A stretch of 64,000 nucleotides of DNA from Bacteroidia bacterium (GCA_044337585.1 JBIINH010000001.1:9087-73086); one strand, 5' to 3'; positions 1 through 64,000 are shown, numbered from the stretch's first letter. Numbers and translations: made by a program. The notes: generated by a model from the letters alone, not told the origin.

Positions 1-1649
1 AATGCGAAATTTCAGAAATGTTTACTGGTCGCACTTATGTTTTGTTTCGCTACAAGCTTTTGAAGGATGTAAGAATGGTTTATGTGCCAGCCCGATCAGT
101 TGGTGAATATGGAGGAGAATTGGATAATTGGGTTTGGCCAAGGCATTCAGGCGACTTTGCTTTTCTTCGGGCATATGTTGCTCCTGACGGAAGCTCGGCT
201 GAATATAACGTAGCCAACGTGCCCTACAAACCAGCAAAACATTTAAAGGTTAATCCAAATGGGGTTCGAGAAAATGATTTCGTATTTGTGCTTGGTTATC
301 CGGGTCGTACATACCGCCATCAACCTGCTAAATTTTTTCAATATCATGAGCAGTACTTATTAAAGTATGTAAGCGATTTGTATGATTGGCAAATCAATAC
401 CATGCAAGAGTTAAGTTTAGGTAATGAAGCGTTGGCAATAAAGTATGCTGGTAAAGAAAAAAGTTTGGCCAATGTTACCAAAAACTATAAAGGAAAAATG
501 CAGGGCTTTAGTCGTTCAGGACTCACAAAACAAAAGTTTGAAGATGAACAACAATTGCAACAGTTTATTGATGCAGACGATTACTTGAAACAAAAATATG
601 CCAACATTATTCCACGTATCAATCAATTGTATGATACTATTATTCAATTTGCACAACGCAATTTGTGGTATGATTATATTTACAATGTAAGCCCAACTTT
701 ATTGTGCGCTGCTGTTATGGATAACTATGCAGACGAATATCGAAAACTAACTACCGATGCAGATCGCAAAGTGTTTATGGAAAAACAAACACCACGGTTA
801 AAAGCAGCGATAGCAAGGTATGTAGGTTTGTATGATAAGCCATTTGAACAAAGAGCCCTTGTAAAAATGATAAAAGATGCGTTGAAACATAAATCTGATA
901 ACCGTATTGCAGCCATCGACCAATTGAGTGCCAATTTTAAAACGGATGCAGATATTGAAAAGTACGTAGCATCCATATTTGCAAAAACTGTTTTTAACAA
1001 TCCAATTAAAGCAAATGAATTGTTTACCAAAGATTCTCTTAAATTTATGTTGATGAAAGATCCGATTATTATGTTGGCATCAGCATTGAATGAGGAAATG
1101 AATATGTTAGATGCAATGGACCGAACTAGAGAAAGTGAACTGAGCCTATTGATGGCTAAATATGTTGATGCCAAAAGTGAATGGAAAAGCAAGCAATTTG
1201 TTCCTGATGCCAATGGAACCTTGAGATTTACGTATGGATATGTGAAGGGATATAGCCCTAATGATGGAGAGTTTCACAAGCCATTTACCACCTTACGTGG
1301 TGTGATAGAAAAAGAAAGTCCCGAATATGAATTACTAGCCGCCATTAAGGAGTTATATGCACAAAAAGATTATGGAGATTTTATACATCCCGATTTGGGC
1401 GACTTGCCAGTAAATATTTTATATAATTTAGATACAACAGGTGGCAACAGTGGAAGTCCTGTTATGGATAAAAATGGCGACCTCATAGCTGTAAATTTTG
1501 ACAGGGCATACACGGCCACAATTAATGACTATGCATGGAATGAAAGTTATAGCCGTTCTGTAGCTGTTGATATTCGTTATGTGCTTTGGGTTACACAAAA
1601 AGTAGCCAAAGCAGATTATCTGCTACAAGAAATGCAAGTTTTGAAATAG
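1..1649 (+). CDS. S46 family dipeptidyl-peptidase (DPP7/DPP11-like), 5'-truncated at the window edge
   Basis: The ORF is open to position 1 with no upstream stop. The C-terminal region carries the serine-protease motif TGGNSGSPV and matches S46 peptidase organisation. About 170 N-terminal residues, including the catalytic His, lie outside the window. Confidence 0.75.
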   Translation, partial: CEISEMFTGRTYVLFRYKLLKDVRMVYVPARSVGEYGGELDNWVWPRHSGDFAFLRAYVAPDGSSAEYNVANVPYKPAKHLKVNPNGVRENDFVFVLGYPGRTYRHQPAKFFQYHEQYLLKYVSDLYDWQINTMQELSLGNEALAIKYAGKEKSLANVTKNYKGKMQGFSRSGLTKQKFEDEQQLQQFIDADDYLKQKYANIIPRINQLYDTIIQFAQRNLWYDYIYNVSPTLLCAAVMDNYADEYRKLTTDADRKVFMEKQTPRLKAAIARYVGLYDKPFEQRALVKMIKDALKHKSDNRIAAIDQLSANFKTDADIEKYVASIFAKTVFNNPIKANELFTKDSLKFMLMKDPIIMLASALNEEMNMLDAMDRTRESELSLLMAKYVDAKSEWKSKQFVPDANGTLRFTYGYVKGYSPNDGEFHKPFTTLRGVIEKESPEYELLAAIKELYAQKDYGDFIHPDLGDLPVNILYNLDTTGGNSGSPVMDKNGDLIAVNFDRAYTATINDYAWNESYSRSVAVDIRYVLWVTQKVAKADYLLQEMQVLK

Positions 1650-1684
1650 CCAAACTTTATACTGATTGAGAAGTTTAAAGTGAG

Positions 1685-2692
1685 ATGGCACTAATTGAAT
1701 TTACGGAAAAGGGAATGTATGTTGCCCAAGCAGGTGTATACATCGATCCATGGAGAGGCGTAGATCGCGCCATCATCACTCACGGGCACAGTGATCATGC
1801 CAGAAGCGGAAGCGAACACTACCTATCTCATGTGCAATCGTTACCCATTTTGAGAAGAAGAATAGGAAATCAACAATTTCAAGGTGTGGTTTATGGTGAA
1901 TCAATTAATATAAATGGAGTAAAGTTTTCATTACATCCTGCGGGTCATGTTTTGGGTTCATCACAAGTGAGGGTTGAATACAAAGGTGAGATATGGGTTG
2001 CTAGTGGCGATTATAAATTAGAAAATGATGGGGTGAGCCCTGCCTTTGAGCCCGTAAATTGCCATACATTCATCACAGAGTCTACTTTTGGTTTACCTGT
2101 ATTTAATTGGCAACCCCAACATACAATCATGAATGAGATTAACGATTGGTGGAAACTTAATAAGGAAAAAGGAATGTGCAGCATATTGCTTGCATACTCA
2201 TTAGGAAAAGCGCAACGTATCCTTCAACATATCGACCCATCAATTGGTAATGTATATGTGCATGGCTCAGTCGCATCTATGAACGAAGCCTATGAGGAAG
2301 CTGGCATAACTTTAAATAAATATCAAAAGCCTACAGCTGATTTGCCTAAATCTGCTTATGCCGGAGCCTTGGTTATTGCACCATCGAGCACAGAAAACTC
2401 ATCATGGATGAAACGATTTGAACCTTACAGCACTGGTATTGCAAGCGGTTGGATGGCCATGCGTGGATTTAGGAGAAGGATGTCGGCTGATAGGGGATTT
2501 GTATTAAGTGACCATGCTGATTGGGCCGGATTGAATAAAGCCATTTCTGCTACAGGTGCCTCTAAAATATTGGTTACTCATGGATATACACAGCCTTTCT
2601 CCCGTTGGCTAAACGAAAAGGGATTAGAAGCACATGCCGTTCAAACCCGATTTACGGGTGAGTCTCCGGAAAATAAAGACGAACCAGTGTGA
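1685..2692 (+). CDS. ligase-associated DNA damage response exonuclease (metallo-beta-lactamase/beta-CASP fold)
   Basis: Carries the HGHSDH metallo-beta-lactamase motif. It ends 4 nt inside the start of the ATP-dependent ligase (2689), so the two are translationally coupled. Co-operonic with the Lhr-like helicase. Confidence 0.8.
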   Translation: MALIEFTEKGMYVAQAGVYIDPWRGVDRAIITHGHSDHARSGSEHYLSHVQSLPILRRRIGNQQFQGVVYGESININGVKFSLHPAGHVLGSSQVRVEYKGEIWVASGDYKLENDGVSPAFEPVNCHTFITESTFGLPVFNWQPQHTIMNEINDWWKLNKEKGMCSILLAYSLGKAQRILQHIDPSIGNVYVHGSVASMNEAYEEAGITLNKYQKPTADLPKSAYAGALVIAPSSTENSSWMKRFEPYSTGIASGWMAMRGFRRRMSADRGFVLSDHADWAGLNKAISATGASKILVTHGYTQPFSRWLNEKGLEAHAVQTRFTGESPENKDEPV

Positions 2693-4269
2693 AAGCATTT
2701 GTTGATTTGTTTCAGGCTCTTGATCGCACTACCCGCACCAATGAGAAAATAGATGCGCTCTGTAAATATTTGCAGAACGCTAGTGATGAAGATAAACTAT
2801 GGACCATCGCCTTATTTACAGACCGGCAACCTAAGCGAGCAGTAAAATCAACAGAGTTGAGGGCTTGGGCTGCCGATGCTGCTAGTATTCCTTTGTGGTT
2901 GCTTGAGGAATCATGGCATACCGTGGGTGATTTGTCTGAAACGATTGCTTCTATTTTACCTAATTACATTTCCGAAAAAGAACAACCGTTAACCTACTGG
3001 ATTCAGTATATCCGCAATATGTATGGACTGAAAGAAGAAGAGAAAAAATCGCAGTTGCTCCAAGCATGGAAATCATTTTCGAAAGAGGAACGATTTGTAT
3101 TCAATAAGTTAACTTCAGGTAATTTTCGAGTGGGTGTTTCGCAAAAAATATTGGTAAAAGCACTTGCCAAATATTCAGATATTGCTGAAAATACCATTAC
3201 GCACCGATTAATGGGCAATTGGCATCCAGATGATGTTTCTTACGGAGAATTAATTACTGTGGGTAATGAAACCGATGATTTTTCGAAACCCTATCCCTTT
3301 TACTTAGCTTATTCATTAGAAAAGCAATTACCTGAATTAGGGGATATCAATGAATGGCAGGCAGAATATAAATGGGATGGTATTCGTTGCCAACTTATCA
3401 AACGAAATGGACAATTGTTTATTTGGTCTAGAGGCGAAGAACTCATCACCTCAGGTTTTCCCGAATTTGAGGATTTGATTGGAAAATTACCAGATGGAAC
3501 TGTTTTAGATGGAGAGTTATTGGCATGTAATAAAGGTATTCCAATGCCATTTCAAGAATTGCAAAAGCGTATTAGCCGCAAAAAAGTAACAACAAAGATT
3601 AAGGAACAAATTCCTGTTTCAATATTCGCATATGATTTGTTGGAGTTTGATAAAATAGATATTAGGGCCAACCCTTTGCGCGAAAGACGCTTCTTGCTTG
3701 AAGAGCTTGTTCGTAAAATAGACACACCATTATTACAGCTATCAGCAAAAATTGAAGTGAATCAATGGGAAGACCTAAAGGATATTCAACAAGCAGCAAG
3801 AAATAAAATGGCAGAAGGCTTGATGTTGAAGCAAATTCATTCGCCTTATCTTTCGGGTAGGAAAAAAGGCGATTGGTGGAAGTGGAAAGTAGATCCCTAT
3901 ACTGTTGATGCAGTTTTGCTGTATGCCCAAAGTGGCAGTGGTCGCAGGGCAAATCTCTACACTGACTATACTTTTGCCGTGTGGAATGATTCAGGGCAAT
4001 TGGTCCCTTTTGCAAAAGCATATTCTGGTTTGACGGATTCTGAAATATTGCAAGTAGATACTTGGATACGAAAAAACACAATTGAGAAATTTGGACCAGT
4101 TAGAAGTGTGAATCCTACACTAGTTTTCGAAATTGGATTTGAAGGCATTAATGCATCACCTAGGCATAAGTCAGGAATTGCAGTTAGGTTTCCCCGTATA
4201 CTTAGGTGGCGAAAGGATAAGCCAGCCTCAGAGGCTGACCATATTAACATTCTAAAGGGGCTGATGTAG
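2689..4269 (+). CDS. ATP-dependent DNA ligase (LADDR-associated, LigC-like)
   Basis: Ligase motif I (EYKWDGIR, KxDG adenylation lysine) is followed by OB-fold region motifs. 526 aa. Confidence 0.9.
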   Translation: MKAFVDLFQALDRTTRTNEKIDALCKYLQNASDEDKLWTIALFTDRQPKRAVKSTELRAWAADAASIPLWLLEESWHTVGDLSETIASILPNYISEKEQPLTYWIQYIRNMYGLKEEEKKSQLLQAWKSFSKEERFVFNKLTSGNFRVGVSQKILVKALAKYSDIAENTITHRLMGNWHPDDVSYGELITVGNETDDFSKPYPFYLAYSLEKQLPELGDINEWQAEYKWDGIRCQLIKRNGQLFIWSRGEELITSGFPEFEDLIGKLPDGTVLDGELLACNKGIPMPFQELQKRISRKKVTTKIKEQIPVSIFAYDLLEFDKIDIRANPLRERRFLLEELVRKIDTPLLQLSAKIEVNQWEDLKDIQQAARNKMAEGLMLKQIHSPYLSGRKKGDWWKWKVDPYTVDAVLLYAQSGSGRRANLYTDYTFAVWNDSGQLVPFAKAYSGLTDSEILQVDTWIRKNTIEKFGPVRSVNPTLVFEIGFEGINASPRHKSGIAVRFPRILRWRKDKPASEADHINILKGLM

Positions 4270-4294
4270 GAAATCTACATGAAATTAATTAACA

Positions 4295-4594
4295 TTGAAA
4301 TCGTTAAAAAATATGCTTATGTTACTCGCTAAAAGAATTAGAATGATACGCAAACAAAAGATGAAAACTCAAGAAGAGATTTGTCAAATAATTGGTATCA
4401 CCCAACCTGCCTACTCTCAATATGAGAATGAAGCTGCAAATATGACCTTTGGCACCATCATAAAAATTGCTGAAGCATTAGAGGTTCCAATCCCATTCTT
4501 AACAGATATTTATTCTGAACATACCGATTATGACGCTTGGAGAAATGATTTGCAATCTTATAAAGTAGTAAAAAAATTTGTAACAAATGAATAG
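4295..4594 (+). CDS. XRE-family helix-turn-helix transcriptional regulator (short, no peptidase domain)
   Basis: Lambda-Cro/XRE-like HTH (QEEICQIIGITQPAYSQYENE). The real start may be an internal Met (MLMLLAKRIR...). It overlaps the next gene by 8 nt. Confidence 0.7.
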   Translation: MKSLKNMLMLLAKRIRMIRKQKMKTQEEICQIIGITQPAYSQYENEAANMTFGTIIKIAEALEVPIPFLTDIYSEHTDYDAWRNDLQSYKVVKKFVTNE

Positions 4595-5132
4595 TATAAT
4601 AAAAACGTTAGCCTGGCCATTAGGAATTATTTCTTTAGCCTTACTAGTGATAGGACTTATTGCAGTTACCGCACCCAATATGACCATAGAAACACTGGTT
4701 TTATATTTTGCAGTAATGTTGCTGATTATTGGCAGTGTTCAGTTATTGATAGCCATTGTGCTAAGAAACAAAATGAAGCTTTGGTTGGCATTGGCATCCT
4801 TATCAGCGTTGTTTTTAGTTGCTGGGGGATACATGATCTACAACCCTGAAAAATCGAAAGTAGCATTCGAGAATGCCATTTCAATTTGGGCTGTTTCAAC
4901 AGGGATTATTCAGCTGTTTTTAGCCTTTCGCAACCAATCAACCCGCATATTCTTATTAAGCGGTGGCATATTGTCTATCATTATTGGCCTTATACTTTAT
5001 TTAAATGACAATACTCAGAATATGCAGTTTTTGTTCGGATTTTACACATTATTACTTAGCTTATTTATGTTACTTGTTGTGTTCAAAATTTTCAGAATGA
5101 AAACAGAACCAATTGAGTCTAGAAAGGTTTAA
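4587..5132 (+). CDS. DUF308/HdeD-like small multipass membrane protein
   Basis: 181 aa with about six hydrophobic helices and repeated GxxxG-like spacing typical of HdeD/DUF308. Translationally coupled to the HTH gene. Confidence 0.55.
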   Translation: MNSIIKTLAWPLGIISLALLVIGLIAVTAPNMTIETLVLYFAVMLLIIGSVQLLIAIVLRNKMKLWLALASLSALFLVAGGYMIYNPEKSKVAFENAISIWAVSTGIIQLFLAFRNQSTRIFLLSGGILSIIIGLILYLNDNTQNMQFLFGFYTLLLSLFMLLVVFKIFRMKTEPIESRKV

Positions 5133-5138
5133 CCTTAA

Positions 5139-7580
5139 GTGAACTCATCTCGTAACAAGCTAAATATTTCAAATGAATGGTTCCTTCTAAAAAAGTGGGA
5201 GCCATTTTTGTTTCAACTACAGTGCTGGGAAGCCTTTGATAAAGGAAAAAGCGGATTGCTAAATGCGCCAACAGGTTCTGGAAAAACCTATGCTTTGGCC
5301 CTACCTGCATTGGAATATATTGCTTCAAAAAAACAAAAAGGTGTAAAAGGGCTAATGGTTATTTGGATTACGCCAATAAGGGCATTAGCAAATGATTTAC
5401 AACATGCTATTTCCGATGCCGCTTCTTTTATATGTCCTGATGCAATTATAGCTGTTCGCACAGGAGATACTTCAACAAAAGAAAGGCAACAACAAAAACG
5501 AAATAGTCCAAATTTCCTTATCACCACACCAGAGAGTTTGCAATTGATGTTGGCACAAAAAGGCAGCACAACTATTTTTGAAAATTTAAGTTGCGTAGTT
5601 ATTGATGAATGGCACGAACTAATTGGAGGTAAACGTGGCGTTTTGGTTGAGTTAGCATTATCACGTTTGCGCAGCTTGATGCCTCAATTAAGAATATGGG
5701 GAATTAGCGCCACCATTGGCAATTTGGAAGAATCGATGGAAGTATTGCTTGGAAACAATGCTGCAAAAGGGGTGATGATAAAATCCAACTTACAAAAGCA
5801 AATTGAGGTTATTTCAATCATTCCGGATGAAATGGATACCTTTCCATGGGCAGGGCATTTGGGCACAAAACTCATTGATAAAGTTTTGCCCATCATACAT
5901 CAAGCAAAAACAACATTGGTGTTTACCAACACCCGTGCGCAAACTGAAATTTGGTATCAAGCATTATTAAATGCTATGCCAGAGTTGGCAGGCAGTATGG
6001 CCATGCATCATGGCTCAATCAATAATGATTTGCGCTATTGGGTGGAGCAACAATTGCACACCGGTGAATTAAAAGTAGTTGTCTGCACATCCAGTCTTGA
6101 CCTTGGCGTTGATTTTAGGCCGGTAGAGCAAGTGATTCAGGTTGGCGGTCCAAAGGGAATTGCACGTTTTTTGCAACGTGCAGGCAGAAGTGGGCATCAA
6201 CCAGGGGCGAAGAGCAAAATCTATTTTTTGCCAACACATGCTATTGAATTGATGGAAGCCTCTGCCATGCGTAAAGCCATCTCATTGCAAAAAATGGAAA
6301 GTAAAATTCCAGTTATACGTGCATTTGATGTGTTGTGTCAATACCTTGTTTCATTGGCCGTTGGAGATGGATTGGATGATAAAAAAGTTTATCAGGAAGT
6401 AAAATCAACATACTGTTTCAATAGCATCACGGATGATGAATGGGATTGGGTGATGCATTTCATCACACAAGGGGGAAAATCTTTGTATGCCTACGATGAG
6501 TTTAAAAAAGTGGAGTTGGATACAGATGGAAAATACCGTGTATTGAATAAGCGCATAGCCCTAAGGCATCGCCTATCAATTGGTGTTATTGTTAGTGATC
6601 CATCTATCGAAGTGAAATACATGAGCGGTTCGCGATTGGGAACAGTTGAAGAATATTTTATATCAAAAATGAAGCCCGGAGATGTGTTCACATTTGCTGG
6701 AAAAAGTTTAGAAATTGTACAATTCAAGGATTTGTCAGTTTTGGTTAGAAAGGTAAACAGAAAAGGAGCCATTGCCAGCTGGCAGGGTGGTCGATTGCCT
6801 TTATCAAACAAGCTTTCTGAAATGTTGCGAGAGGGTATTAGTGAATACCAAAACGGAGCCGAAAGGGATACCGAATATGCTGCTGTAGATAGGGTGTTGT
6901 CATTTCAACAAAAGCGTTCGTTATTGCCCACTAAACAAGAATTATTGATTGAGAAATTGCAGACCAAAGAAGGTTATCATGTATTTGTATATCCATTTGA
7001 AGGCCGAAACGTGCATGAAGGATTATCAGGATTGATGGCGTATCGCATTTCGCGTCAATTGCCCATTTCATTTTCAATTGCATTTAATGACTACGGATTT
7101 GAACTGCTAAGCGACCAACCCATACCAATAGAAAATGCTTTGGAAGAAGATGTATTTAGTGACAACGATTTGATAGCGGATATGATGCATAGTATCAATA
7201 GTATGGAAATGGCAAAAAGAAAATTCAGGGACATAGCCAATATAGCCGGACTAATCTTTACCGGGTTTCCCGGGAAAAACATGAAAACAAAACACTTGCA
7301 AGCATCCTCTTCTATGTTCTTTAAAGTACTATCCGAACATGAGCCCGATAATTTATTGGTGAAGCAAGCCTACGAAGAAGTATTGCTCGATCAGTTAGAA
7401 GAACTGAGGCTTCGCGAAACACTAAAAAGAATTGGCCAACAACAAATCAGGTTAGTTGAGTTGTCTCAGCCTTCGCCATTTGCTTTCCCAATAATGGTGG
7501 ACAGGCTTAGAGAAAAAATGTCTTCAGAAACAATTGAAGACAGAGTGAAGAAAATGCAAATCAAATTAATGAAAAGCTAA
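5139..7580 (+). CDS. ligase-associated DNA damage response DEXH-box helicase (Lhr-core-like)
   Basis: Walker A (NAPTGSGKT), DEWH box (VVIDEWHEL) and helicase C motifs (QRAGRSGH). 813 aa. Same operon as the ligase and exonuclease. Confidence 0.9.
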   Translation: MNSSRNKLNISNEWFLLKKWEPFLFQLQCWEAFDKGKSGLLNAPTGSGKTYALALPALEYIASKKQKGVKGLMVIWITPIRALANDLQHAISDAASFICPDAIIAVRTGDTSTKERQQQKRNSPNFLITTPESLQLMLAQKGSTTIFENLSCVVIDEWHELIGGKRGVLVELALSRLRSLMPQLRIWGISATIGNLEESMEVLLGNNAAKGVMIKSNLQKQIEVISIIPDEMDTFPWAGHLGTKLIDKVLPIIHQAKTTLVFTNTRAQTEIWYQALLNAMPELAGSMAMHHGSINNDLRYWVEQQLHTGELKVVVCTSSLDLGVDFRPVEQVIQVGGPKGIARFLQRAGRSGHQPGAKSKIYFLPTHAIELMEASAMRKAISLQKMESKIPVIRAFDVLCQYLVSLAVGDGLDDKKVYQEVKSTYCFNSITDDEWDWVMHFITQGGKSLYAYDEFKKVELDTDGKYRVLNKRIALRHRLSIGVIVSDPSIEVKYMSGSRLGTVEEYFISKMKPGDVFTFAGKSLEIVQFKDLSVLVRKVNRKGAIASWQGGRLPLSNKLSEMLREGISEYQNGAERDTEYAAVDRVLSFQQKRSLLPTKQELLIEKLQTKEGYHVFVYPFEGRNVHEGLSGLMAYRISRQLPISFSIAFNDYGFELLSDQPIPIENALEEDVFSDNDLIADMMHSINSMEMAKRKFRDIANIAGLIFTGFPGKNMKTKHLQASSSMFFKVLSEHEPDNLLVKQAYEEVLLDQLEELRLRETLKRIGQQQIRLVELSQPSPFAFPIMVDRLREKMSSETIEDRVKKMQIKLMKS

Positions 7581-7589
7581 GTAGCTTTT

Positions 7590-8027
7590 TTATGCTGGCC
7601 TAACAACAGCCATGCTGCTATTCGCCCTCGCTACTTCTATTTTTATACCATTGTTCTCGGTCCATAATTCAGACTCACAGAAATATAGCATCTTACCTGC
7701 TTTTACCACGTTTCCTTTTGCATATATATAATCGCCTATGGCAGGATTAAGAAATGCGTTTTGCAACTGGGCTGTTACTACATGTTCGCCCTCATTCACC
7801 AATGTAAAAGCAGCAACACCCATAACTATGTCAGCGATGGTCATGGTGAGCCCACCGTGTAGAAACCCTATTTGTTGTTTAAATTCCTCTTTTATGGCCA
7901 TTCTACCAAAGCATTCACCAGGTGTTAATTGGGTGAGTTCAAATCCGATATAGTTGGTAAAATGATTTGCAGCAAGCTTTTCTCTTATCATTTGCTCATA
8001 CGCTGCTTGTTTGGGTGTGTATTTCAT
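7590..8027 (-). CDS. PaaI-family hotdog-fold thioesterase
   Basis: 145-aa hotdog-fold protein with PaaI-like composition (HGGLTMTIADIVMG). Confidence 0.7.
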   Translation of the reverse strand: MKYTPKQAAYEQMIREKLAANHFTNYIGFELTQLTPGECFGRMAIKEEFKQQIGFLHGGLTMTIADIVMGVAAFTLVNEGEHVVTAQLQNAFLNPAIGDYIYAKGNVVKAGKMLYFCESELWTENNGIKIEVARANSSMAVVRPA

Positions 8028-8114
8028 CTTATGTGTGAGGTGTCGAATTATTTCTTTATTTGTTTACTTTTGAGGCATTACAAAAGTAACCGTTTGGTAT
8101 ATTAATCAACAAAC

Positions 8115-8969
8115 TTGGGAAATATAAAAAGATATATTGATAATGAATACATACAGCAGCATGCTGTGGACTTAGATGTATGGTATTATTTTTATGAATC
8201 GCGCATTGCTTGTTTGATTTGCAATCGGCATGATAAACGAGTGGCTGGTCTAATAACCATTGAGCATAAACATGTATTTGAGCTCAGTTTGTCGCAGCTA
8301 AAAGATGCGCTTTCTCAGATTGGATTGCCAGAGTTGTCATCAGAGCAAAAACATCCTGTTATTGTAGATAGCAGATTTACCATTGTGCCTGAACCCCTCT
8401 ATGTTGGTGAAAAAGCAGAAATCATGTTTAAGTTGGTGCACCCACTGCATAGTACAGATCATTTAGGCGTATCTCAATTTGGTGGAAAAGTACTGTTGTA
8501 TGCTACCAGTGAGCTGTTTTACCGCACACTCAGAATTATTTTTCCAGGTTCAGAAATGCATCATTATGCCACCGATTTATTTAAATATCTAGAGCAGTTT
8601 GGTAACAATCCAGCTAATCGTGTTTATGTACATTTGCATGCAACCTATTTTGATGTAATTAATTACCAAAAACAAAACCTTACCTATCACAATACTTTTC
8701 CATACGAAGCAGATACCGATATTATTTATTTCTTGCTATCGGTATGTGAAAACCTGCAAATTCAATCCGAAAAAATTGAAGTAGTTTTATCCGGAGATTT
8801 TAATATTAACCATACACTTACAGGATTGATGAAAAAGTATATTCCAACAGTAACAATCATGCAGCGAAATGAAGAGTGGACCTATGCAGCATCTATGCGT
8901 GAATTGCAGGAACAGCAATATTTTATGGAATTAACCGGATTATTGTGCGCATCATTTCAGGCTCATTAA
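8115..8969 (+). CDS. conserved hypothetical protein (DUF3822-like, the usual upstream neighbour of rsmD in Bacteroidota)
   Basis: Open frame with no in-frame ATG near the 5' end. The track start is TTG at 8115. No recognisable catalytic motifs. The synteny with rsmD-coaD is typical of the group. Confidence 0.4.
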   Translation: MGNIKRYIDNEYIQQHAVDLDVWYYFYESRIACLICNRHDKRVAGLITIEHKHVFELSLSQLKDALSQIGLPELSSEQKHPVIVDSRFTIVPEPLYVGEKAEIMFKLVHPLHSTDHLGVSQFGGKVLLYATSELFYRTLRIIFPGSEMHHYATDLFKYLEQFGNNPANRVYVHLHATYFDVINYQKQNLTYHNTFPYEADTDIIYFLLSVCENLQIQSEKIEVVLSGDFNINHTLTGLMKKYIPTVTIMQRNEEWTYAASMRELQEQQYFMELTGLLCASFQAH

Positions 8970-9484
8970 AAAGCATTGTGCTTCGCCCGCCTTCAGGCTT
9001 GCCGGTTAGGCCAACCACTGATAGAGCCAAAGAAAGTTTGTTTAATATTCTCGAAAATCAATTTGATATTTCAGCATTATCTGTTTTAGATATTTTTTCT
9101 GGAACTGGAAACATCAGTTATGAGTTTTGCTCTCGTGGTGCCAAACAAGTTATTGCTGTTGATATTCATTCAGGTTGCATTCAGTATATAAAAGAGGTAA
9201 AACAAAAACATTTGTTAAACCAACTATCGGTGTGTAGGAAGGATGCTTTTACATATCTTAATCAATGTGAACAAAACCAGTTTGATATCATTTTCGCTGA
9301 TGCACCTTATGCACTGCATCGCATTTTGGACATTCCAAGCATTGTTTTAAATAAGCAACTACTCAAATCCAATGGCTTACTTATAATTGAACATGATACC
9401 AATTTGGAAATGCAACTACAAATCGGTTTTTTTGATAAAAGAACCTATGGTCAATCTGCCTTTTCTTTTTTCAGATTTTCGTAA
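8945..9484 (+). CDS. rsmD: 16S rRNA (guanine966-N2)-methyltransferase RsmD
   Basis: N-terminus MRIISG...K is typical of RsmD. SAM-binding motif (LDIFSGTGNISYE) and DPPY-like motif (FADAPYA). Confidence 0.85.
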   Translation: MRIISGSLKSIVLRPPSGLPVRPTTDRAKESLFNILENQFDISALSVLDIFSGTGNISYEFCSRGAKQVIAVDIHSGCIQYIKEVKQKHLLNQLSVCRKDAFTYLNQCEQNQFDIIFADAPYALHRILDIPSIVLNKQLLKSNGLLIIEHDTNLEMQLQIGFFDKRTYGQSAFSFFRFS

Positions 9485-9496
9485 ACGCATATAACT

Positions 9497-9967
9497 ATGA
9501 CAGCACCCATCAGACGCAAAGCACTATTTCCAGGCACATTTGATCCGATTACGGTTGGACACGTTAATATCATAGAACGGGCTATGAACTTATTTGACGA
9601 AATAGTGGTGGGTATAGGAAAAAACAGCAGCAAAGCTACCTTGTTTCCACTAGAAAAACGTGAGCAATGGATTCGAGATATTTTTAAAGCCCATACCAAA
9701 GTAAGTGTAGCTACATACGATGGATTAACTGTAGACTTCTGCAGAGAGATAGGGGCGAATTTTGTCTTACGTGGCCTGCGCAATATGGCCGATTTTGATT
9801 ATGAAAAAAACATTGCCCAAATGAATAAGCTGGTTTATAATGAGGCGGAAACTGTTTTCTTAATGTGCGACCCAGCATATACCCCAATAAGCTCATCAGT
9901 TGTTCGCGACCTTATTCGCAACAATGGAAGTATTGAGGGATTTGTGCCCAAAGAAGTAAAACTGTAA
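9497..9967 (+). CDS. coaD: phosphopantetheine adenylyltransferase
   Basis: N-terminal nucleotidyltransferase motif GTFDPITVGH. 156 aa, the typical CoaD length. Confidence 0.9.
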   Translation: MTAPIRRKALFPGTFDPITVGHVNIIERAMNLFDEIVVGIGKNSSKATLFPLEKREQWIRDIFKAHTKVSVATYDGLTVDFCREIGANFVLRGLRNMADFDYEKNIAQMNKLVYNEAETVFLMCDPAYTPISSSVVRDLIRNNGSIEGFVPKEVKL

Positions 9968-10678
9968 TTACTTTGCCATTGCCTGAATTTTCAAATTAGC
10001 GGGCCATTTTTCTATGGCATATCGCAATGCTGTTCGCGGCATTTTTTGTTTGTTTTGCAGCACAAAATCTATAATTCGGTCAGGCTGTTTTTCAAAACTT
10101 ACTTTTAGCATCCATCCATATCCTTTCTGCACCATGTCATCCGGGTCTTTTAGAAGAATAGAGGCAATTTTTAATATTTCATTTGTAAACAATCCCCTTT
10201 TGCCGGGTATAATGAGCGATACGGCAGCAGCCCTTCGCATCCAGGTATTTTTGCTTTTTGCCCAAGCAAACAGTTTAGGCAATGAGTCAGGGTATTGCAT
10301 GATGTACGAGCCAACGCTGTGGTTGCAAAAAGTATCACACGTAGCCCAATTGGTAATGTATTTCGTTATCCATTTTTCAAAAATGGGAAGGTCATTTTCT
10401 AAAAAGTTTTTCTTTTGCCTATACGACCAATCACATGCAACCATCGCTTCTTCTTGTATGCCTGATTTCCATAGGATTTCGCAAAGTTTAAATACATCAA
10501 CTTTTGAGGGTTTGTCCAATAATCGGTAATATTTTCTGCTGAGCAGTTTCAAGTCAGCTGCTTTAATGCCAATACACTGAATCTCGTTCTTGAAAAAACG
10601 CTGCGTTGATAAGGCAATGGCTTCGTTAGATTGATCAGCCATTTCTTGTTTTAACTGTTGCAACACTTTTTTTGTCAT
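9968..10678 (-). CDS. DNA alkylation repair protein (AlkD-like HEAT-repeat family)
   Basis: 236-aa helical-repeat protein whose N-terminal pattern (STQRFFKNEIQCIGIKAADLKLLSRKYY) matches the DNA alkylation repair enzyme family. Confidence 0.65.
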   Translation of the reverse strand: MTKKVLQQLKQEMADQSNEAIALSTQRFFKNEIQCIGIKAADLKLLSRKYYRLLDKPSKVDVFKLCEILWKSGIQEEAMVACDWSYRQKKNFLENDLPIFEKWITKYITNWATCDTFCNHSVGSYIMQYPDSLPKLFAWAKSKNTWMRRAAAVSLIIPGKRGLFTNEILKIASILLKDPDDMVQKGYGWMLKVSFEKQPDRIIDFVLQNKQKMPRTALRYAIEKWPANLKIQAMAK

Positions 10679-11334
10679 GGGTTTGTTCTTTCTCCAAATA
10701 TGGTGCTACCTATGCGTATCATGTTGCTCCCGTTAGAAATGGCAATTTCATAGTCACTACTCATACCCATTGATAGTATATTAAAATCAGCTGATTTTAG
10801 TTCAGCGGCTTTGGAATCAAACAGGGTTTTAAGGTGTTTGAATTCAGCAGCTACCATATGCATATCATCGCTATTGCTTGCCATACCCATTAGTCCGCGT
10901 ATACGAATGCCACTCAATGATGTTGATGAAGCTAATAACTCCGTTAGCTCTTGTTGGTCGAGTCCAAACTTTGTTTCCTCTTTGGCAATGTATACCTGCA
11001 ACAAGCAATCAATAATGCGGTTATGTTTCAATGCATGCTTGTTAATTTCTTCCAACAATTTTAGGCTGTCAACCGAATGGATGAGGTAAACAAATGGAGC
11101 AATGTATTTTACCTTGTTGGTCTGCAGGTGACCAATTACATGCCAATGGATGTCATTTGGGAGTTCAGCAGCTTTGGCAACCAGCTCTTGTACTTTATTT
11201 TCTCCAAAGTGCCTATGTCCTGATTCATAGGCTTCTTGTATGTAGGAGGCGGGTTTGGTTTTGCTTACAGCAACCAATATTACTTCGGAAGGTATTTCCT
11301 GCTTTATTTTTTCAATATTTGCACCAATACTCAT
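10675..11334 (-). CDS. YggS-family pyridoxal-phosphate homeostasis protein
   Basis: Motifs HFGENKVQE and HVIGHLQTNK are hallmark YggS/PROSC motifs. 219 aa. Confidence 0.85.
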   Translation of the reverse strand: MSIGANIEKIKQEIPSEVILVAVSKTKPASYIQEAYESGHRHFGENKVQELVAKAAELPNDIHWHVIGHLQTNKVKYIAPFVYLIHSVDSLKLLEEINKHALKHNRIIDCLLQVYIAKEETKFGLDQQELTELLASSTSLSGIRIRGLMGMASNSDDMHMVAAEFKHLKTLFDSKAAELKSADFNILSMGMSSDYEIAISNGSNMIRIGSTIFGERTNP

Positions 11335-11337
11335 GAT

Positions 11338-11763
11338 ATGAAATTTTTACAAACATATACATACACTGCCATTCTTGCTATTTTGCTTTTTGGTTGTTCT
11401 GGAGGCGAAAAAAAAATGACAGTATCACAACCCGATACGTTGCTTACTCGCTCTGAAATGGCTAAGATACTAACCGATATTCATTTGGCAGATGTAATTA
11501 TTACAGACAAAGCATTGCCATCAGATTCGGCATCCGCCCTTCGACAAGGATTTTATGAAGCTATTTTTAAGAAATTTAATCATAGCGAAGAAACAATCAG
11601 AAGCAATTTTGCGTATTATAAAACAGATATGCCACAAATGGACTCTATTTATGCGGATATCATAAATCAATTGTCGCAAATGGAGGCATCCTACTCACGA
11701 ATTCCTGATAATATATCACTAACTAACGAAGGTAAATTTAATGCCATACCCACAAAACCTTGA
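11338..11763 (+). CDS. small lipoprotein of unknown function
   Basis: Start placed at MKFLQTYTYTAILAILLFGCSG, a lipobox-like signal. The longer track ORF begins inside the divergent yggS gene and is rejected. It overlaps the mutS2 start. Confidence 0.5.
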   Translation: MKFLQTYTYTAILAILLFGCSGGEKKMTVSQPDTLLTRSEMAKILTDIHLADVIITDKALPSDSASALRQGFYEAIFKKFNHSEETIRSNFAYYKTDMPQMDSIYADIINQLSQMEASYSRIPDNISLTNEGKFNAIPTKP

Positions 11764-14110
11764 GCATAAGCTCGAGTTTGATCAAATAAGAACCCGACTA
11801 AACGATTTGTGTATTTCGCCACTGGGGCAGCAATACGTTTCGCAAATCCGTTTCACTACCAAAAATGATAGGGTAGAAATGATGCTTAGGCAAACACACG
11901 AATTTGTTAGCATACTTTCAACAGACAAGCCATTTCCGTCAGAACATTTTTACCCAATTGACATTTACTTAAAAAAGGCTTCGCTAGAGGGAATGTTTTT
12001 GATTGAAGATGAACTGCATCACATTTTACTTATGATGCGCACTTTTACTCAAATATGTAAATATTTCGAAGACCGTAGTGAAAATTATCCAGAGCTTTTT
12101 CAAATTTTTGGAGGCATCACACTTCAGCCACATATCATCAAAAATATTGAGAAAGTGATTGATGAAGAAGGCATTATCAGGCCTAATGCATCGCCCGAAC
12201 TTTCAAAGCTTTCGAGCCAAATTGCAGATAAAGAAAAAGAAATTAGAAGGCGAATTAATAAGCTTTATGAGAAATACTACGAACTGAATTATTTAGGCGA
12301 TACGGGCATTACGGTTAGAGACGGACGTTTGGTATTGCCTGTTTTGGCCGATCATAAAAAACATGTAGTGGGGTTTGTGCACGATGAATCAGCAACTGGG
12401 CAAACCATTTTTATAGAGCCTACTGAAGTATTTGATTTGAATAACATATTGCGTGAATTGCAAATTGCCTATCGCAGGGAAAGAGAACGCATATTGACAG
12501 AGTTAACCTCACGCCTGAGGCCTGATTTGCCCGAGTTGGCCAAGTATACCCAGAAGATGGGAATTGCAGATTTCATTAGGGCAAAAGCATTGCTTGCAAT
12601 GCAATTGGACGCAAACATGCCAGTGCTCACCAAACATCCCGTCTTGCATTTGCAGAAAGCATTTCACCCCTTGCTTAAAATGCGCTTGCAGAAAAATAAA
12701 CAGGAAGTTGTTCCGCTCAATATAGTGATGAATAGAGATAGCCGCATTGTGGTGATATCGGGGCCAAATGCCGGAGGTAAATCTGTATGTCTGAAAACAG
12801 TTGGGTTATTGCAGTATATGGCTCAGTGTGGTTTGTTAATTCCAGCTTCACCAAATAGTGAAATATATGTGTTTAGCGATTTAATGGTTGATATTGGTGA
12901 CGAGCAATCAATAGAAAATGATTTGAGTACTTACAGCTCACACCTCAAGCACATGAAATATTTTACCGATTTTGTGAATGCCAAAACACTGTTTTTGATT
13001 GATGAATTTGGAACCGGTACCGACCCACAGTTTGGAGGACCACTGGCAGAAGCAATATTGGATAAATTGATGCGAAAAGGAGCATATGGTGTGGTAACAA
13101 CCCACTACAGTAACTTGAAAAATTATGCATCCAATACGCAGTTTATCCAAAATGCAAGCATGTTATTTGATAATGTAAATCTTATTCCATTATACATACT
13201 CGAGCAAGGCAAACCCGGAAGCTCTTATGCATTTGAAATAGCTCAAAAAACCGGTTTGCCTGATGATGTATTGCAGTATGCAAAAAGCAAGATAGGTGAT
13301 AAACAAAAAAGGGTAGATGATTTGCTGATTGAATTGGAGCGTGAGAAGAAACATGTGAGCGAACTCAAACAACGTTTTGAGAAACGGGATATAGAAGCGC
13401 AAACGATGTTGGAAAAGTATGAGTTGCTGACAAAAGAGATTGAAACACAAAAGAAAAAATTGATAGCAGCCGCTAAGCACGAAGCACGCTCATTGATTAG
13501 CGAGGCCAATAGCCGTATTGAAAATACCATTCGTGAAATCAAAGAGAAAAAAGCAGATACCGAAACCATCAGAAAAGTGAGGCAAGACATTAAGCAGGAA
13601 ACCGAAAAGCTAAAAATAACCGAAGCCCCTGCTGAAAAACCCAAACCCAAACCGATTCATTCTATCGCAATAGGCATGACAGTGAAGATGAGCGGGCAAA
13701 GTGAACCGGGTGAAATATTGGAACTTAAAAAAGGAAAAGCCCTTGTAAGTTTTGGATTCATACAAACATGGGTAGATACGGACAGGCTAGAGATTTCAAC
13801 CGTTGCCGATAAAAATAAAACAATTGCAAAATCGCCAATGGATTTGAATACTAAAATCCAACATTTTCAAACCGAACTTAACCTGATTGGTGTAAGGGGA
13901 GAAGATGCCATTCGGAAGTTGCAAGAGTATATGGATGATGCCTATTTATTAGGTTTCAAACAAGTGCGCATTGTGCATGGAAAAGGATATGGAATTTTAC
14001 GTAAGTTGGTACGCGAGTGGTTGCGTAAATCAGGCATGGTTGAATCTATTGCAGATGAACACATCGAAATGGGAGGAGATGGCGTAAGTATTGTTACGTT
14101 GAAACTTTGA
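11741..14110 (+). CDS. mutS2: endonuclease MutS2
   Basis: Typical MutS2 N-terminus (MPYPQNLEHKLEFDQIR), Walker A (ISGPNAGGKS) and a C-terminal Smr domain. 789 aa. Confidence 0.9.
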   Translation: MPYPQNLEHKLEFDQIRTRLNDLCISPLGQQYVSQIRFTTKNDRVEMMLRQTHEFVSILSTDKPFPSEHFYPIDIYLKKASLEGMFLIEDELHHILLMMRTFTQICKYFEDRSENYPELFQIFGGITLQPHIIKNIEKVIDEEGIIRPNASPELSKLSSQIADKEKEIRRRINKLYEKYYELNYLGDTGITVRDGRLVLPVLADHKKHVVGFVHDESATGQTIFIEPTEVFDLNNILRELQIAYRRERERILTELTSRLRPDLPELAKYTQKMGIADFIRAKALLAMQLDANMPVLTKHPVLHLQKAFHPLLKMRLQKNKQEVVPLNIVMNRDSRIVVISGPNAGGKSVCLKTVGLLQYMAQCGLLIPASPNSEIYVFSDLMVDIGDEQSIENDLSTYSSHLKHMKYFTDFVNAKTLFLIDEFGTGTDPQFGGPLAEAILDKLMRKGAYGVVTTHYSNLKNYASNTQFIQNASMLFDNVNLIPLYILEQGKPGSSYAFEIAQKTGLPDDVLQYAKSKIGDKQKRVDDLLIELEREKKHVSELKQRFEKRDIEAQTMLEKYELLTKEIETQKKKLIAAAKHEARSLISEANSRIENTIREIKEKKADTETIRKVRQDIKQETEKLKITEAPAEKPKPKPIHSIAIGMTVKMSGQSEPGEILELKKGKALVSFGFIQTWVDTDRLEISTVADKNKTIAKSPMDLNTKIQHFQTELNLIGVRGEDAIRKLQEYMDDAYLLGFKQVRIVHGKGYGILRKLVREWLRKSGMVESIADEHIEMGGDGVSIVTLKL

Positions 14111-14115
14111 TGCAG

Positions 14116-15216
14116 TTATTTTTTTAGCCTGTTGGGCCAAAAGTCTATTTTATTTTTTTTCTTTTTATTTTCATCCATAACTGAATCGCCAAGCAGCAAA
14201 GCTATGGGCTTAAGTTCAATGTATTGTTCACAAACTACTTTGAACATCGCAGCTAAAGGCAAAAACAAAATCATTCCGGCTACACCCCAAACAGAAGCAC
14301 CAATGATGATACTCAAAATGGAAGTGAGTGCATTAATTTTTAGGTTTCCTCCTACAATTTTGGGAGTTAGAAAATTGTTGTCAACAAACTGGATGAATGA
14401 GTAAAAAAGTGCAATAGAAATTGGCATCCATAATGAATCATACGTCATGAATGCATACACAATAGGAATGGCTGCACCTAATAATGTTCCAACATATGGG
14501 ATAATTGCCAATACCGCAGCTAAAAAACCAAATAACAATGGATTATCAATTCCAATAATCCATAACCCTAAACTATTTAAGCAGCCTAATATGAGCACAA
14601 TCATAAGCAATCCAGAAAGGTATTGTTGGCCAACCTGCTGAATGGATTTAAACATCTCAAAGGCCTTTTTTCTATTTTCCTGAGGATAAAAATGAATAAA
14701 CGCATGAACCAATCCTTTTCTATAGATTAATATCAAGAAGGTAAATACCATGGCTGTTACAAGTCCAAGTAAGAATTCAGATGTGCTGCTGAATGTTTGA
14801 CTTAAGAGTGAGCCCCATGAAATATTCAACCAACTTTTTAGTTTTTCATATAACTCACCTGTCTCCAGCGTACCTACGAACCCCAAGTTTTTATTCGTGT
14901 ATATAGTTATATCAGCAAATAGTCTAATTATTTTATCTTTAAAATCAGTGATGTTTTCAGTTTGATTCATGATGCTATTGGATAAAATAAGAACGATACC
15001 TCCAACAACAAGAAACAATGAAAGCATGGAAAGCGAAGTTGCCAATACCTTGCCTGCTCGCCACGACTCAATTTTTCGGCATATTGGAAAAAGGATAAAC
15101 GAAATTAAAAGGGCAAAAGCGAGTGGAATAAGAACCGATTTGGCCAAAATAAGTACCGCCAAAAAAGCAAATAGAGTGGCCAGTACGTAAAATATTTTTT
15201 GGAAAGACAGTTGCAT
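14116..15216 (-). CDS. AI-2E family transporter (PerM-like permease)
   Basis: 366-aa polytopic membrane protein with AI-2E/UPF0118-like topology and motifs. Confidence 0.75.
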   Translation of the reverse strand: MQLSFQKIFYVLATLFAFLAVLILAKSVLIPLAFALLISFILFPICRKIESWRAGKVLATSLSMLSLFLVVGGIVLILSNSIMNQTENITDFKDKIIRLFADITIYTNKNLGFVGTLETGELYEKLKSWLNISWGSLLSQTFSSTSEFLLGLVTAMVFTFLILIYRKGLVHAFIHFYPQENRKKAFEMFKSIQQVGQQYLSGLLMIVLILGCLNSLGLWIIGIDNPLLFGFLAAVLAIIPYVGTLLGAAIPIVYAFMTYDSLWMPISIALFYSFIQFVDNNFLTPKIVGGNLKINALTSILSIIIGASVWGVAGMILFLPLAAMFKVVCEQYIELKPIALLLGDSVMDENKKKKNKIDFWPNRLKK

Positions 15217-15574
15217 ATTTATAATAGTTATTCATTTAGTGTAATACATTTATTATACTAAATATTGATATCACAGGCCTCATCCTATGAAACCTTATCA
15301 AATATACGCTTTACTTCTCTTCGGACAGTATTTTATTATTCTTCAGCGGTAGACAACTACATTAAGCAAATTCACCTATTTCGACTACTATTCATTAGCC
15401 ACTTTGTAAAACAACTGCATAAGTACAAAATATGGTAAGTTGATGTACGCGATTAAGGTGAATAGATGGGCCCAAAAGAATTCTGTAAGTACCCTGAAAA
15501 TCGGATTGATCAAAAGGCTTTTTCGACCCCAACTTCATTTTCTTACTGATAAGTTATTCGGACTTATGAGAGAA

Positions 15575-15620
15575 CTCTTTATATTTAATTTACCCAAACA
15601 AGTAAATTAAATATAAAGAG
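15575..15620. repeat. perfect 19-bp inverted repeat with an 8-nt loop (ctctttatatttaatttac / ccaaacaa / gtaaattaaatataaagag)
   Basis: Read directly from the sequence. The A-run follows on the plus strand and the T-run precedes on the minus strand, so it is not a canonical intrinsic terminator in either orientation. Confidence 0.6.
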
Positions 15621-15802
15621 GAAAAAAACTGTAAACTATTTTCCCAATATTTTATGTTCGATATTAATTATTGAATCAAGCATGGCTTTTTCTTTTGTAA
15701 TTAAGGTGTCCAATAGCATTACTTTTGACATTTCTACATTGAGGGTTGAGTCCAATGAATTTAGTTTACCATCTAAAATACGTTGCTTTTCTTCTAGCTT
15801 AG

Positions 15803-16006
15803 CTAGCGGCAACATTTTGCATCATCTTCTTCGTTTAGCTCTCGTTCAACACACATTTTATCGCCATTTGGAATTTCTTCTTTGTTGTCGAAAGCCAAAT
15901 TAGTAGATTTATAATCAGCAACTTGTGAATTGAAAGCGACATTTGAATATGAGGCGTATGCCTGACACAGCAAGAAGGCAAATAAAATGTATATCCTCAG
16001 TTTCAT
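15803..16006 (-). CDS. small secreted Cys-containing protein (hypothetical)
   Basis: 67 aa with an N-terminal signal peptide (MKLRIYILFAFLLCQAYA) and a C-terminal CxxxxxxxxxxxCC pattern. It lies in an otherwise empty 900-bp intergenic region. Unsupported by homology. Confidence 0.25.
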   Translation of the reverse strand: MKLRIYILFAFLLCQAYASYSNVAFNSQVADYKSTNLAFDNKEEIPNGDKMCVERELNEEDDAKCCR

Positions 16007-16111
16007 TTCGCAGCAAATATAACTTTACCTTTTCAACAATATAGACTTTATTGAGTTTTACTTTATTTTTACTTATCTGCCAAAAACAAAAAAAGGTAAT
16101 TTATAGTACTA

Positions 16112-17716
16112 TTATTTAATCACGATTCTGATGGCCGCTTTTTCATAAAGGGTTTCAATTTTCAGTATGAAGTTTCCAATTAATTGTGGTCCATTGTTTT
16201 TTCGCACAAAATTATTTTCTCCAATCTTCACATCGGTCATAACATTTTCCTCCATCAATTTTCCATTCACATCATAAATTGAGATTTTAGTTGTTGTAGG
16301 TTTGTTTAAATAAAATTTAACCATAAAGTTTCCATCGTTGGGATTAGGAAAAACCTTAATTTTTAAGCTGCCATTGCTATGTGTGTTCAATTCATGAATT
16401 CCAACAGGGTTATTTTTAATAACGTAAACTTTAAATATTTGGCTGCTCGCAATGCTTTGAGTGCCGGTATTGGTAAAGAAAATATTTGCAGCGGTGCTGC
16501 TTATTCCTCCAAATATATACCCAACCAAAGTGCTATCAGCTGTTATGCTATCAAGTTTAAATACTTCATTGTTGTATTGAGGAACTGTTGGTAAAGGGAT
16601 AAATTCGGCACTGGCACCAAGCAATGTTGGCATTTCATTTGGTAGTTTGTATTCAGCCATTGCGCCATCTGCAGTTCTGGTTACCCGTGCGATGGTTTTC
16701 ACAAACGGCACATTATTATCCTGAACCAATATGCCTGCGCTGTCATAATACTGTGCGATGCCACCAAAAAACACATTGTGCATTTCATTTTCTTTTGCTG
16801 AGTATAAAGGCAAAACCCCACAGTGGTAGTGATTGTAATATTGTTGGAAAGCATTGTTTACCCAATAGCTAGCACTATCAATGTTTACACAATTTAGAAA
16901 TGGGATATTGGCGGTAGGTTGAAAAACACCTGAGAAAGCAGTTAAGCCCTCGTTACCATTAGGCATTATCTGTGGTACTGCATTGTAATCTCTTCGGTGC
17001 AGGTTAGTTGCATCAGTAATGGTTGGCAGATGATTTATGTTTACTGTAGTGCCGTTATCCAATATATTAAATTTGCGAATGGCATCTGTATATACTTGTG
17101 TATAAGTTGCATTACCCATTGGATTATAGTTTCCATCAAATCTATTGCCCCCAATAAGGTAGTAAGTATTATTGATTTTTTTTAAGTGCCCACCTGTTAC
17201 TGCAAAAGATGTGTCGCTAATTTGGCGAAAATAACTAGTAAATGATGTACCCATGACCACTGCATTGATAACAGCAGGTACGTCAACGGCTGTTAATTTA
17301 TCAAATGTTTTTCGGCTGGAAGTGGCTGTGTGGAATCCATATCCACCAACCAAATAAAGGTATTTCCCATCTTGGTGAAACTCCATGTTCGTAGAACTTA
17401 ATTGTTCTTGCAACGCTACAGAAAGTGAAGTTAATGGTGCGGCCCATTTTTGTTTCATAACTGGATCAATTACAATAAGCTGGTTATTATTTCCTGCTAC
17501 ATCAAATGCTGCGAAGGGTTGTCTTCGGTGTAGCCCATCAAGCCGGCCACCAATGATTAGCCATTTTCCATCGTGCTGACCAAATGCGTAGGATTGTATT
17601 CCCCCAAGTTCGGAAATGCTAATAGATTCAATATATACATTGAAAGGAGAGGTTTGTGCATATAATGATGTGCCAGAAATAAATAGCATCCATAATATTG
17701 ACAGTTTTTTTCTCAT
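16112..17716 (-). CDS. Kelch-repeat beta-propeller protein with T9SS C-terminal sorting domain
   Basis: Signal peptide, repeated Kelch-like blades (GGxxxxG / YxxIGG patterns) and a C-terminal about 80-aa Por/T9SS type-A sorting domain (KIKVFPNPNDGNF...). Confidence 0.7.
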   Translation of the reverse strand: MRKKLSILWMLFISGTSLYAQTSPFNVYIESISISELGGIQSYAFGQHDGKWLIIGGRLDGLHRRQPFAAFDVAGNNNQLIVIDPVMKQKWAAPLTSLSVALQEQLSSTNMEFHQDGKYLYLVGGYGFHTATSSRKTFDKLTAVDVPAVINAVVMGTSFTSYFRQISDTSFAVTGGHLKKINNTYYLIGGNRFDGNYNPMGNATYTQVYTDAIRKFNILDNGTTVNINHLPTITDATNLHRRDYNAVPQIMPNGNEGLTAFSGVFQPTANIPFLNCVNIDSASYWVNNAFQQYYNHYHCGVLPLYSAKENEMHNVFFGGIAQYYDSAGILVQDNNVPFVKTIARVTRTADGAMAEYKLPNEMPTLLGASAEFIPLPTVPQYNNEVFKLDSITADSTLVGYIFGGISSTAANIFFTNTGTQSIASSQIFKVYVIKNNPVGIHELNTHSNGSLKIKVFPNPNDGNFMVKFYLNKPTTTKISIYDVNGKLMEENVMTDVKIGENNFVRKNNGPQLIGNFILKIETLYEKAAIRIVIK

Positions 17717-17872
17717 TAAAGTTGATAATTATTAAACAACAATACGTAAATGAGTTTTCACAATTGGTAACAAAAGTTACGTATCTCAACAATATACTTT
17801 TTTAATGCTTGTGCTTAACAACATGAAGGATAGGGTGAAAGCATTATGCTTTTGCAAAACGAATAGAGAAAT

Positions 17873-19879
17873 CTACAACTGAACCCTATTTTTTTTGTAA
17901 AAAAGGTCCATACTTAATACATGTGGAATGCTGATGCAAGAAAGTAGAATAAAGAAAATGCTAATATAATCTGCACGGTTTAGCAACATAAATGCAACGA
18001 TTATAAATGCACCACCCATGCTAAATGGAAGCGATTTTTTCCAAAGTTGATACGTATTGGTTTTTAATGCTGTTTTTAAATGGCTCCATCCATGAAAGCT
18101 GTGTTGAATAACAAAGTATATGCCAAATGAAACTAGTAATGGCAACATACTTGAAATAAGGAGGTAGCTGAAAGTTAGAGCCATGCGCTTAGACTTATTG
18201 TAAACAATCATCAATATTGAAAGCATAGAAACGATAAGTTTCGAATACAATATTATTGGTTGGGTTAATGTTTGTAAATAGGTGTTAAGTTTCAAACCTT
18301 TTATGTGTTCAAGAACTGAAAGTGTTTCTTCGAAATGGAAAATCAAAATGAGCGCAAGCACCGATAGTCCCCACAAAAAAGAATTAGGGCCTTGTTTTAA
18401 ATTCCACTCATTGGTATCAGCTTGTCCGAAATGCCAAGCCGAGTATGCAATAAATGTAATTAATGCCAAATCGGGTAGGATAAACCAAATAGCGCCTAAC
18501 AAAGCGCCTTTGGCAAGATAGGCTGCAATAAATTTGATAAATTGCCTCTGCCCGTTAATTTTCTGATCGGTTAAATGATCAACTGCACCATGTGATAAAC
18601 CAATTGTTAAAAAGCCCAAACCTAAGAAAATCCAAAGTACTTCTTGCCATTGATTTATGTGCAAAAACAAAGATGCGAGTGTGAAGAGAAGTGCAGCTAA
18701 AGTGGGGGTGAGTGCAGATATTTTGTAGCTCACATCTTTTACTGCGGTTTTTAAAAAAAGTGCGATAGGGAGTTTCGAAAAAATATGAATCTCGTTAGGT
18801 ATACTTGTTTTTTCATTTAAAAAAGTGAGAACCTTAGAGATGGGAATATTTGTGAATAAGCATTGAAAAATTTCTTTGCCTCGGCTGGGTGATAATTCTA
18901 AAATTTTAAGTAATAACCTATCGTAGAATTTAAATCTAGAAATACGATTATTGCGTTTATATAATTCTCCTTTTTGGATTGCCTCGGCTAGGCTTTTAGC
19001 ATCTTTAGCCATAGCATGAAAAGCATATCCAGTTGAGGGTTTTATCATATTTGCTTTTGCACCCGTATATAACCAATTTGCTCCATAATGATTATTGGCT
19101 ATTGTTGCCGAAGACATTGGAACCACACCTATCTCTTTGTCTAAAATAGTATAGTTGATTCCCAATTTTTGGATATACTCTTTAAATATGATTTCGGCAT
19201 CATGCTTGGAGATAATCTCTTTACCAAATCTAGTAATTTCAAATAGCGCAGTGCGATCTGTGAATGGGAGTATATACATAAATTGGCATGCATCATTTTG
19301 TGCAATGTCAAAATCCATCATCGTTGCTGTGCTAGTATCAAATTCAGCATTTGTTGTTTGAATTTCCCAACCATAAAAAGATTGGTACAAATGGCTTTGG
19401 TTGTTTTTAGGTGGAGAAAATATAGGTGGTCGGCTGTCGAATACTTTTTGGGCAATTATTTTGTCATTTCCTACATCAACCTGATATGAGTTGTTGTTGA
19501 GTATGTTTGGTTCGTTGCTAAGTGAGGTTGTGTAGAATTGAGTTGTTTCCTTCTTTAGGATTTCTTTGGCTTTGTTGTATAAATCTATTCCCTTGATATG
19601 GAAATAATTTAGGGGAGTGATGTGCTGTTTCAAGCCATTCACGTTAATGTGGCTCCATGATGAACTGATGAGTTGTTGAAGATTTAGTTCAGATACTTCT
19701 TCTTCACTTGTCCAGAAACAGAAGGTTCTGTCATTTACATTTTTGCTACTAGGTTCAATTACAGCAATCTTTTTATCCTTCAATAGGCCTTTTTCAAACA
19801 AGTTAAGCAACAACAAAGAATTGGCTGCTCCTAATCCAATAAATAGGAAGTCAACTTCGATGTTCATATTACTTTTCAT
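17873..19879 (-). CDS. fusion protein with an N-terminal CrtY-type lycopene beta-cyclase domain and a C-terminal Brp/Blh beta-carotene 15,15'-dioxygenase domain
   Basis: N-terminal about 380 aa has the FAD/Rossmann motif DFLFIGLGAANSLLL and the CrtY blocks (DRTFCFW, QFMYILPF...LFEITRF, KPSTGYAF). C-terminal about 290 aa is a 7-TM domain with conserved His residues (GAVDH, WHFGQAD, QHSFHGWSH) typical of Blh. It is one uninterrupted 668-aa ORF. Confidence 0.8.
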   Translation of the reverse strand: MKSNMNIEVDFLFIGLGAANSLLLLNLFEKGLLKDKKIAVIEPSSKNVNDRTFCFWTSEEEVSELNLQQLISSSWSHINVNGLKQHITPLNYFHIKGIDLYNKAKEILKKETTQFYTTSLSNEPNILNNNSYQVDVGNDKIIAQKVFDSRPPIFSPPKNNQSHLYQSFYGWEIQTTNAEFDTSTATMMDFDIAQNDACQFMYILPFTDRTALFEITRFGKEIISKHDAEIIFKEYIQKLGINYTILDKEIGVVPMSSATIANNHYGANWLYTGAKANMIKPSTGYAFHAMAKDAKSLAEAIQKGELYKRNNRISRFKFYDRLLLKILELSPSRGKEIFQCLFTNIPISKVLTFLNEKTSIPNEIHIFSKLPIALFLKTAVKDVSYKISALTPTLAALLFTLASLFLHINQWQEVLWIFLGLGFLTIGLSHGAVDHLTDQKINGQRQFIKFIAAYLAKGALLGAIWFILPDLALITFIAYSAWHFGQADTNEWNLKQGPNSFLWGLSVLALILIFHFEETLSVLEHIKGLKLNTYLQTLTQPIILYSKLIVSMLSILMIVYNKSKRMALTFSYLLISSMLPLLVSFGIYFVIQHSFHGWSHLKTALKTNTYQLWKKSLPFSMGGAFIIVAFMLLNRADYISIFFILLSCISIPHVLSMDLFYKKNRVQL

Positions 19880-19896
19880 GATTGTAGTGTTAGTTT

Positions 19897-19935
19897 AAAA
19901 AAAGAAGACACCTGTTATAATAAACAGATGTCTTC
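19897..19935 (-). terminator. rho-independent terminator downstream of the rhodopsin gene
   Basis: On the minus strand: 12-bp stem (gaagacatctgt/acaggtgtcttc, one mismatch), 8-nt loop, then a TTTTTTT run. It sits between the rhodopsin stop (19957) and the crtY-blh start (19879). Confidence 0.55.
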
Positions 19936-19956
19936 TTCAATTTCTTTTGTAAAGGA

Positions 19957-20673
19957 TTAGTCTTCAGTTCTGCTTAAAGCATAAATTACTAAACCAAAAC
20001 CAATTTTGTTAATGGCATCTGCAATATTGTAAACGATGTCCATAGCTTTGAGTGCTGCAGTAGTATCTGATACTAATTGCATTCCAAATAATCCACCTGG
20101 AGTTCCCAAAATGTAACCTAGTGGATAAATAGCCCATCCCACTAGAACAAACCATCCTAAAATCTTGGTTGCTTTGGCTACTTGTGCACCTGCATTTTGC
20201 GAAAGTTGCGCAACTTCTCCAAACCATACCAAATAAACAATGTAGAAATAAGCGATACCAGATAAAACTCCCCACAATACACTTCCGTCTCTGTCTAAAA
20301 CTTCACCTACATAACCAGTAACCAACATCACAAGTGATGCAAAAATAAGTTTCCATAATAACCCAATCTTAGCACCCGCTTTTTTGGTGATTAAATAAAA
20401 CTCAACACACATTAATGGCACTGTCAATATCCAATCTACATAACGGAAGAAGGTTGGAGAATCACCAGTTTCTAAATTGTAACCTCTCATGTAGTAGTAA
20501 TGTACTGCTGCGATAAAGGTAATAAGTCCAGAAACAAGGACTGAAGTGCGCCATTTTTGAGAAGTGTTGCCTAACTCAAAAAAGAAGAATACAGATGCGG
20601 CCATCATGGCCATAGTTCCGATAAAAAATGTGAATGCCACATAATTATCACTAGCGATTTTTAAGTGTTCCAT
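19957..20673 (-). CDS. microbial rhodopsin, proteorhodopsin/xanthorhodopsin-type light-driven proton pump
   Basis: Seven-TM protein. Helix C reads RYVDWILTVPLMCVEFYL, giving Asp proton acceptor, Thr, Glu proton donor (DTE motif) and Met at the position-105 tuning site. Helix G carries the Schiff-base Lys in DAINKIGFGL. Confidence 0.9.
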   Translation of the reverse strand: MEHLKIASDNYVAFTFFIGTMAMMAASVFFFFELGNTSQKWRTSVLVSGLITFIAAVHYYYMRGYNLETGDSPTFFRYVDWILTVPLMCVEFYLITKKAGAKIGLLWKLIFASLVMLVTGYVGEVLDRDGSVLWGVLSGIAYFYIVYLVWFGEVAQLSQNAGAQVAKATKILGWFVLVGWAIYPLGYILGTPGGLFGMQLVSDTTAALKAMDIVYNIADAINKIGFGLVIYALSRTED

Positions 20674-20992
20674 GTTTATTTGTTTAATTATTGTTACGAA
20701 GACTTGAACAAGATGAGTTCTTTAAAAGTTTTTATATTTTGTTTGTTTAAGACATATTATTTTTGTTTAATTAAACTTAAACAGTCTCTAAAGGCTTGTT
20801 ATTCCTGATAGTTTACTGTTTTTTATTCACAGGTTAACTTTTATTTAATCAAAAAATTTAAGTTAGTTTTAATGTGCAAAATAAAAATGATATTAGGTTT
20901 AGTTAATAATATAGGACAGACTTTAACCTCTTTTTTAAGTCTATTTATAAGGAAAAAGAAGCAGACGTGGGTTGTAAAGTAAATTTGTAACT

Positions 20993-21922
20993 TTAGCTAT
21001 TCGTCTGTGTATGTTTATCTGTATTTTTATAGGAATTGTGTATGAGCAATATTAAGTACCCAAATACAACTGCACTAATTATGAGTGCATTATTAATTAA
21101 TCCTTCCACCGAAAATGACAATTTGATCAGTATTGTAGAGATGACAAAGCCTGAATTACGAATGATGGTATGAAAACTGTCTGAATAGAAAAATGAAAAC
21201 AAAAGCAATAGCACATCAATGATGATTAGGAGAATAAAAAAGTCTTCAAAAAATACATTGTTGATGTACTTAAATGTGGTGATATCGTTCCAATTGCTTT
21301 GATTACTTATAATAATCCATTGTGCAAACGAGTATAAAGCAAGGATGATAACTATAGGTATCAATACTTTTGCAATGATATTCTTCAGTTGTATAAATGT
21401 GCCAATTCGTAGCTTTTCAACTTCGCTTTTGTTTGTGCTGCTGTTCAGTGAGAATTTCTCGAGGTTGCGGTAAAATTGTTGAATTAAGAAAAATAGAATA
21501 ATGGCCGTTGCCAAATCATAGGTAAACTGAAGGTCATTTTGAAGATTAAACCAGTTGGAAGACATTTCAATATTCCCAATGTCTTTGAAAATTCTACGGA
21601 TTACTATGAGGGTGATGATTTCGTATTGCTTACCTATGTATGTAGAGGTGGATTTTGGTAAATAATAAACCAAAAGAAAAACTTCATAAACAAGAATAAA
21701 AGAGAAAGGGGTGTAAACAGCAGATATTGGATTTTTAGTGAGTTTGGAATTAAGGTGAATGATATCTTCGCTTACCAAAAAAATTACAGATAAGTGTAAG
21801 AGAAAACTGATTATTGCAATCCAAATTGTGGTTTGCTCTAGTTTTTCCCTGAACTTGTCAGTAAGTAAATGATTGAAAATATTTAGCATTTTTATCAAAC
21901 TAATCCATTTCGGATTAATCAC
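20993..21922 (-). CDS. polytopic membrane protein of unknown function (about 8 TM)
   Basis: 309 aa, very hydrophobic, with no recognisable channel or transporter signature. It lies directly upstream of, and co-directional with, the rhodopsin gene. Confidence 0.5.
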   Translation of the reverse strand: MINPKWISLIKMLNIFNHLLTDKFREKLEQTTIWIAIISFLLHLSVIFLVSEDIIHLNSKLTKNPISAVYTPFSFILVYEVFLLVYYLPKSTSTYIGKQYEIITLIVIRRIFKDIGNIEMSSNWFNLQNDLQFTYDLATAIILFFLIQQFYRNLEKFSLNSSTNKSEVEKLRIGTFIQLKNIIAKVLIPIVIILALYSFAQWIIISNQSNWNDITTFKYINNVFFEDFFILLIIIDVLLLLFSFFYSDSFHTIIRNSGFVISTILIKLSFSVEGLINNALIISAVVFGYLILLIHNSYKNTDKHTQTNS

Positions 21923-22038
21923 AAGTAAACATAGAATACCTATTTAAGTTTACAATGATGCGTTTTTATTGCGGATTTACTTTAAACGAGGGAACGTGCC
22001 ACTGACATATTTGATAAAAATTGGATATTGAAAAGAGG

Positions 22039-22749
22039 TTACAATGTATTCAGCAGCTGTTCCATCATTTTGCCGTTCCACTTGCCATGAAACTTGTAAG
22101 GAACAAATCGGGCAAACATTTCCTCATTATACCAATTGAGTTTTCGGGTGAGTTGCACAACTTCCTTATGATGTTGATTTTTATAGGCATAATCCATCAT
22201 TTCTGCTTTAGTCTTCCATACGCTTAAGGTTGCTTGCTGTATCAAAGGCCATTCGCCCACACCAATGGATAATACTAGTCCCGTGTAATTTTCTAAGCTT
22301 TTACTCACTTTGCCCACTTTGCTCCAAAACGAAAGCAGTTTCGAGAAACGGATTGTGGCCCTTGTTAAAACCATTACAGGTTTATCTGCTACCAATTGGG
22401 CAGATTGCTCGAAAGGTTGCATTCCATCCCATTTGCCATGTACCTCAGCTGCTTGAGCATAAACCGTAAAATATTCTGTACTTTTTGATTGGTATTTTTT
22501 TAAGTAGTTTTTTGTAGTTAAAAATTGATTAGCTGCTTCTTCAGATTTCCAAACACACAACAAAACGTAAGTGCCAAAGTTGGGTATTGCACTAAATCCA
22601 TTCTTTGCTCCGGAGCCTAATAATTTATAGAAAACCAATCCATCTGCTCCCTTTATAGATTTGTGGCCGAATTGCATTTGGGTAAATGCCCACAATTTAT
22701 TTCTCAAACCCTCTAATTTAAAGAATGTACAGGTTGTAATTTGATTCAT
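22039..22749 (-). CDS. CrtA-like (spheroidene monooxygenase / carotenoid 2-hydroxylase-like) protein, tentative
   Basis: 236 aa. The N-terminal pattern (TCTFFKLEGLRNKLWAFTQMQFG...FYKLLGSG) recalls the CrtA/CrtA-OH family. Assignment is from memory of the family, not from a search. Confidence 0.4.
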   Translation of the reverse strand: MNQITTCTFFKLEGLRNKLWAFTQMQFGHKSIKGADGLVFYKLLGSGAKNGFSAIPNFGTYVLLCVWKSEEAANQFLTTKNYLKKYQSKSTEYFTVYAQAAEVHGKWDGMQPFEQSAQLVADKPVMVLTRATIRFSKLLSFWSKVGKVSKSLENYTGLVLSIGVGEWPLIQQATLSVWKTKAEMMDYAYKNQHHKEVVQLTRKLNWYNEEMFARFVPYKFHGKWNGKMMEQLLNTL

Positions 22750-22796
22750 TTATATATATAGATTTGAAATAGGAAGTTATTCTTATCAAAACAAAA

Positions 22797-23717
22797 TTAT
22801 TTTTTTTCTACCACAATGAGTTGGATACCGAATGGTAACAATTTTTCGAAAACAAATAGGGGTATTGTATATACCTTACGGAATACAAGTGGCCAAAATT
22901 CTTTTTCCATATTTCCCGACCAATTGATGCTTTTTTTCTCCATTATTCCCAACCACCATAGGGTAAAGGCGTCTAATGTTCCCAGCCGTAAGTATTTCAC
23001 AATATTCCATTTCTTTTTGTCAAACAAAACTTCAAAACTCTTTTGAGAAAATAAGGATAAGTGACGTGGACTATGCCAACCTTGCCAATATTGTTTTTGT
23101 ATTTTAGCAGTAAGGCTCTTGTAATCGGGAACTTCGATTATTAGTTTGCCCCCAGGTTCCAATAAGCCATATAGTTTTTCAATAGTTTCTATTGGTTGGT
23201 AATCATGCTCCAAATAATGCCATAGCGTAATGATATCGAATTTATTTATTGTGTCAAATGCTTCGATTGACGAATTGACTAACGTGATGTTTTCTACTTT
23301 TTTATTTTCCCATCCTGCATCCGAAAAATCAATTCCGGTACATGAAAAGTTAAGTTGTTTTTGCAAAACTTCTAAAAATGTGGGATTACCACAACCCACA
23401 TCTAAAATACGCACCTGTTTATTATTTGCGCCAACCCATCTTTTTACAAAGCGAACCCGTCTGATATCAAGTTGCTTTTGGCTTTTATCAACAAAGGAAG
23501 CGAACTTTCCCCATGCTTTCGATCCTTTATAAGGTAGATAGTTTTCGGTATAGTAAGTGGCTAAATTTTTTTCTGAAACAGGATTGGATAAAAATACCAA
23601 TTCGCATTGATTGCATTTATAAAAATGATACTGTTCATTATTTTTTTTGTGCATTAATGCACTGGTTGTAATATAAAATGAAGCACCGGCTTGATTACAA
23701 ATAGGGCAGCTAAACAT
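22797..23717 (-). CDS. class I SAM-dependent methyltransferase with N-terminal zinc ribbon
   Basis: CxxC...CxxC N-terminal zinc ribbon. SAM motif I (ILDVGCGNPTF) and a Methyltransf_13-like C-terminal region. Confidence 0.7.
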   Translation of the reverse strand: MFSCPICNQAGASFYITTSALMHKKNNEQYHFYKCNQCELVFLSNPVSEKNLATYYTENYLPYKGSKAWGKFASFVDKSQKQLDIRRVRFVKRWVGANNKQVRILDVGCGNPTFLEVLQKQLNFSCTGIDFSDAGWENKKVENITLVNSSIEAFDTINKFDIITLWHYLEHDYQPIETIEKLYGLLEPGGKLIIEVPDYKSLTAKIQKQYWQGWHSPRHLSLFSQKSFEVLFDKKKWNIVKYLRLGTLDAFTLWWLGIMEKKSINWSGNMEKEFWPLVFRKVYTIPLFVFEKLLPFGIQLIVVEKK

Positions 23718-23997
23718 AAATTATTAATTGATTACACACTAAGTTCAATAACGAAGGTATGCAAAGAATTAATGATTGGTCATTTATATTTAAGCTGCTG
23801 ACTTTTATAAATTTTGTTACTTACAATTTAATTAATAAACGTGCTTACATTAAGCGATTAATTTATAGTAATAATTAAATAGATAAAATACTCAAATTTA
23901 TATTTTACCTCTAATGGATATTGACCTATCTGTCATCTAGCTCTGTAAGTTGTTGTTCATTTCTTTTCTTCTGATATTAATGCTTCGTAATTCGAAC

Positions 23998-24606
23998 TCA
24001 TCTTCTCCACTTAATTCCACAACCAATCGCTTTTGTACTTGTAGTGGTTACAGCTTTGTTGCTAAGTAGTGCATCAACAGCTTGCTCAACGTATTTGGAT
24101 TTTACCTGTGATGGGTCTTCGTAGTTGTCGTCAATGGCCCCAATATATTGAACAGTAAGTCCTTTATCGCCTTTTTTCAATACATATACATGAGGGGTTC
24201 GGGTGGCTCCGTAGATTTTAGCCGTGCCTTGTGTTTCATCAATTAAATACGGAAATCCATATTTCATTTCTTTCGCACGTTTTTGCATGTTTTGATATGA
24301 ATCCTCTGGTTCGCGTGCAGGATCGTTGGGGTTGATAGCAATTACCGGAAATCCTTTGGCTGCATATTTTTTGTGCAAGTCTATCATGCGGTTTTCGTAT
24401 GCTTTGGCAAAAGGACAATGGTTGCAGGTGAATACAATAATAAATCCTTTGGCTGATTTGTAGTTGGCCAATGAAACCATTTTTCCATCAATATTTTTTA
24501 GTGAAAAATCAGCTGCAATATCACCAGGTTGATAACCCATAGGCGCAGGGGTTTGGAAGGCGCTTAATGCAAAAGCCAATACGGTAATCAGGATTATTTT
24601 TTTCAT
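23998..24606 (-). CDS. thioredoxin-fold thiol:disulfide oxidoreductase (secreted)
   Basis: Signal peptide and a CxxC active site (CNHC) in a thioredoxin/redoxin fold. Confidence 0.7.
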   Translation of the reverse strand: MKKIILITVLAFALSAFQTPAPMGYQPGDIAADFSLKNIDGKMVSLANYKSAKGFIIVFTCNHCPFAKAYENRMIDLHKKYAAKGFPVIAINPNDPAREPEDSYQNMQKRAKEMKYGFPYLIDETQGTAKIYGATRTPHVYVLKKGDKGLTVQYIGAIDDNYEDPSQVKSKYVEQAVDALLSNKAVTTTSTKAIGCGIKWRR

Positions 24607-24621
24607 GTTATTATGTTTTTA

Positions 24622-25194
24622 TTAATATGGATTTTTTTGTGCTTCTAATATTTTTAGCTGTATGTCGCCAATGGTAACTTCGCCTTCTTGAAACCACATG
24701 TATCCATTGTGTTTGTTAAAAACCAAGGTGGCAGGAATAGCTCCACTCCAATTTGGGTTCACTGTATTTATCCAATCATTTGGGTTTGATTCATTCATCC
24801 ATAGTACTTGTGAGCGGATGTCTTTTTCTGTAATAAAAGTAGCCAATTTGGTATCGCGAATTTTTTTGCTGTCGGTACTTATCAAGAGTACGGTTACATT
24901 TTGTCCTACAAATCCATCGCGTACCAAATTAAATATAGGAAGCTCTTCTACGCAAGGTTTACACCAGGTGGCCCAAAAATTAATTACATAGGTGCTGTCA
25001 CTCATTTGGTTAAAACGTTCTTCGAGCCATTCTTTGTTTACGTAGGTAAAAGGTACAGATGCGGCAGGCTGTGGACTCAAATTGCCACTATTTGCTGGGT
25101 TTACTGATGCTTTATCATCGGGCAATGCTACCGATTGGGCTTTGACAAAAGTGCTAAGAAACAGAAGTGGGATAAAAAATAAAAGGTATTTCAT
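24622..25194 (-). CDS. TlpA-family thiol-disulfide oxidoreductase
   Basis: Signal peptide and a WCxPC active site (WATWCKPC). Confidence 0.75.
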   Translation of the reverse strand: MKYLLFFIPLLFLSTFVKAQSVALPDDKASVNPANSGNLSPQPAASVPFTYVNKEWLEERFNQMSDSTYVINFWATWCKPCVEELPIFNLVRDGFVGQNVTVLLISTDSKKIRDTKLATFITEKDIRSQVLWMNESNPNDWINTVNPNWSGAIPATLVFNKHNGYMWFQEGEVTIGDIQLKILEAQKNPY

Positions 25195-25226
25195 TACAAT
25201 TATGCTTGGTTTTAAAGTGGGTCAAG

Positions 25227-25874
25227 TTACAATTTTATTCCAAATGACAAATCACCTGCATCGCCCAAGCCAGGAATGATGTATTTGTGTTCGTCAATAT
25301 CGTCATCAAGTGCGGCAATCCACAAGGTTGCAAAGGGTAATTTTTCCGTAAGGTAAGCCACACCTGCTTTGCTGGCTAACAAGCAAATGATGTGAAGCGA
25401 TTTAGGTTGGCCATGCGCAAGTAAACATTTGTAGGCAGTTTCAATAGATAAACCCGTAGCCAACATCGGGTCAATCAATACCACGGTGCGGTTGGTTAGA
25501 TCAGGCGTAGCCATATATTTTGAAATAATTTCAAAATGTTCTTCATCAAGTTGGTTGCGGTAGGCCGAAATAAATCCACAATCAGATTGGTCGAAAAAAG
25601 AAAGTACGCCTTGGTGCATACTCAGACCGGCTCTTAAAATAGTAAGCAAAACTGGATGCTCGCTCAGCACATTCACTTGTTTTTGTCCAAGTGGAGTCGC
25701 AACATCTTTGGCTTGATAAGTCAGCGTTTTGCTTAATTCGTAGGCCATAACTTGTCCGATACGCTCAATGTTTTTGCGAAAACGCATACGGTCTTTTTGT
25801 ATGGCTACATCTCGCAACTCCGAAACAAATTGCTGTATAATAGAGTTTTCTTTTTCTAAGTGGTAGATATTCAT
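25227..25874 (-). CDS. upp: uracil phosphoribosyltransferase
   Basis: PRPP-binding motif VVLIDPMLATG and the C-terminal IPGLGDAGD motif. Confidence 0.9.
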   Translation of the reverse strand: MNIYHLEKENSIIQQFVSELRDVAIQKDRMRFRKNIERIGQVMAYELSKTLTYQAKDVATPLGQKQVNVLSEHPVLLTILRAGLSMHQGVLSFFDQSDCGFISAYRNQLDEEHFEIISKYMATPDLTNRTVVLIDPMLATGLSIETAYKCLLAHGQPKSLHIICLLASKAGVAYLTEKLPFATLWIAALDDDIDEHKYIIPGLGDAGDLSFGIKL

Positions 25875-25952
25875 TTAGCGAAACTAATCATTTGTTTTAA
25901 ATCATGAATACCGCACATTTGCAACCTAATTTATTTTGAAACGGATTAACAC

Positions 25953-27356
25953 ATGAAAATAACTTTTCACGGAGCAGCTAGGCAGGTGACGGGGAGCATG
26001 CATTTGCTTACCCTCGACAATGGCTATAATATCTTATTGGATTGTGGGATGAACTACGAGCAAAAGCGTGAGTTGAATGCTGATGCTTTTGAATTTCCGT
26101 TTCGTGCTGCCGATATAGATGTCTTGGTCCTTTCTCACGCCCATATTGATCATTCGGGCAATATTCCAAAGTTGGTGTCTGATGGATTTAAAGGACAAAT
26201 TCTGTGTACACCACCTACGTTTGATTTGGTAAAATACCTGTTGTTTGACAGTGCCAATATTCAGCTAAATGAGTATAAGCAACGTTTGAATAGGGCTGGT
26301 AAAAATAGGCGACAGTTTATTGCTCCACCCATATACAGCGACCGCGAAGTAGAGATAGCACTTGACAAATTTGTGACACTGAATTTCGGTAAGCCATTTC
26401 AGCTATCACCAACAGTAAGTATTGAGTTGATAGAGGCAGGTCATTTACTTGGCGCAGCCAGTGTGGTTATTCAATACGATGAGAATGACACCACAAGAAG
26501 GATTGGTTTTAGTGGAGATATTGGCCGAAGCCATGCTGAACTTATTCGTACTCCGGTGGTCATGAAAAACCTAGACTACCTTATTACAGAAACCACATAC
26601 GGGGGGCGAAAACACAAGTCGGGTGTGCATGCTGAAACCGATTTGCTCAAGTATTTTGACGAAGTAGAGCGTATGCGTGGTCGCCTCATTATCCCTGCAT
26701 TTAGTGTGGGTCGTACACAATCAATCGTGTTTGCATTGCACAAGCTTTACCGCAAGGGATTGTTGCCTCCTGTAAAAGTATTTGTAGACAGTCCGTTAGC
26801 AGTTCGCTCAACGTATATTTATGAAAAATACCCAGAGTTATTGAATGACGAAGCAAAAGCATTTATGGAACAACACGGAGCCTTGTTTGATTTTGAGCAA
26901 CTGGAATTGTTAGAAGATTACGAAGACCACGAAAAATTGATGTATTATACAGAGCCTTGTATCATCATTTCTGCTGCAGGTATGGTTGAAGGCGGTCGCA
27001 TTCAAGAGCATGTTCGCAATAATGTGCAAAACCCTTTTAGTACCATTCTCATTGCCGGCTATTGTGCCGAAGGTACTCTAGGGCATCGTTTGTTGCAAGG
27101 GCAAAAAAACCTGCGCATGAATGGCCGCGACTACCAAATATATTCGAAAATTGCGCATACAGATGTGTTTAGTTCGCACCCTGATAGCGATGAAATATTT
27201 TCGTATATCCATGCACATGTACAGCCACAACTTAAAAATATTTTTCTGGTGCATGGCGATGGCAACAACTTAGATGAAATGCAAAAAAGATTGGAAGACA
27301 ATGGTATTCATCAATCGGTGATTCCCGAAATGGGACAATCGTTTTATTTAGATTAG
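25953..27356 (+). CDS. MBL-fold beta-CASP ribonuclease (RNA-specificity domain family)
   Basis: HAHIDHSG (HxHxDH) motif and beta-CASP region. 467 aa. Confidence 0.8.
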   Translation: MKITFHGAARQVTGSMHLLTLDNGYNILLDCGMNYEQKRELNADAFEFPFRAADIDVLVLSHAHIDHSGNIPKLVSDGFKGQILCTPPTFDLVKYLLFDSANIQLNEYKQRLNRAGKNRRQFIAPPIYSDREVEIALDKFVTLNFGKPFQLSPTVSIELIEAGHLLGAASVVIQYDENDTTRRIGFSGDIGRSHAELIRTPVVMKNLDYLITETTYGGRKHKSGVHAETDLLKYFDEVERMRGRLIIPAFSVGRTQSIVFALHKLYRKGLLPPVKVFVDSPLAVRSTYIYEKYPELLNDEAKAFMEQHGALFDFEQLELLEDYEDHEKLMYYTEPCIIISAAGMVEGGRIQEHVRNNVQNPFSTILIAGYCAEGTLGHRLLQGQKNLRMNGRDYQIYSKIAHTDVFSSHPDSDEIFSYIHAHVQPQLKNIFLVHGDGNNLDEMQKRLEDNGIHQSVIPEMGQSFYLD

Positions 27357-27380
27357 AAACCTATATTTGACCCATCAAAC

Positions 27381-27452
27381 GGTCTCGTAGTACAACGGAT
27401 AGTATTTGGGTCTCCGGAACCCAAGATTCAGGTTCGATTCCTGACGAGACCG
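27381..27452 (+). tRNA. tRNA-Arg (anticodon CCG)
   Basis: Cloverleaf folded by hand: 7-bp acceptor stem (GGTCTCG/CGAGACC), D-arm, anticodon stem TGGGT/ACCCA with loop CTCCGGA (anticodon CCG), T-arm TCAGG-TTCGATTC-CCTGA, discriminator G. A T-run follows. Confidence 0.85.
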
Positions 27453-27463
27453 CTTTTTTTTCA

Positions 27464-28546
27464 TTGCCTGTATTTTTCATAGCTTTGGCATTAGGTTTGT
27501 TCGCAAAATCTGCTTTGGCACAAGACTCTGCTTCCCGTTTTCATTTCGATATGTATGCAGAAATGTACTATAACATTAGTAATCCCAAGCCCTTAAACCA
27601 AGAGTTAAATCCAGTATTTTGTTTTAATCATTCAATTACAGATGCGTTGCGCCCTAACATTATAATGGGGCGGGCAAAATATATGCATAAACGTTTGCGT
27701 GGTTCGCTTGGATTGATGGCCGGTACTTATGCCATGTACAATTTAGCTGCAGAACCCCTATGGGCGCAATATATTTATGAAGCCAATATTGGATATAAGC
27801 TAAAAAAAGATGGGACCTTTTGGCTCGAAGCAGGGGTTTTTGAGTCGTATCTTGGTTATGAAAGTGTCACTTCAATGGATAATCTTCTACTTAGCCGTTC
27901 CTTTGCTTCAGAGTTATCTCCATATTACATGTCAGGAGTGCGGTTGTTTCACACATCAAAAAACCAAAAATGGGACATGAGCTTGAATGTGAACAATGGT
28001 TGGCAACATATTGTGGAACCCCTTTCAATAAATCGATTGTCAGTTGGCATACAACTGACATGGAAAAAAAACAAACAGCTGTTATTAAACTATAGTAACT
28101 TTTATGGAGCAGCCTATATATATGGATTGGGCTACAGCGACAGTATTCGAGTTGATCGTGCATTTCATGATTTTTATGTGATTTACAATCCCACTTCGCG
28201 GCTTCAATTACGCTCGCAGCTTGACATAGGCATTGATGATTGGCAAAAATATTGGATTCAAACCAATATGATGGTAGCTTACCAACTCACCCAAATGGTT
28301 TCGGTTGCGGCACGTGCCGAATGGTTTAGAGATATTGATGAGGCATTGGTTTACATACCCAAACAAGGGGGTTCTATGATGCATGCTTTTTCGGCTAATG
28401 TAAAAGTGAAAATGTGGAAAGACAAAATGGCCTTGCGGATAGAATCGAAATTTGCAGAATCAACTAAGCAAATGTTTATCAACGAAGTAGGAAGCTATCA
28501 AACATCGCAATTTATACATGGTATCAGCCTAAGTGTAAAGCTATAA
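27464..28546 (+). CDS. putative outer-membrane beta-barrel porin
   Basis: Signal peptide (MPVFFIALALGLFAKSALAQ) and alternating amphipathic beta-strand pattern. The start codon is TTG per the track, so the start is uncertain. Confidence 0.5.
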   Translation: MPVFFIALALGLFAKSALAQDSASRFHFDMYAEMYYNISNPKPLNQELNPVFCFNHSITDALRPNIIMGRAKYMHKRLRGSLGLMAGTYAMYNLAAEPLWAQYIYEANIGYKLKKDGTFWLEAGVFESYLGYESVTSMDNLLLSRSFASELSPYYMSGVRLFHTSKNQKWDMSLNVNNGWQHIVEPLSINRLSVGIQLTWKKNKQLLLNYSNFYGAAYIYGLGYSDSIRVDRAFHDFYVIYNPTSRLQLRSQLDIGIDDWQKYWIQTNMMVAYQLTQMVSVAARAEWFRDIDEALVYIPKQGGSMMHAFSANVKVKMWKDKMALRIESKFAESTKQMFINEVGSYQTSQFIHGISLSVKL

Positions 28547-28604
28547 ATAAGCATTGCCGGTTATGCAATAGAAATGCTACATTCGCACGTAATTTTTAGG
28601 TTTC

Positions 28605-30062
28605 ATGGAAATTGACTATTCAGCATACGAACCCGTAATTGGTTTAGAAGTACATGCACAAATGCTTACTAAAAGTAAAGCATATAGTGATGATGCGACA
28701 GATTATGGTGCATCGCCAAACACACAAGTAAGCCCTATTACTCTTGGTCATCCAGGTACATTGCCTGTACATAATTTAGAGGCAGTGAAATTTGCAATCA
28801 AAATGGGAATAGCCTGCCAATGTGATATTGCCGAATATAATTACTATGCACGCAAAAATTATTTCTATGCAGATTTGCCTAAAGGCTATCAAATTACTCA
28901 GGATAAAACACCAATATGTACCAATGGATACATTGATATTAAACTTAAAGATGATACAGAGAAGCGCATCAACCTTACCCGCATACACATGGAGGAAGAT
29001 ACAGGTAAAAGCATGCACGATCAAGATGTGTATGATACATTAATTGACTATAACCGAGCAGGTACTCCGCTTATAGAAATTGTAACTGAACCTGATATAC
29101 GAACCGGTGAAGAGGCTTATCAATATTTAACTGAAATACGCCAATTGGTTCGATACCTAGAAATATGTGATGGCAATATGGAAGAAGGATCAATGCGCTG
29201 CGATGCCAATGTTTCAGTTAGGAAAAAAGGTGCTTCAGGTTATGGTACAAAGGTGGAAGTAAAAAACATGAATTCTATTCGCAACGTGCAACGAGCCATT
29301 GATTTTGAAATAAAAAGGCAAATAGAAGCATTGGAGAATGGTGAAAAAATTTACCAAGAAACACGCACATTTGAGGCAACCAAAGGTATCACTATCGTGA
29401 TGCGTACCAAAGAAGGAGCTAGCGATTACCGTTACTTTCCCGAACCTGATTTGCCACCTTTGCGCATTACACCAAGCTATATTGAAAGTGTAAAGGCTCA
29501 AATGCCTGATTTGCCAAAAGCCCTTTTTCAAAAATTTACCTCAGCATATAAACTAAGTGACTATGATGCCGGAGTGCTTACCGAAAATAGGTATGTAGCC
29601 GAGTATTTTGAAATATTGTTGAAACATACCGACAATATCAAAGCAGCAGCAAATTGGCTGATGGTGCAAATAAAAGGTTACTTGAATGAAAATGCACTTG
29701 ATATCAAAGACTTTGTGCTTTCACCTTCCAAAATTGCAGATATCATTGGCTTGATTGATGCAGGAAAAATAAGTCACTCATTGGCATCAAAAAATTTATT
29801 TCCTGCCATGATTGCGCACCCTGATATGTCAGCAGCAGCCTTGTCAGAAAAATTAAATCTTACCCAAGACAATGATACTGGTGAATTGGAAAAAATTATA
29901 GCTCAGGCTTTGGCTAAGTATCCTGAAAAAGTAGCTGAATACAAAGCAGGAAAAACATCACTTATCGGCTTGTTTATGGGCGAAGTAATGAAGCTAAGCA
30001 AAGGCAAAGCCGATCCAAAAATAGCCAATCAATTAGTAAAAGAACAATTAGACAAATCATAA
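28605..30062 (+). CDS. gatB: Asp-tRNA(Asn)/Glu-tRNA(Gln) amidotransferase subunit B
   Basis: GatB N-terminal motifs (EPVIGLEVHAQ) and full length of 485 aa. Confidence 0.95.
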   Translation: MEIDYSAYEPVIGLEVHAQMLTKSKAYSDDATDYGASPNTQVSPITLGHPGTLPVHNLEAVKFAIKMGIACQCDIAEYNYYARKNYFYADLPKGYQITQDKTPICTNGYIDIKLKDDTEKRINLTRIHMEEDTGKSMHDQDVYDTLIDYNRAGTPLIEIVTEPDIRTGEEAYQYLTEIRQLVRYLEICDGNMEEGSMRCDANVSVRKKGASGYGTKVEVKNMNSIRNVQRAIDFEIKRQIEALENGEKIYQETRTFEATKGITIVMRTKEGASDYRYFPEPDLPPLRITPSYIESVKAQMPDLPKALFQKFTSAYKLSDYDAGVLTENRYVAEYFEILLKHTDNIKAAANWLMVQIKGYLNENALDIKDFVLSPSKIADIIGLIDAGKISHSLASKNLFPAMIAHPDMSAAALSEKLNLTQDNDTGELEKIIAQALAKYPEKVAEYKAGKTSLIGLFMGEVMKLSKGKADPKIANQLVKEQLDKS

Positions 30063-30066
30063 CAAA

Positions 30067-31188
30067 ATGCAAAAAATATCATACCTATTTATCGTAGGAT
30101 TTGTGCTGCTAAGCTCAGCTTGCAGCCAGTCAAAAGAAAAGCCAGGCAACTTTTCGGTTAAAGGCAATATTAAAAATTATACCGGTCCTGCTTTGCAATT
30201 AAGCGAAATCACAACAACTGGTCTAAAATTTATCGACTCCACTTTGGTAGATGCCAAAGGCAATTTTGAATTTAAAAACAGCGTATCGCATCCTACATTT
30301 GCCATTATTGGTTTTAGCAATACAGCAATTGTACTGTTGCTCGACTCTGGTGCTACAACCACCTTATCCATTGATTCAAAAACACCAGAAGCTTATGGCG
30401 TATCTGGCACATTAGAAAACGAACAATTGCGTCAAATCATTTTAATGAATAACAAATACATGATGCAAGTAAATGAATTGGAACGTAGATATACAGAAGC
30501 GGCCCAACAAAAAACCATGACTGTTGAAATGGAAAACAAAATTAAAACAGAATATCAAGGTTTGATGGATGCCCGTACCAATGAGCTTAAGGAAAAAACA
30601 TTGTCAATTGAAAGTGGCTTGGTTCCTTATTTTGTTACCAACTTTTTGATGCCTGAAGCCGACTTCGAATTTTTCAACAAAGTAGATGAAAAGTTTTACA
30701 ACCGCTACACTGATTCTAAATATGCACAAGACTTACACAAAAGGGTAGTGAAGCTAAAAGGTACCGCCACTGGCCAGCAGGTAGCAGATATTGTGTTACA
30801 AGATCCATATGGAAAAACCATTGCACTATCATCACTCAGGGGAAAATATGTACTTATTGATTTTTGGGCAAGTTGGTGTGGTCCCTGTAGGCGCGAAAAT
30901 CCAAACGTGGTAAAGATGTATCAGAAATATAAAGACAAAGGATTTGATATTTACAGTGTGTCGCTTGACGACAATAAAGATTCTTGGATGAAAGCCATCA
31001 ATGCCGACCAATTGCTATGGCCAAATCATGTGAGCGACTTGCAAAAATGGAATTCATCGGTGGTTCCACAATTTAATATTGAAAGTATACCCTTTACTAT
31101 GTTGATTGATGCTGAGGGTAAAATTATAGGCAAAAACCTTAGAGGTGAAGCGCTTGAGCAAAAATTGAAAGCTATTTTCAATTATTAA
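30067..31188 (+). CDS. TlpA/AhpC-TSA-family thioredoxin lipoprotein (DUF4369-like N-terminal domain + thioredoxin domain)
   Basis: Lipobox LLSSAC and a WCGPC active site (WASWCGPCRRE). Confidence 0.75.
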   Translation: MQKISYLFIVGFVLLSSACSQSKEKPGNFSVKGNIKNYTGPALQLSEITTTGLKFIDSTLVDAKGNFEFKNSVSHPTFAIIGFSNTAIVLLLDSGATTTLSIDSKTPEAYGVSGTLENEQLRQIILMNNKYMMQVNELERRYTEAAQQKTMTVEMENKIKTEYQGLMDARTNELKEKTLSIESGLVPYFVTNFLMPEADFEFFNKVDEKFYNRYTDSKYAQDLHKRVVKLKGTATGQQVADIVLQDPYGKTIALSSLRGKYVLIDFWASWCGPCRRENPNVVKMYQKYKDKGFDIYSVSLDDNKDSWMKAINADQLLWPNHVSDLQKWNSSVVPQFNIESIPFTMLIDAEGKIIGKNLRGEALEQKLKAIFNY

Positions 31189-31267
31189 TTAATGGTGCTT
31201 AACATTAATTTAAATATAGCTTAATATTGAATACAGAATGTAATCCTAATGTTACCAAAAAAAAGAT

Positions 31268-31945
31268 ATGGAAAACCCTTACAAAATTTTGGTTGTTGAC
31301 GATGAAATTGATATTCTTGAGTTTATTCAATATAATCTTAGAAAAGAAGGTTATGAAGTTCATTTAGCTCACAATGGTCAAGAAGCAATTGATGTATCCA
31401 AAAAAGTAAAGCCTGATTTGATTTTGCTGGATGTGATGATGCCTGTGATGGATGGGATAGAGGCTTGCAAACAAATCAAATCTAATTCCGATCTGGAAAA
31501 AATATTTATTGTGTTCCTTACAGCCCGTGCCGAAGAGTATTCTGAAATAGCAGGTTTCAATGCTGGAGCAGATGATTATATTTCGAAACCTATAAAGCCA
31601 AGGGTTTTGCTAAGTCGCATTAGTGCCATATTGCGCAGAAAAGGGAAAGAAATTGTAGAATCAAAAATCGTAGCCGGAGACATCACCATAGATCGCGAAA
31701 CTTTTTTGGTATACAAAAATGGTGCGAAAATTCAGTTGGCACGCAAAGAGTTTGAATTGCTTTACCTGTTAGCTGGTAAACCCGGTAAGGTTTTTACCCG
31801 CGATTTTATTTTAGAAAAAGTGTGGGGCGATGAAGTGCTTGTGGTTGATAGAACAATTGATGTTCACATTCGTAAATTGCGCGAGAAAATTGGAGATGAA
31901 TACATTGGCACCGTAAAGGGCGTTGGCTATAAGTTTGAAGCATGA
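31268..31945 (+). CDS. OmpR-family response regulator
   Basis: Receiver domain (VVDDE...D...K) followed by a winged-helix trans_reg_C domain. Confidence 0.9.
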   Translation: MENPYKILVVDDEIDILEFIQYNLRKEGYEVHLAHNGQEAIDVSKKVKPDLILLDVMMPVMDGIEACKQIKSNSDLEKIFIVFLTARAEEYSEIAGFNAGADDYISKPIKPRVLLSRISAILRRKGKEIVESKIVAGDITIDRETFLVYKNGAKIQLARKEFELLYLLAGKPGKVFTRDFILEKVWGDEVLVVDRTIDVHIRKLREKIGDEYIGTVKGVGYKFEA

Positions 31946-32994
31946 TAAGAAACCCGAAACCTATTTTCATTGCCTTTGTTATTTCTATTATTCTAGCATT
32001 GTTTGTAGGCCTCATTACTTTCTTTGTTGCGGATATTACGTTTAGCAATGTCCTCATATCTGCCATTGCTACTTTATTGTTTTCGGTTTTGCTTTTTTTC
32101 TACTCACTAGAGTTTTTTATTTACAAAAAAATAAAACTCATATACAAAACCATCCATAGCCTCAAAACCCAAAAATACGATGCTAAATTAAGTAATTTTG
32201 ATTGGCGAAGTGACCCGATTTCCAATATGAATAAAGAGGTAATCAGTTGGGCACGAGACCAAAAAGAACAGATGGAGCAACTGAAAAAACTTGCAGACTT
32301 TAGAAAAGAATTTTTAGGCAATGTATCGCACGAACTCAAAACCCCAATTTTTAATATTCAGGGTTATTTGCATACCCTTATTGATGGTGCCATTGATGAC
32401 CCCGAAGTGAATGTGCGTTTTTTGCAAAAAGCAGCCCGCAGCGCAGATAGATTAAGCGATCTTGTAGCCGATTTGTTGGCCATCTCACAACTCGAGTCAG
32501 GTGAACTTCTCATGGAGCTGGAGCGATTTGATATTAACGCATTGGTGAAAGATGTATACGAACAATTTGAAGTAAGGGCAAAAGAACGTGGCATTACCTT
32601 GCTGATAAAAGATGGATGCAACAAACCATTCTTTGCATATGGCGATCGTTATCGCATTCGACAAGTCATTGTCAATCTTGTTCTCAACTCTATTAAATAC
32701 GGAAGAGACTTGGGAACTACTACAGCAGCTTATTATGATATGGACCAAAATACATTAGTAGAAATTGGCGACAACGGTGAGGGCATGACACAAGAACATT
32801 TGCCCCGCATATTCGAACGTTTTTACCGTGTTGACAAAAGCCGCGCACGCGAGGGCGGACCAGGAGGTACCGGGTTAGGATTGGCTATTGTAAAACACAT
32901 TATAGAAGCACATGGGCAAACTATTAATGTACGTAGTACGGTGGGGCAGGGTACCACATTTGGCTTCACTCTGAAAAAGGCAGCAGGAAATTAA
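31942..32994 (+). CDS. sensor histidine kinase
   Basis: Two TM helices, H-box (SHELKTP), and N, G1, G2 boxes (GGTGLGLAI). It overlaps the response regulator gene by 4 nt. Confidence 0.9.
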   Translation: MIRNPKPIFIAFVISIILALFVGLITFFVADITFSNVLISAIATLLFSVLLFFYSLEFFIYKKIKLIYKTIHSLKTQKYDAKLSNFDWRSDPISNMNKEVISWARDQKEQMEQLKKLADFRKEFLGNVSHELKTPIFNIQGYLHTLIDGAIDDPEVNVRFLQKAARSADRLSDLVADLLAISQLESGELLMELERFDINALVKDVYEQFEVRAKERGITLLIKDGCNKPFFAYGDRYRIRQVIVNLVLNSIKYGRDLGTTTAAYYDMDQNTLVEIGDNGEGMTQEHLPRIFERFYRVDKSRAREGGPGGTGLGLAIVKHIIEAHGQTINVRSTVGQGTTFGFTLKKAAGN

Positions 32995-33051
32995 GCTTTT
33001 CATCTATAGAGCTTTAGAACTTACGTATTTTTATTTCTATACTCGCATGTC

Positions 33052-33948
33052 ATGAATAGATTTTTGGTGTGTATTGTAGGTCCAACAGCTGTGGGAAAAA
33101 CTACCCTTACCATCCACCTTGCACAAAAATTTAAAACTGTCATTGTATCAGCCGACTCTAGACAATTTTATAAAGAAGTTTCCATTGGTACGGCAAAGCC
33201 AAATGCAGCAGAATTGACCGCAGTACCTCATTATTTCATCAACAATAAATCTATTTGGGAAACATACAATGCAGGCGATTTTGAACGAGAGGCTGTATCA
33301 TTTATCAATACATATTTACAAGATCATCAGTTGATACTCCTTTGTGGCGGATCGGGATTGTACGTAAAAGCGGTGCTTGAAGGCTTTGATCCATTGCCTA
33401 CCGCAAATGAGCTGCTAAGAAAAGAATTGCAACAGCAATATGCAGAATTTGGAATAACCATATTGCAAACAAGGCTATTGAGCCTTTCACCAACGGCAAC
33501 TGAAAATATAGAAATGCACAATCCGCAGCGCCTTATGCGGGCCATTGAAATAGCAACAGGTTTTACACCTTCAGATACAGAATTATTACGAAATTTTACA
33601 CCTATCATCATTGGTCTAGATATGCCTAGGGAGTCCTTATATAATAAAATAAATTTGCGTGTAGACCAAATGATGGCCTCTGGCTTGGAGGATGAAGCAC
33701 GATCTATGCTACCCTACAGAAATACATATGCCATGAAAACGGTGGGATATGCAGAGCTTTTCGATTATTTTGATGGGAAACTATCAAAAGAAAATGCCGT
33801 AGCAAAGATCAAACAACATTCAAGAAACTATGCCAAAAAACAGCTTACATGGTTTCGCAAAACAACCAGTATAAAATGGTTTTTGAATGATGAAACAGAT
33901 GCCATTATTAGTTATATAGAAACACAAATAAAAAATTACAACACCTAA
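33052..33948 (+). CDS. miaA: tRNA dimethylallyltransferase
   Basis: P-loop GPTAVGKT and MiaA core motifs. Confidence 0.9.
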   Translation: MNRFLVCIVGPTAVGKTTLTIHLAQKFKTVIVSADSRQFYKEVSIGTAKPNAAELTAVPHYFINNKSIWETYNAGDFEREAVSFINTYLQDHQLILLCGGSGLYVKAVLEGFDPLPTANELLRKELQQQYAEFGITILQTRLLSLSPTATENIEMHNPQRLMRAIEIATGFTPSDTELLRNFTPIIIGLDMPRESLYNKINLRVDQMMASGLEDEARSMLPYRNTYAMKTVGYAELFDYFDGKLSKENAVAKIKQHSRNYAKKQLTWFRKTTSIKWFLNDETDAIISYIETQIKNYNT

Positions 33949-33962
33949 TAATTAGTTGCAAT

Positions 33963-34322
33963 ATGCCATATACCAAACAAGATAACCCATTTGTAGTGCC
34001 TACGACCGATAATAAATTGATTGAAGAACATTACGGAATGGCAACCACAGGCGACAAAGGCTTTTCCATTGCCCACATGATTGCACCAGTAGGATGGAGC
34101 GAGCCATACCAATATCCACAATTTGATGAAGTGACAATTGTGATTAGCGGGCGTAAACAATTTGAAGTGGATGATGAAGTGGTGGTATTGAATGCTGGAG
34201 AAAGTATATTAATACGTAAAGGCTCCAAAGTAAAATATGCCAACCCATTTGATACGCCTTGTGAATATTGGAGTTGTTGTGTGCCTGCATTTACCCTTGA
34301 AACAGCCAACCGTGAATCATGA
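33963..34322 (+). CDS. cupin-domain protein
   Basis: 119-aa small beta-barrel protein with cupin-like motifs. Confidence 0.55.
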   Translation: MPYTKQDNPFVVPTTDNKLIEEHYGMATTGDKGFSIAHMIAPVGWSEPYQYPQFDEVTIVISGRKQFEVDDEVVVLNAGESILIRKGSKVKYANPFDTPCEYWSCCVPAFTLETANRES

Positions 34323-35284
34323 AAAAAATTAGCCTTACTATAGCCTGCTGTCTGTTTATCATCCATGGTTTCTCGTGGGGATTTTTTGCACACAAAGCCA
34401 TTAACAGACTTGCTGTTTTTGCGCTGCCAGCAGAGATGTTCGGTTTTTATAAAGCCAATATAGATTTCATTACAGAGCATGCTGTTGACCCCGACAAAAG
34501 AAGGTACAGCGACCCAGATGAAGCTTGCCGGCATTATGTTGACTTGGATTATTTTGAAAAATCTGCTCCGATAGATACCGTTCCATTCAGGTGGGATGAT
34601 GCCGTAAAAAAATATTCAGAAGATACTTTGAAAGCTTACGGCATTGTACCTTGGCATATACAAATCATGGTATTGCGTTTGACCAAAGCATTTAAAGAAA
34701 ATGATAAAGAACGAATATTGCGAGTATCAGCTGAAATAGGACATTATATTTCTGATGCGCATGTGCCTTTACATGCCACAATGAACTATAATGGACAGCT
34801 TACCAATCAACATGGAATACATGGCTTTTGGGAATCGCGTTTGCCAGAACTGTATAGCAGTAATTATGATTTTTTTGTAGGTAAAGCACGATACCTAGAC
34901 CAAACATTACAAGCTGCTTGGATGGCTTCGCAAGGTAGTTTTGCAGCTAAAGATTCGGTGCTTGATTTTGAAAGGAAACTTAATGCCTCATTTAGCCAGG
35001 ACAATAAATATACTTATGAAATGAGGGGGCAAACCAAAATCAAGCAATACTCTAAGGGATATGCACAGGCCTATCACCAAATGCTAGGCGATCAAGTGGA
35101 GCGCAGGATGCGCGAATCAGTATTGATGGTAGCAAGTTTTTGGTACACGGCTTGGGTAAATGCTGGACAGCCTCAATTGCAAGATCAAGCTATCATTAAA
35201 CTTTCAGAAGAAGAAATGAAGCAACAGCTAGAAGCCGAAAAGAAATTGTTATACGAAGAAAAAATGATTGGGAGAGAAGAATGA
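34319..35284 (+). CDS. zinc-dependent phospholipase C / S1-P1 nuclease-like family protein
   Basis: Signal peptide then WGFFAHK (N-terminal Trp and His zinc ligands) and HVPLHA motifs. Confidence 0.6.
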   Translation: MKKISLTIACCLFIIHGFSWGFFAHKAINRLAVFALPAEMFGFYKANIDFITEHAVDPDKRRYSDPDEACRHYVDLDYFEKSAPIDTVPFRWDDAVKKYSEDTLKAYGIVPWHIQIMVLRLTKAFKENDKERILRVSAEIGHYISDAHVPLHATMNYNGQLTNQHGIHGFWESRLPELYSSNYDFFVGKARYLDQTLQAAWMASQGSFAAKDSVLDFERKLNASFSQDNKYTYEMRGQTKIKQYSKGYAQAYHQMLGDQVERRMRESVLMVASFWYTAWVNAGQPQLQDQAIIKLSEEEMKQQLEAEKKLLYEEKMIGREE

Positions 35285-36424
35285 TTATTGGGTTGCCAAT
35301 ACCCATGCATCAGGATTAATTTCCTGTTTTGCTTTTCGCAAATATTTTTCAGCATCGGTCTTACTAGCAAATCCACCAATACTTACCCGGTTGCATTTGA
35401 ATGCAGGATTATCTAACACTTGCGCATCAATACCTTTATGCTTCAATTCATTCACATAATTCACAGCGTTTTTCTCAACACAAAATACACCTGCAATAAC
35501 ATAATAGTTGATTTGCAAAGTTATTAAGGTCTTTTCATTAGCTGTTGGCATTTCTTCTTCTAAGGTTGTTAATTTCGGTTGCTCCATTATAGGAGGAAAG
35601 GCCCAATTGGCACGTGCAATAGTTAGGCTATTTAATACGTCAATCGGATTAGCTGACTCTGTGATTTCTACAAGTTCTACAATTGGTTGTTCAACAATTG
35701 CCTTAGCAACAGGTTCCACAATCATTTCACTTGATTCAATGGGAGCTTCAGTTGGCGTTGCTGTATCGTCATGTTTAGCAGAATCAAACCACGAAGTGAG
35801 GCTTAACGTACTATTGCTTATAATTTGATTGTCAGGTTGAGCGAAGTAGATCCAACTATTTACCACCAATAGCAGACATAATGTTGCTGCTAACGTGGTT
35901 TGCCAAAATTTCAACCTGCTTTTTGAACGTGCTGGTTTGGCAGGTTTCAATTCTTTGAAAATGCGGGATGATCTTGTTTTGATTTGACGAGATCCAATAA
36001 CTTGTGCTTGATGAGGCGTAAGCCCAAAACTTCTAAAATCGTATCTATTTGCGTGGTCGGGAATGAAAACATAGTTGGCTTCTGCGTTCACCCTAAACCT
36101 GCCAAAATGAGGTATCTCTAAATTTTTTTCTTGCAATAAATGTGATTTAAATGCTTCTACCCATTTATCAATCGAATGTAGAGCATCGGTGTATGAAACA
36201 TCTTGGTTGCTGGCAAAATTGGCTATCAATAAGCCATCATTTGTTTTTAAATTTGGGTTGAATATAATGTGTTTGCCTGGAGGGATAATTACATGGGTAA
36301 CCTGATCTATTCGGGCATGTTCCATATTGCAAACAAACCCGCCAAATCCGGGAATAATGACGCAATCATGCTTATATAAAAGCTTCTCTATTACCTGCCA
36401 TATGGGGTGTTTTGCAAATTCCAT
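35285..36424 (-). CDS. HU-CCDC81-like / SPOR domain protein
   Basis: N-terminal HU-like domains and a C-terminal SPOR domain (YYVIAGVF...NPAFKCNRVSIGGF). Confidence 0.65.
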   Translation of the reverse strand: MEFAKHPIWQVIEKLLYKHDCVIIPGFGGFVCNMEHARIDQVTHVIIPPGKHIIFNPNLKTNDGLLIANFASNQDVSYTDALHSIDKWVEAFKSHLLQEKNLEIPHFGRFRVNAEANYVFIPDHANRYDFRSFGLTPHQAQVIGSRQIKTRSSRIFKELKPAKPARSKSRLKFWQTTLAATLCLLLVVNSWIYFAQPDNQIISNSTLSLTSWFDSAKHDDTATPTEAPIESSEMIVEPVAKAIVEQPIVELVEITESANPIDVLNSLTIARANWAFPPIMEQPKLTTLEEEMPTANEKTLITLQINYYVIAGVFCVEKNAVNYVNELKHKGIDAQVLDNPAFKCNRVSIGGFASKTDAEKYLRKAKQEINPDAWVLATQ

Positions 36425-36496
36425 TCATATGCAAAATAAGTTAATTTCAGTTTTTACGCAAATGGAATTACAAATTAGGCTTTTGATATTTGCTTA

Positions 36497-38113
36497 TCAG
36501 AAACTTACGGCAAGACCACCCAATATGTTAAATCCATATACTGGAAGTGCGAACCAACGTTGGTATTTGTTGTTGGTAAGATTATTTAGGTTCAAAAACA
36601 AGGCAACTGTTTTGGAATAGCGGTACTCAATGCCAATGTTTAAATCCACAAAACTATTGATTGATGCTTCTACATTGGAATTATTCAATTGAACGGTTCT
36701 TTTATCCCATGTAAAGGCTTCGCCACGCAACAAAAATTTATTGGAAATATTGTATAATAAATTCGTGCTGGTGGTAAAAGTTGGTCTTGAAAATGGTGCA
36801 CTGATTGACAAATCGTAACCGTAATAATTGGCTGTGAATCCCAAATGGAAATGCTCGTAAAACTCATGGTTAAGTTCGGCAGTAAACTTAAATAGGCCAG
36901 CAGATGAGTTGTCATACACGGTGTATTGACTCGCCAATGAACTATCAGAGCCGTAGAATAACATATTTTGTATGGTTGACCATGATGTGCGAACCAAGAA
37001 AGATGTTTGTGCACTAATCAATCCCCTGAAACCAATAAAAGATTCAAACTGATTTAAGGTATTTTCTAATGACAACCCGCGCACAAAAGCATTTTCTGTG
37101 GTAATGCTTCTTAAGGTATTGCGTTGCAGGTTTCCAGTAATTCCTCCAAACACAGTAAGCGAACGAGGGATGATTTGATAAGCCACATCAGCTACTGGGA
37201 AAAAATGATATTTGAGTCCGTTTGAGTCGTTAAAGAAAGTAGAATTAAAGCCGAGGTTGAGGTTGAATTTGCTACTTATATTAAGAGAATAATTTGGATT
37301 TACATCAACAAACACCCTGTTGTAATTGAGTGTAGGTGTATTGGTATTATTTTGCTGAATTGCAGTATAAACATTAAGCGGATTGCCTTGAATGCTCTTC
37401 CTAAAATCACCCGACAAGATAAAGTCATTTTCGTCTATATCACGATTAGTGGAGTAGTTGTAGTATTTCAATCCAATTTTATACATCAATTTACTTGTGT
37501 CTTTTTGCACATTACCATATGCAGCACCAAGTTGAAACAATCCAAATTCATTGCGAAGTAAATCCGCATTGGATGTTATATCTGTTGGTTTTGCTCCGTA
37601 AAGATTAACAACATTTCGGTGATATAAGAAATCACTTTCCACCACTCCTTTGTCTACAAAACGTTTAGCATATACACCGGCAGTGTTGTTGCTAAACTGT
37701 TGGAGGTTTTCGGCATCGGCTGACAAGTGTTTATAGAATGCACCCAGTTGGTAATTCTTATTTCGTTTGGAGTTGAGGTAGATTTCTGCCAAAGGCATGC
37801 TGTAATTTCCAAACCCAAGTCGGGTGTAGTTGTTTTTAATTTTTGGCAACAAAGCCGTACCCAACGACAATGGTTTGATGGTATAAATAGTTGGGATATC
37901 GTTGTGCTTTATTTCTGGTAATTTGTATGAAAATTCAGGTTTGCGCACCTCCGGTATTTCTGGATTTGGATTGCTTTGAATTTTAATTGACTCACTTAAT
38001 GTAGCCTTAAAAGGTTTGATCACATCAATGATATCAGTCCTAAGGGTATCGGTTTGTGCATGCACCACAGTCGATAAAATCATAAATATTGCAAGTGTTA
38101 ATGATATTCTCAT
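36497..38113 (-). CDS. putative outer-membrane beta-barrel protein
   Basis: Signal peptide, amphipathic beta-strands and a C-terminal Phe. Conserved partner of the adjacent large TPR protein. Confidence 0.5.
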   Translation of the reverse strand: MRISLTLAIFMILSTVVHAQTDTLRTDIIDVIKPFKATLSESIKIQSNPNPEIPEVRKPEFSYKLPEIKHNDIPTIYTIKPLSLGTALLPKIKNNYTRLGFGNYSMPLAEIYLNSKRNKNYQLGAFYKHLSADAENLQQFSNNTAGVYAKRFVDKGVVESDFLYHRNVVNLYGAKPTDITSNADLLRNEFGLFQLGAAYGNVQKDTSKLMYKIGLKYYNYSTNRDIDENDFILSGDFRKSIQGNPLNVYTAIQQNNTNTPTLNYNRVFVDVNPNYSLNISSKFNLNLGFNSTFFNDSNGLKYHFFPVADVAYQIIPRSLTVFGGITGNLQRNTLRSITTENAFVRGLSLENTLNQFESFIGFRGLISAQTSFLVRTSWSTIQNMLFYGSDSSLASQYTVYDNSSAGLFKFTAELNHEFYEHFHLGFTANYYGYDLSISAPFSRPTFTTSTNLLYNISNKFLLRGEAFTWDKRTVQLNNSNVEASINSFVDLNIGIEYRYSKTVALFLNLNNLTNNKYQRWFALPVYGFNILGGLAVSF

Positions 38114-38120
38114 GGGTATA

Positions 38121-41100
38121 TTAATTATCAGATGGAGCTATTTTTTTATTTGAAGCTTCTTCAGAAGCAATAATTACTTTGAGTTTTTCGGATGCAATTG
38201 ATTTCACATCTTCACCGTCATAGTTTTCTAAAATACTTTGCAGGGTGGCTTTGGCTTGGAAATTATCTTTTTCAGCTACATACACGTCAGCCAAAAGTAA
38301 GTATGATTTTGCAACCCAATATTCGTGTACAGATAGGTTATCTGCAATATCAAAAATTGTTTTCTTGCATGCCTTTAAGTCTTTACGTAGGTATTGTATA
38401 AATGCAATTTGGTATTTCGATTCAGCCGCCCATATATTTTTGGTTTCTTTCGCCACAAACTGATAGTCAATCATTGCCGAATCAATCTGATTGCGTGATT
38501 GATAGAACCTTGCCATGTTTAAGCGGGCTTCAATAATTCCATCTTTTTGCGTTACGGTGGAGTTTAAATAACGAATGGAAGCCGCAGCTGCAGCTTCGGT
38601 ATTCCCTAATTGGGCTGCCGATTTAATTTGACCAGTTAAGGCAATGCTTAAGTTATCGCGGTTGCTGGCAATGCGCTCAAGGGAAGCGTAATTATCGAGT
38701 GCTTTCGCAAAATTCTTTTTCATATAATACAATACGGCCGTTTGTCTGGTAGACTTCTCTGTAAATTCATTTCTGTTTTGTAATGAAACGAACTCATAGC
38801 AAACCAAGGCACTATCATAATTTTTTAAGCTGAAATCACATTCTGCTTTATAGTAATTGGCACGTAAAATAAAAAAGCCTCCAGGGAAACGGTTTATATA
38901 GTTACCAAAAAGTTTGCTTGATTTATTGCAATCACCCGATTTGTATGCATTAAATGCCGACTCATATGTTATTGAATCTTGGTATGTAGGTGATAGCTCT
39001 ACATTTGGCAATACTTTTACATATTCCAAATAGCCATCGGCATCTGAGTTTGATACAAAAATATTTTTCGCTACCATCAATGCATCTCTTGCTTCAGGTG
39101 TGTTTGGATATTCGGTAATCAGTTGTTTGAAAACCTCTAATGCTTCTTTGTCACGATTGGTATTATAATAGCACAAGCCTTTGTTTTGAATGGCTTTACG
39201 CAAGTATTGGCTTCTTGGGTAGTTATCAATAATATTTTGGTAACCTGTTATGGCATCATTGAAACGTTCACTTTGCATTTTAACTAAAGAAATTTCATAA
39301 ACAGCATCATCGATATAGGTTGATTTTTTGTATTGGTTTATGATCACCGAGAGCATGGCTATTTTATCATCTGGCCTATTTAAAACCCCATAAATCGTGG
39401 CTTTTTGATATAATGCATAGTCGCTGCCATTCAAATTTTTTTCTGTAATAAAGCTGTATTGGTCAAGTGCTTTTTGATATTGCCTAAGCACCAAATAGCA
39501 ATCAGCAATACGCATATTGGCATCGGTATAAATTTCAATATTGTTTAAGGCATATTCTGTTGCTGTAAATTTTTTCATTTCGGAAATACAATTGTCATAA
39601 TCTTCTACTTTTAGGTGGCTATAGGCCATATTGTAAAATGACAGTGGGTAGAAACGAGTATCTTTTACCTCAGGATATTTTTGGAAGTTTTTGTACAAAC
39701 GAATGCTCTCAGCAAATTGTCCTTCACGAAAAGCGATTTCAGCAAGCCAAAAAGAAGCAAGTGCATATAGTTTTTTATCCAATTCATACAATTGCGATTT
39801 CGTGAAGGTTGATTTGGCGCCTACGTAATCATTATTTAAATATAATTCTTCGGCTCGGTAATAACAAACACGCTGGTAAGCAAGCTGGGTGGTTGTATTT
39901 GGTTTGTTGATGCTTTCGATTATTGGAATGGCATCTTTATAGTTTTTGGTTGCCGTAAGCAAATCAGACATCATGCTTTTTGCTTCATCAATTATATCAG
40001 AAGAAGAATAATCATTTACAAACTTTACCAAGTCTTTTAGTGCTTCTTGTTGAAACGATAATTCGAAAGAAAGTTTTGCATGATTAAACAAAGACAACTC
40101 TGTAACTTGTGAATTAAATCCATTGTGATAAGCTCTATCGAATGCCAATCGGGCAGCTTGCTTTTGATTTGTAGCCAAGTAAGCTTCGGCCAAGTGATAG
40201 CTTGCAAACTGCGAAGTGGAATCTTTTTCTATTGCAATTTTACTAAGATATTCAATTGCTTTTGCATGATCACCTACTCGTAAGTATGAATAACCTAGCC
40301 TATATATATCTTGGTTTGTTTTTCCATTAGGCGATTTGCTATGAAACCTTTCTAGGAATGGCAAGGCTTTATTATAATTGCCAAGTTGAAAGTAAGACTG
40401 ACCCACAATACCAGCAACGTCATTTACTATTTCTTTATTGGTAATGGTATCGGCAAAGCTTACCACATCAACATATTTTTTCTGGGCAAAATAAATCTGC
40501 GCAATATATACCTGTGATAGTCCACCAAAGATTTTGTTTTTTCCTACTTTTGTAAAGTGCTCCAATGCCTGTTCATACTTACCTTCACGGTAAATGATGT
40601 ATCCATAATAATAGTTGGCACTTTCTAAATATTTATTCGGGTTGTCAATGATATTTCCGAGACTTTTCTTTGCATTTTCAAAATCATCTAATTTAAAATA
40701 GCAATATCCTTTGATAAAAAACATATGCTCCGCTTGTTCAGGAGTAAGGTCTTCGGCACCTACTAGTGAAAGGTATTTTACAGCATTTTTATTGTCTTTG
40801 AGTCGATAAAAATATTTGCCTAGTTGAAAAAGAGCAGGTTTTGATTTTGAGTGGTCGGTATATTGGGTACCAACCTTAAGCAATAAATTTACGGCATCAG
40901 GGTTGAGCAACTCCATGGCACAAACACCTGCAAAATAGTAGGCATTAATTTTCATCTCTCGCTCGGTCGTCCGTTCGGCAAACATGATGAAATGTTTTTG
41001 CGCCTCTCCAAACATATCATGGTTGTAAAGTTCGGTAGCCCGATTGTAAATGCGTTGGTTATTTGCATACACCTCACTTTTTTGCGCAAATGAAAGTGTA

Positions 41101-41153
41101 GTGAGCAAGCAAAACAATATTGTGATGGTAAATTTGTGAATCTGATTTCGCAT
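38121..41153 (-). CDS. tetratricopeptide-repeat protein (about 1010 aa, secreted)
   Basis: Signal peptide and multiple TPR-like helical repeats throughout. Confidence 0.8.
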   Translation of the reverse strand: MRNQIHKFTITILFCLLTTLSFAQKSEVYANNQRIYNRATELYNHDMFGEAQKHFIMFAERTTEREMKINAYYFAGVCAMELLNPDAVNLLLKVGTQYTDHSKSKPALFQLGKYFYRLKDNKNAVKYLSLVGAEDLTPEQAEHMFFIKGYCYFKLDDFENAKKSLGNIIDNPNKYLESANYYYGYIIYREGKYEQALEHFTKVGKNKIFGGLSQVYIAQIYFAQKKYVDVVSFADTITNKEIVNDVAGIVGQSYFQLGNYNKALPFLERFHSKSPNGKTNQDIYRLGYSYLRVGDHAKAIEYLSKIAIEKDSTSQFASYHLAEAYLATNQKQAARLAFDRAYHNGFNSQVTELSLFNHAKLSFELSFQQEALKDLVKFVNDYSSSDIIDEAKSMMSDLLTATKNYKDAIPIIESINKPNTTTQLAYQRVCYYRAEELYLNNDYVGAKSTFTKSQLYELDKKLYALASFWLAEIAFREGQFAESIRLYKNFQKYPEVKDTRFYPLSFYNMAYSHLKVEDYDNCISEMKKFTATEYALNNIEIYTDANMRIADCYLVLRQYQKALDQYSFITEKNLNGSDYALYQKATIYGVLNRPDDKIAMLSVIINQYKKSTYIDDAVYEISLVKMQSERFNDAITGYQNIIDNYPRSQYLRKAIQNKGLCYYNTNRDKEALEVFKQLITEYPNTPEARDALMVAKNIFVSNSDADGYLEYVKVLPNVELSPTYQDSITYESAFNAYKSGDCNKSSKLFGNYINRFPGGFFILRANYYKAECDFSLKNYDSALVCYEFVSLQNRNEFTEKSTRQTAVLYYMKKNFAKALDNYASLERIASNRDNLSIALTGQIKSAAQLGNTEAAAAASIRYLNSTVTQKDGIIEARLNMARFYQSRNQIDSAMIDYQFVAKETKNIWAAESKYQIAFIQYLRKDLKACKKTIFDIADNLSVHEYWVAKSYLLLADVYVAEKDNFQAKATLQSILENYDGEDVKSIASEKLKVIIASEEASNKKIAPSDN

Positions 41154-41208
41154 GGGTTTTGGAGCGTTAACTGATTGATTAACGTCAAAGCTATATGCAG
41201 AACGATTT

Positions 41209-43515
41209 TTAGAAGGAATAATTTATCCCCACTGTTGGCATTATTGGAAGTTGATCTATCCTTCGGTAATTAACCCTATCGAAATAAAAGATGTTGGCAC
41301 GGTTGTAAACGTTGGTACACGCGACAGTGATCATAAGAATGCGTGTTTCAGAGAATGTTATTTTTTTAGACAGTGAAACATCCAGACGGTGGAAAGTTGG
41401 TAGTCTTCCGGTATTGATGTCAGTAAAATATGGAGTTAATGTACCGTTGGTTGAAAGTGGATTGGATGATACACCTTGGTTGAAAGGTATTTGTTCATAA
41501 AATCCTTGCGTTTGTGTAAACGGAAAACCCGAACCAAAATTCCATCTACTATTAAAGTTCCAAGAGTTTTTCTTGCCAAAAGCAATCGTGCCGACTAAAT
41601 TGATATTATGTCTTCTGTCAAAATTGGGGAAGTAATTTCTTGTTCCATCAAAACGATTGACGTAGGTTAACGAATAAACTGCCCAGATATAAAATCTTTT
41701 GTAATCATATTTATAAAGCACGTCAAGTCCATATGCATCCCCATTTTCTACAATATAGCTTACTCTTTCTAATTCGGGTTTATTTCGGTTTTCAAAAGTG
41801 TTCTCATATTTCTTGTCACGGTTGATATTGGTTAGCTGGGTAAATTTTTTGTAGTAACTCTCTACACTTAACATACCGTGCAACCCGATGTCGAATTCAA
41901 CACCACCAATTGCGTGCCAAGCAGTTTGCATACGGTAGGTTACAGGTTGGCCATTAAACGTGCTTGAAAGGTCGTTTTCCGGACTGCTTAAGAAGCCATA
42001 AAACAAGTTCACCACATCTTGGTCAGACACGGCACTCATTAAGTTTTGTGAGTAGGTACCAATTGAACCAATAATACGCATATAATCTTTGGCATTCCAT
42101 TTTACAGCAAGACGAGGCTCTACAGAAATATCGCCAATGGAAGCATAATACTGAATGCGAACACCTGGATCAAATACAAACCTGCCTGCTACTTTTTTAT
42201 ATTTTAAAAATCCATTCAGTTCGGTTGAGTTTTCATTCTGACTTAGCTTTAACCCGAAAGGATTGTAATATTCAAAAGAAGTGTTGAAACCATTAATTTC
42301 AAATCCGTATTTTATATCATCTTTTCCGATGATATTGGTAAAATTGAGGGCAATATTAAAACCACCTATTCCGCTACTTCTTGGCAATCCATCATTTTCA
42401 ATTTGCTCCATATTATAGTTGGAGTAGTTAACTGTACCATTTATAAGTGTTGAGCCTTCAGGTATTAAAAAGAAACTGCTGCCAAAACCATATGAGTTCC
42501 AATTATATTTGGTTTGAGGATAATTTACCTTGTCATTAAAATTAAATCCGAATAAATTAATTTTACTACCACCGGAACCAATTTTTGAGAATTTGGCATA
42601 AATATCATTAAACGAAAAAGGCAATCCGTTGTAAATATTATCAGGGTCGGCATATGGATAAAATGTTTGAGAAGTACGATCAAGATATGATGTTTTGTAA
42701 GAAATTATAAATGAAGAGCTCCCCCCATCTGAGAATTTACTTAATGGACCTTCAAGTAAAAACTTAGAAGCAATGGTGGATACATTTACTTTACCAGAAA
42801 GTCGTTTTTTATTTCCTTCTCGAGTTGATACGTCAATAATTGATCCAATACGTCCGCCATATTGTGCACCAAATCCCCCAGCATATACATCAGCTGTTCG
42901 TATGATATCTGCATCAAAAACTGAAAATAAACCAATAGAATGGAATGGGTTATAAATGGTCATCCCATCAATCATTACTTTGTTTTGCACGGGTGGTCCA
43001 CCTCGTAAGTATAATTGGCCACCTTGGTCTCCACTAAATACGGCCCCGGGTATTACTTGTAGGTATTGGGCTAGATCAGGTTCACCACCAAAGCTTGGCA
43101 ATTGCTTAAGGTCTTTGTTGGTAATGGTTATATTTGAAACCTTTGCATCGTATTTCTTTTTATCCCGCTCTCCTCTGATTTCTACTTCCTCTAATTGTTT
43201 CGAAATACGTGTGAGGTAAAAGTTTTGTTTAACAATTTGGTCTTCTTTTAGGTTGATCGTAAATTTAGCTGAGTCATATCCAAGGGCATAGCAACGCAGC
43301 ACATACGTTCCTGGTCTAAGTTTGGTGAGCGCATAAAATCCATTGACATCGGTAGCCATTCCAATCTTTGTACCCTCTAGGTAAACAGGAGTATAAATTA
43401 CCGGTTCACCACTTTCTTTGTCATAAACAAAGCCCCTTATTTCTCCGTTGTTTTGAGCCAAAAGCACACAACTTTGTAGTAATATATATATTAATGTAGA
43501 ATATTTTTTTAGCAT
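41209..43515 (-). CDS. TonB-dependent receptor with N-terminal CarboxypepD_reg domain
   Basis: Signal peptide, CarboxypepD_reg-like beta-sandwich, plug domain, 22-strand barrel region and a terminal aromatic residue (..INYSF). Confidence 0.85.
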   Translation of the reverse strand: MLKKYSTLIYILLQSCVLLAQNNGEIRGFVYDKESGEPVIYTPVYLEGTKIGMATDVNGFYALTKLRPGTYVLRCYALGYDSAKFTINLKEDQIVKQNFYLTRISKQLEEVEIRGERDKKKYDAKVSNITITNKDLKQLPSFGGEPDLAQYLQVIPGAVFSGDQGGQLYLRGGPPVQNKVMIDGMTIYNPFHSIGLFSVFDADIIRTADVYAGGFGAQYGGRIGSIIDVSTREGNKKRLSGKVNVSTIASKFLLEGPLSKFSDGGSSSFIISYKTSYLDRTSQTFYPYADPDNIYNGLPFSFNDIYAKFSKIGSGGSKINLFGFNFNDKVNYPQTKYNWNSYGFGSSFFLIPEGSTLINGTVNYSNYNMEQIENDGLPRSSGIGGFNIALNFTNIIGKDDIKYGFEINGFNTSFEYYNPFGLKLSQNENSTELNGFLKYKKVAGRFVFDPGVRIQYYASIGDISVEPRLAVKWNAKDYMRIIGSIGTYSQNLMSAVSDQDVVNLFYGFLSSPENDLSSTFNGQPVTYRMQTAWHAIGGVEFDIGLHGMLSVESYYKKFTQLTNINRDKKYENTFENRNKPELERVSYIVENGDAYGLDVLYKYDYKRFYIWAVYSLTYVNRFDGTRNYFPNFDRRHNINLVGTIAFGKKNSWNFNSRWNFGSGFPFTQTQGFYEQIPFNQGVSSNPLSTNGTLTPYFTDINTGRLPTFHRLDVSLSKKITFSETRILMITVACTNVYNRANIFYFDRVNYRRIDQLPIMPTVGINYSF

Positions 43516-43675
43516 GAGCGGGGCGAATATAGCATTTCTGTATATACATCGGTTGATGTCAAAAATAACTTACTTAGCCAAGTACTACAGTAGTCAAATA
43601 GGCGTTTACATAAGTTGCACAGCATGGAATAAATGTTATTTTTGCCTTATTCATAACAACCTAAATTCTATACAA

Positions 43676-46216
43676 TTGAATTATATATTTGATAATAAGA
43701 GACTTAGCATTTTTGTGTTGCTTTCTTCTTTTGTCTTTATCCTCACCATGCAGCCATTTTCAAATGTGCAAGCACAACAATCACAAGGTCAGGGAGGTAT
43801 CATCACAATGCAAAATTTGTCATCGGTAAAAGTAGATCAATTAACCGATGATCAGGTTATTAGATTTTGGCGCGAGGCACGAGCCAGTGGGCTAACCAAA
43901 ATGCAGCTTGAGGCAATGGCTAGAGAAAGAAGTATGCCCGAGCAGGAATTACAAAAACTGATGTTGCGCATAGAGAATATTGAAGATAAAGCGTTGGAAA
44001 ACAACAAAAAAAAGGATAAGGGAATAGACAAAAAAGAAGAAATAGATAAAGATAGTAAGTCTAAAAAGATATTAACGGAAGAAGAACAAGCCAATCGTGA
44101 CATGGACTTAGATGCTGCATTTGCCATGCTTACTCCAAAAGTTTTTGGGGTAGATGTTTTTCAAAATAAGAATATCACGTTTGAGCCTTCACTTAATATT
44201 CCCACACCATCCAATTATGTATTAGGTGCAGGCGATGAGTTGAGTGTTGATATTTATGGATATTCAGAAGCGAGTTATGATTTGAAAGTGACTTCAGACG
44301 GTAACCTGCGCATACCAGGAATTGGTTTGGTAAAAGTTGGTGGAACCACCATTGAGCAAGCTAAAGCAAAAATCACCAGTAAGCTAAGGCAAGTATATAG
44401 CACTATTGCTACAGGACAAACAAAAGTAAATGTATCTGTCACAAATATTCGCAGCATCAAAGTCACCATCATGGGTGAAGTATCAGTACCAGGAACATAC
44501 ATGCTACCTTCTTTAGCAACAGTGCTCAATGCTTTGCATTCATGTGGTGGTCCAAATGACAATGGTTCGCTTAGGAATATTTCTATCATTAGAGGCGGTA
44601 AAACTATTGGAACTGTTGATGTGTATGACTATTTGATAAAAGGCAAAAGTGCTGCACATGTAACTTTGCAAGACCAAGATATCATCAAAATAAATGCATA
44701 TCAAAACAGAATTGAAATCAGAGGCCAAGTAAAAAGACCTGCATTGTATGAAGTGAATGGAAAAGAAACATTGAAAGAGGTTATTGAATTTGCAGGAGGG
44801 TTTACCAACAAGGCTTATGCAGCAAAAATTAAAGTTCAAAGAAACACCTCAACGCAAGTGAGTGTGGCAGATGTTTCGGAGGAATTGTATTCCATGTTTT
44901 TACCAATCAACGGAGATGTGTACACAGTAGGTGAGCTGCTAGAGAGATTCGAAAATCGGGTGATAGTTGAAGGAGCTGTATTTAGGCCGGGTGAGTATGC
45001 ATTAGAAAATGGACTAACTATAAAACGCCTAATTGAAAAGTGTGATGGACTAACCGAGGATGCATTTTTAACTCGTGCCATCATTTATCGTTTGAAGGAT
45101 GATAATTCATTAGAAATATTATCATTTGACGTTGGCAAAGTGATTAAAAGCGAAGTAGCGGATATTACCCTTAAAAGGGAAGATAAAGTAATCATTGCTT
45201 CAAAACTTGAAATGCGCGAAGCTTATAAAGTTAGAATTGAAGGGGAAGTGATGGTCCCTGGGGATTACGAGTTTGGCGAAAATATGAAGTTGCAAGATTT
45301 GATAATTGCAGCCGGTGGATTGAAAGAGGCTGCATCATACAAACGCATTCAAGTGGGCAGGAGGTTAGATACAGCCGACAGGAGTTCTGCAATTACCAAT
45401 ATAGCACAAGTTTTCTCTGTAGACATTGAAAAAGATTTGAAAGACAACCCAGCAGCAGCATCATTTGTGTTGCGCCCCTTTGATATTATTACGGTATACC
45501 AAAATCCAGGCTATATCAAGCAAAGCACAGTTAAAATTTATGGGCAAGTGATGTTTCCTGGAGAGTTTGTAATACTTAAAAATAAAGAACGTATTTCAGA
45601 TATAATAAAACGATCTGGCGGTTTAACCAATGAAGCCTTCCCTGACGGAGCCATTTTGGTTCGCTACAGGTTAAGTAATTTAAACCAGCAACTTATCAAT
45701 ACTAATAAACTTAGGGCACTTAAGAAAGTAGTGGATTCTGAAAATGCCAAAGAACTTTCTAAAGACGAAGAGTTTAAAAGAAGTTTCGACTTGGTGGCGA
45801 TTGACTTGAATAAAATCATGAAAAATCCGGGGGGTAAAGAAGATGTTTTTGTTACCGACCGTGATATCATTAATATTCCAAAAATACAACAAACTGTTTT
45901 GGTGAGCGGGGAAATACTGTTTCCTGTAAAAACCGTTTATGAAAAAGGTTTAACATTTAGAGAATGTATTTCAAATTCTGGCGGATATACGACACAAGCA
46001 ATTAAAAGAAAAGCATATGTGGTATATGCAAACGGATCGGCCAAGTCAACTAAGAACTTTTTATTTTTCCATTTTAGGCCAAAAATTAAACCCGGCTGCG
46101 AAATTATAGTGCCACCAAAAGAGAAAAAAGAAGGTTTATCTACAGTTGAAACAGTTTCAATTATTACAAGTATGACAACACTTTTGGTTATCATTACTAC
46201 CACTTTTATCAAATAA
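43676..46216 (+). CDS. Wza-like polysaccharide export protein with multiple SLBB domains
   Basis: Poly_export/SLBB repeats and a C-terminal TM helix. Start placed at in-frame TTG 43676, which gives a signal peptide (NYIFDNKRLSIFVLLSSFVFILT). The track ATG at 43514 would overlap the divergent TonB receptor start and is rejected. Confidence 0.75.
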   Translation: MNYIFDNKRLSIFVLLSSFVFILTMQPFSNVQAQQSQGQGGIITMQNLSSVKVDQLTDDQVIRFWREARASGLTKMQLEAMARERSMPEQELQKLMLRIENIEDKALENNKKKDKGIDKKEEIDKDSKSKKILTEEEQANRDMDLDAAFAMLTPKVFGVDVFQNKNITFEPSLNIPTPSNYVLGAGDELSVDIYGYSEASYDLKVTSDGNLRIPGIGLVKVGGTTIEQAKAKITSKLRQVYSTIATGQTKVNVSVTNIRSIKVTIMGEVSVPGTYMLPSLATVLNALHSCGGPNDNGSLRNISIIRGGKTIGTVDVYDYLIKGKSAAHVTLQDQDIIKINAYQNRIEIRGQVKRPALYEVNGKETLKEVIEFAGGFTNKAYAAKIKVQRNTSTQVSVADVSEELYSMFLPINGDVYTVGELLERFENRVIVEGAVFRPGEYALENGLTIKRLIEKCDGLTEDAFLTRAIIYRLKDDNSLEILSFDVGKVIKSEVADITLKREDKVIIASKLEMREAYKVRIEGEVMVPGDYEFGENMKLQDLIIAAGGLKEAASYKRIQVGRRLDTADRSSAITNIAQVFSVDIEKDLKDNPAAASFVLRPFDIITVYQNPGYIKQSTVKIYGQVMFPGEFVILKNKERISDIIKRSGGLTNEAFPDGAILVRYRLSNLNQQLINTNKLRALKKVVDSENAKELSKDEEFKRSFDLVAIDLNKIMKNPGGKEDVFVTDRDIINIPKIQQTVLVSGEILFPVKTVYEKGLTFRECISNSGGYTTQAIKRKAYVVYANGSAKSTKNFLFFHFRPKIKPGCEIIVPPKEKKEGLSTVETVSIITSMTTLLVIITTTFIK

Positions 46217-46220
46217 TTAG

Positions 46221-46631
46221 ATGGATACCAAGGAAACAACATTTCAATTGGTGAATTTGCCAAAGTTTTTAGATGAACGGGGAAACCTTTCATTTATAGA
46301 AGCCAAAAGACAGGTGCCATTTGATATTGCTCGCTCATATTGGATATACGATGTGCCTGGAGGTGAAACACGCGGTGGGCACAGTTATTATCAAAATGAA
46401 GAATTGATAGTTGCACTCTCTGGCAGCTTTGATGTGGTGATTGATGATGGCAAACAATCGCATAAAATTTCACTCAACCGATCTTATTACGGTTTGTATA
46501 TTCCAAAAGGATTTTGGCGTCACATGGAAAATTTTTCCACCAATGCATTGGCGCTTGTGCTAGCATCAACTGCATTTGATGCTTCCGATTATGAAAGAGA
46601 CCACGAACGATATATCAATAGCAAAGCATGA
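46221..46631 (+). CDS. FdtA/WxcM-like sugar 3,4-ketoisomerase cupin (paralog 1, divergent active site)
   Basis: WxcM-like C-terminal/FdtA cupin fold. The catalytic His-x-His position reads GHSYY. Confidence 0.7.
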   Translation: MDTKETTFQLVNLPKFLDERGNLSFIEAKRQVPFDIARSYWIYDVPGGETRGGHSYYQNEELIVALSGSFDVVIDDGKQSHKISLNRSYYGLYIPKGFWRHMENFSTNALALVLASTAFDASDYERDHERYINSKA

Positions 46632-47047
46632 TTAAGAAACCATCTGTATATGATTGCTCTTTGGTTCAGTTACCAAAAATACATTTTAGGGCTGGCAACA
46701 TAACTCCCGTGCATGGCAACAAAGAAATACCATTTGATATCAAACGTGTATTTTATTTATATGATATTCCAGGAGGAGAGTCAAGAGGTGCCCATGCACA
46801 TTTTGAATGCCATCAGTTTTTAATTGCTGCAAGCGGGAGCTTCGAAGTATTATTAGATGATGGAAAGGTGAAAAGACAAGTGCAGCTCAACCAACCTTAT
46901 ATCGGCTTACACATTCCACCAATGATTTGGGCATCTGAAGTCAATTTTTCATCAGGTGCCATTTGTTTGGTGATGGCCTCTCATGGCTATAATGAATTAG
47001 ATTATATACGCGATTACAATACATTTTTGAAGGAGGTAAATCGATGA
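46628..47047 (+). CDS. FdtA/WxcM-like sugar 3,4-ketoisomerase cupin (paralog 2, canonical HxH)
   Basis: Same fold with a canonical RGAHAHFE His pair. ATGA overlap with paralog 1. Confidence 0.75.
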   Translation: MIKKPSVYDCSLVQLPKIHFRAGNITPVHGNKEIPFDIKRVFYLYDIPGGESRGAHAHFECHQFLIAASGSFEVLLDDGKVKRQVQLNQPYIGLHIPPMIWASEVNFSSGAICLVMASHGYNELDYIRDYNTFLKEVNR

Positions 47048-47586
47048 CCATACATCCACTTGCAGATGTGCAATCAAACAAAATTGGAGAAGGAACTAGG
47101 GTGTGGCAGTTTGCCATCATACTTGAGGGCGCAATTATTGGCAAAGATTGTAATATTAATTGCCACACGTTTATAGAAAATGATGTTATTATTGGGAATC
47201 ACTGTACCATCAAATCTGGTGTGTATGTATGGGATGGTATACAAATGGAAGACGATGTTTTTGTAGGTCCAAATGTGACATTCATAAATAATAATACTCC
47301 ACGTTCACAGCAATATCCTGAAAAACATATTGGTGTTAGCATTCGCAAAGGCGTATCTATCGGTGCAGCTAGCACTATAAAAGGAGATATTGAAATTGGT
47401 GATTTTGCCATGATTGGCGCAGGCAGTTTACTCACCAAATCCGTTCCTGCGTTTCAGCTATGGTATGGACATCCTGCTTCGCATAAAGGTTATGTAACAA
47501 GGGATGGCATCTTGCTCGATCTAAATCTTAAAGATAATAAAGGCAACCAGTTTCAATTAATTAATCAAGAACCCAAAGCAAAATAA
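47044..47586 (+). CDS. hexapeptide-repeat sugar N-acetyltransferase (WbpD/WlbB/FdtC-like)
   Basis: Left-handed beta-helix hexapeptide repeats. The N-terminus MTIHPLADV... is like WlbB/WbpD. Confidence 0.8.
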   Translation: MTIHPLADVQSNKIGEGTRVWQFAIILEGAIIGKDCNINCHTFIENDVIIGNHCTIKSGVYVWDGIQMEDDVFVGPNVTFINNNTPRSQQYPEKHIGVSIRKGVSIGAASTIKGDIEIGDFAMIGAGSLLTKSVPAFQLWYGHPASHKGYVTRDGILLDLNLKDNKGNQFQLINQEPKAK

Positions 47587-47594
47587 TAATATTC

Positions 47595-48881
47595 ATGTCT
47601 TCAACACACATTACAGACAAGTATAAAATAGGCATTATTGGCCTAGGTTATGTTGGACTCCCGCTTGCAGTTGAATTTGCTAAGAAATTTCATACCATTG
47701 GTTTTGATATTAACCAACTACGTATTGATGAATTAAAAAAGGGAGTAGACCGCACGCTCGAGGTTGATAATCACGAACTTTTAGCAAGTAGTTTATTGAC
47801 TTTTTCTTCGCAAACCGAAGATCTTGCCAAGTGCAATTTTTTTATTGTAACCGTACCAACACCAGTTGATCGATTCAATCATCCCGATCTGACGCCACTA
47901 AAAAAAGCGAGCGAAACAGTAGGCAAGGTGCTCAAGAAAAATGATATTGTGGTGTATGAGTCAACCGTGTATCCGGGTGCCACAGAAGATGAATGTATCC
48001 CTGTGCTTGAAAGAATGTCAGGCCTTATTTTTAATAAAGATTTTTTTGCAGGCTACTCTCCCGAGCGCATTAACCCTGGAGATAAAGAACATACGGTTTC
48101 AAAAATACTCAAAGTGACATCTGGTTCTACACCCGAAATAGCAGATGAGGTTGATGCAGTGTACAGAAGCGTAATTGTAGCAGGTACCCACAAAGCACCT
48201 TCGATAAAAGTAGCTGAAGCAGCAAAAGTGATTGAAAATGCACAACGTGATATCAATATTGCTTTTGTAAATGAGCTTTCTAAAATCTTTAATTTATTAG
48301 GTATTGATACATCAGCAGTATTGGAAGCAGCCGGCACAAAATGGAACTTTTTAAAGTTTAAACCAGGCCTGGTAGGAGGTCATTGTATTGGTGTGGATCC
48401 TTATTATCTAGCTCAAAAAGCACAAGAAGCCGGATATCATCCTGAGATAATACTTGCCGGAAGACGACTAAATGACAGCATGGGAAAATACGTTGCTGAT
48501 GAGGCTGTAAAACTTATTGTAAAAAAAGAACTCAATGTAAAAGGAGCCAATGTTCTAATATTAGGAATCACCTTTAAAGAAAATTGTCCTGATGTGCGCA
48601 ATACCAAGGTAGTTGACATCATTAGTGAGCTAAATACTTATAATGTAAATATAACTATTCTTGACCCATGGGCCGACAAACACAGCGTGGTCGAAGAATA
48701 TGGTTACTCAATCATCAACGAATTGAGTGAGTCAACTATTAAGAAGTTTGAATGTGTAATATTTGCAGTAGCGCATAAGCAATTTCAAAATATAAATATA
48801 AAAGATATTACTGTGCCCAATGCCGTAGTAGTTGATGTAAAAAGTATATTACCCCTTAATCAAGTAGATTTTAGATTGTAA
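47595..48881 (+). CDS. UDP-N-acetyl-hexosamine 6-dehydrogenase (nucleotide-sugar dehydrogenase; WbpA/WbpO/TviB-like)
   Basis: N-terminal Rossmann [13 protein letters not shown] and a catalytic Cys in [11 protein letters not shown]. Confidence 0.85.
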
Positions 48882-49990
48882 TGAAAGAAATAAAATTTTT
48901 AGACCTACAAGCAATTAACAAACGGCACGAAAAACATTTTCATGACGGGTTGCAGCGTGTGATTGAATCAGGTTGGTTTATTCTGGGAAAAGAAGTGGAG
49001 GCATTTGAGAAAGAGTATGCAGCTTATTGCACTTCTTCTTATTGTGCAGGTGTAGCCAACGGACTCGATGCACTCATTCTAATTCTTCGGGCCTACAAAG
49101 AATTAGGGCTTATGAAGGATGGTGACGAAGTTATCGTTCCTGCCAATACTTATATCGCTACCATACTTGCCATATCTGCAAATGGATTAATACCTGTATT
49201 GGTAGAGCCTGATTTAGATACCTATTTATTGGATGCAAATCAAATTTCAAAACACATCAGTTCAAATACAAAGGCCATCATGGTTGTGCACCTTTACGGA
49301 CAATGTGCTGATATGGATGCCATAAATGAATTAGCACAAGCGCATAATTTAAAGGTAATTGAAGATTGTGCGCAATCACATGGTGCTGGATACAAAAATA
49401 AAAAATCTGGTAATTTAGGACATGCAGCAGCCCATAGTTTTTATCCAGGAAAAAATTTAGGCGCACTCGGTGATGGAGGAGCAATTACAACTAATGATGA
49501 ATTATTGTTTTCAACTATTAAAGCTTTGCGTAATTATGGTTCTCATAAAAAATATGAAAATATTTACAAAGGACTTAATAGCAGGTTAGATGAATTGCAG
49601 GCACCTTTTTTAAGGGCCAAACTTATAGATCTTGATGCAGACAATAACTTTCGAAGTCAAATTGCACATCGCTACATTACTGAAATTAAGAACAAGCATA
49701 TTGTTTTGCCAATTGTGCCTTCCTATAGTGAGCCGGTTTGGCATCTTTTTGTAATAAGGGTAAAGAATAGAAATACTTTTCAAGAGTATCTTTCGAATAA
49801 CGGAATTCAAACCGTAATTCACTATCCAATACCCCCACACCAACAGCAAGCCTACAAAGAACTTTCCCATTTAAATTTTCCAATTACTGAGCTTATACAC
49901 CAACAAGTTATCAGTTTGCCTGTAAGTCCTGTAATGCCTGACTCTGAAGTGACTTATGTGATTGACATATTAAATAAATGGGAAGGATGA
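48881..49990 (+). CDS. DegT/DnrJ/EryC1/StrS-family sugar aminotransferase
   Basis: PLP-dependent fold-I sugar aminotransferase motifs and a Lys-containing region. 369 aa. Confidence 0.85.
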
Positions 49991-49993
49991 GTT

Positions 49994-51046
49994 ATGAGTA
50001 AGCAGGAATTAACATTAAAAGACATTATTGGTATAGCAACAGATTGGTTTAATTTTTTGCTATCTAAGTGGAAGACAATTGTGCTGTCAGGATTTATTGG
50101 GTTAGCATTAGGCATTGGTTATTCAATGATAAGTCCTAAGATATATGAAGCAGAACTTACATTTGCATTGGAAGAAAAAGGTGGAGCTATGAATGCATAT
50201 GCAGGACTTGCAAGCCAATTTGGATTAGATATTTCTAAAGGAAGTGAGAGTGGTGCTTTTGTTGGAGAAAACATAATGGAATTGTTTAAGTCTCGATTGA
50301 TTATGGAGGCCGCCTTGCTAGAACCAGCTTTGTTTAACGGTGAAAAAGATTTATTGATTAATAGGTATTTAAAATTTCATAAAATTGATGAGAAACTTGT
50401 GGCAAATGAAGTCACTAAAGACCTAAAGTTTATAGAAGGACAGCCAAGAGAGGAATTTTCAAGGGCACAAGACAGTTTATTACACGCTGTATCTAAAAAG
50501 TTGAAGAAAGAGAACTTATTTGTATTTAAAGTAGATAAGAAACTAAATATTATAAGCATGGTTGTGAAATCAGCTGATGAGCAATTTGCAAAATTGTATT
50601 GCGAAGTTTTAGCAAAAAATGTAAGAGATTTGTATATTGAAACAAAGACCAAAAAAGCAAGAAAAAATGTTGATTTACTAACATTTAAAGCAGATTCTGT
50701 TCAGCAAGTATTGAATGCTGAGATGTATGGAGCAGCGGCCAATATGGATCAAAATATTAATCTAGTACGTACCGAATTGCGTGTGCCTTACGCTAAAAAG
50801 CAAATGAATGTGGAGCTATTAACCGCAGTATATGCAGAGCTGCTAAAGAATCTTGAATTAAGCAAACTCAGTTTGCAACGGGAAGAACCAATTATTCAAT
50901 TAATTGATAGGCCTATCTATCCTCTTTATTATTCCAAGCCCGGAAAAACTAAATCTGGTATTATTGGCGGCATATTATTTGGATTTCTTTCTGTACTCTT
51001 TTTCGTTGTTAAGCGTCAGTATTCAATTATCATGCAGGAGCAATAA
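49994..51046 (+). CDS. Wzz-like polysaccharide chain-length determinant protein (no kinase domain)
   Basis: N-terminal TM helix, large periplasmic coiled region and a C-terminal TM helix (IIGGILFGFLSVLFFVV). Confidence 0.65.
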   Translation: MSKQELTLKDIIGIATDWFNFLLSKWKTIVLSGFIGLALGIGYSMISPKIYEAELTFALEEKGGAMNAYAGLASQFGLDISKGSESGAFVGENIMELFKSRLIMEAALLEPALFNGEKDLLINRYLKFHKIDEKLVANEVTKDLKFIEGQPREEFSRAQDSLLHAVSKKLKKENLFVFKVDKKLNIISMVVKSADEQFAKLYCEVLAKNVRDLYIETKTKKARKNVDLLTFKADSVQQVLNAEMYGAAANMDQNINLVRTELRVPYAKKQMNVELLTAVYAELLKNLELSKLSLQREEPIIQLIDRPIYPLYYSKPGKTKSGIIGGILFGFLSVLFFVVKRQYSIIMQEQ

Positions 51047-52183
51047 ATGAGTACTAGTCAAAAAAAAATACAGATGGTAGACTTGAAAGGGCAGTACCTG
51101 AAAATAAAGTCTGAGGTTGATAGCGCAATTCAGGATTGTCTTTCAAACGCAACATTTATCAATGGTCCTGAAGTTGCTAATTTTGCAAATGGTTTAGCAA
51201 AATATCTCAATGCGGCTTATGTTATTCCTGTAGCTAATGGTACAGATGCACTACAAATAGCCATGATGGCTTTGGGCTTGAAGCCAGGCGATGAAGTTAT
51301 TGTCCCAGCATTTACATATGTAGCCACTGCCGAGGTTATTGCTTTATTGGGATTAACACCTGTTTGGGTTGATGTTGATTCAGATACATTTACAATTGAT
51401 GCAAACAAAGTTGAGTCAATCATTACTCCTAAAACTAAAGCAATTGTTCCGGTGCACTTGTATGGACAAACGGCATCAATGGAACAATTGATGGCAATTG
51501 CTAGAAAGCATCATTTGTTTGTGATTGAAGACAATGCGCAAGCATTAGGAGCTGATTATCATTTTTCTGATAGTACTGTGGTTAAAGCTGGTGTAATTGG
51601 TGATATTGGATGCACTTCATTTTTTCCATCTAAAAATTTAGGATGTTATGGTGATGGAGGTGCATTGTATACTAATAATAAACAACTTGCCGAATCCATA
51701 AAAATGATTGCAAATCATGGTCAGAAAGTAAAATATTATCATGATGTAATTGGTGTAAACTCAAGACTAGATTCTTTGCAAGCAGCAATACTAAATGTAA
51801 AGTTGACATATTTAGATGAATATACCTCGGCACGTCAGCTTGCTGCATCACGTTATGATAAATTACTTTCAGGTATAAATCAAATTAATACGCCTGTAAG
51901 AAATAAACACTCCTCACATGTGTTTCATCAATATACCATAAAAGTGAAAGATGACCGAGATGGTTTGAAGTCATACTTAGAGTCGCATGGTGTGCCTACT
52001 ATGATTTACTATCCTGTTCCGATGCATCAGCAAAAAGCATATGTAAATGATGGCTATCCTTTAGGTTCATTTCCTGTTTCCGAACTACTAAGTAAAGAAG
52101 TAATATCATTGCCTATGCATACAGAATTAGATGAGGCAACACAAGTATTTATAGCAGATAAAATTAAAGCCTTTTTTACATAA
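51047..52183 (+). CDS. DegT-family sugar aminotransferase (WbpE-like)
   Basis: Second fold-I aminotransferase, a paralog of 48881..49990. Confidence 0.85.
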   Translation: MSTSQKKIQMVDLKGQYLKIKSEVDSAIQDCLSNATFINGPEVANFANGLAKYLNAAYVIPVANGTDALQIAMMALGLKPGDEVIVPAFTYVATAEVIALLGLTPVWVDVDSDTFTIDANKVESIITPKTKAIVPVHLYGQTASMEQLMAIARKHHLFVIEDNAQALGADYHFSDSTVVKAGVIGDIGCTSFFPSKNLGCYGDGGALYTNNKQLAESIKMIANHGQKVKYYHDVIGVNSRLDSLQAAILNVKLTYLDEYTSARQLAASRYDKLLSGINQINTPVRNKHSSHVFHQYTIKVKDDRDGLKSYLESHGVPTMIYYPVPMHQQKAYVNDGYPLGSFPVSELLSKEVISLPMHTELDEATQVFIADKIKAFFT

Positions 52184-53205
52184 TGTCAGATAATCAAAAG
52201 ATAAAATTTGCAGTAGTAGGATGTGGGCATATCGGTAAACGACATGCTGAAATGATTCAAAGAAATGAACAGGCAGAGTTGGTTGCCCTTATTGATACAA
52301 AGGAGAAATCAGACTTAGGCATTGACAATTATACCATTCCTTATTTTCAATCACTTGAATCATTTATAGTATCAGATATTGCATGTGATGTAATAAATAT
52401 TGCTACCCCAAATGGATTTCATGCATTGCAGGCTATGCAAGCACTTCAAGCAAAAAAACATGTAGTTATTGAAAAGCCTATGGCCTTATCAAAAAACGAT
52501 GCTGAGAAAGTAGTATTTAAAGCACTTGAGGAGCATAAGCATGTATTTGCAGTGATGCAAAACAGATATTCTCCTCCATCTGTATGGATAAAAGAAATAG
52601 TCACATCCGGTTTGCTTGGAAAAGTTTTTATGGTGCAGCTAAATTGTTATTGGAATAGAGATGACAGGTACTATAAATCGGGAAGTTGGCATGGTAATAA
52701 AGCACTTGATGGGGGCACGTTGTTTACTCAGTTTTCACATTTTATTGATATCATGTACTGGCTATTTGGTGATATAGAAAATATCCAAACCAGACTAAGA
52801 GATTTCAATCATACTACACTAACTGAATTTGAAGACAGTGGATTTGTTAGTTTTGATTTTATTAACGGTGGAATAGGTTGTATTAATTATTCTACATCTG
52901 TATGGAATACAAACCTAGAAAGCAGCATGACAATTGTTGCCGAAAATGGAAGTGTGAAAATCGGAGGACAATATATGAACGAAGTAGAATATTGTCATAT
53001 TAAAAATTATCACTTGCCTGAGTTAGCACCAACAAACCCTGGTAATGATTATGGAGCTTATAAAGGGTCTGCACAAAATCACCACTATGTTATTCAAAAT
53101 GTAGTTGATGTATTGAACGGCAAAGCTCCTATCACAACCAATGCGTTAGAAGGACTGAAAGTAGTAGATATGATAGAGAGAATTTATGCAAATGCTTCAA
53201 AATAA
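52183..53205 (+). CDS. Gfo/Idh/MocA-family oxidoreductase (WbpB-like UDP-sugar 3-dehydrogenase)
   Basis: N-terminal Rossmann KFAVVGCGHIGKRH. 340 aa. Confidence 0.85.
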   Translation: MSDNQKIKFAVVGCGHIGKRHAEMIQRNEQAELVALIDTKEKSDLGIDNYTIPYFQSLESFIVSDIACDVINIATPNGFHALQAMQALQAKKHVVIEKPMALSKNDAEKVVFKALEEHKHVFAVMQNRYSPPSVWIKEIVTSGLLGKVFMVQLNCYWNRDDRYYKSGSWHGNKALDGGTLFTQFSHFIDIMYWLFGDIENIQTRLRDFNHTTLTEFEDSGFVSFDFINGGIGCINYSTSVWNTNLESSMTIVAENGSVKIGGQYMNEVEYCHIKNYHLPELAPTNPGNDYGAYKGSAQNHHYVIQNVVDVLNGKAPITTNALEGLKVVDMIERIYANASK

Positions 53206-54200
53206 TGAGTCCATTTGATAAAAATATAAAAGGTAAGTCCTTCTTAGTTACTGGTGGAGCAGGTTTTATTGGCTCCAATTTGGTTGAACATTTATTATAT
53301 AATGAAGCTGGCAGGGTTGTGGTATTAGATAATTTAAGCAATGGTTTCTATAAAAATATTGAACCTTTTTTTTCAAACTTATCATTTCATTTTATAGAAG
53401 GTGATATCAGAAATTTGGAAGATTGTAAGCGTGCATGCGAAGGTGTTGATTATATAAGTCATCAAGCTGCTTTAGGTTCTGTACCACGAAGTCTTGCCGA
53501 TCCTATTACCACGAACGAAGTGAATGTGAGCGGATTTCTAAATATGCTAGTGGCGGCCAGTGAAGCCAAGGTGAAACGGTTTGTTTATGCAGCTTCATCT
53601 TCTACATATGGTGATAGTCAATTTTTACCCAAAGTAGAAGATGTAATAGGGAAGCCATTGTCGCCATATGCAGTAACAAAATATGTAAATGAGTTGTATG
53701 CGCATGTGTTTGCTTTAAATTACAATTTACCCGTTATAGGACTTAGATATTTTAATGTATTTGGTCCAAAACAAGATCCAAATGGTGCTTATGCTGCTGT
53801 AATCCCGTTATTTATTCAAGCGATTATTGAAGGGAAGAATCCTGTTATTAATGGAGATGGTATGCAAACCCGTGATTTTACTTATATTGATAATGCTATA
53901 CAAGCAAATATTCATGCTTTACTTATCGATAATTCAGCGGCACTCAATCAAGTATTTAATATTGCCGTTGCACAAACCACTTCAATTAACCAAATGATTG
54001 AAATGCTTGCACAAATTAGTGGTAAGGATTTGAAGCCTCAATACAGAGAAGCCAGAGTTGGTGATGTTAGAAACAGTTTAGCTGATATCAGTAAGGCTGC
54101 TTCAATGCTATCGTATCAACCTTTTGTAAAATTTTCTGACGGACTTCGTAAAACTTATGAATGGTTTGAATCGAATCAAGCATTTATAGGGAAAATATAA
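53205..54200 (+). CDS. NAD-dependent UDP-sugar 4-epimerase (WbpP/TviC-like SDR)
   Basis: GGAGFIGS Rossmann, YxxxK catalytic motif (YAVTKYVNE), extended SDR. Confidence 0.85.
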   Translation: MSPFDKNIKGKSFLVTGGAGFIGSNLVEHLLYNEAGRVVVLDNLSNGFYKNIEPFFSNLSFHFIEGDIRNLEDCKRACEGVDYISHQAALGSVPRSLADPITTNEVNVSGFLNMLVAASEAKVKRFVYAASSSTYGDSQFLPKVEDVIGKPLSPYAVTKYVNELYAHVFALNYNLPVIGLRYFNVFGPKQDPNGAYAAVIPLFIQAIIEGKNPVINGDGMQTRDFTYIDNAIQANIHALLIDNSAALNQVFNIAVAQTTSINQMIEMLAQISGKDLKPQYREARVGDVRNSLADISKAASMLSYQPFVKFSDGLRKTYEWFESNQAFIGKI

Positions 54201-54209
54201 TTGAGCTAC

Positions 54210-55496
54210 ATGAGAGCCAAATTAAATAGTATATTAACCTCTCAATTCTTTTCGGTATCCGTTTTTACATCTTTATCAACTGCAATAAAATTAATCACTT
54301 CATTTCTTTCCGCAAAAATTATAGCAATTTATATAGGACCAGAAGGGCTTGGTATGTTGGGGCAGCTGAGTAGTTTTATTGCTATTGCTTTATCTGGATC
54401 AACGGGTGCTATTAATAATGGGGTTATTAAATATTTATCAGAATACCAAGATGACGAAGTAAAGCAACACAGAATTTTAAATGCATCACTTAAAATAACC
54501 TTGATGGGTTCTATAATTACTGGAAGTATTTCCATAATTTTTTCCAGCTTTTGGTCAACATTATTGTTTAATGAATTAGCTTATTCCTATATCTTTATCG
54601 TTTTAGGAGCAACCCTATTTTGCCATGCTATATTTATGTTATTCTCGTCAGTGCTAAATGGCTTGAGGGAATACCGAAAATATAATCAATTAGCTATTGT
54701 GGCAAGTATGTTGGGCTTAATTACCACATACTTGTTTATACGCTATTATGGAATTAGAGGTGGCATGATTTCTCTTGTATTATATCAAGCTTTTGTATTT
54801 GTAGCTGTTTTAATATTTTATAAAAGTTTAAGAAGAATTCAGTGGCGAAATATTTGGAAACAAAAAGCCCTCCAATCTGATTACAAATCACTGATGGCAT
54901 TTTCAATTATGGCATTGGTAACAACAGCAATAACTCCTGCAACACAAATTTTTATAAGGAAATACATGGGTATTCATACCAGTGCTATTGAAGTAGGTTT
55001 TTATGAAGGCGTACTTCGAATTTCACAATTGTACTTACTAATCATAACCACAACACTTTCTGTATATTATTTGCCAAAACTTTCAGGAATTAAAAACGCA
55101 GCATTACTTAGATCTGAATTAGGAAAGGGGTATAGTTACATTCTTCCTGCTACAGCCCTAATTCTTGTTGTTGTTTTTCTACTACGGTACTTTGTAATAA
55201 ACATTGTGTTTGCCCCTAGTTTTGAGCCAATGGCGGATTATTTTATACCACAATTGATAGGAGATTTTTTTAAAATTGGCAGTTGGTTATTGGCTTTCTT
55301 AATGATTGCAAAAGCAAAAACAAAACTTTACATCACAACGGAACTTCTTTTTGGTGGATTTTTAATACTGCTTTCCGTACTAGGCATTCAATATTTTGGA
55401 GCAATAGGAGCCATCTATGCTTATGCCTTAAATTATATGCTGTATTTTGTTTTGATGATTTTTGTATTCAGTAAAATAATTTGGCTGAAACGATGA
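54210..55496 (+). CDS. Wzx-type oligosaccharide flippase (MOP superfamily)
   Basis: About 12-TM polysaccharide biosynthesis protein. Start moved to the first ATG (54210, MRAKLNS...) because the track start is TTG. Confidence 0.75.
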   Translation: MRAKLNSILTSQFFSVSVFTSLSTAIKLITSFLSAKIIAIYIGPEGLGMLGQLSSFIAIALSGSTGAINNGVIKYLSEYQDDEVKQHRILNASLKITLMGSIITGSISIIFSSFWSTLLFNELAYSYIFIVLGATLFCHAIFMLFSSVLNGLREYRKYNQLAIVASMLGLITTYLFIRYYGIRGGMISLVLYQAFVFVAVLIFYKSLRRIQWRNIWKQKALQSDYKSLMAFSIMALVTTAITPATQIFIRKYMGIHTSAIEVGFYEGVLRISQLYLLIITTTLSVYYLPKLSGIKNAALLRSELGKGYSYILPATALILVVVFLLRYFVINIVFAPSFEPMADYFIPQLIGDFFKIGSWLLAFLMIAKAKTKLYITTELLFGGFLILLSVLGIQYFGAIGAIYAYALNYMLYFVLMIFVFSKIIWLKR

Positions 55497-56608
55497 AGAA
55501 ACAAAACATACTATTGGTTGGGGAATTCAGCAATGTGCATTGGACACTGGCCGAAGGTTTAAGAAGCCTTGGTCATCAAGTTGATGTAGCTTCAAAAGGT
55601 GATGGATGGAAAGGGTATAAACGTGATATTGACTTATCATTTAAAAATAAGTTAGATGTAATGCGATTTTTCCTTGAATTATTTTTTACCAAAAAGTTTA
55701 GTGGCTATGATGTTGTACAATTAATCAATTTCAGGTTTTTGTATCCAGAGGAAAGAGATTTGTACAATAAAATTATATTTAATGTCTTAAGGAAAAGAAA
55801 TAAATCTGTGTTCCTTGCTGCTTACGGGGATGATTACTATTGGTCTTCTGCTTGCAGGAGTGGCGCATTTCCATATTCGCCTTACGATGCATTGGATAAA
55901 GGATATGCACCAAATGTGTATTATGACCAAATGATGCAATTGAATAATTTTGCCTCACGTGAGTTGAATGAAATGATGGCACAAAAATCAAATGGAATTA
56001 TTGCAGGACTTTATGATTATTATTACAGTTATGCCATTTCATCATTTAAGAACAAATTGGAGTTTATTCCCTTTCCGATAAATACGAAAGAGATTAGCTA
56101 CAAAAAAAATACATTGAATCAAGGCGAAAAGATGCGCATATTTATGGGGATTCAAACCCAACGTTCTGTATGGAAAGGAACTGACGTGTTGTTGCAGGTA
56201 TTAACCGAATATGTAGCAAAATACAGCGATGAAATGGAATTGATAATTGCTGAAAGTGTACCTTTTGACACCTACATCAAAATGTATGAAGATGCGCATG
56301 TTTTTGTAGATCAGTTATATTCCCAAGGGTTTGCCATGAATGCGCTTTATGCGATGGCAAAGGGTAAAGTAGTACTGAGTGGAGGCGAAAATAAAATGTA
56401 TGCGCTTTATGGAGATTCAGAAATCGAAAAACCTGTGATTAATATTGTGCCTGAAAAAGAAAAGATTATTGGGGTATTGGATCAGATAAGGCAAAACAAA
56501 AACCGATTGGAAGAGATGGGATTAGCATCACGAAAGTTTGTTGAACAATATCATGATTATAAAGTAGTAGCCAGACAGTACGTGCAAGTATGGGAGAGTG
56601 CCATATGA
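55493..56608 (+). CDS. glycosyltransferase-like protein (GT4-like fold, divergent)
   Basis: Start at ATG 55493 in an ATGA overlap with the wzx stop. GT-B-like C-terminal region. Weak family assignment. Confidence 0.5.
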   Translation: MKKQNILLVGEFSNVHWTLAEGLRSLGHQVDVASKGDGWKGYKRDIDLSFKNKLDVMRFFLELFFTKKFSGYDVVQLINFRFLYPEERDLYNKIIFNVLRKRNKSVFLAAYGDDYYWSSACRSGAFPYSPYDALDKGYAPNVYYDQMMQLNNFASRELNEMMAQKSNGIIAGLYDYYYSYAISSFKNKLEFIPFPINTKEISYKKNTLNQGEKMRIFMGIQTQRSVWKGTDVLLQVLTEYVAKYSDEMELIIAESVPFDTYIKMYEDAHVFVDQLYSQGFAMNALYAMAKGKVVLSGGENKMYALYGDSEIEKPVINIVPEKEKIIGVLDQIRQNKNRLEEMGLASRKFVEQYHDYKVVARQYVQVWESAI

Positions 56609-57690
56609 TTTATTATGTAATCATATGGGTATTGGCCACACTAGCCGCATTGGAATTATATCCTACTAAGCGTAGTTTGATGGTAGGCTTAGCTGCATTG
56701 GCGGCAATATTTCTAATTTTATTTGCTGCCTTGCGCAAACATACCGGACCCGATTATGGTTCGTATTTACTGATTTGGAACGATGCTCACCCATCCGACC
56801 CGTATGATAGAGCTACCGAACCGCTGTATTTTTATGTACAGTATGTATTAAAATTTGTTTTTGGATTTGAATATCAATCTATCATTGCCCTATTTGCAAT
56901 CGTAAGTGTTTCACTAAAGTTTAGGGCTATTCAAAAATGGTCACCTTTTGTATTTGTGTCCTTATTGGTTTATTTTAATATCAGTTATTTAAATCAAGAT
57001 TTTGGACAAATCAGACAAGGCTTAGCTACCAGCATAACCATTTTAGCTATTCAATATGTAATTGATCGTAGGTTCTTTCCATTTTTAGGGTGGGTATTAT
57101 TAGCTGCATCTGTACACTATACGGCTATTGTATTTTTGTTGTTATATCCATTAGCCAACATGCGCCTTAGCTTGCGCAGCATGGTGCTAATTTGGATAAT
57201 TGCTTTTGGCATTAGTTATTTTTTTACGGCTTTTGAAAGCATTTTGGCTTACGTTGGAGCGGTATTATTTCCTGAATTAAACAGTAAAATATTTATTTAC
57301 CTCACAGATGAGGTGTATAGCAAACGATTAGGATTTACACCGGGAATGAGTTTGCGTTTTATCAATCTAGCAATAATGTATTTAGCAGTTTACCGTGTGC
57401 AAGAACCATCCACACCACATTTATCTAGGGTACTTATCAATGCATATTTTATAGGTGGGTGTATATTTTTCTTATTCAATATCATGGCCATTTTTGCAGC
57501 ACGTATCTCAGTATATTTTACCGTAATAGATTTTATAGCCTTGCCTTTAGGATTAATGGCCATAACAAGTCGCCAGTTGCGCTATGCTGTTGCCGGGTAT
57601 ATATTGTTGTATGTAATTTACAATGTTTATTTGCTGATAAATGTAACCGAAGGAACTATGTTAGTGCCCTACAAAACTGTATTTGAATGA
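56605..57690 (+). CDS. EpsG/Wzy-like O-antigen polymerase
   Basis: About 10-TM protein with an EpsG-family pattern. Start at ATG 56605 (ATGA overlap). Confidence 0.6.
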   Translation: MIYYVIIWVLATLAALELYPTKRSLMVGLAALAAIFLILFAALRKHTGPDYGSYLLIWNDAHPSDPYDRATEPLYFYVQYVLKFVFGFEYQSIIALFAIVSVSLKFRAIQKWSPFVFVSLLVYFNISYLNQDFGQIRQGLATSITILAIQYVIDRRFFPFLGWVLLAASVHYTAIVFLLLYPLANMRLSLRSMVLIWIIAFGISYFFTAFESILAYVGAVLFPELNSKIFIYLTDEVYSKRLGFTPGMSLRFINLAIMYLAVYRVQEPSTPHLSRVLINAYFIGGCIFFLFNIMAIFAARISVYFTVIDFIALPLGLMAITSRQLRYAVAGYILLYVIYNVYLLINVTEGTMLVPYKTVFE

Positions 57691-58844
57691 GAAAACCAAA
57701 GGTATTAATACTTATAGATGCCATGAATGGCGGAGGGGCAGAGCGAGTTTTATCTTTTGTGTTGCGCGAAATTGACCAAACCCGTTTTGAGGTTACATTG
57801 TACCTTGTTGTAAAAGAAGGTATGTACCTCAACCAAATACCAGATACCATACCTGTACTGTATTTATTTGCAGGCGACTCTGCACTTAAGCATCCAATAA
57901 TACGCGTATTAAATAAAGCCTATCGTGCAGTGGCATACCGTTTAGCATTTCGCTACACATTTTTACTACCTTGGCTGTGCCGCATTAAGCCACATACCTA
58001 TGATTTGGCTGTTTCTTTTTGTGAAGGTTACAATACCCTTTTATTGGGTGCTATACGAAACAGATTTGCCAAAATTATTCAATGGCTTCAGGTAGATGTA
58101 AGGCAACACGAAGCTACCTTCAATCCTAAGGCATTTGCAAGGGCTATTTTAAAAATGGATGCATGGGTTGGCGTATCAACCGAAACACTTGTTGGATGCA
58201 ATGAGCGATATGGAGCTTTGGCTACTCACATACCCAAGCATGTAGTGTATAACCCCGTAGATGTAAACCGAATAGTGACTTTAGCTGAACATGCACATAT
58301 GCCGTATCAAGTTTTTACGTGCGTGGCAATAGGCAGACTACAACACCAAAAACGATTTGATCGTCTCATAGAGGCACATGCCTTACTTATAGCAAAAGGG
58401 TTTAATTTGCATACTATTATCTTAGGAAAGGGAGAGCTCTTGAAACAACTACAGGTATTATGTAAAAAATTAGGTATAACCGATTCGGTACGTTTTGAAG
58501 GTTTTCAACCCAACGTTTATCCTTGGATAAAACATGCGGATATGTTTGTGTTGAGTAGTGATTATGAGGGATTTCCAGGAGTGGTTTGTGAGGCTATGGT
58601 TTTGTGTAAGCCCATAGTGGCTACACGCATTACCGGTACGCTAGAGTTATTAGAAAATGGTAAATGGGGTTTATTGGCTGATGCCACCACTGAATCATTG
58701 GCTATGGCTATGGAACAAATGATAAGGGATGCTACTCTTCGCAACCAGTTCACAGATAAGTTAACCCAAAATCAAGGAAATTTTCTGTTTAAAAATCACA
58801 TTGATGACGTAGTTCACGTAATAGAACGGTATTTGCCTGCATGA
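57687..58844 (+). CDS. glycosyltransferase family 4
   Basis: GT-B fold with a C-terminal EX7E-like region (SDYEGFPGVVCEAM). Confidence 0.75.
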   Translation: MRKPKVLILIDAMNGGGAERVLSFVLREIDQTRFEVTLYLVVKEGMYLNQIPDTIPVLYLFAGDSALKHPIIRVLNKAYRAVAYRLAFRYTFLLPWLCRIKPHTYDLAVSFCEGYNTLLLGAIRNRFAKIIQWLQVDVRQHEATFNPKAFARAILKMDAWVGVSTETLVGCNERYGALATHIPKHVVYNPVDVNRIVTLAEHAHMPYQVFTCVAIGRLQHQKRFDRLIEAHALLIAKGFNLHTIILGKGELLKQLQVLCKKLGITDSVRFEGFQPNVYPWIKHADMFVLSSDYEGFPGVVCEAMVLCKPIVATRITGTLELLENGKWGLLADATTESLAMAMEQMIRDATLRNQFTDKLTQNQGNFLFKNHIDDVVHVIERYLPA

Positions 58845-59860
58845 AACTCAGTATCATTATTCCAGTATATCAAGTACAACAGTTCATTTATACCTGTTTA
58901 GCATCGCTGCACTGTGCAAACCGTACAGATACCGAAATTATAGTGGTAGATGATGGATCAACCGACCAGTCGTATGCAGAAATTTTGCGCTACACCGAGC
59001 AATTTACGCCCAAACAGTTTACGTATATTAAGCAAGCCAATGCCGGATTAAGTGAAGCCAGAAACACCGGTTTGCAAGCGGCTAAAGGGGAATACGTTTT
59101 TTTTATTGATGGCGATGACTGGTTAACTTCTGATGCTATGGAAACCATACACGCCAACTTGCACACAGCAGAAATAGATATGTGGATTTTTGATGTTTGG
59201 AAAAGCTACACCGATTTTCAAATACCCATGAAAGGTTCGCATATGCAACCACACCAAACGTACAGTGCTGCCGATGCCTTGGTTTATACATTTACTGGAA
59301 AAATGATGGTATCTGCATGGTCTAAAATTTTTAAACGAAGTGTGCTTATGCAACCTGTGTTTGCCTTTCCCAAGGGCATGTGGTATGAAGATTTGCAGTT
59401 GATAAAATTATATCTGGATCACCCGAATCTGAAAATAAAGTATTTGCCAAAAGCGCTTTATCACTATCGCCAACGCGAAGGTTCTATAACCCAAACATTT
59501 TCAGATAAAATATTTAATAAATACATAGCATTCGAAAATATAGCTCAGTGGTTGGTTCAATATGATAGAGCTAACGCATACAATACAATTTTTCAAAATT
59601 TTTATTTACGAGCGATGGTGTTAGAAATGGTAAATTCACTTTCGACAGCGAAGTTGAGTGAAGAGTATAGGAAATCTACAATAAATAAAATTATTGCACT
59701 TCCTATTTCAGTTGAAATGAGGCAAGGATATTTTATTAATAATACACTTACATTTATGCAACGTCTTAGCTTGTTTGTTATTTTTAGTACCCCAAAGGTT
59801 TATACTTTCTTATTTTCTTTGAGATATAAGATTCGCCCTTACATCAACCAATTTAAATGA
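58841..59860 (+). CDS. glycosyltransferase family 2
   Basis: N-terminus SIIIPVYQ...VVDDGSTD and a DGDD motif (FIDGDDW). Confidence 0.8.
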   Translation: MKLSIIIPVYQVQQFIYTCLASLHCANRTDTEIIVVDDGSTDQSYAEILRYTEQFTPKQFTYIKQANAGLSEARNTGLQAAKGEYVFFIDGDDWLTSDAMETIHANLHTAEIDMWIFDVWKSYTDFQIPMKGSHMQPHQTYSAADALVYTFTGKMMVSAWSKIFKRSVLMQPVFAFPKGMWYEDLQLIKLYLDHPNLKIKYLPKALYHYRQREGSITQTFSDKIFNKYIAFENIAQWLVQYDRANAYNTIFQNFYLRAMVLEMVNSLSTAKLSEEYRKSTINKIIALPISVEMRQGYFINNTLTFMQRLSLFVIFSTPKVYTFLFSLRYKIRPYINQFK

Positions 59861-60915
59861 AAGTATTGCATATCATAAATAACCTTGAAGGGGGTGGTGC
59901 TGAAAAATTGCTGACAGATTTATTACCGCTTTTCAAAAAGAAAGGGGTAGAAATAGCTTTGTTAACCATTACAAAAAGTAATTCTAAAACAACTTATGAA
60001 TCACAATTATTAAAGGAGCAAATACCGGTTTATAAGTTGGAAGTAGATAGAAGAAATTACTTTGTAATGCTCCTGAAAACATTTATATTTCTTTATAAAA
60101 AAAGGTTTGATATAGTACATACTCACCTGTTTCCGGTTATTTATATTGCAGCCATATGTAAAGTATTTCTTGGTTTCAAGTTGGTTATGACTGAACATGG
60201 TGTTTTCAATAAAAGAAAGAACATTTTTTTTCTACGGTTAACAGACAGATGGGTGTATAATAGTATGCATAAGATAATTGGAATATCAGATGAAGTGATT
60301 GATAGCTTGATTAAACAACATTGCAATCCGAGTAGCTTGATAAAAATACACAATGGAATTATACTTGATAAATATTTAATCAGACCAAAAGAATTTTTTA
60401 ATTACAAAATTGGGATGGCAGGAAGGCTTGAATTTCCCAAAGATCAAGAAACAATTATAAAGGCATTGAAATACTTGCCCAAACACATTCAACTTTATCT
60501 TGCAGGGAGTGGTAGTATGCATGCAAAATTAAATCAAATTGCCATTAGTAATGAAGTTGCTGATAGGGTTCATTTTCTTGGATTTATAAATGATATGCCA
60601 CATTTCTTTGAAAGCATTGATATCCATATTTTTTCTTCAAAAAATGAAGGTTTTGGCTTGGCTGTTGCCGAAAGTATGGCTATGGGAATTCCAACAATTG
60701 TTTCAAATATTCCAGCTTTAAAAGAAGTTGTGGGGGATTCAAGCCTTATCTTTGAAACCGGAAATGATTTGCATCTTGCCAAAATAATTCATGAATTGTA
60801 TTTGGATAAATCCAAATACAAGGAAATAAGTACTAAATCCATACTACAGGCAAAGCAATTTGATATAACAAAAACGGCTGATTCTTATTTTAATACATAC
60901 CAATCATTAATGTAA
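59857..60915 (+). CDS. glycosyltransferase family 4
   Basis: GT-B fold with E...E motif (SKNEGFGLAVAESM). Confidence 0.75.
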   Translation: MKVLHIINNLEGGGAEKLLTDLLPLFKKKGVEIALLTITKSNSKTTYESQLLKEQIPVYKLEVDRRNYFVMLLKTFIFLYKKRFDIVHTHLFPVIYIAAICKVFLGFKLVMTEHGVFNKRKNIFFLRLTDRWVYNSMHKIIGISDEVIDSLIKQHCNPSSLIKIHNGIILDKYLIRPKEFFNYKIGMAGRLEFPKDQETIIKALKYLPKHIQLYLAGSGSMHAKLNQIAISNEVADRVHFLGFINDMPHFFESIDIHIFSSKNEGFGLAVAESMAMGIPTIVSNIPALKEVVGDSSLIFETGNDLHLAKIIHELYLDKSKYKEISTKSILQAKQFDITKTADSYFNTYQSLM

Positions 60916-60921
60916 AAAAAC

Positions 60922-63900
60922 TTGATTCACCAAACCAAAATAGCGTTTGTTTCCAACTCATCATATAGCATGTATTATTTCCGTAAAGGAGTGCTAATTG
61001 ACATGATTGCTAATGGGCACGAAGTGCATCTTATCACTCCTTACGATTTTAAAACCCAGGATCTAATTGATATGGGGTGTATTCACCACGCAGTTAATTT
61101 CTCTACAAAATCATTAAATCCACTAGCAGATCTGACTTTGTTTTTTAAGCTGTTAAGCACATACAAAAGAATAAGGCCTGATATGATATTTCATTACACC
61201 ATTAAGCCAAATATTTATGGTACGGTGGCCGCAAAAATGTTATTTATTAAGTCTATTGCAATTGTTACGGGTTTGGGCTATGCCTTCATCAACAATACAT
61301 GGATTAATCGTTTGGTACAGATGATGTATAAACTAGCGCTTGGTATGGCTCACCAAGTGTGGTTTTTAAATGATACCGATATCAATCACTTTATTGACAA
61401 TAAAATTGTTCGTAAATCATCTACATTCCATTTGCCAGGAGAAGGTGTAAATACAGAGGAGTATAGATTAAGTATTATGCCTCAAAAAAAAGTATTTACC
61501 TTTTTGCTTATTGCTCGAATGTTAAAGGATAAAGGTGTGTATGAATATGTGCAAGCAGCTGAACAAATTAAACTGCAATATCCAAACTGTAGGTTTCAAT
61601 TATTAGGTCCTACAGATAGTGATAATCCCTCTGCCATTTCATTTGCTCAAATAAACAATTGGAGTAATAGCGGTGTGGTTGAATATTTAGGAACTGCAAA
61701 TGATGTGAGGCCATTTATTGAAAAAGCAGATTGTATAGTATTGCCCTCATATCGTGAAGGTATTTCAAAGGTATTGATGGAAGCGGCTAGTATGGGAAGG
61801 CCATTAATTGCATCTAATGTGCCCGGTTGTATAGAGTTGATTGATGAAGAAAAAAATGGTTTTATAGTTGAAGCAAGGAGTGCAAAAAGTCTTGAGGATG
61901 GTATGTTGCGGATGATGCAAGTGCCGTATGACGTACGATTGAGAATGGGATTATATAGCCGAGAAAAAATACGCAATGAGTTTGATGAAAAAATCATTGT
62001 TGATATTTACAACAAGGTAATTCGCCAAAATATAGATGGAAGGAATGTTGTGGCTTATGTAGTGAATACGGACTGGTTTTTTATTTCACATCGTTTGCCA
62101 CTTGCGATAGAAGCTAAACAAATAGGGTTCAATCCTGTAGTTATTTCAACAGATACTGGAAAAGCAGATGAGATTAGAAAATATGGTATCACATTCATTG
62201 ATTTAAACTTGACCCGAAGCGGGATTAATCCCATTACGGAGTTTAAAGTGGTGTGGAGATTACTGATAATTTATTTAAAGTATAAGCCAGTTATAGTACA
62301 TCATGTAACTATTAAACCTGTGCTTTACGGAACACTTGCTGCAAGTCTTAGCTTCTACAAGATTCGAGTTGTCAATGCAATTAGTGGGCTTGGTTATGCT
62401 TTTATCAATACATATAAAACACTTTCATTTTGGGCCATTCGTTTTTTAATGAGGGTTTTATTCAAATCCAAGCAAGTGAACTATATATTTCAAAATCCTG
62501 ACGACTTGGCATTTTACGAAAAACTTGGATACCTCTCTGCCTCAAACTATACATTGATAAGGGGTGCGGGCATTGATATAGAGAAATGGAAGTTCTCTAA
62601 ACCAAACCCCAAGCCCAAAATTAGGGTTGTTTTTTCAGGTAGGATGCTTCAAGATAAAGGAATTATGGAGTTTATTAATGCAGCTACACTGCTGTATGAT
62701 AAATGGAAAGACAAAGCTGAATTTGTTATGGTTGGCGGCACTGATATAGGTAATCCAAAATCATTGAATGAAACAGACATTGCAAAATACTTAATTCCCG
62801 ATTACTTAATTTGGGAGGGCCACCAAGAGGACATGCTTACACAATGTGAGTTAGCCGATATTTTTTGTTTGCCATCATACAGAGAAGGATTACCCAAATC
62901 AATATTAGAAGCAATGTCGGTTGGTAGGCCTATCGTAACCACCGATGTGCCAGGCTGTAGGGAATGTGTTGATCAAAATATAAACGGCTTTTTGGTGCCA
63001 GTTAAAAATAGCGTGGCTTTAGCAGATGCAATCGACAACTTACTTTTTGATGAGCCACTCAGGTTACGGATGGGAGAAGCCTCCCGCAGAAAAGCGGAAA
63101 AAGAATTTTCACTTGAAACTGTTAAGCATCAGACATTCGAGTTCTATCAGAAGATTTTGAAACGAGACATCCTAAAAAAAGCCGTATCTCCAAAAATAAC
63201 AGTGATTACAGCTGTCTACAACAATAAGCGATTTATTAAGGATGCCATCGAGTCTGTTTTAAGTCAAACGTATGGCAATATTGAATATATCATAATTGAT
63301 GGTGGCTCTACAGACGGCAGTATTGAAATCATTAACCAATATGCAGATCGAATCAATTTAATTGTGTCAGAACCTGATAAAGGCTTATATGATGCACTAA
63401 ACAAAGGTATTTCAGTTGCAACAGGAGATGTTATCGGCATTATGCATTCCGATGATTTTTATGCCCACAGAAACGTACTAAGCAAAGTAGCTCGAAAATT
63501 TGCCACTAATACCGAGGCCGTATTCGGGGATTTAGATTATGTAAGCAATCACGATTCGCAAAAGATTATTAGAAAATGGCGCACCCAAAAATACTCAAAA
63601 ACCAAATTTAAGTCCGGGTGGATGCCTCCACATCCTACCGTGTTTATTCGTAAAGCCATATTAGTGAAATTTGGGGCCTACAATACGTCCCTTCGTTCTT
63701 CAGCAGATTACGAATTGTTGCTTAGGTTATTTTACCTACACCATATAAACGTTAATTTCTTGAAGGATGTATTGGTAAAAATGAGAATTGGCGGGCAAAG
63801 TAACCGAACTTTGGGAAATAGAATTCGCGCACATATTGAAGATTACAAAGCATGGAAAACAGCGGGATTAAAACCAGCACTGTACACTATGTGGTTCAAA

Positions 63901-63933
63901 CTTTTACGAAAACTGCCTCAATATCGTTTCTAG
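60922..63933 (+). CDS. tri-domain glycosyltransferase (GT4-GT4-GT2 fusion, 1003 aa)
   Basis: Two internally similar GT4 modules (IKPNIYGTVAAKMLFIKSIAIVTGLGYAFIN vs IKPVLYGTLAASLSFYKIRVVNAISGLGYAFIN, each ending in SYREG..K..LEAM) followed by a GT2 domain (ITVITAVYN...IIIDGGSTD). Non-ATG (TTG) start per the track. Confidence 0.75.
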   Translation: MIHQTKIAFVSNSSYSMYYFRKGVLIDMIANGHEVHLITPYDFKTQDLIDMGCIHHAVNFSTKSLNPLADLTLFFKLLSTYKRIRPDMIFHYTIKPNIYGTVAAKMLFIKSIAIVTGLGYAFINNTWINRLVQMMYKLALGMAHQVWFLNDTDINHFIDNKIVRKSSTFHLPGEGVNTEEYRLSIMPQKKVFTFLLIARMLKDKGVYEYVQAAEQIKLQYPNCRFQLLGPTDSDNPSAISFAQINNWSNSGVVEYLGTANDVRPFIEKADCIVLPSYREGISKVLMEAASMGRPLIASNVPGCIELIDEEKNGFIVEARSAKSLEDGMLRMMQVPYDVRLRMGLYSREKIRNEFDEKIIVDIYNKVIRQNIDGRNVVAYVVNTDWFFISHRLPLAIEAKQIGFNPVVISTDTGKADEIRKYGITFIDLNLTRSGINPITEFKVVWRLLIIYLKYKPVIVHHVTIKPVLYGTLAASLSFYKIRVVNAISGLGYAFINTYKTLSFWAIRFLMRVLFKSKQVNYIFQNPDDLAFYEKLGYLSASNYTLIRGAGIDIEKWKFSKPNPKPKIRVVFSGRMLQDKGIMEFINAATLLYDKWKDKAEFVMVGGTDIGNPKSLNETDIAKYLIPDYLIWEGHQEDMLTQCELADIFCLPSYREGLPKSILEAMSVGRPIVTTDVPGCRECVDQNINGFLVPVKNSVALADAIDNLLFDEPLRLRMGEASRRKAEKEFSLETVKHQTFEFYQKILKRDILKKAVSPKITVITAVYNNKRFIKDAIESVLSQTYGNIEYIIIDGGSTDGSIEIINQYADRINLIVSEPDKGLYDALNKGISVATGDVIGIMHSDDFYAHRNVLSKVARKFATNTEAVFGDLDYVSNHDSQKIIRKWRTQKYSKTKFKSGWMPPHPTVFIRKAILVKFGAYNTSLRSSADYELLLRLFYLHHINVNFLKDVLVKMRIGGQSNRTLGNRIRAHIEDYKAWKTAGLKPALYTMWFKLLRKLPQYRF

Positions 63934-64000
63934 TAAAAAAATCTTTACTTAAGTTAGAATAAATTAGGGGTTTTGTTCGTTGTATTATGATAAATTTGAG

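Follow-up and report, generated by a model that had tools for sequence, protein, structure and literature searches.

Both ecology and synthetic biology usually take proteorhodopsin phototrophy to be a minimal system consisting of an opsin and the retinal-forming enzyme Blh. HtrI and HtrII are membrane proteins encoded beside an opsin gene; each has two helices and long HAMP/MCP domains and belongs with a sensory rhodopsin. Blh/Brp (PF15461), CruF/DUF422 (PF04240), and CrtYcd are hydrophobic proteins of seven to eight helices that occur in or beside rhodopsin and carotenoid clusters. In marine Flavobacteriia, the orthologous groups enriched in proteorhodopsin-bearing (PR+) genomes include rhodopsin, blh, DUF2237, photolyase, a photolyase-related protein, flavin reductase, and spheroidene monooxygenase (Kumagai 2018, PMC5932025, supplementary file 5). 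The same list holds 14 unannotated groups (Kumagai 2018, PMC5932025). DUF2237 and other PR+-enriched groups of unknown function show a loose, non-obligate association with rhodopsin and light genes (PMC5932025).

Here, we analyzed a window of 64,000 nucleotides from a Bacteroidia bacterium that carries a proteorhodopsin-type opsin gene. We use TM8 as the working name for the protein encoded at 20993-21922 of this window and for its family. TM8 shares the loose, non-obligate linkage of the DUF2237 type and itself adjoins DUF2237, photolyase-related genes, and PR/blh. However, DUF2237 is a small soluble protein of many phyla with a Pfam entry, whereas TM8 is a polytopic membrane protein, is found almost exclusively in Bacteroidota, and has no family entry. 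DUF2237 is also enriched in PR+ genomes, while the tie of TM8 to light genes is known here from gene proximity. Literature searches turned up no previous account of a protein of this kind beside rhodopsin.

In the window, TM8 lies in a block of minus-strand genes (Table 1). A methyltransferase gene is followed after 47 bp by a CrtA-like gene, after a further 149 bp by TM8, after 319 bp by the rhodopsin gene, and after 77 bp by a gene encoding a CrtY-Blh fusion, whose output is retinal. The sequence-only reading had placed TM8 upstream of the opsin gene and in the same orientation, and both statements hold, with the 319-bp spacer between the two genes. The methyltransferase gave a weak, below-cut-off zinc-ribbon match at its N-terminus.

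The open reading frame reported by the sequence-only reading, 309 aa when read from a GTG, is present exactly as claimed, but its start is likelier to be an internal ATG. TM8 homologs are mostly 291-297 aa, and their alignment begins at the internal Met at 21889. The 11 residues that precede it are not conserved among homologs. In four independent metagenome assemblies of this organism, gene callers give an identical protein (P0001) a length of 298 aa. Because homologs align from the internal Met and four metagenomes give the shorter call, the coding sequence most likely ends its 5' side there, and the ATG at 21889 is probably the true start.

Table 1. Features of the TM8 locus and of the TM8 protein. 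Nucleotide positions are those of the window; helix positions are residues of the 298-aa protein.
Feature	Position	Strand	Basis
SAM-dependent methyltransferase, Methyltransf_23	22797..23717	-	PF13489 E 1.9e-24
CrtA-like (spheroidene-monooxygenase-like), 236 aa	22039..22749	-	NF045923 E 1.2e-63 (below curated cut-off); PF11695 DUF3291
11-codon N-terminal extension from upstream GTG, probably untranslated	21890..21922	-	homologs align from Met at 21889; gene callers use ATG
TM8 coding sequence, 298 aa + stop, eight-helix inner-membrane protein	20993..21889	-	ATG at 21889; homolog alignment; identical protein P0001; AlphaFold model
Codons for LIVIRRIFKDIG, TM8 residues 94-105, periplasmic end of TM3	21575..21610	-	sequence; family alignment
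TM8 helices (TM1 to TM8)	residues 11-40, 54-75, 81-104, 117-150, 156-197, 204-235, 239-258, 264-297		AlphaFold2 model
Spacer, TM8 stop to rhodopsin start, 23% GC	20674..20992	-	
Proteorhodopsin-type opsin, 238 aa, DTE motif	19957..20673	-	PF01036 E 9.7e-42; motif read from translation
Hairpin, 16 bp + U7, between rhodopsin and crtY-blh	19894..19938	-	dG -22.1 kcal/mol, z -5.6; 0/200 shuffles fold as well
Fused CrtY (lycopene cyclase) + Blh (beta-carotene 15,15'-dioxygenase), 668 aa	17873..19879	-	PF05834 E 2e-43; PF15461 E 4e-34; TIGR03753

The spacing of these genes bears on whether TM8 and the opsin are transcribed together. The 16-bp hairpin after rhodopsin is an intrinsic terminator or attenuator, whereas no terminator-like hairpin was found directly after TM8, in the spacer. 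Transcription could therefore run on from TM8 into the opsin gene. The AT-rich character and length of the spacer suggest that rhodopsin has its own promoter. The exact Bacteroidota -7 promoter motif, TAnnTTTG, was absent from the gaps upstream of TM8 and of rhodopsin, and a sigma-70 scan remained at background level. The upstream regions of TM8, rhodopsin, and the methyltransferase shared no operator-like motif beyond chance.

TM8 belongs to a large family. In a word-indexed search, 7983 of 8000 scored candidates were significant; the search was saturated, and the family size at 90% identity, at least 7983 clusters, is a lower bound. An exhaustive profile search returned 832 representative clusters at 50% identity, of which 513 had E<=1e-10. 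With this many clusters at both identity levels, TM8 is a real, selected coding gene and no chance open reading frame. Members are nearly all ~290-320 aa, standalone, and without extra domains. Among named sources, hosts are essentially confined to Bacteroidota and include Flavobacterium, Pedobacter, Halpernia, Algoriphagus, Winogradskyella, Roseivirga, Chitinophagales, Saprospiraceae, and Cytophagales. A few TM8-bearing metagenome-assembled genomes are labeled as other phyla and are probably mis-binned. The hosts are aerobic Bacteroidota, mostly aquatic and soil.

TM8 is extremely hydrophobic, as had been claimed, with A/I/L/M/F/V/W/C making up 49% of its residues and I+L+F 39%. A first AlphaFold model, built on a shallow alignment of 31 close homologs, reached a pLDDT of 59 and was discarded. 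The AlphaFold2 model used here was built on an alignment of 89 diverse TM8 sequences and reached a pLDDT of 92.8 and a pTM of 0.88. It contains eight long helices, in agreement with the earlier count of about eight. A positive-inside tally gave 14 K+R in cytoplasmic segments and 5 in periplasmic ones. This charge distribution gives an N-in/C-in topology, with the long loop between TM4 and TM5 likewise on the cytoplasmic side.

Conservation is concentrated in a few positions of the protein. The short basic stretch LIVIRRIFKDIG noted in the sequence-only reading is present and is the best conserved block of the family; it contains R98 and F101, which are conserved in >=90% of the 89 diverse members. 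The other positions conserved at this level among the 89 are H32, T60-P61-F62, L66, E69, S80, Q88, L94, K169, L176, F213, F218, R244-N245, F248, and T252. TM3 and TM7 are the most conserved helices and also the least hydrophobic. Since the pairs TM2/TM3 and TM6/TM7 appear from sequence to be the most conserved and least hydrophobic, we propose, with low confidence, that TM2/TM3 (E69, R98) and TM6/TM7 (D225, K/R256), together with H32 and R244-N245, might form a polar, aromatic-lined core. Such a core could bind or pass a small ligand. A membrane-soluble isoprenoid or lipid would be favored as this ligand over ion conduction.

An ion path is the alternative use of the same residues. TM8 would then be an ion or proton-motive-force-coupled transporter or channel, with the buried charges in TM2/3 and TM6/7 forming a path through which the gradient built up by the pump is used or balanced. 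The near-invariant E69 and R98 and the majority residues D225 and K/R256 do lie inside otherwise hydrophobic helices, and the low hydrophobicity of TM3 and TM7 fits this explanation as well. However, adjacent acid-base pairs may be mere structural salt bridges, the internal repeat typical of secondary transporters was not detectable, and no library gave a channel or transporter signature or family match. We consider an ion path improbable. The sequence-only reading had already reported no channel or transporter signature, and a regex scan of TM8 was likewise negative for T[VIL]G[YF]G, GYG, Walker A, His-box, and the CPBP motif. A K+ channel was rejected, with the T[VI]G[YF]G filter absent and no Ion_trans match. 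A P-loop protein or P-type ATPase was also rejected, with no Walker A and no E1-E2_ATPase match. One homolog (P0037) carries the label 'cation transport ATPase', which is an annotation error because 294 aa is too short by far to be a P-type ATPase and the motif scans were negative.

In the libraries searched, TM8 could not be related to any protein of known function or structure, and the earlier statement that its family is not recognizable by eye extends to profile and fold searches. Pfam-A 2025 gave zero matches for the window protein. Among the 89 diverse members, no Pfam family was common to more than 4, and those few matches were weak and unrelated. NCBIfam r20 returned noise only, PADLOC and PHROGs returned nothing consistent, and searches of the PDB sequences with TM8 family profiles gave no match at E<=10. 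The sequence-only reading had proposed a Foldseek search with an AlphaFold model. This search was run against the PDB and BFVD, a viral fold library, and yielded no fold relative: neither library contained a full-length match, with a best E of 0.57 (TM ~0.2) in the PDB and a best E of 0.24 in BFVD. The best-probability BFVD match (0.51) was to the lysoplasmalogenase YhhN/TMEM86, a lipid hydrolase that also has eight TM helices. However, the TM-score of 0.32-0.37 and the E of 0.63 are below fold-level similarity, and PF07947 did not match.

The candidates closest to the carotenoid and retinal context were also rejected. None of the 89 members matched carotenoid or retinal membrane enzymes (Blh PF15461, CruF PF04240, lycopene cyclases), and the same Pfam search readily detected the Blh and CrtY domains in the neighboring gene of the window. 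TM8 resembles Blh, CruF, and CrtYcd in hydrophobicity, helix number, and genomic setting but differs from them in having no sequence match, no Blh His clusters, and no recognizable catalytic motif. A CPBP protease or an acyltransferase was rejected as well, with no Pfam match and with the EExxxR and His motifs of CPBP absent.

A remote resemblance to PsiE was examined separately. PsiE (PF06146) is a phosphate-starvation-inducible four-helix inner-membrane protein for which, to our knowledge, no biochemical function has been described. By eye, the pairs TM2/3 and TM6/7 of TM8 look alike, and both look like PsiE, a small helical inner-membrane module in which one helix holds an acidic residue and the following helix an Arg. 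TM8 could accordingly be read as a tandem-duplicated PsiE-like protein, each half a remote homolog, with a role in the response to starvation rather than to light. We compared TM8 with E. coli psiE alone, with a shallow alignment of close homologs, and with a diverse 17-sequence alignment from 12 plasmid genes. The HHalign register was constant in every comparison, pairing FHxxxR-x7-T-x3-[RK] at the end of TM6 and in TM7 of TM8 with the end of TM2 and TM3 of PsiE. The pairwise HHalign E for the C-terminal half improved from 0.06 to 0.04 to 0.004 as the PsiE profile became more diverse. The last of these comparisons, over 59 columns, gave the highest probability reached, which was 8.4%. The motif-level match (FHxxxR..T...R) concerns the C-terminal half of TM8, and the N-terminal half found nothing in the PsiE alignments. 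PF06146 was not reported in the 89 full-length members at E<=0.1, nor in 10 C-terminal halves at E<=10 in a permissive hmmscan. We make no claim of an internal 4+4 duplication: HHalign of the N-terminal against the C-terminal half gave a probability of 0.6%. TM8 also has eight helices against the four of PsiE, and the similarity lacks statistical support. With the probability never above 8.4%, an empty N-terminal half, and a silent PF06146, we did not place TM8 under PsiE, and we hold the duplicated-PsiE explanation to be distinctly improbable.

Linkage to rhodopsin was assessed in two independent samples. The forward sample comprised 80 genome loci centered on TM8, drawn from at least 546 relatives, and the reverse sample comprised 80 metagenome loci centered on rhodopsins 81-95% identical to that of the window. 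The flanks analyzed amounted to 1.18 Mb and 0.80 Mb, respectively. Rhodopsin and blh were found within 10 kb in 7 of the 80 TM8-centered loci. TM8 was found in 5 of the 80 rhodopsin-centered loci, and all five belong to the 33 loci whose flanks extend >=3 kb on each side; by comparison, blh was found in 46 and crtY in 45 of the 80. Chance co-location would amount to 0.16-0.39 per set, even assuming that every genome carries both genes. Co-location of TM8 with rhodopsin/blh is thus ~20-fold above chance in both samples, with a Poisson P from 1e-4, when only distinct arrangements are counted, to 1e-8. The linkage is non-random.

The linked genes occur in ~10 different TM8-light gene arrangements. 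The window has the order crtA-like, TM8, PR, crtY-blh. In three arrangements, TM8 comes immediately after blh or crtY-blh, in the same orientation: after PR and crtY-blh with a 46-bp gap between the reading frames (L017), after PR and blh with ~62 bp between tblastn matches (L110), and after PR, crtY, and blh with a 53-bp gap between the reading frames (L158). TM8 precedes PR by 426 bp in L118 and precedes crtY-blh and then PR in L162. In L003, TM8 is separated by 6.6 kb from a PR, crtY-blh, crtA-like series, and in L122, it is divergent from PR at a distance of 1.4 kb. Four loci (L034, L043, L049, L054) share one arrangement, in which TM8 is convergent with a PR-blh pair and ~76 bp away from blh. 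L044 has the same orientation with 2.6 kb in between. The loci are not independent in phylogenetic terms, as the four with a common arrangement illustrate, and the number of independent events is therefore ~8-10 rather than 17. Linked TM8 proteins are only 28-78% identical between lineages, which indicates that the association was formed or kept many times across the family.

The association is not obligate. About 90% of TM8 family members have no opsin within 10 kb, and TM8 therefore does not accompany the rhodopsin as an obligate, syntenic partner. Flavobacterium frigoris carries TM8 away from any opsin (L013); PR-bearing isolates related to this species have been reported (PMC5061748). In an unbiased Pfam census of the neighbors, no family exceeded 5 at position +/-1 (119 ORFs), where BCD/blh, with 4, was tied for second. 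At position +/-2 (109 ORFs, 139 families), Bac_rhodopsin was the most frequent family, with 5. Other recurrent neighbors are synteny blocks of single lineages, such as 2-oxoacid dehydrogenase genes in Flavobacterium and sulfur-transport genes in marine Flavobacteriaceae, and no neighbor is conserved family-wide. An ABC exporter cluster in 16 of the 80 TM8 loci was treated as background rather than as a linked partner because its distance and order vary and the family is rich in paralogs. Conserved linkage to opsin/blh, the check proposed by the sequence-only reading, was thus borne out as a recurrent excess over chance and not as a constant neighborhood. Of the two outcomes that the sequence-only reading named as refuting a partnership, assignment to a mundane family by profile search did not occur, and a lack of conserved linkage holds only in part.

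These data bear directly on whether TM8 is an unrelated neighbor, that is, a general housekeeping membrane protein whose adjacency to the opsin is incidental, for example through residence in the same variable genome regions. No linkage was seen in 73 of the 80 TM8 loci and 75 of the 80 rhodopsin loci, the neighborhoods otherwise follow lineage, and independent units would fit both the 319-bp spacer and the absence of a common motif. However, incidental adjacency sits poorly with a ~20-fold excess in two independent samples, with the variety of arrangements and the divergence of the TM8 members involved, with the short-gap, same-strand placements behind blh or crtY-blh, and with the extension of the linkage to two further classes of light-associated genes. 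We regard an unrelated neighbor as unlikely, though it retains appreciable weight.

The further light-associated genes were found at several TM8 loci. In L027, a DUF2237 gene (PF09996, E 1e-55) shares the strand of TM8 and lies 319 bp upstream of it; L010 also has DUF2237 close to TM8. At L045 and L047, the gene for a DPRP photolyase-related protein is ~155-160 bp upstream of TM8, and L003 and L016 have such a gene no more than 3.5 kb away. Three loci (L003, L016, L045) have genes for a FAD_binding_7 photolyase-like protein and for a flavin-reductase-like protein near TM8. At least one light-associated gene was present in 12 of the 80 TM8 loci, compared with ~0.2-0.4 expected per gene class per set. 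Linkage to light genes occurs in ~1 genome in 8, and ~85-90% of members have no light-related gene within 10 kb. At the rhodopsin loci, photolyase-like genes were found in 7 of 80, about as often as TM8 (5 of 80). If the light gene set is defined operationally by proximity above chance to rhodopsin, blh, photolyase-family, or DUF2237 genes, TM8 falls within it. TM8 behaves like other loosely clustered light-lifestyle genes of Bacteroidota. The CrtA-like neighbor in the window belongs to a class on the PR+-biased list, 'spheroidene monooxygenase' (PMC5932025), and TM8 may be one of the 14 unannotated groups on that list.

The sequence-only reading had left open whether TM8 is a partner of the rhodopsin, such as a transducer, channel, or carotenoid-handling membrane protein, or an unrelated neighbor. 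This reading is supported in part, and its channel and carotenoid-handling options are conjectural. A signal transducer of a sensory rhodopsin, as with haloarchaeal Htr, would share with TM8 its adjacency to and co-orientation with the opsin gene, and nothing else points that way. The opsin carries the D-T-E motif of a proton pump, and its operon, which includes genes for retinal synthesis, is of the pump type. TM8, an eight-helix protein, is almost wholly membrane-embedded, with no HAMP, MCPsignal, or other cytoplasmic domain, and most members are not beside any opsin. Given a pump-type opsin and a protein with no signaling domain, TM8 is no transducer, and we consider this explanation extremely improbable.

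The reading we prefer, and hold tentatively, is that TM8 could well be an accessory membrane protein of a light-exposed lifestyle, functionally tied to light or rhodopsin. TM8 would then be a recurrent, non-obligate member of the loose 'light gene' neighborhoods of Bacteroidota. It would presumably be co-expressed with light-response genes and work in the same membrane as the pump. The roles in view would be to supply the opsin with retinal or carotenoid or to protect the illuminated membrane. Alternatively, the genes could cluster because they are regulated together or occupy the same mobile or variable region, without having a function in common. A more specific version makes TM8 an unrecognized third component of the Bacteroidota proteorhodopsin photosystem, with an undescribed fold, that would be required for efficient formation or protection of the holo-pump, e.g., by taking over the retinal, or an antenna carotenoid, at Blh/CrtY and delivering it to the opsin. 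This version would explain the repeated re-attachment of TM8 to the ends of PR-crtY-blh operons, and we consider it quite unlikely. The genomic evidence points to a possible missing accessory of rhodopsin phototrophy and falls short of a functional claim.

Herein, our analysis identifies TM8 as a concrete candidate for a missing accessory function in proteorhodopsin operons. Possible areas for this function are the supply of chromophore, the loading of an antenna, photoprotection, and use of the gradient. What is new is that TM8 has no assignable family or fold in the libraries searched, a claim that covers family and fold, not mechanism. The fold appears to be without a solved relative, and the family is without an entry in curated databases. 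Defining TM8 would give an annotation to thousands of proteins of aquatic and soil Bacteroidota that are now labeled 'hypothetical'.

The eight-helix membrane protein TM8 (298 aa), encoded upstream of the rhodopsin, belongs to a Bacteroidota family. A 294-aa homologue from Pedobacter sp. UYEF25 (P0037) is described in its source record as a 'cation transport ATPase'; this label was ruled out because the protein is so small and carries no ATPase motifs. Three genome loci (L021, L042, and L069) encode TM8 proteins 54–70% identical to the query, and their MAGs are labeled Bifidobacteriaceae, Sphingomonadales, and Verrucomicrobia. These contigs are most likely mis-binned Bacteroidota.

In loci without rhodopsin, TM8 was repeatedly adjoined by DUF2237 and by a three-gene set encoding an FAD_binding_7 photolyase-like protein, a DPRP photolyase-related protein, and a flavin-reductase-like protein. 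The same set lies near a rhodopsin in one related locus (L162), and part of it accompanies rhodopsin in L089, L117, and L136.

Features of the window and of related loci (L-numbers)
Feature	Location	Strand	Remark
CrtY–Blh fusion (lycopene cyclase + beta-carotene dioxygenase)	window 17873-19879	-	single 668-aa ORF
Hairpin, 16-bp, then U7	window 19894-19938	-	in 77-bp gap, rhodopsin stop to crtY-blh start
Rhodopsin	window 19957-20673	-	
CrtA-like + Methyltransf_23 methyltransferase	window 22039-23717	-	closely spaced pair, 47 bp apart; both upstream of TM8
DUF2237 near TM8	L027 9272-9649; L010 8764-9141		
Three-gene set near TM8	L045 6452-9816; L003 11107-16492; L016 4105-7866		

The CrtA-like protein matched NF045923 with an E-value of 1e-63, below the cut-off, and its Pfam match is DUF3291. 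Its methyltransferase partner also showed a weak zinc-ribbon match. A published list of orthologue groups enriched in PR+ marine Flavobacteriia includes 'spheroidene monooxygenase' (PMC5932025). In L003, a CrtA-like gene is present after blh too. The two genes may form a carotenoid-tailoring pair. Farther along the window, a minus-strand block of three ORFs (538, 1010, and 768 aa; 36497-43515) precedes a plus-strand run of approximately 20 tightly packed ORFs in one direction (43514-63933).

The window rhodopsin reads D-T-E (RYVDWILTVPLMCVE), the motif of a proton pump. Its sequence also places a Met at the equivalent of green proteorhodopsin residue 105, and this residue suggests a green-absorbing pump. 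Close relatives of this rhodopsin (81–95% identity) are plentiful in freshwater and other metagenomes, and crtY adjoins the rhodopsin in 45 of the 80 metagenome loci of its clade. Fusions of CrtY and Blh, at 670–672 aa, are also found in related loci L003, L017, and L122.

Between the rhodopsin and crtY-blh, the hairpin has a folding energy of -22.1 kcal/mol (z = -5.6), equaled by none of 200 shuffles; the consensus scan did not pick it up. This hairpin probably acts as an intrinsic terminator or attenuator, which would permit opsin expression far above that of the retinal enzymes.
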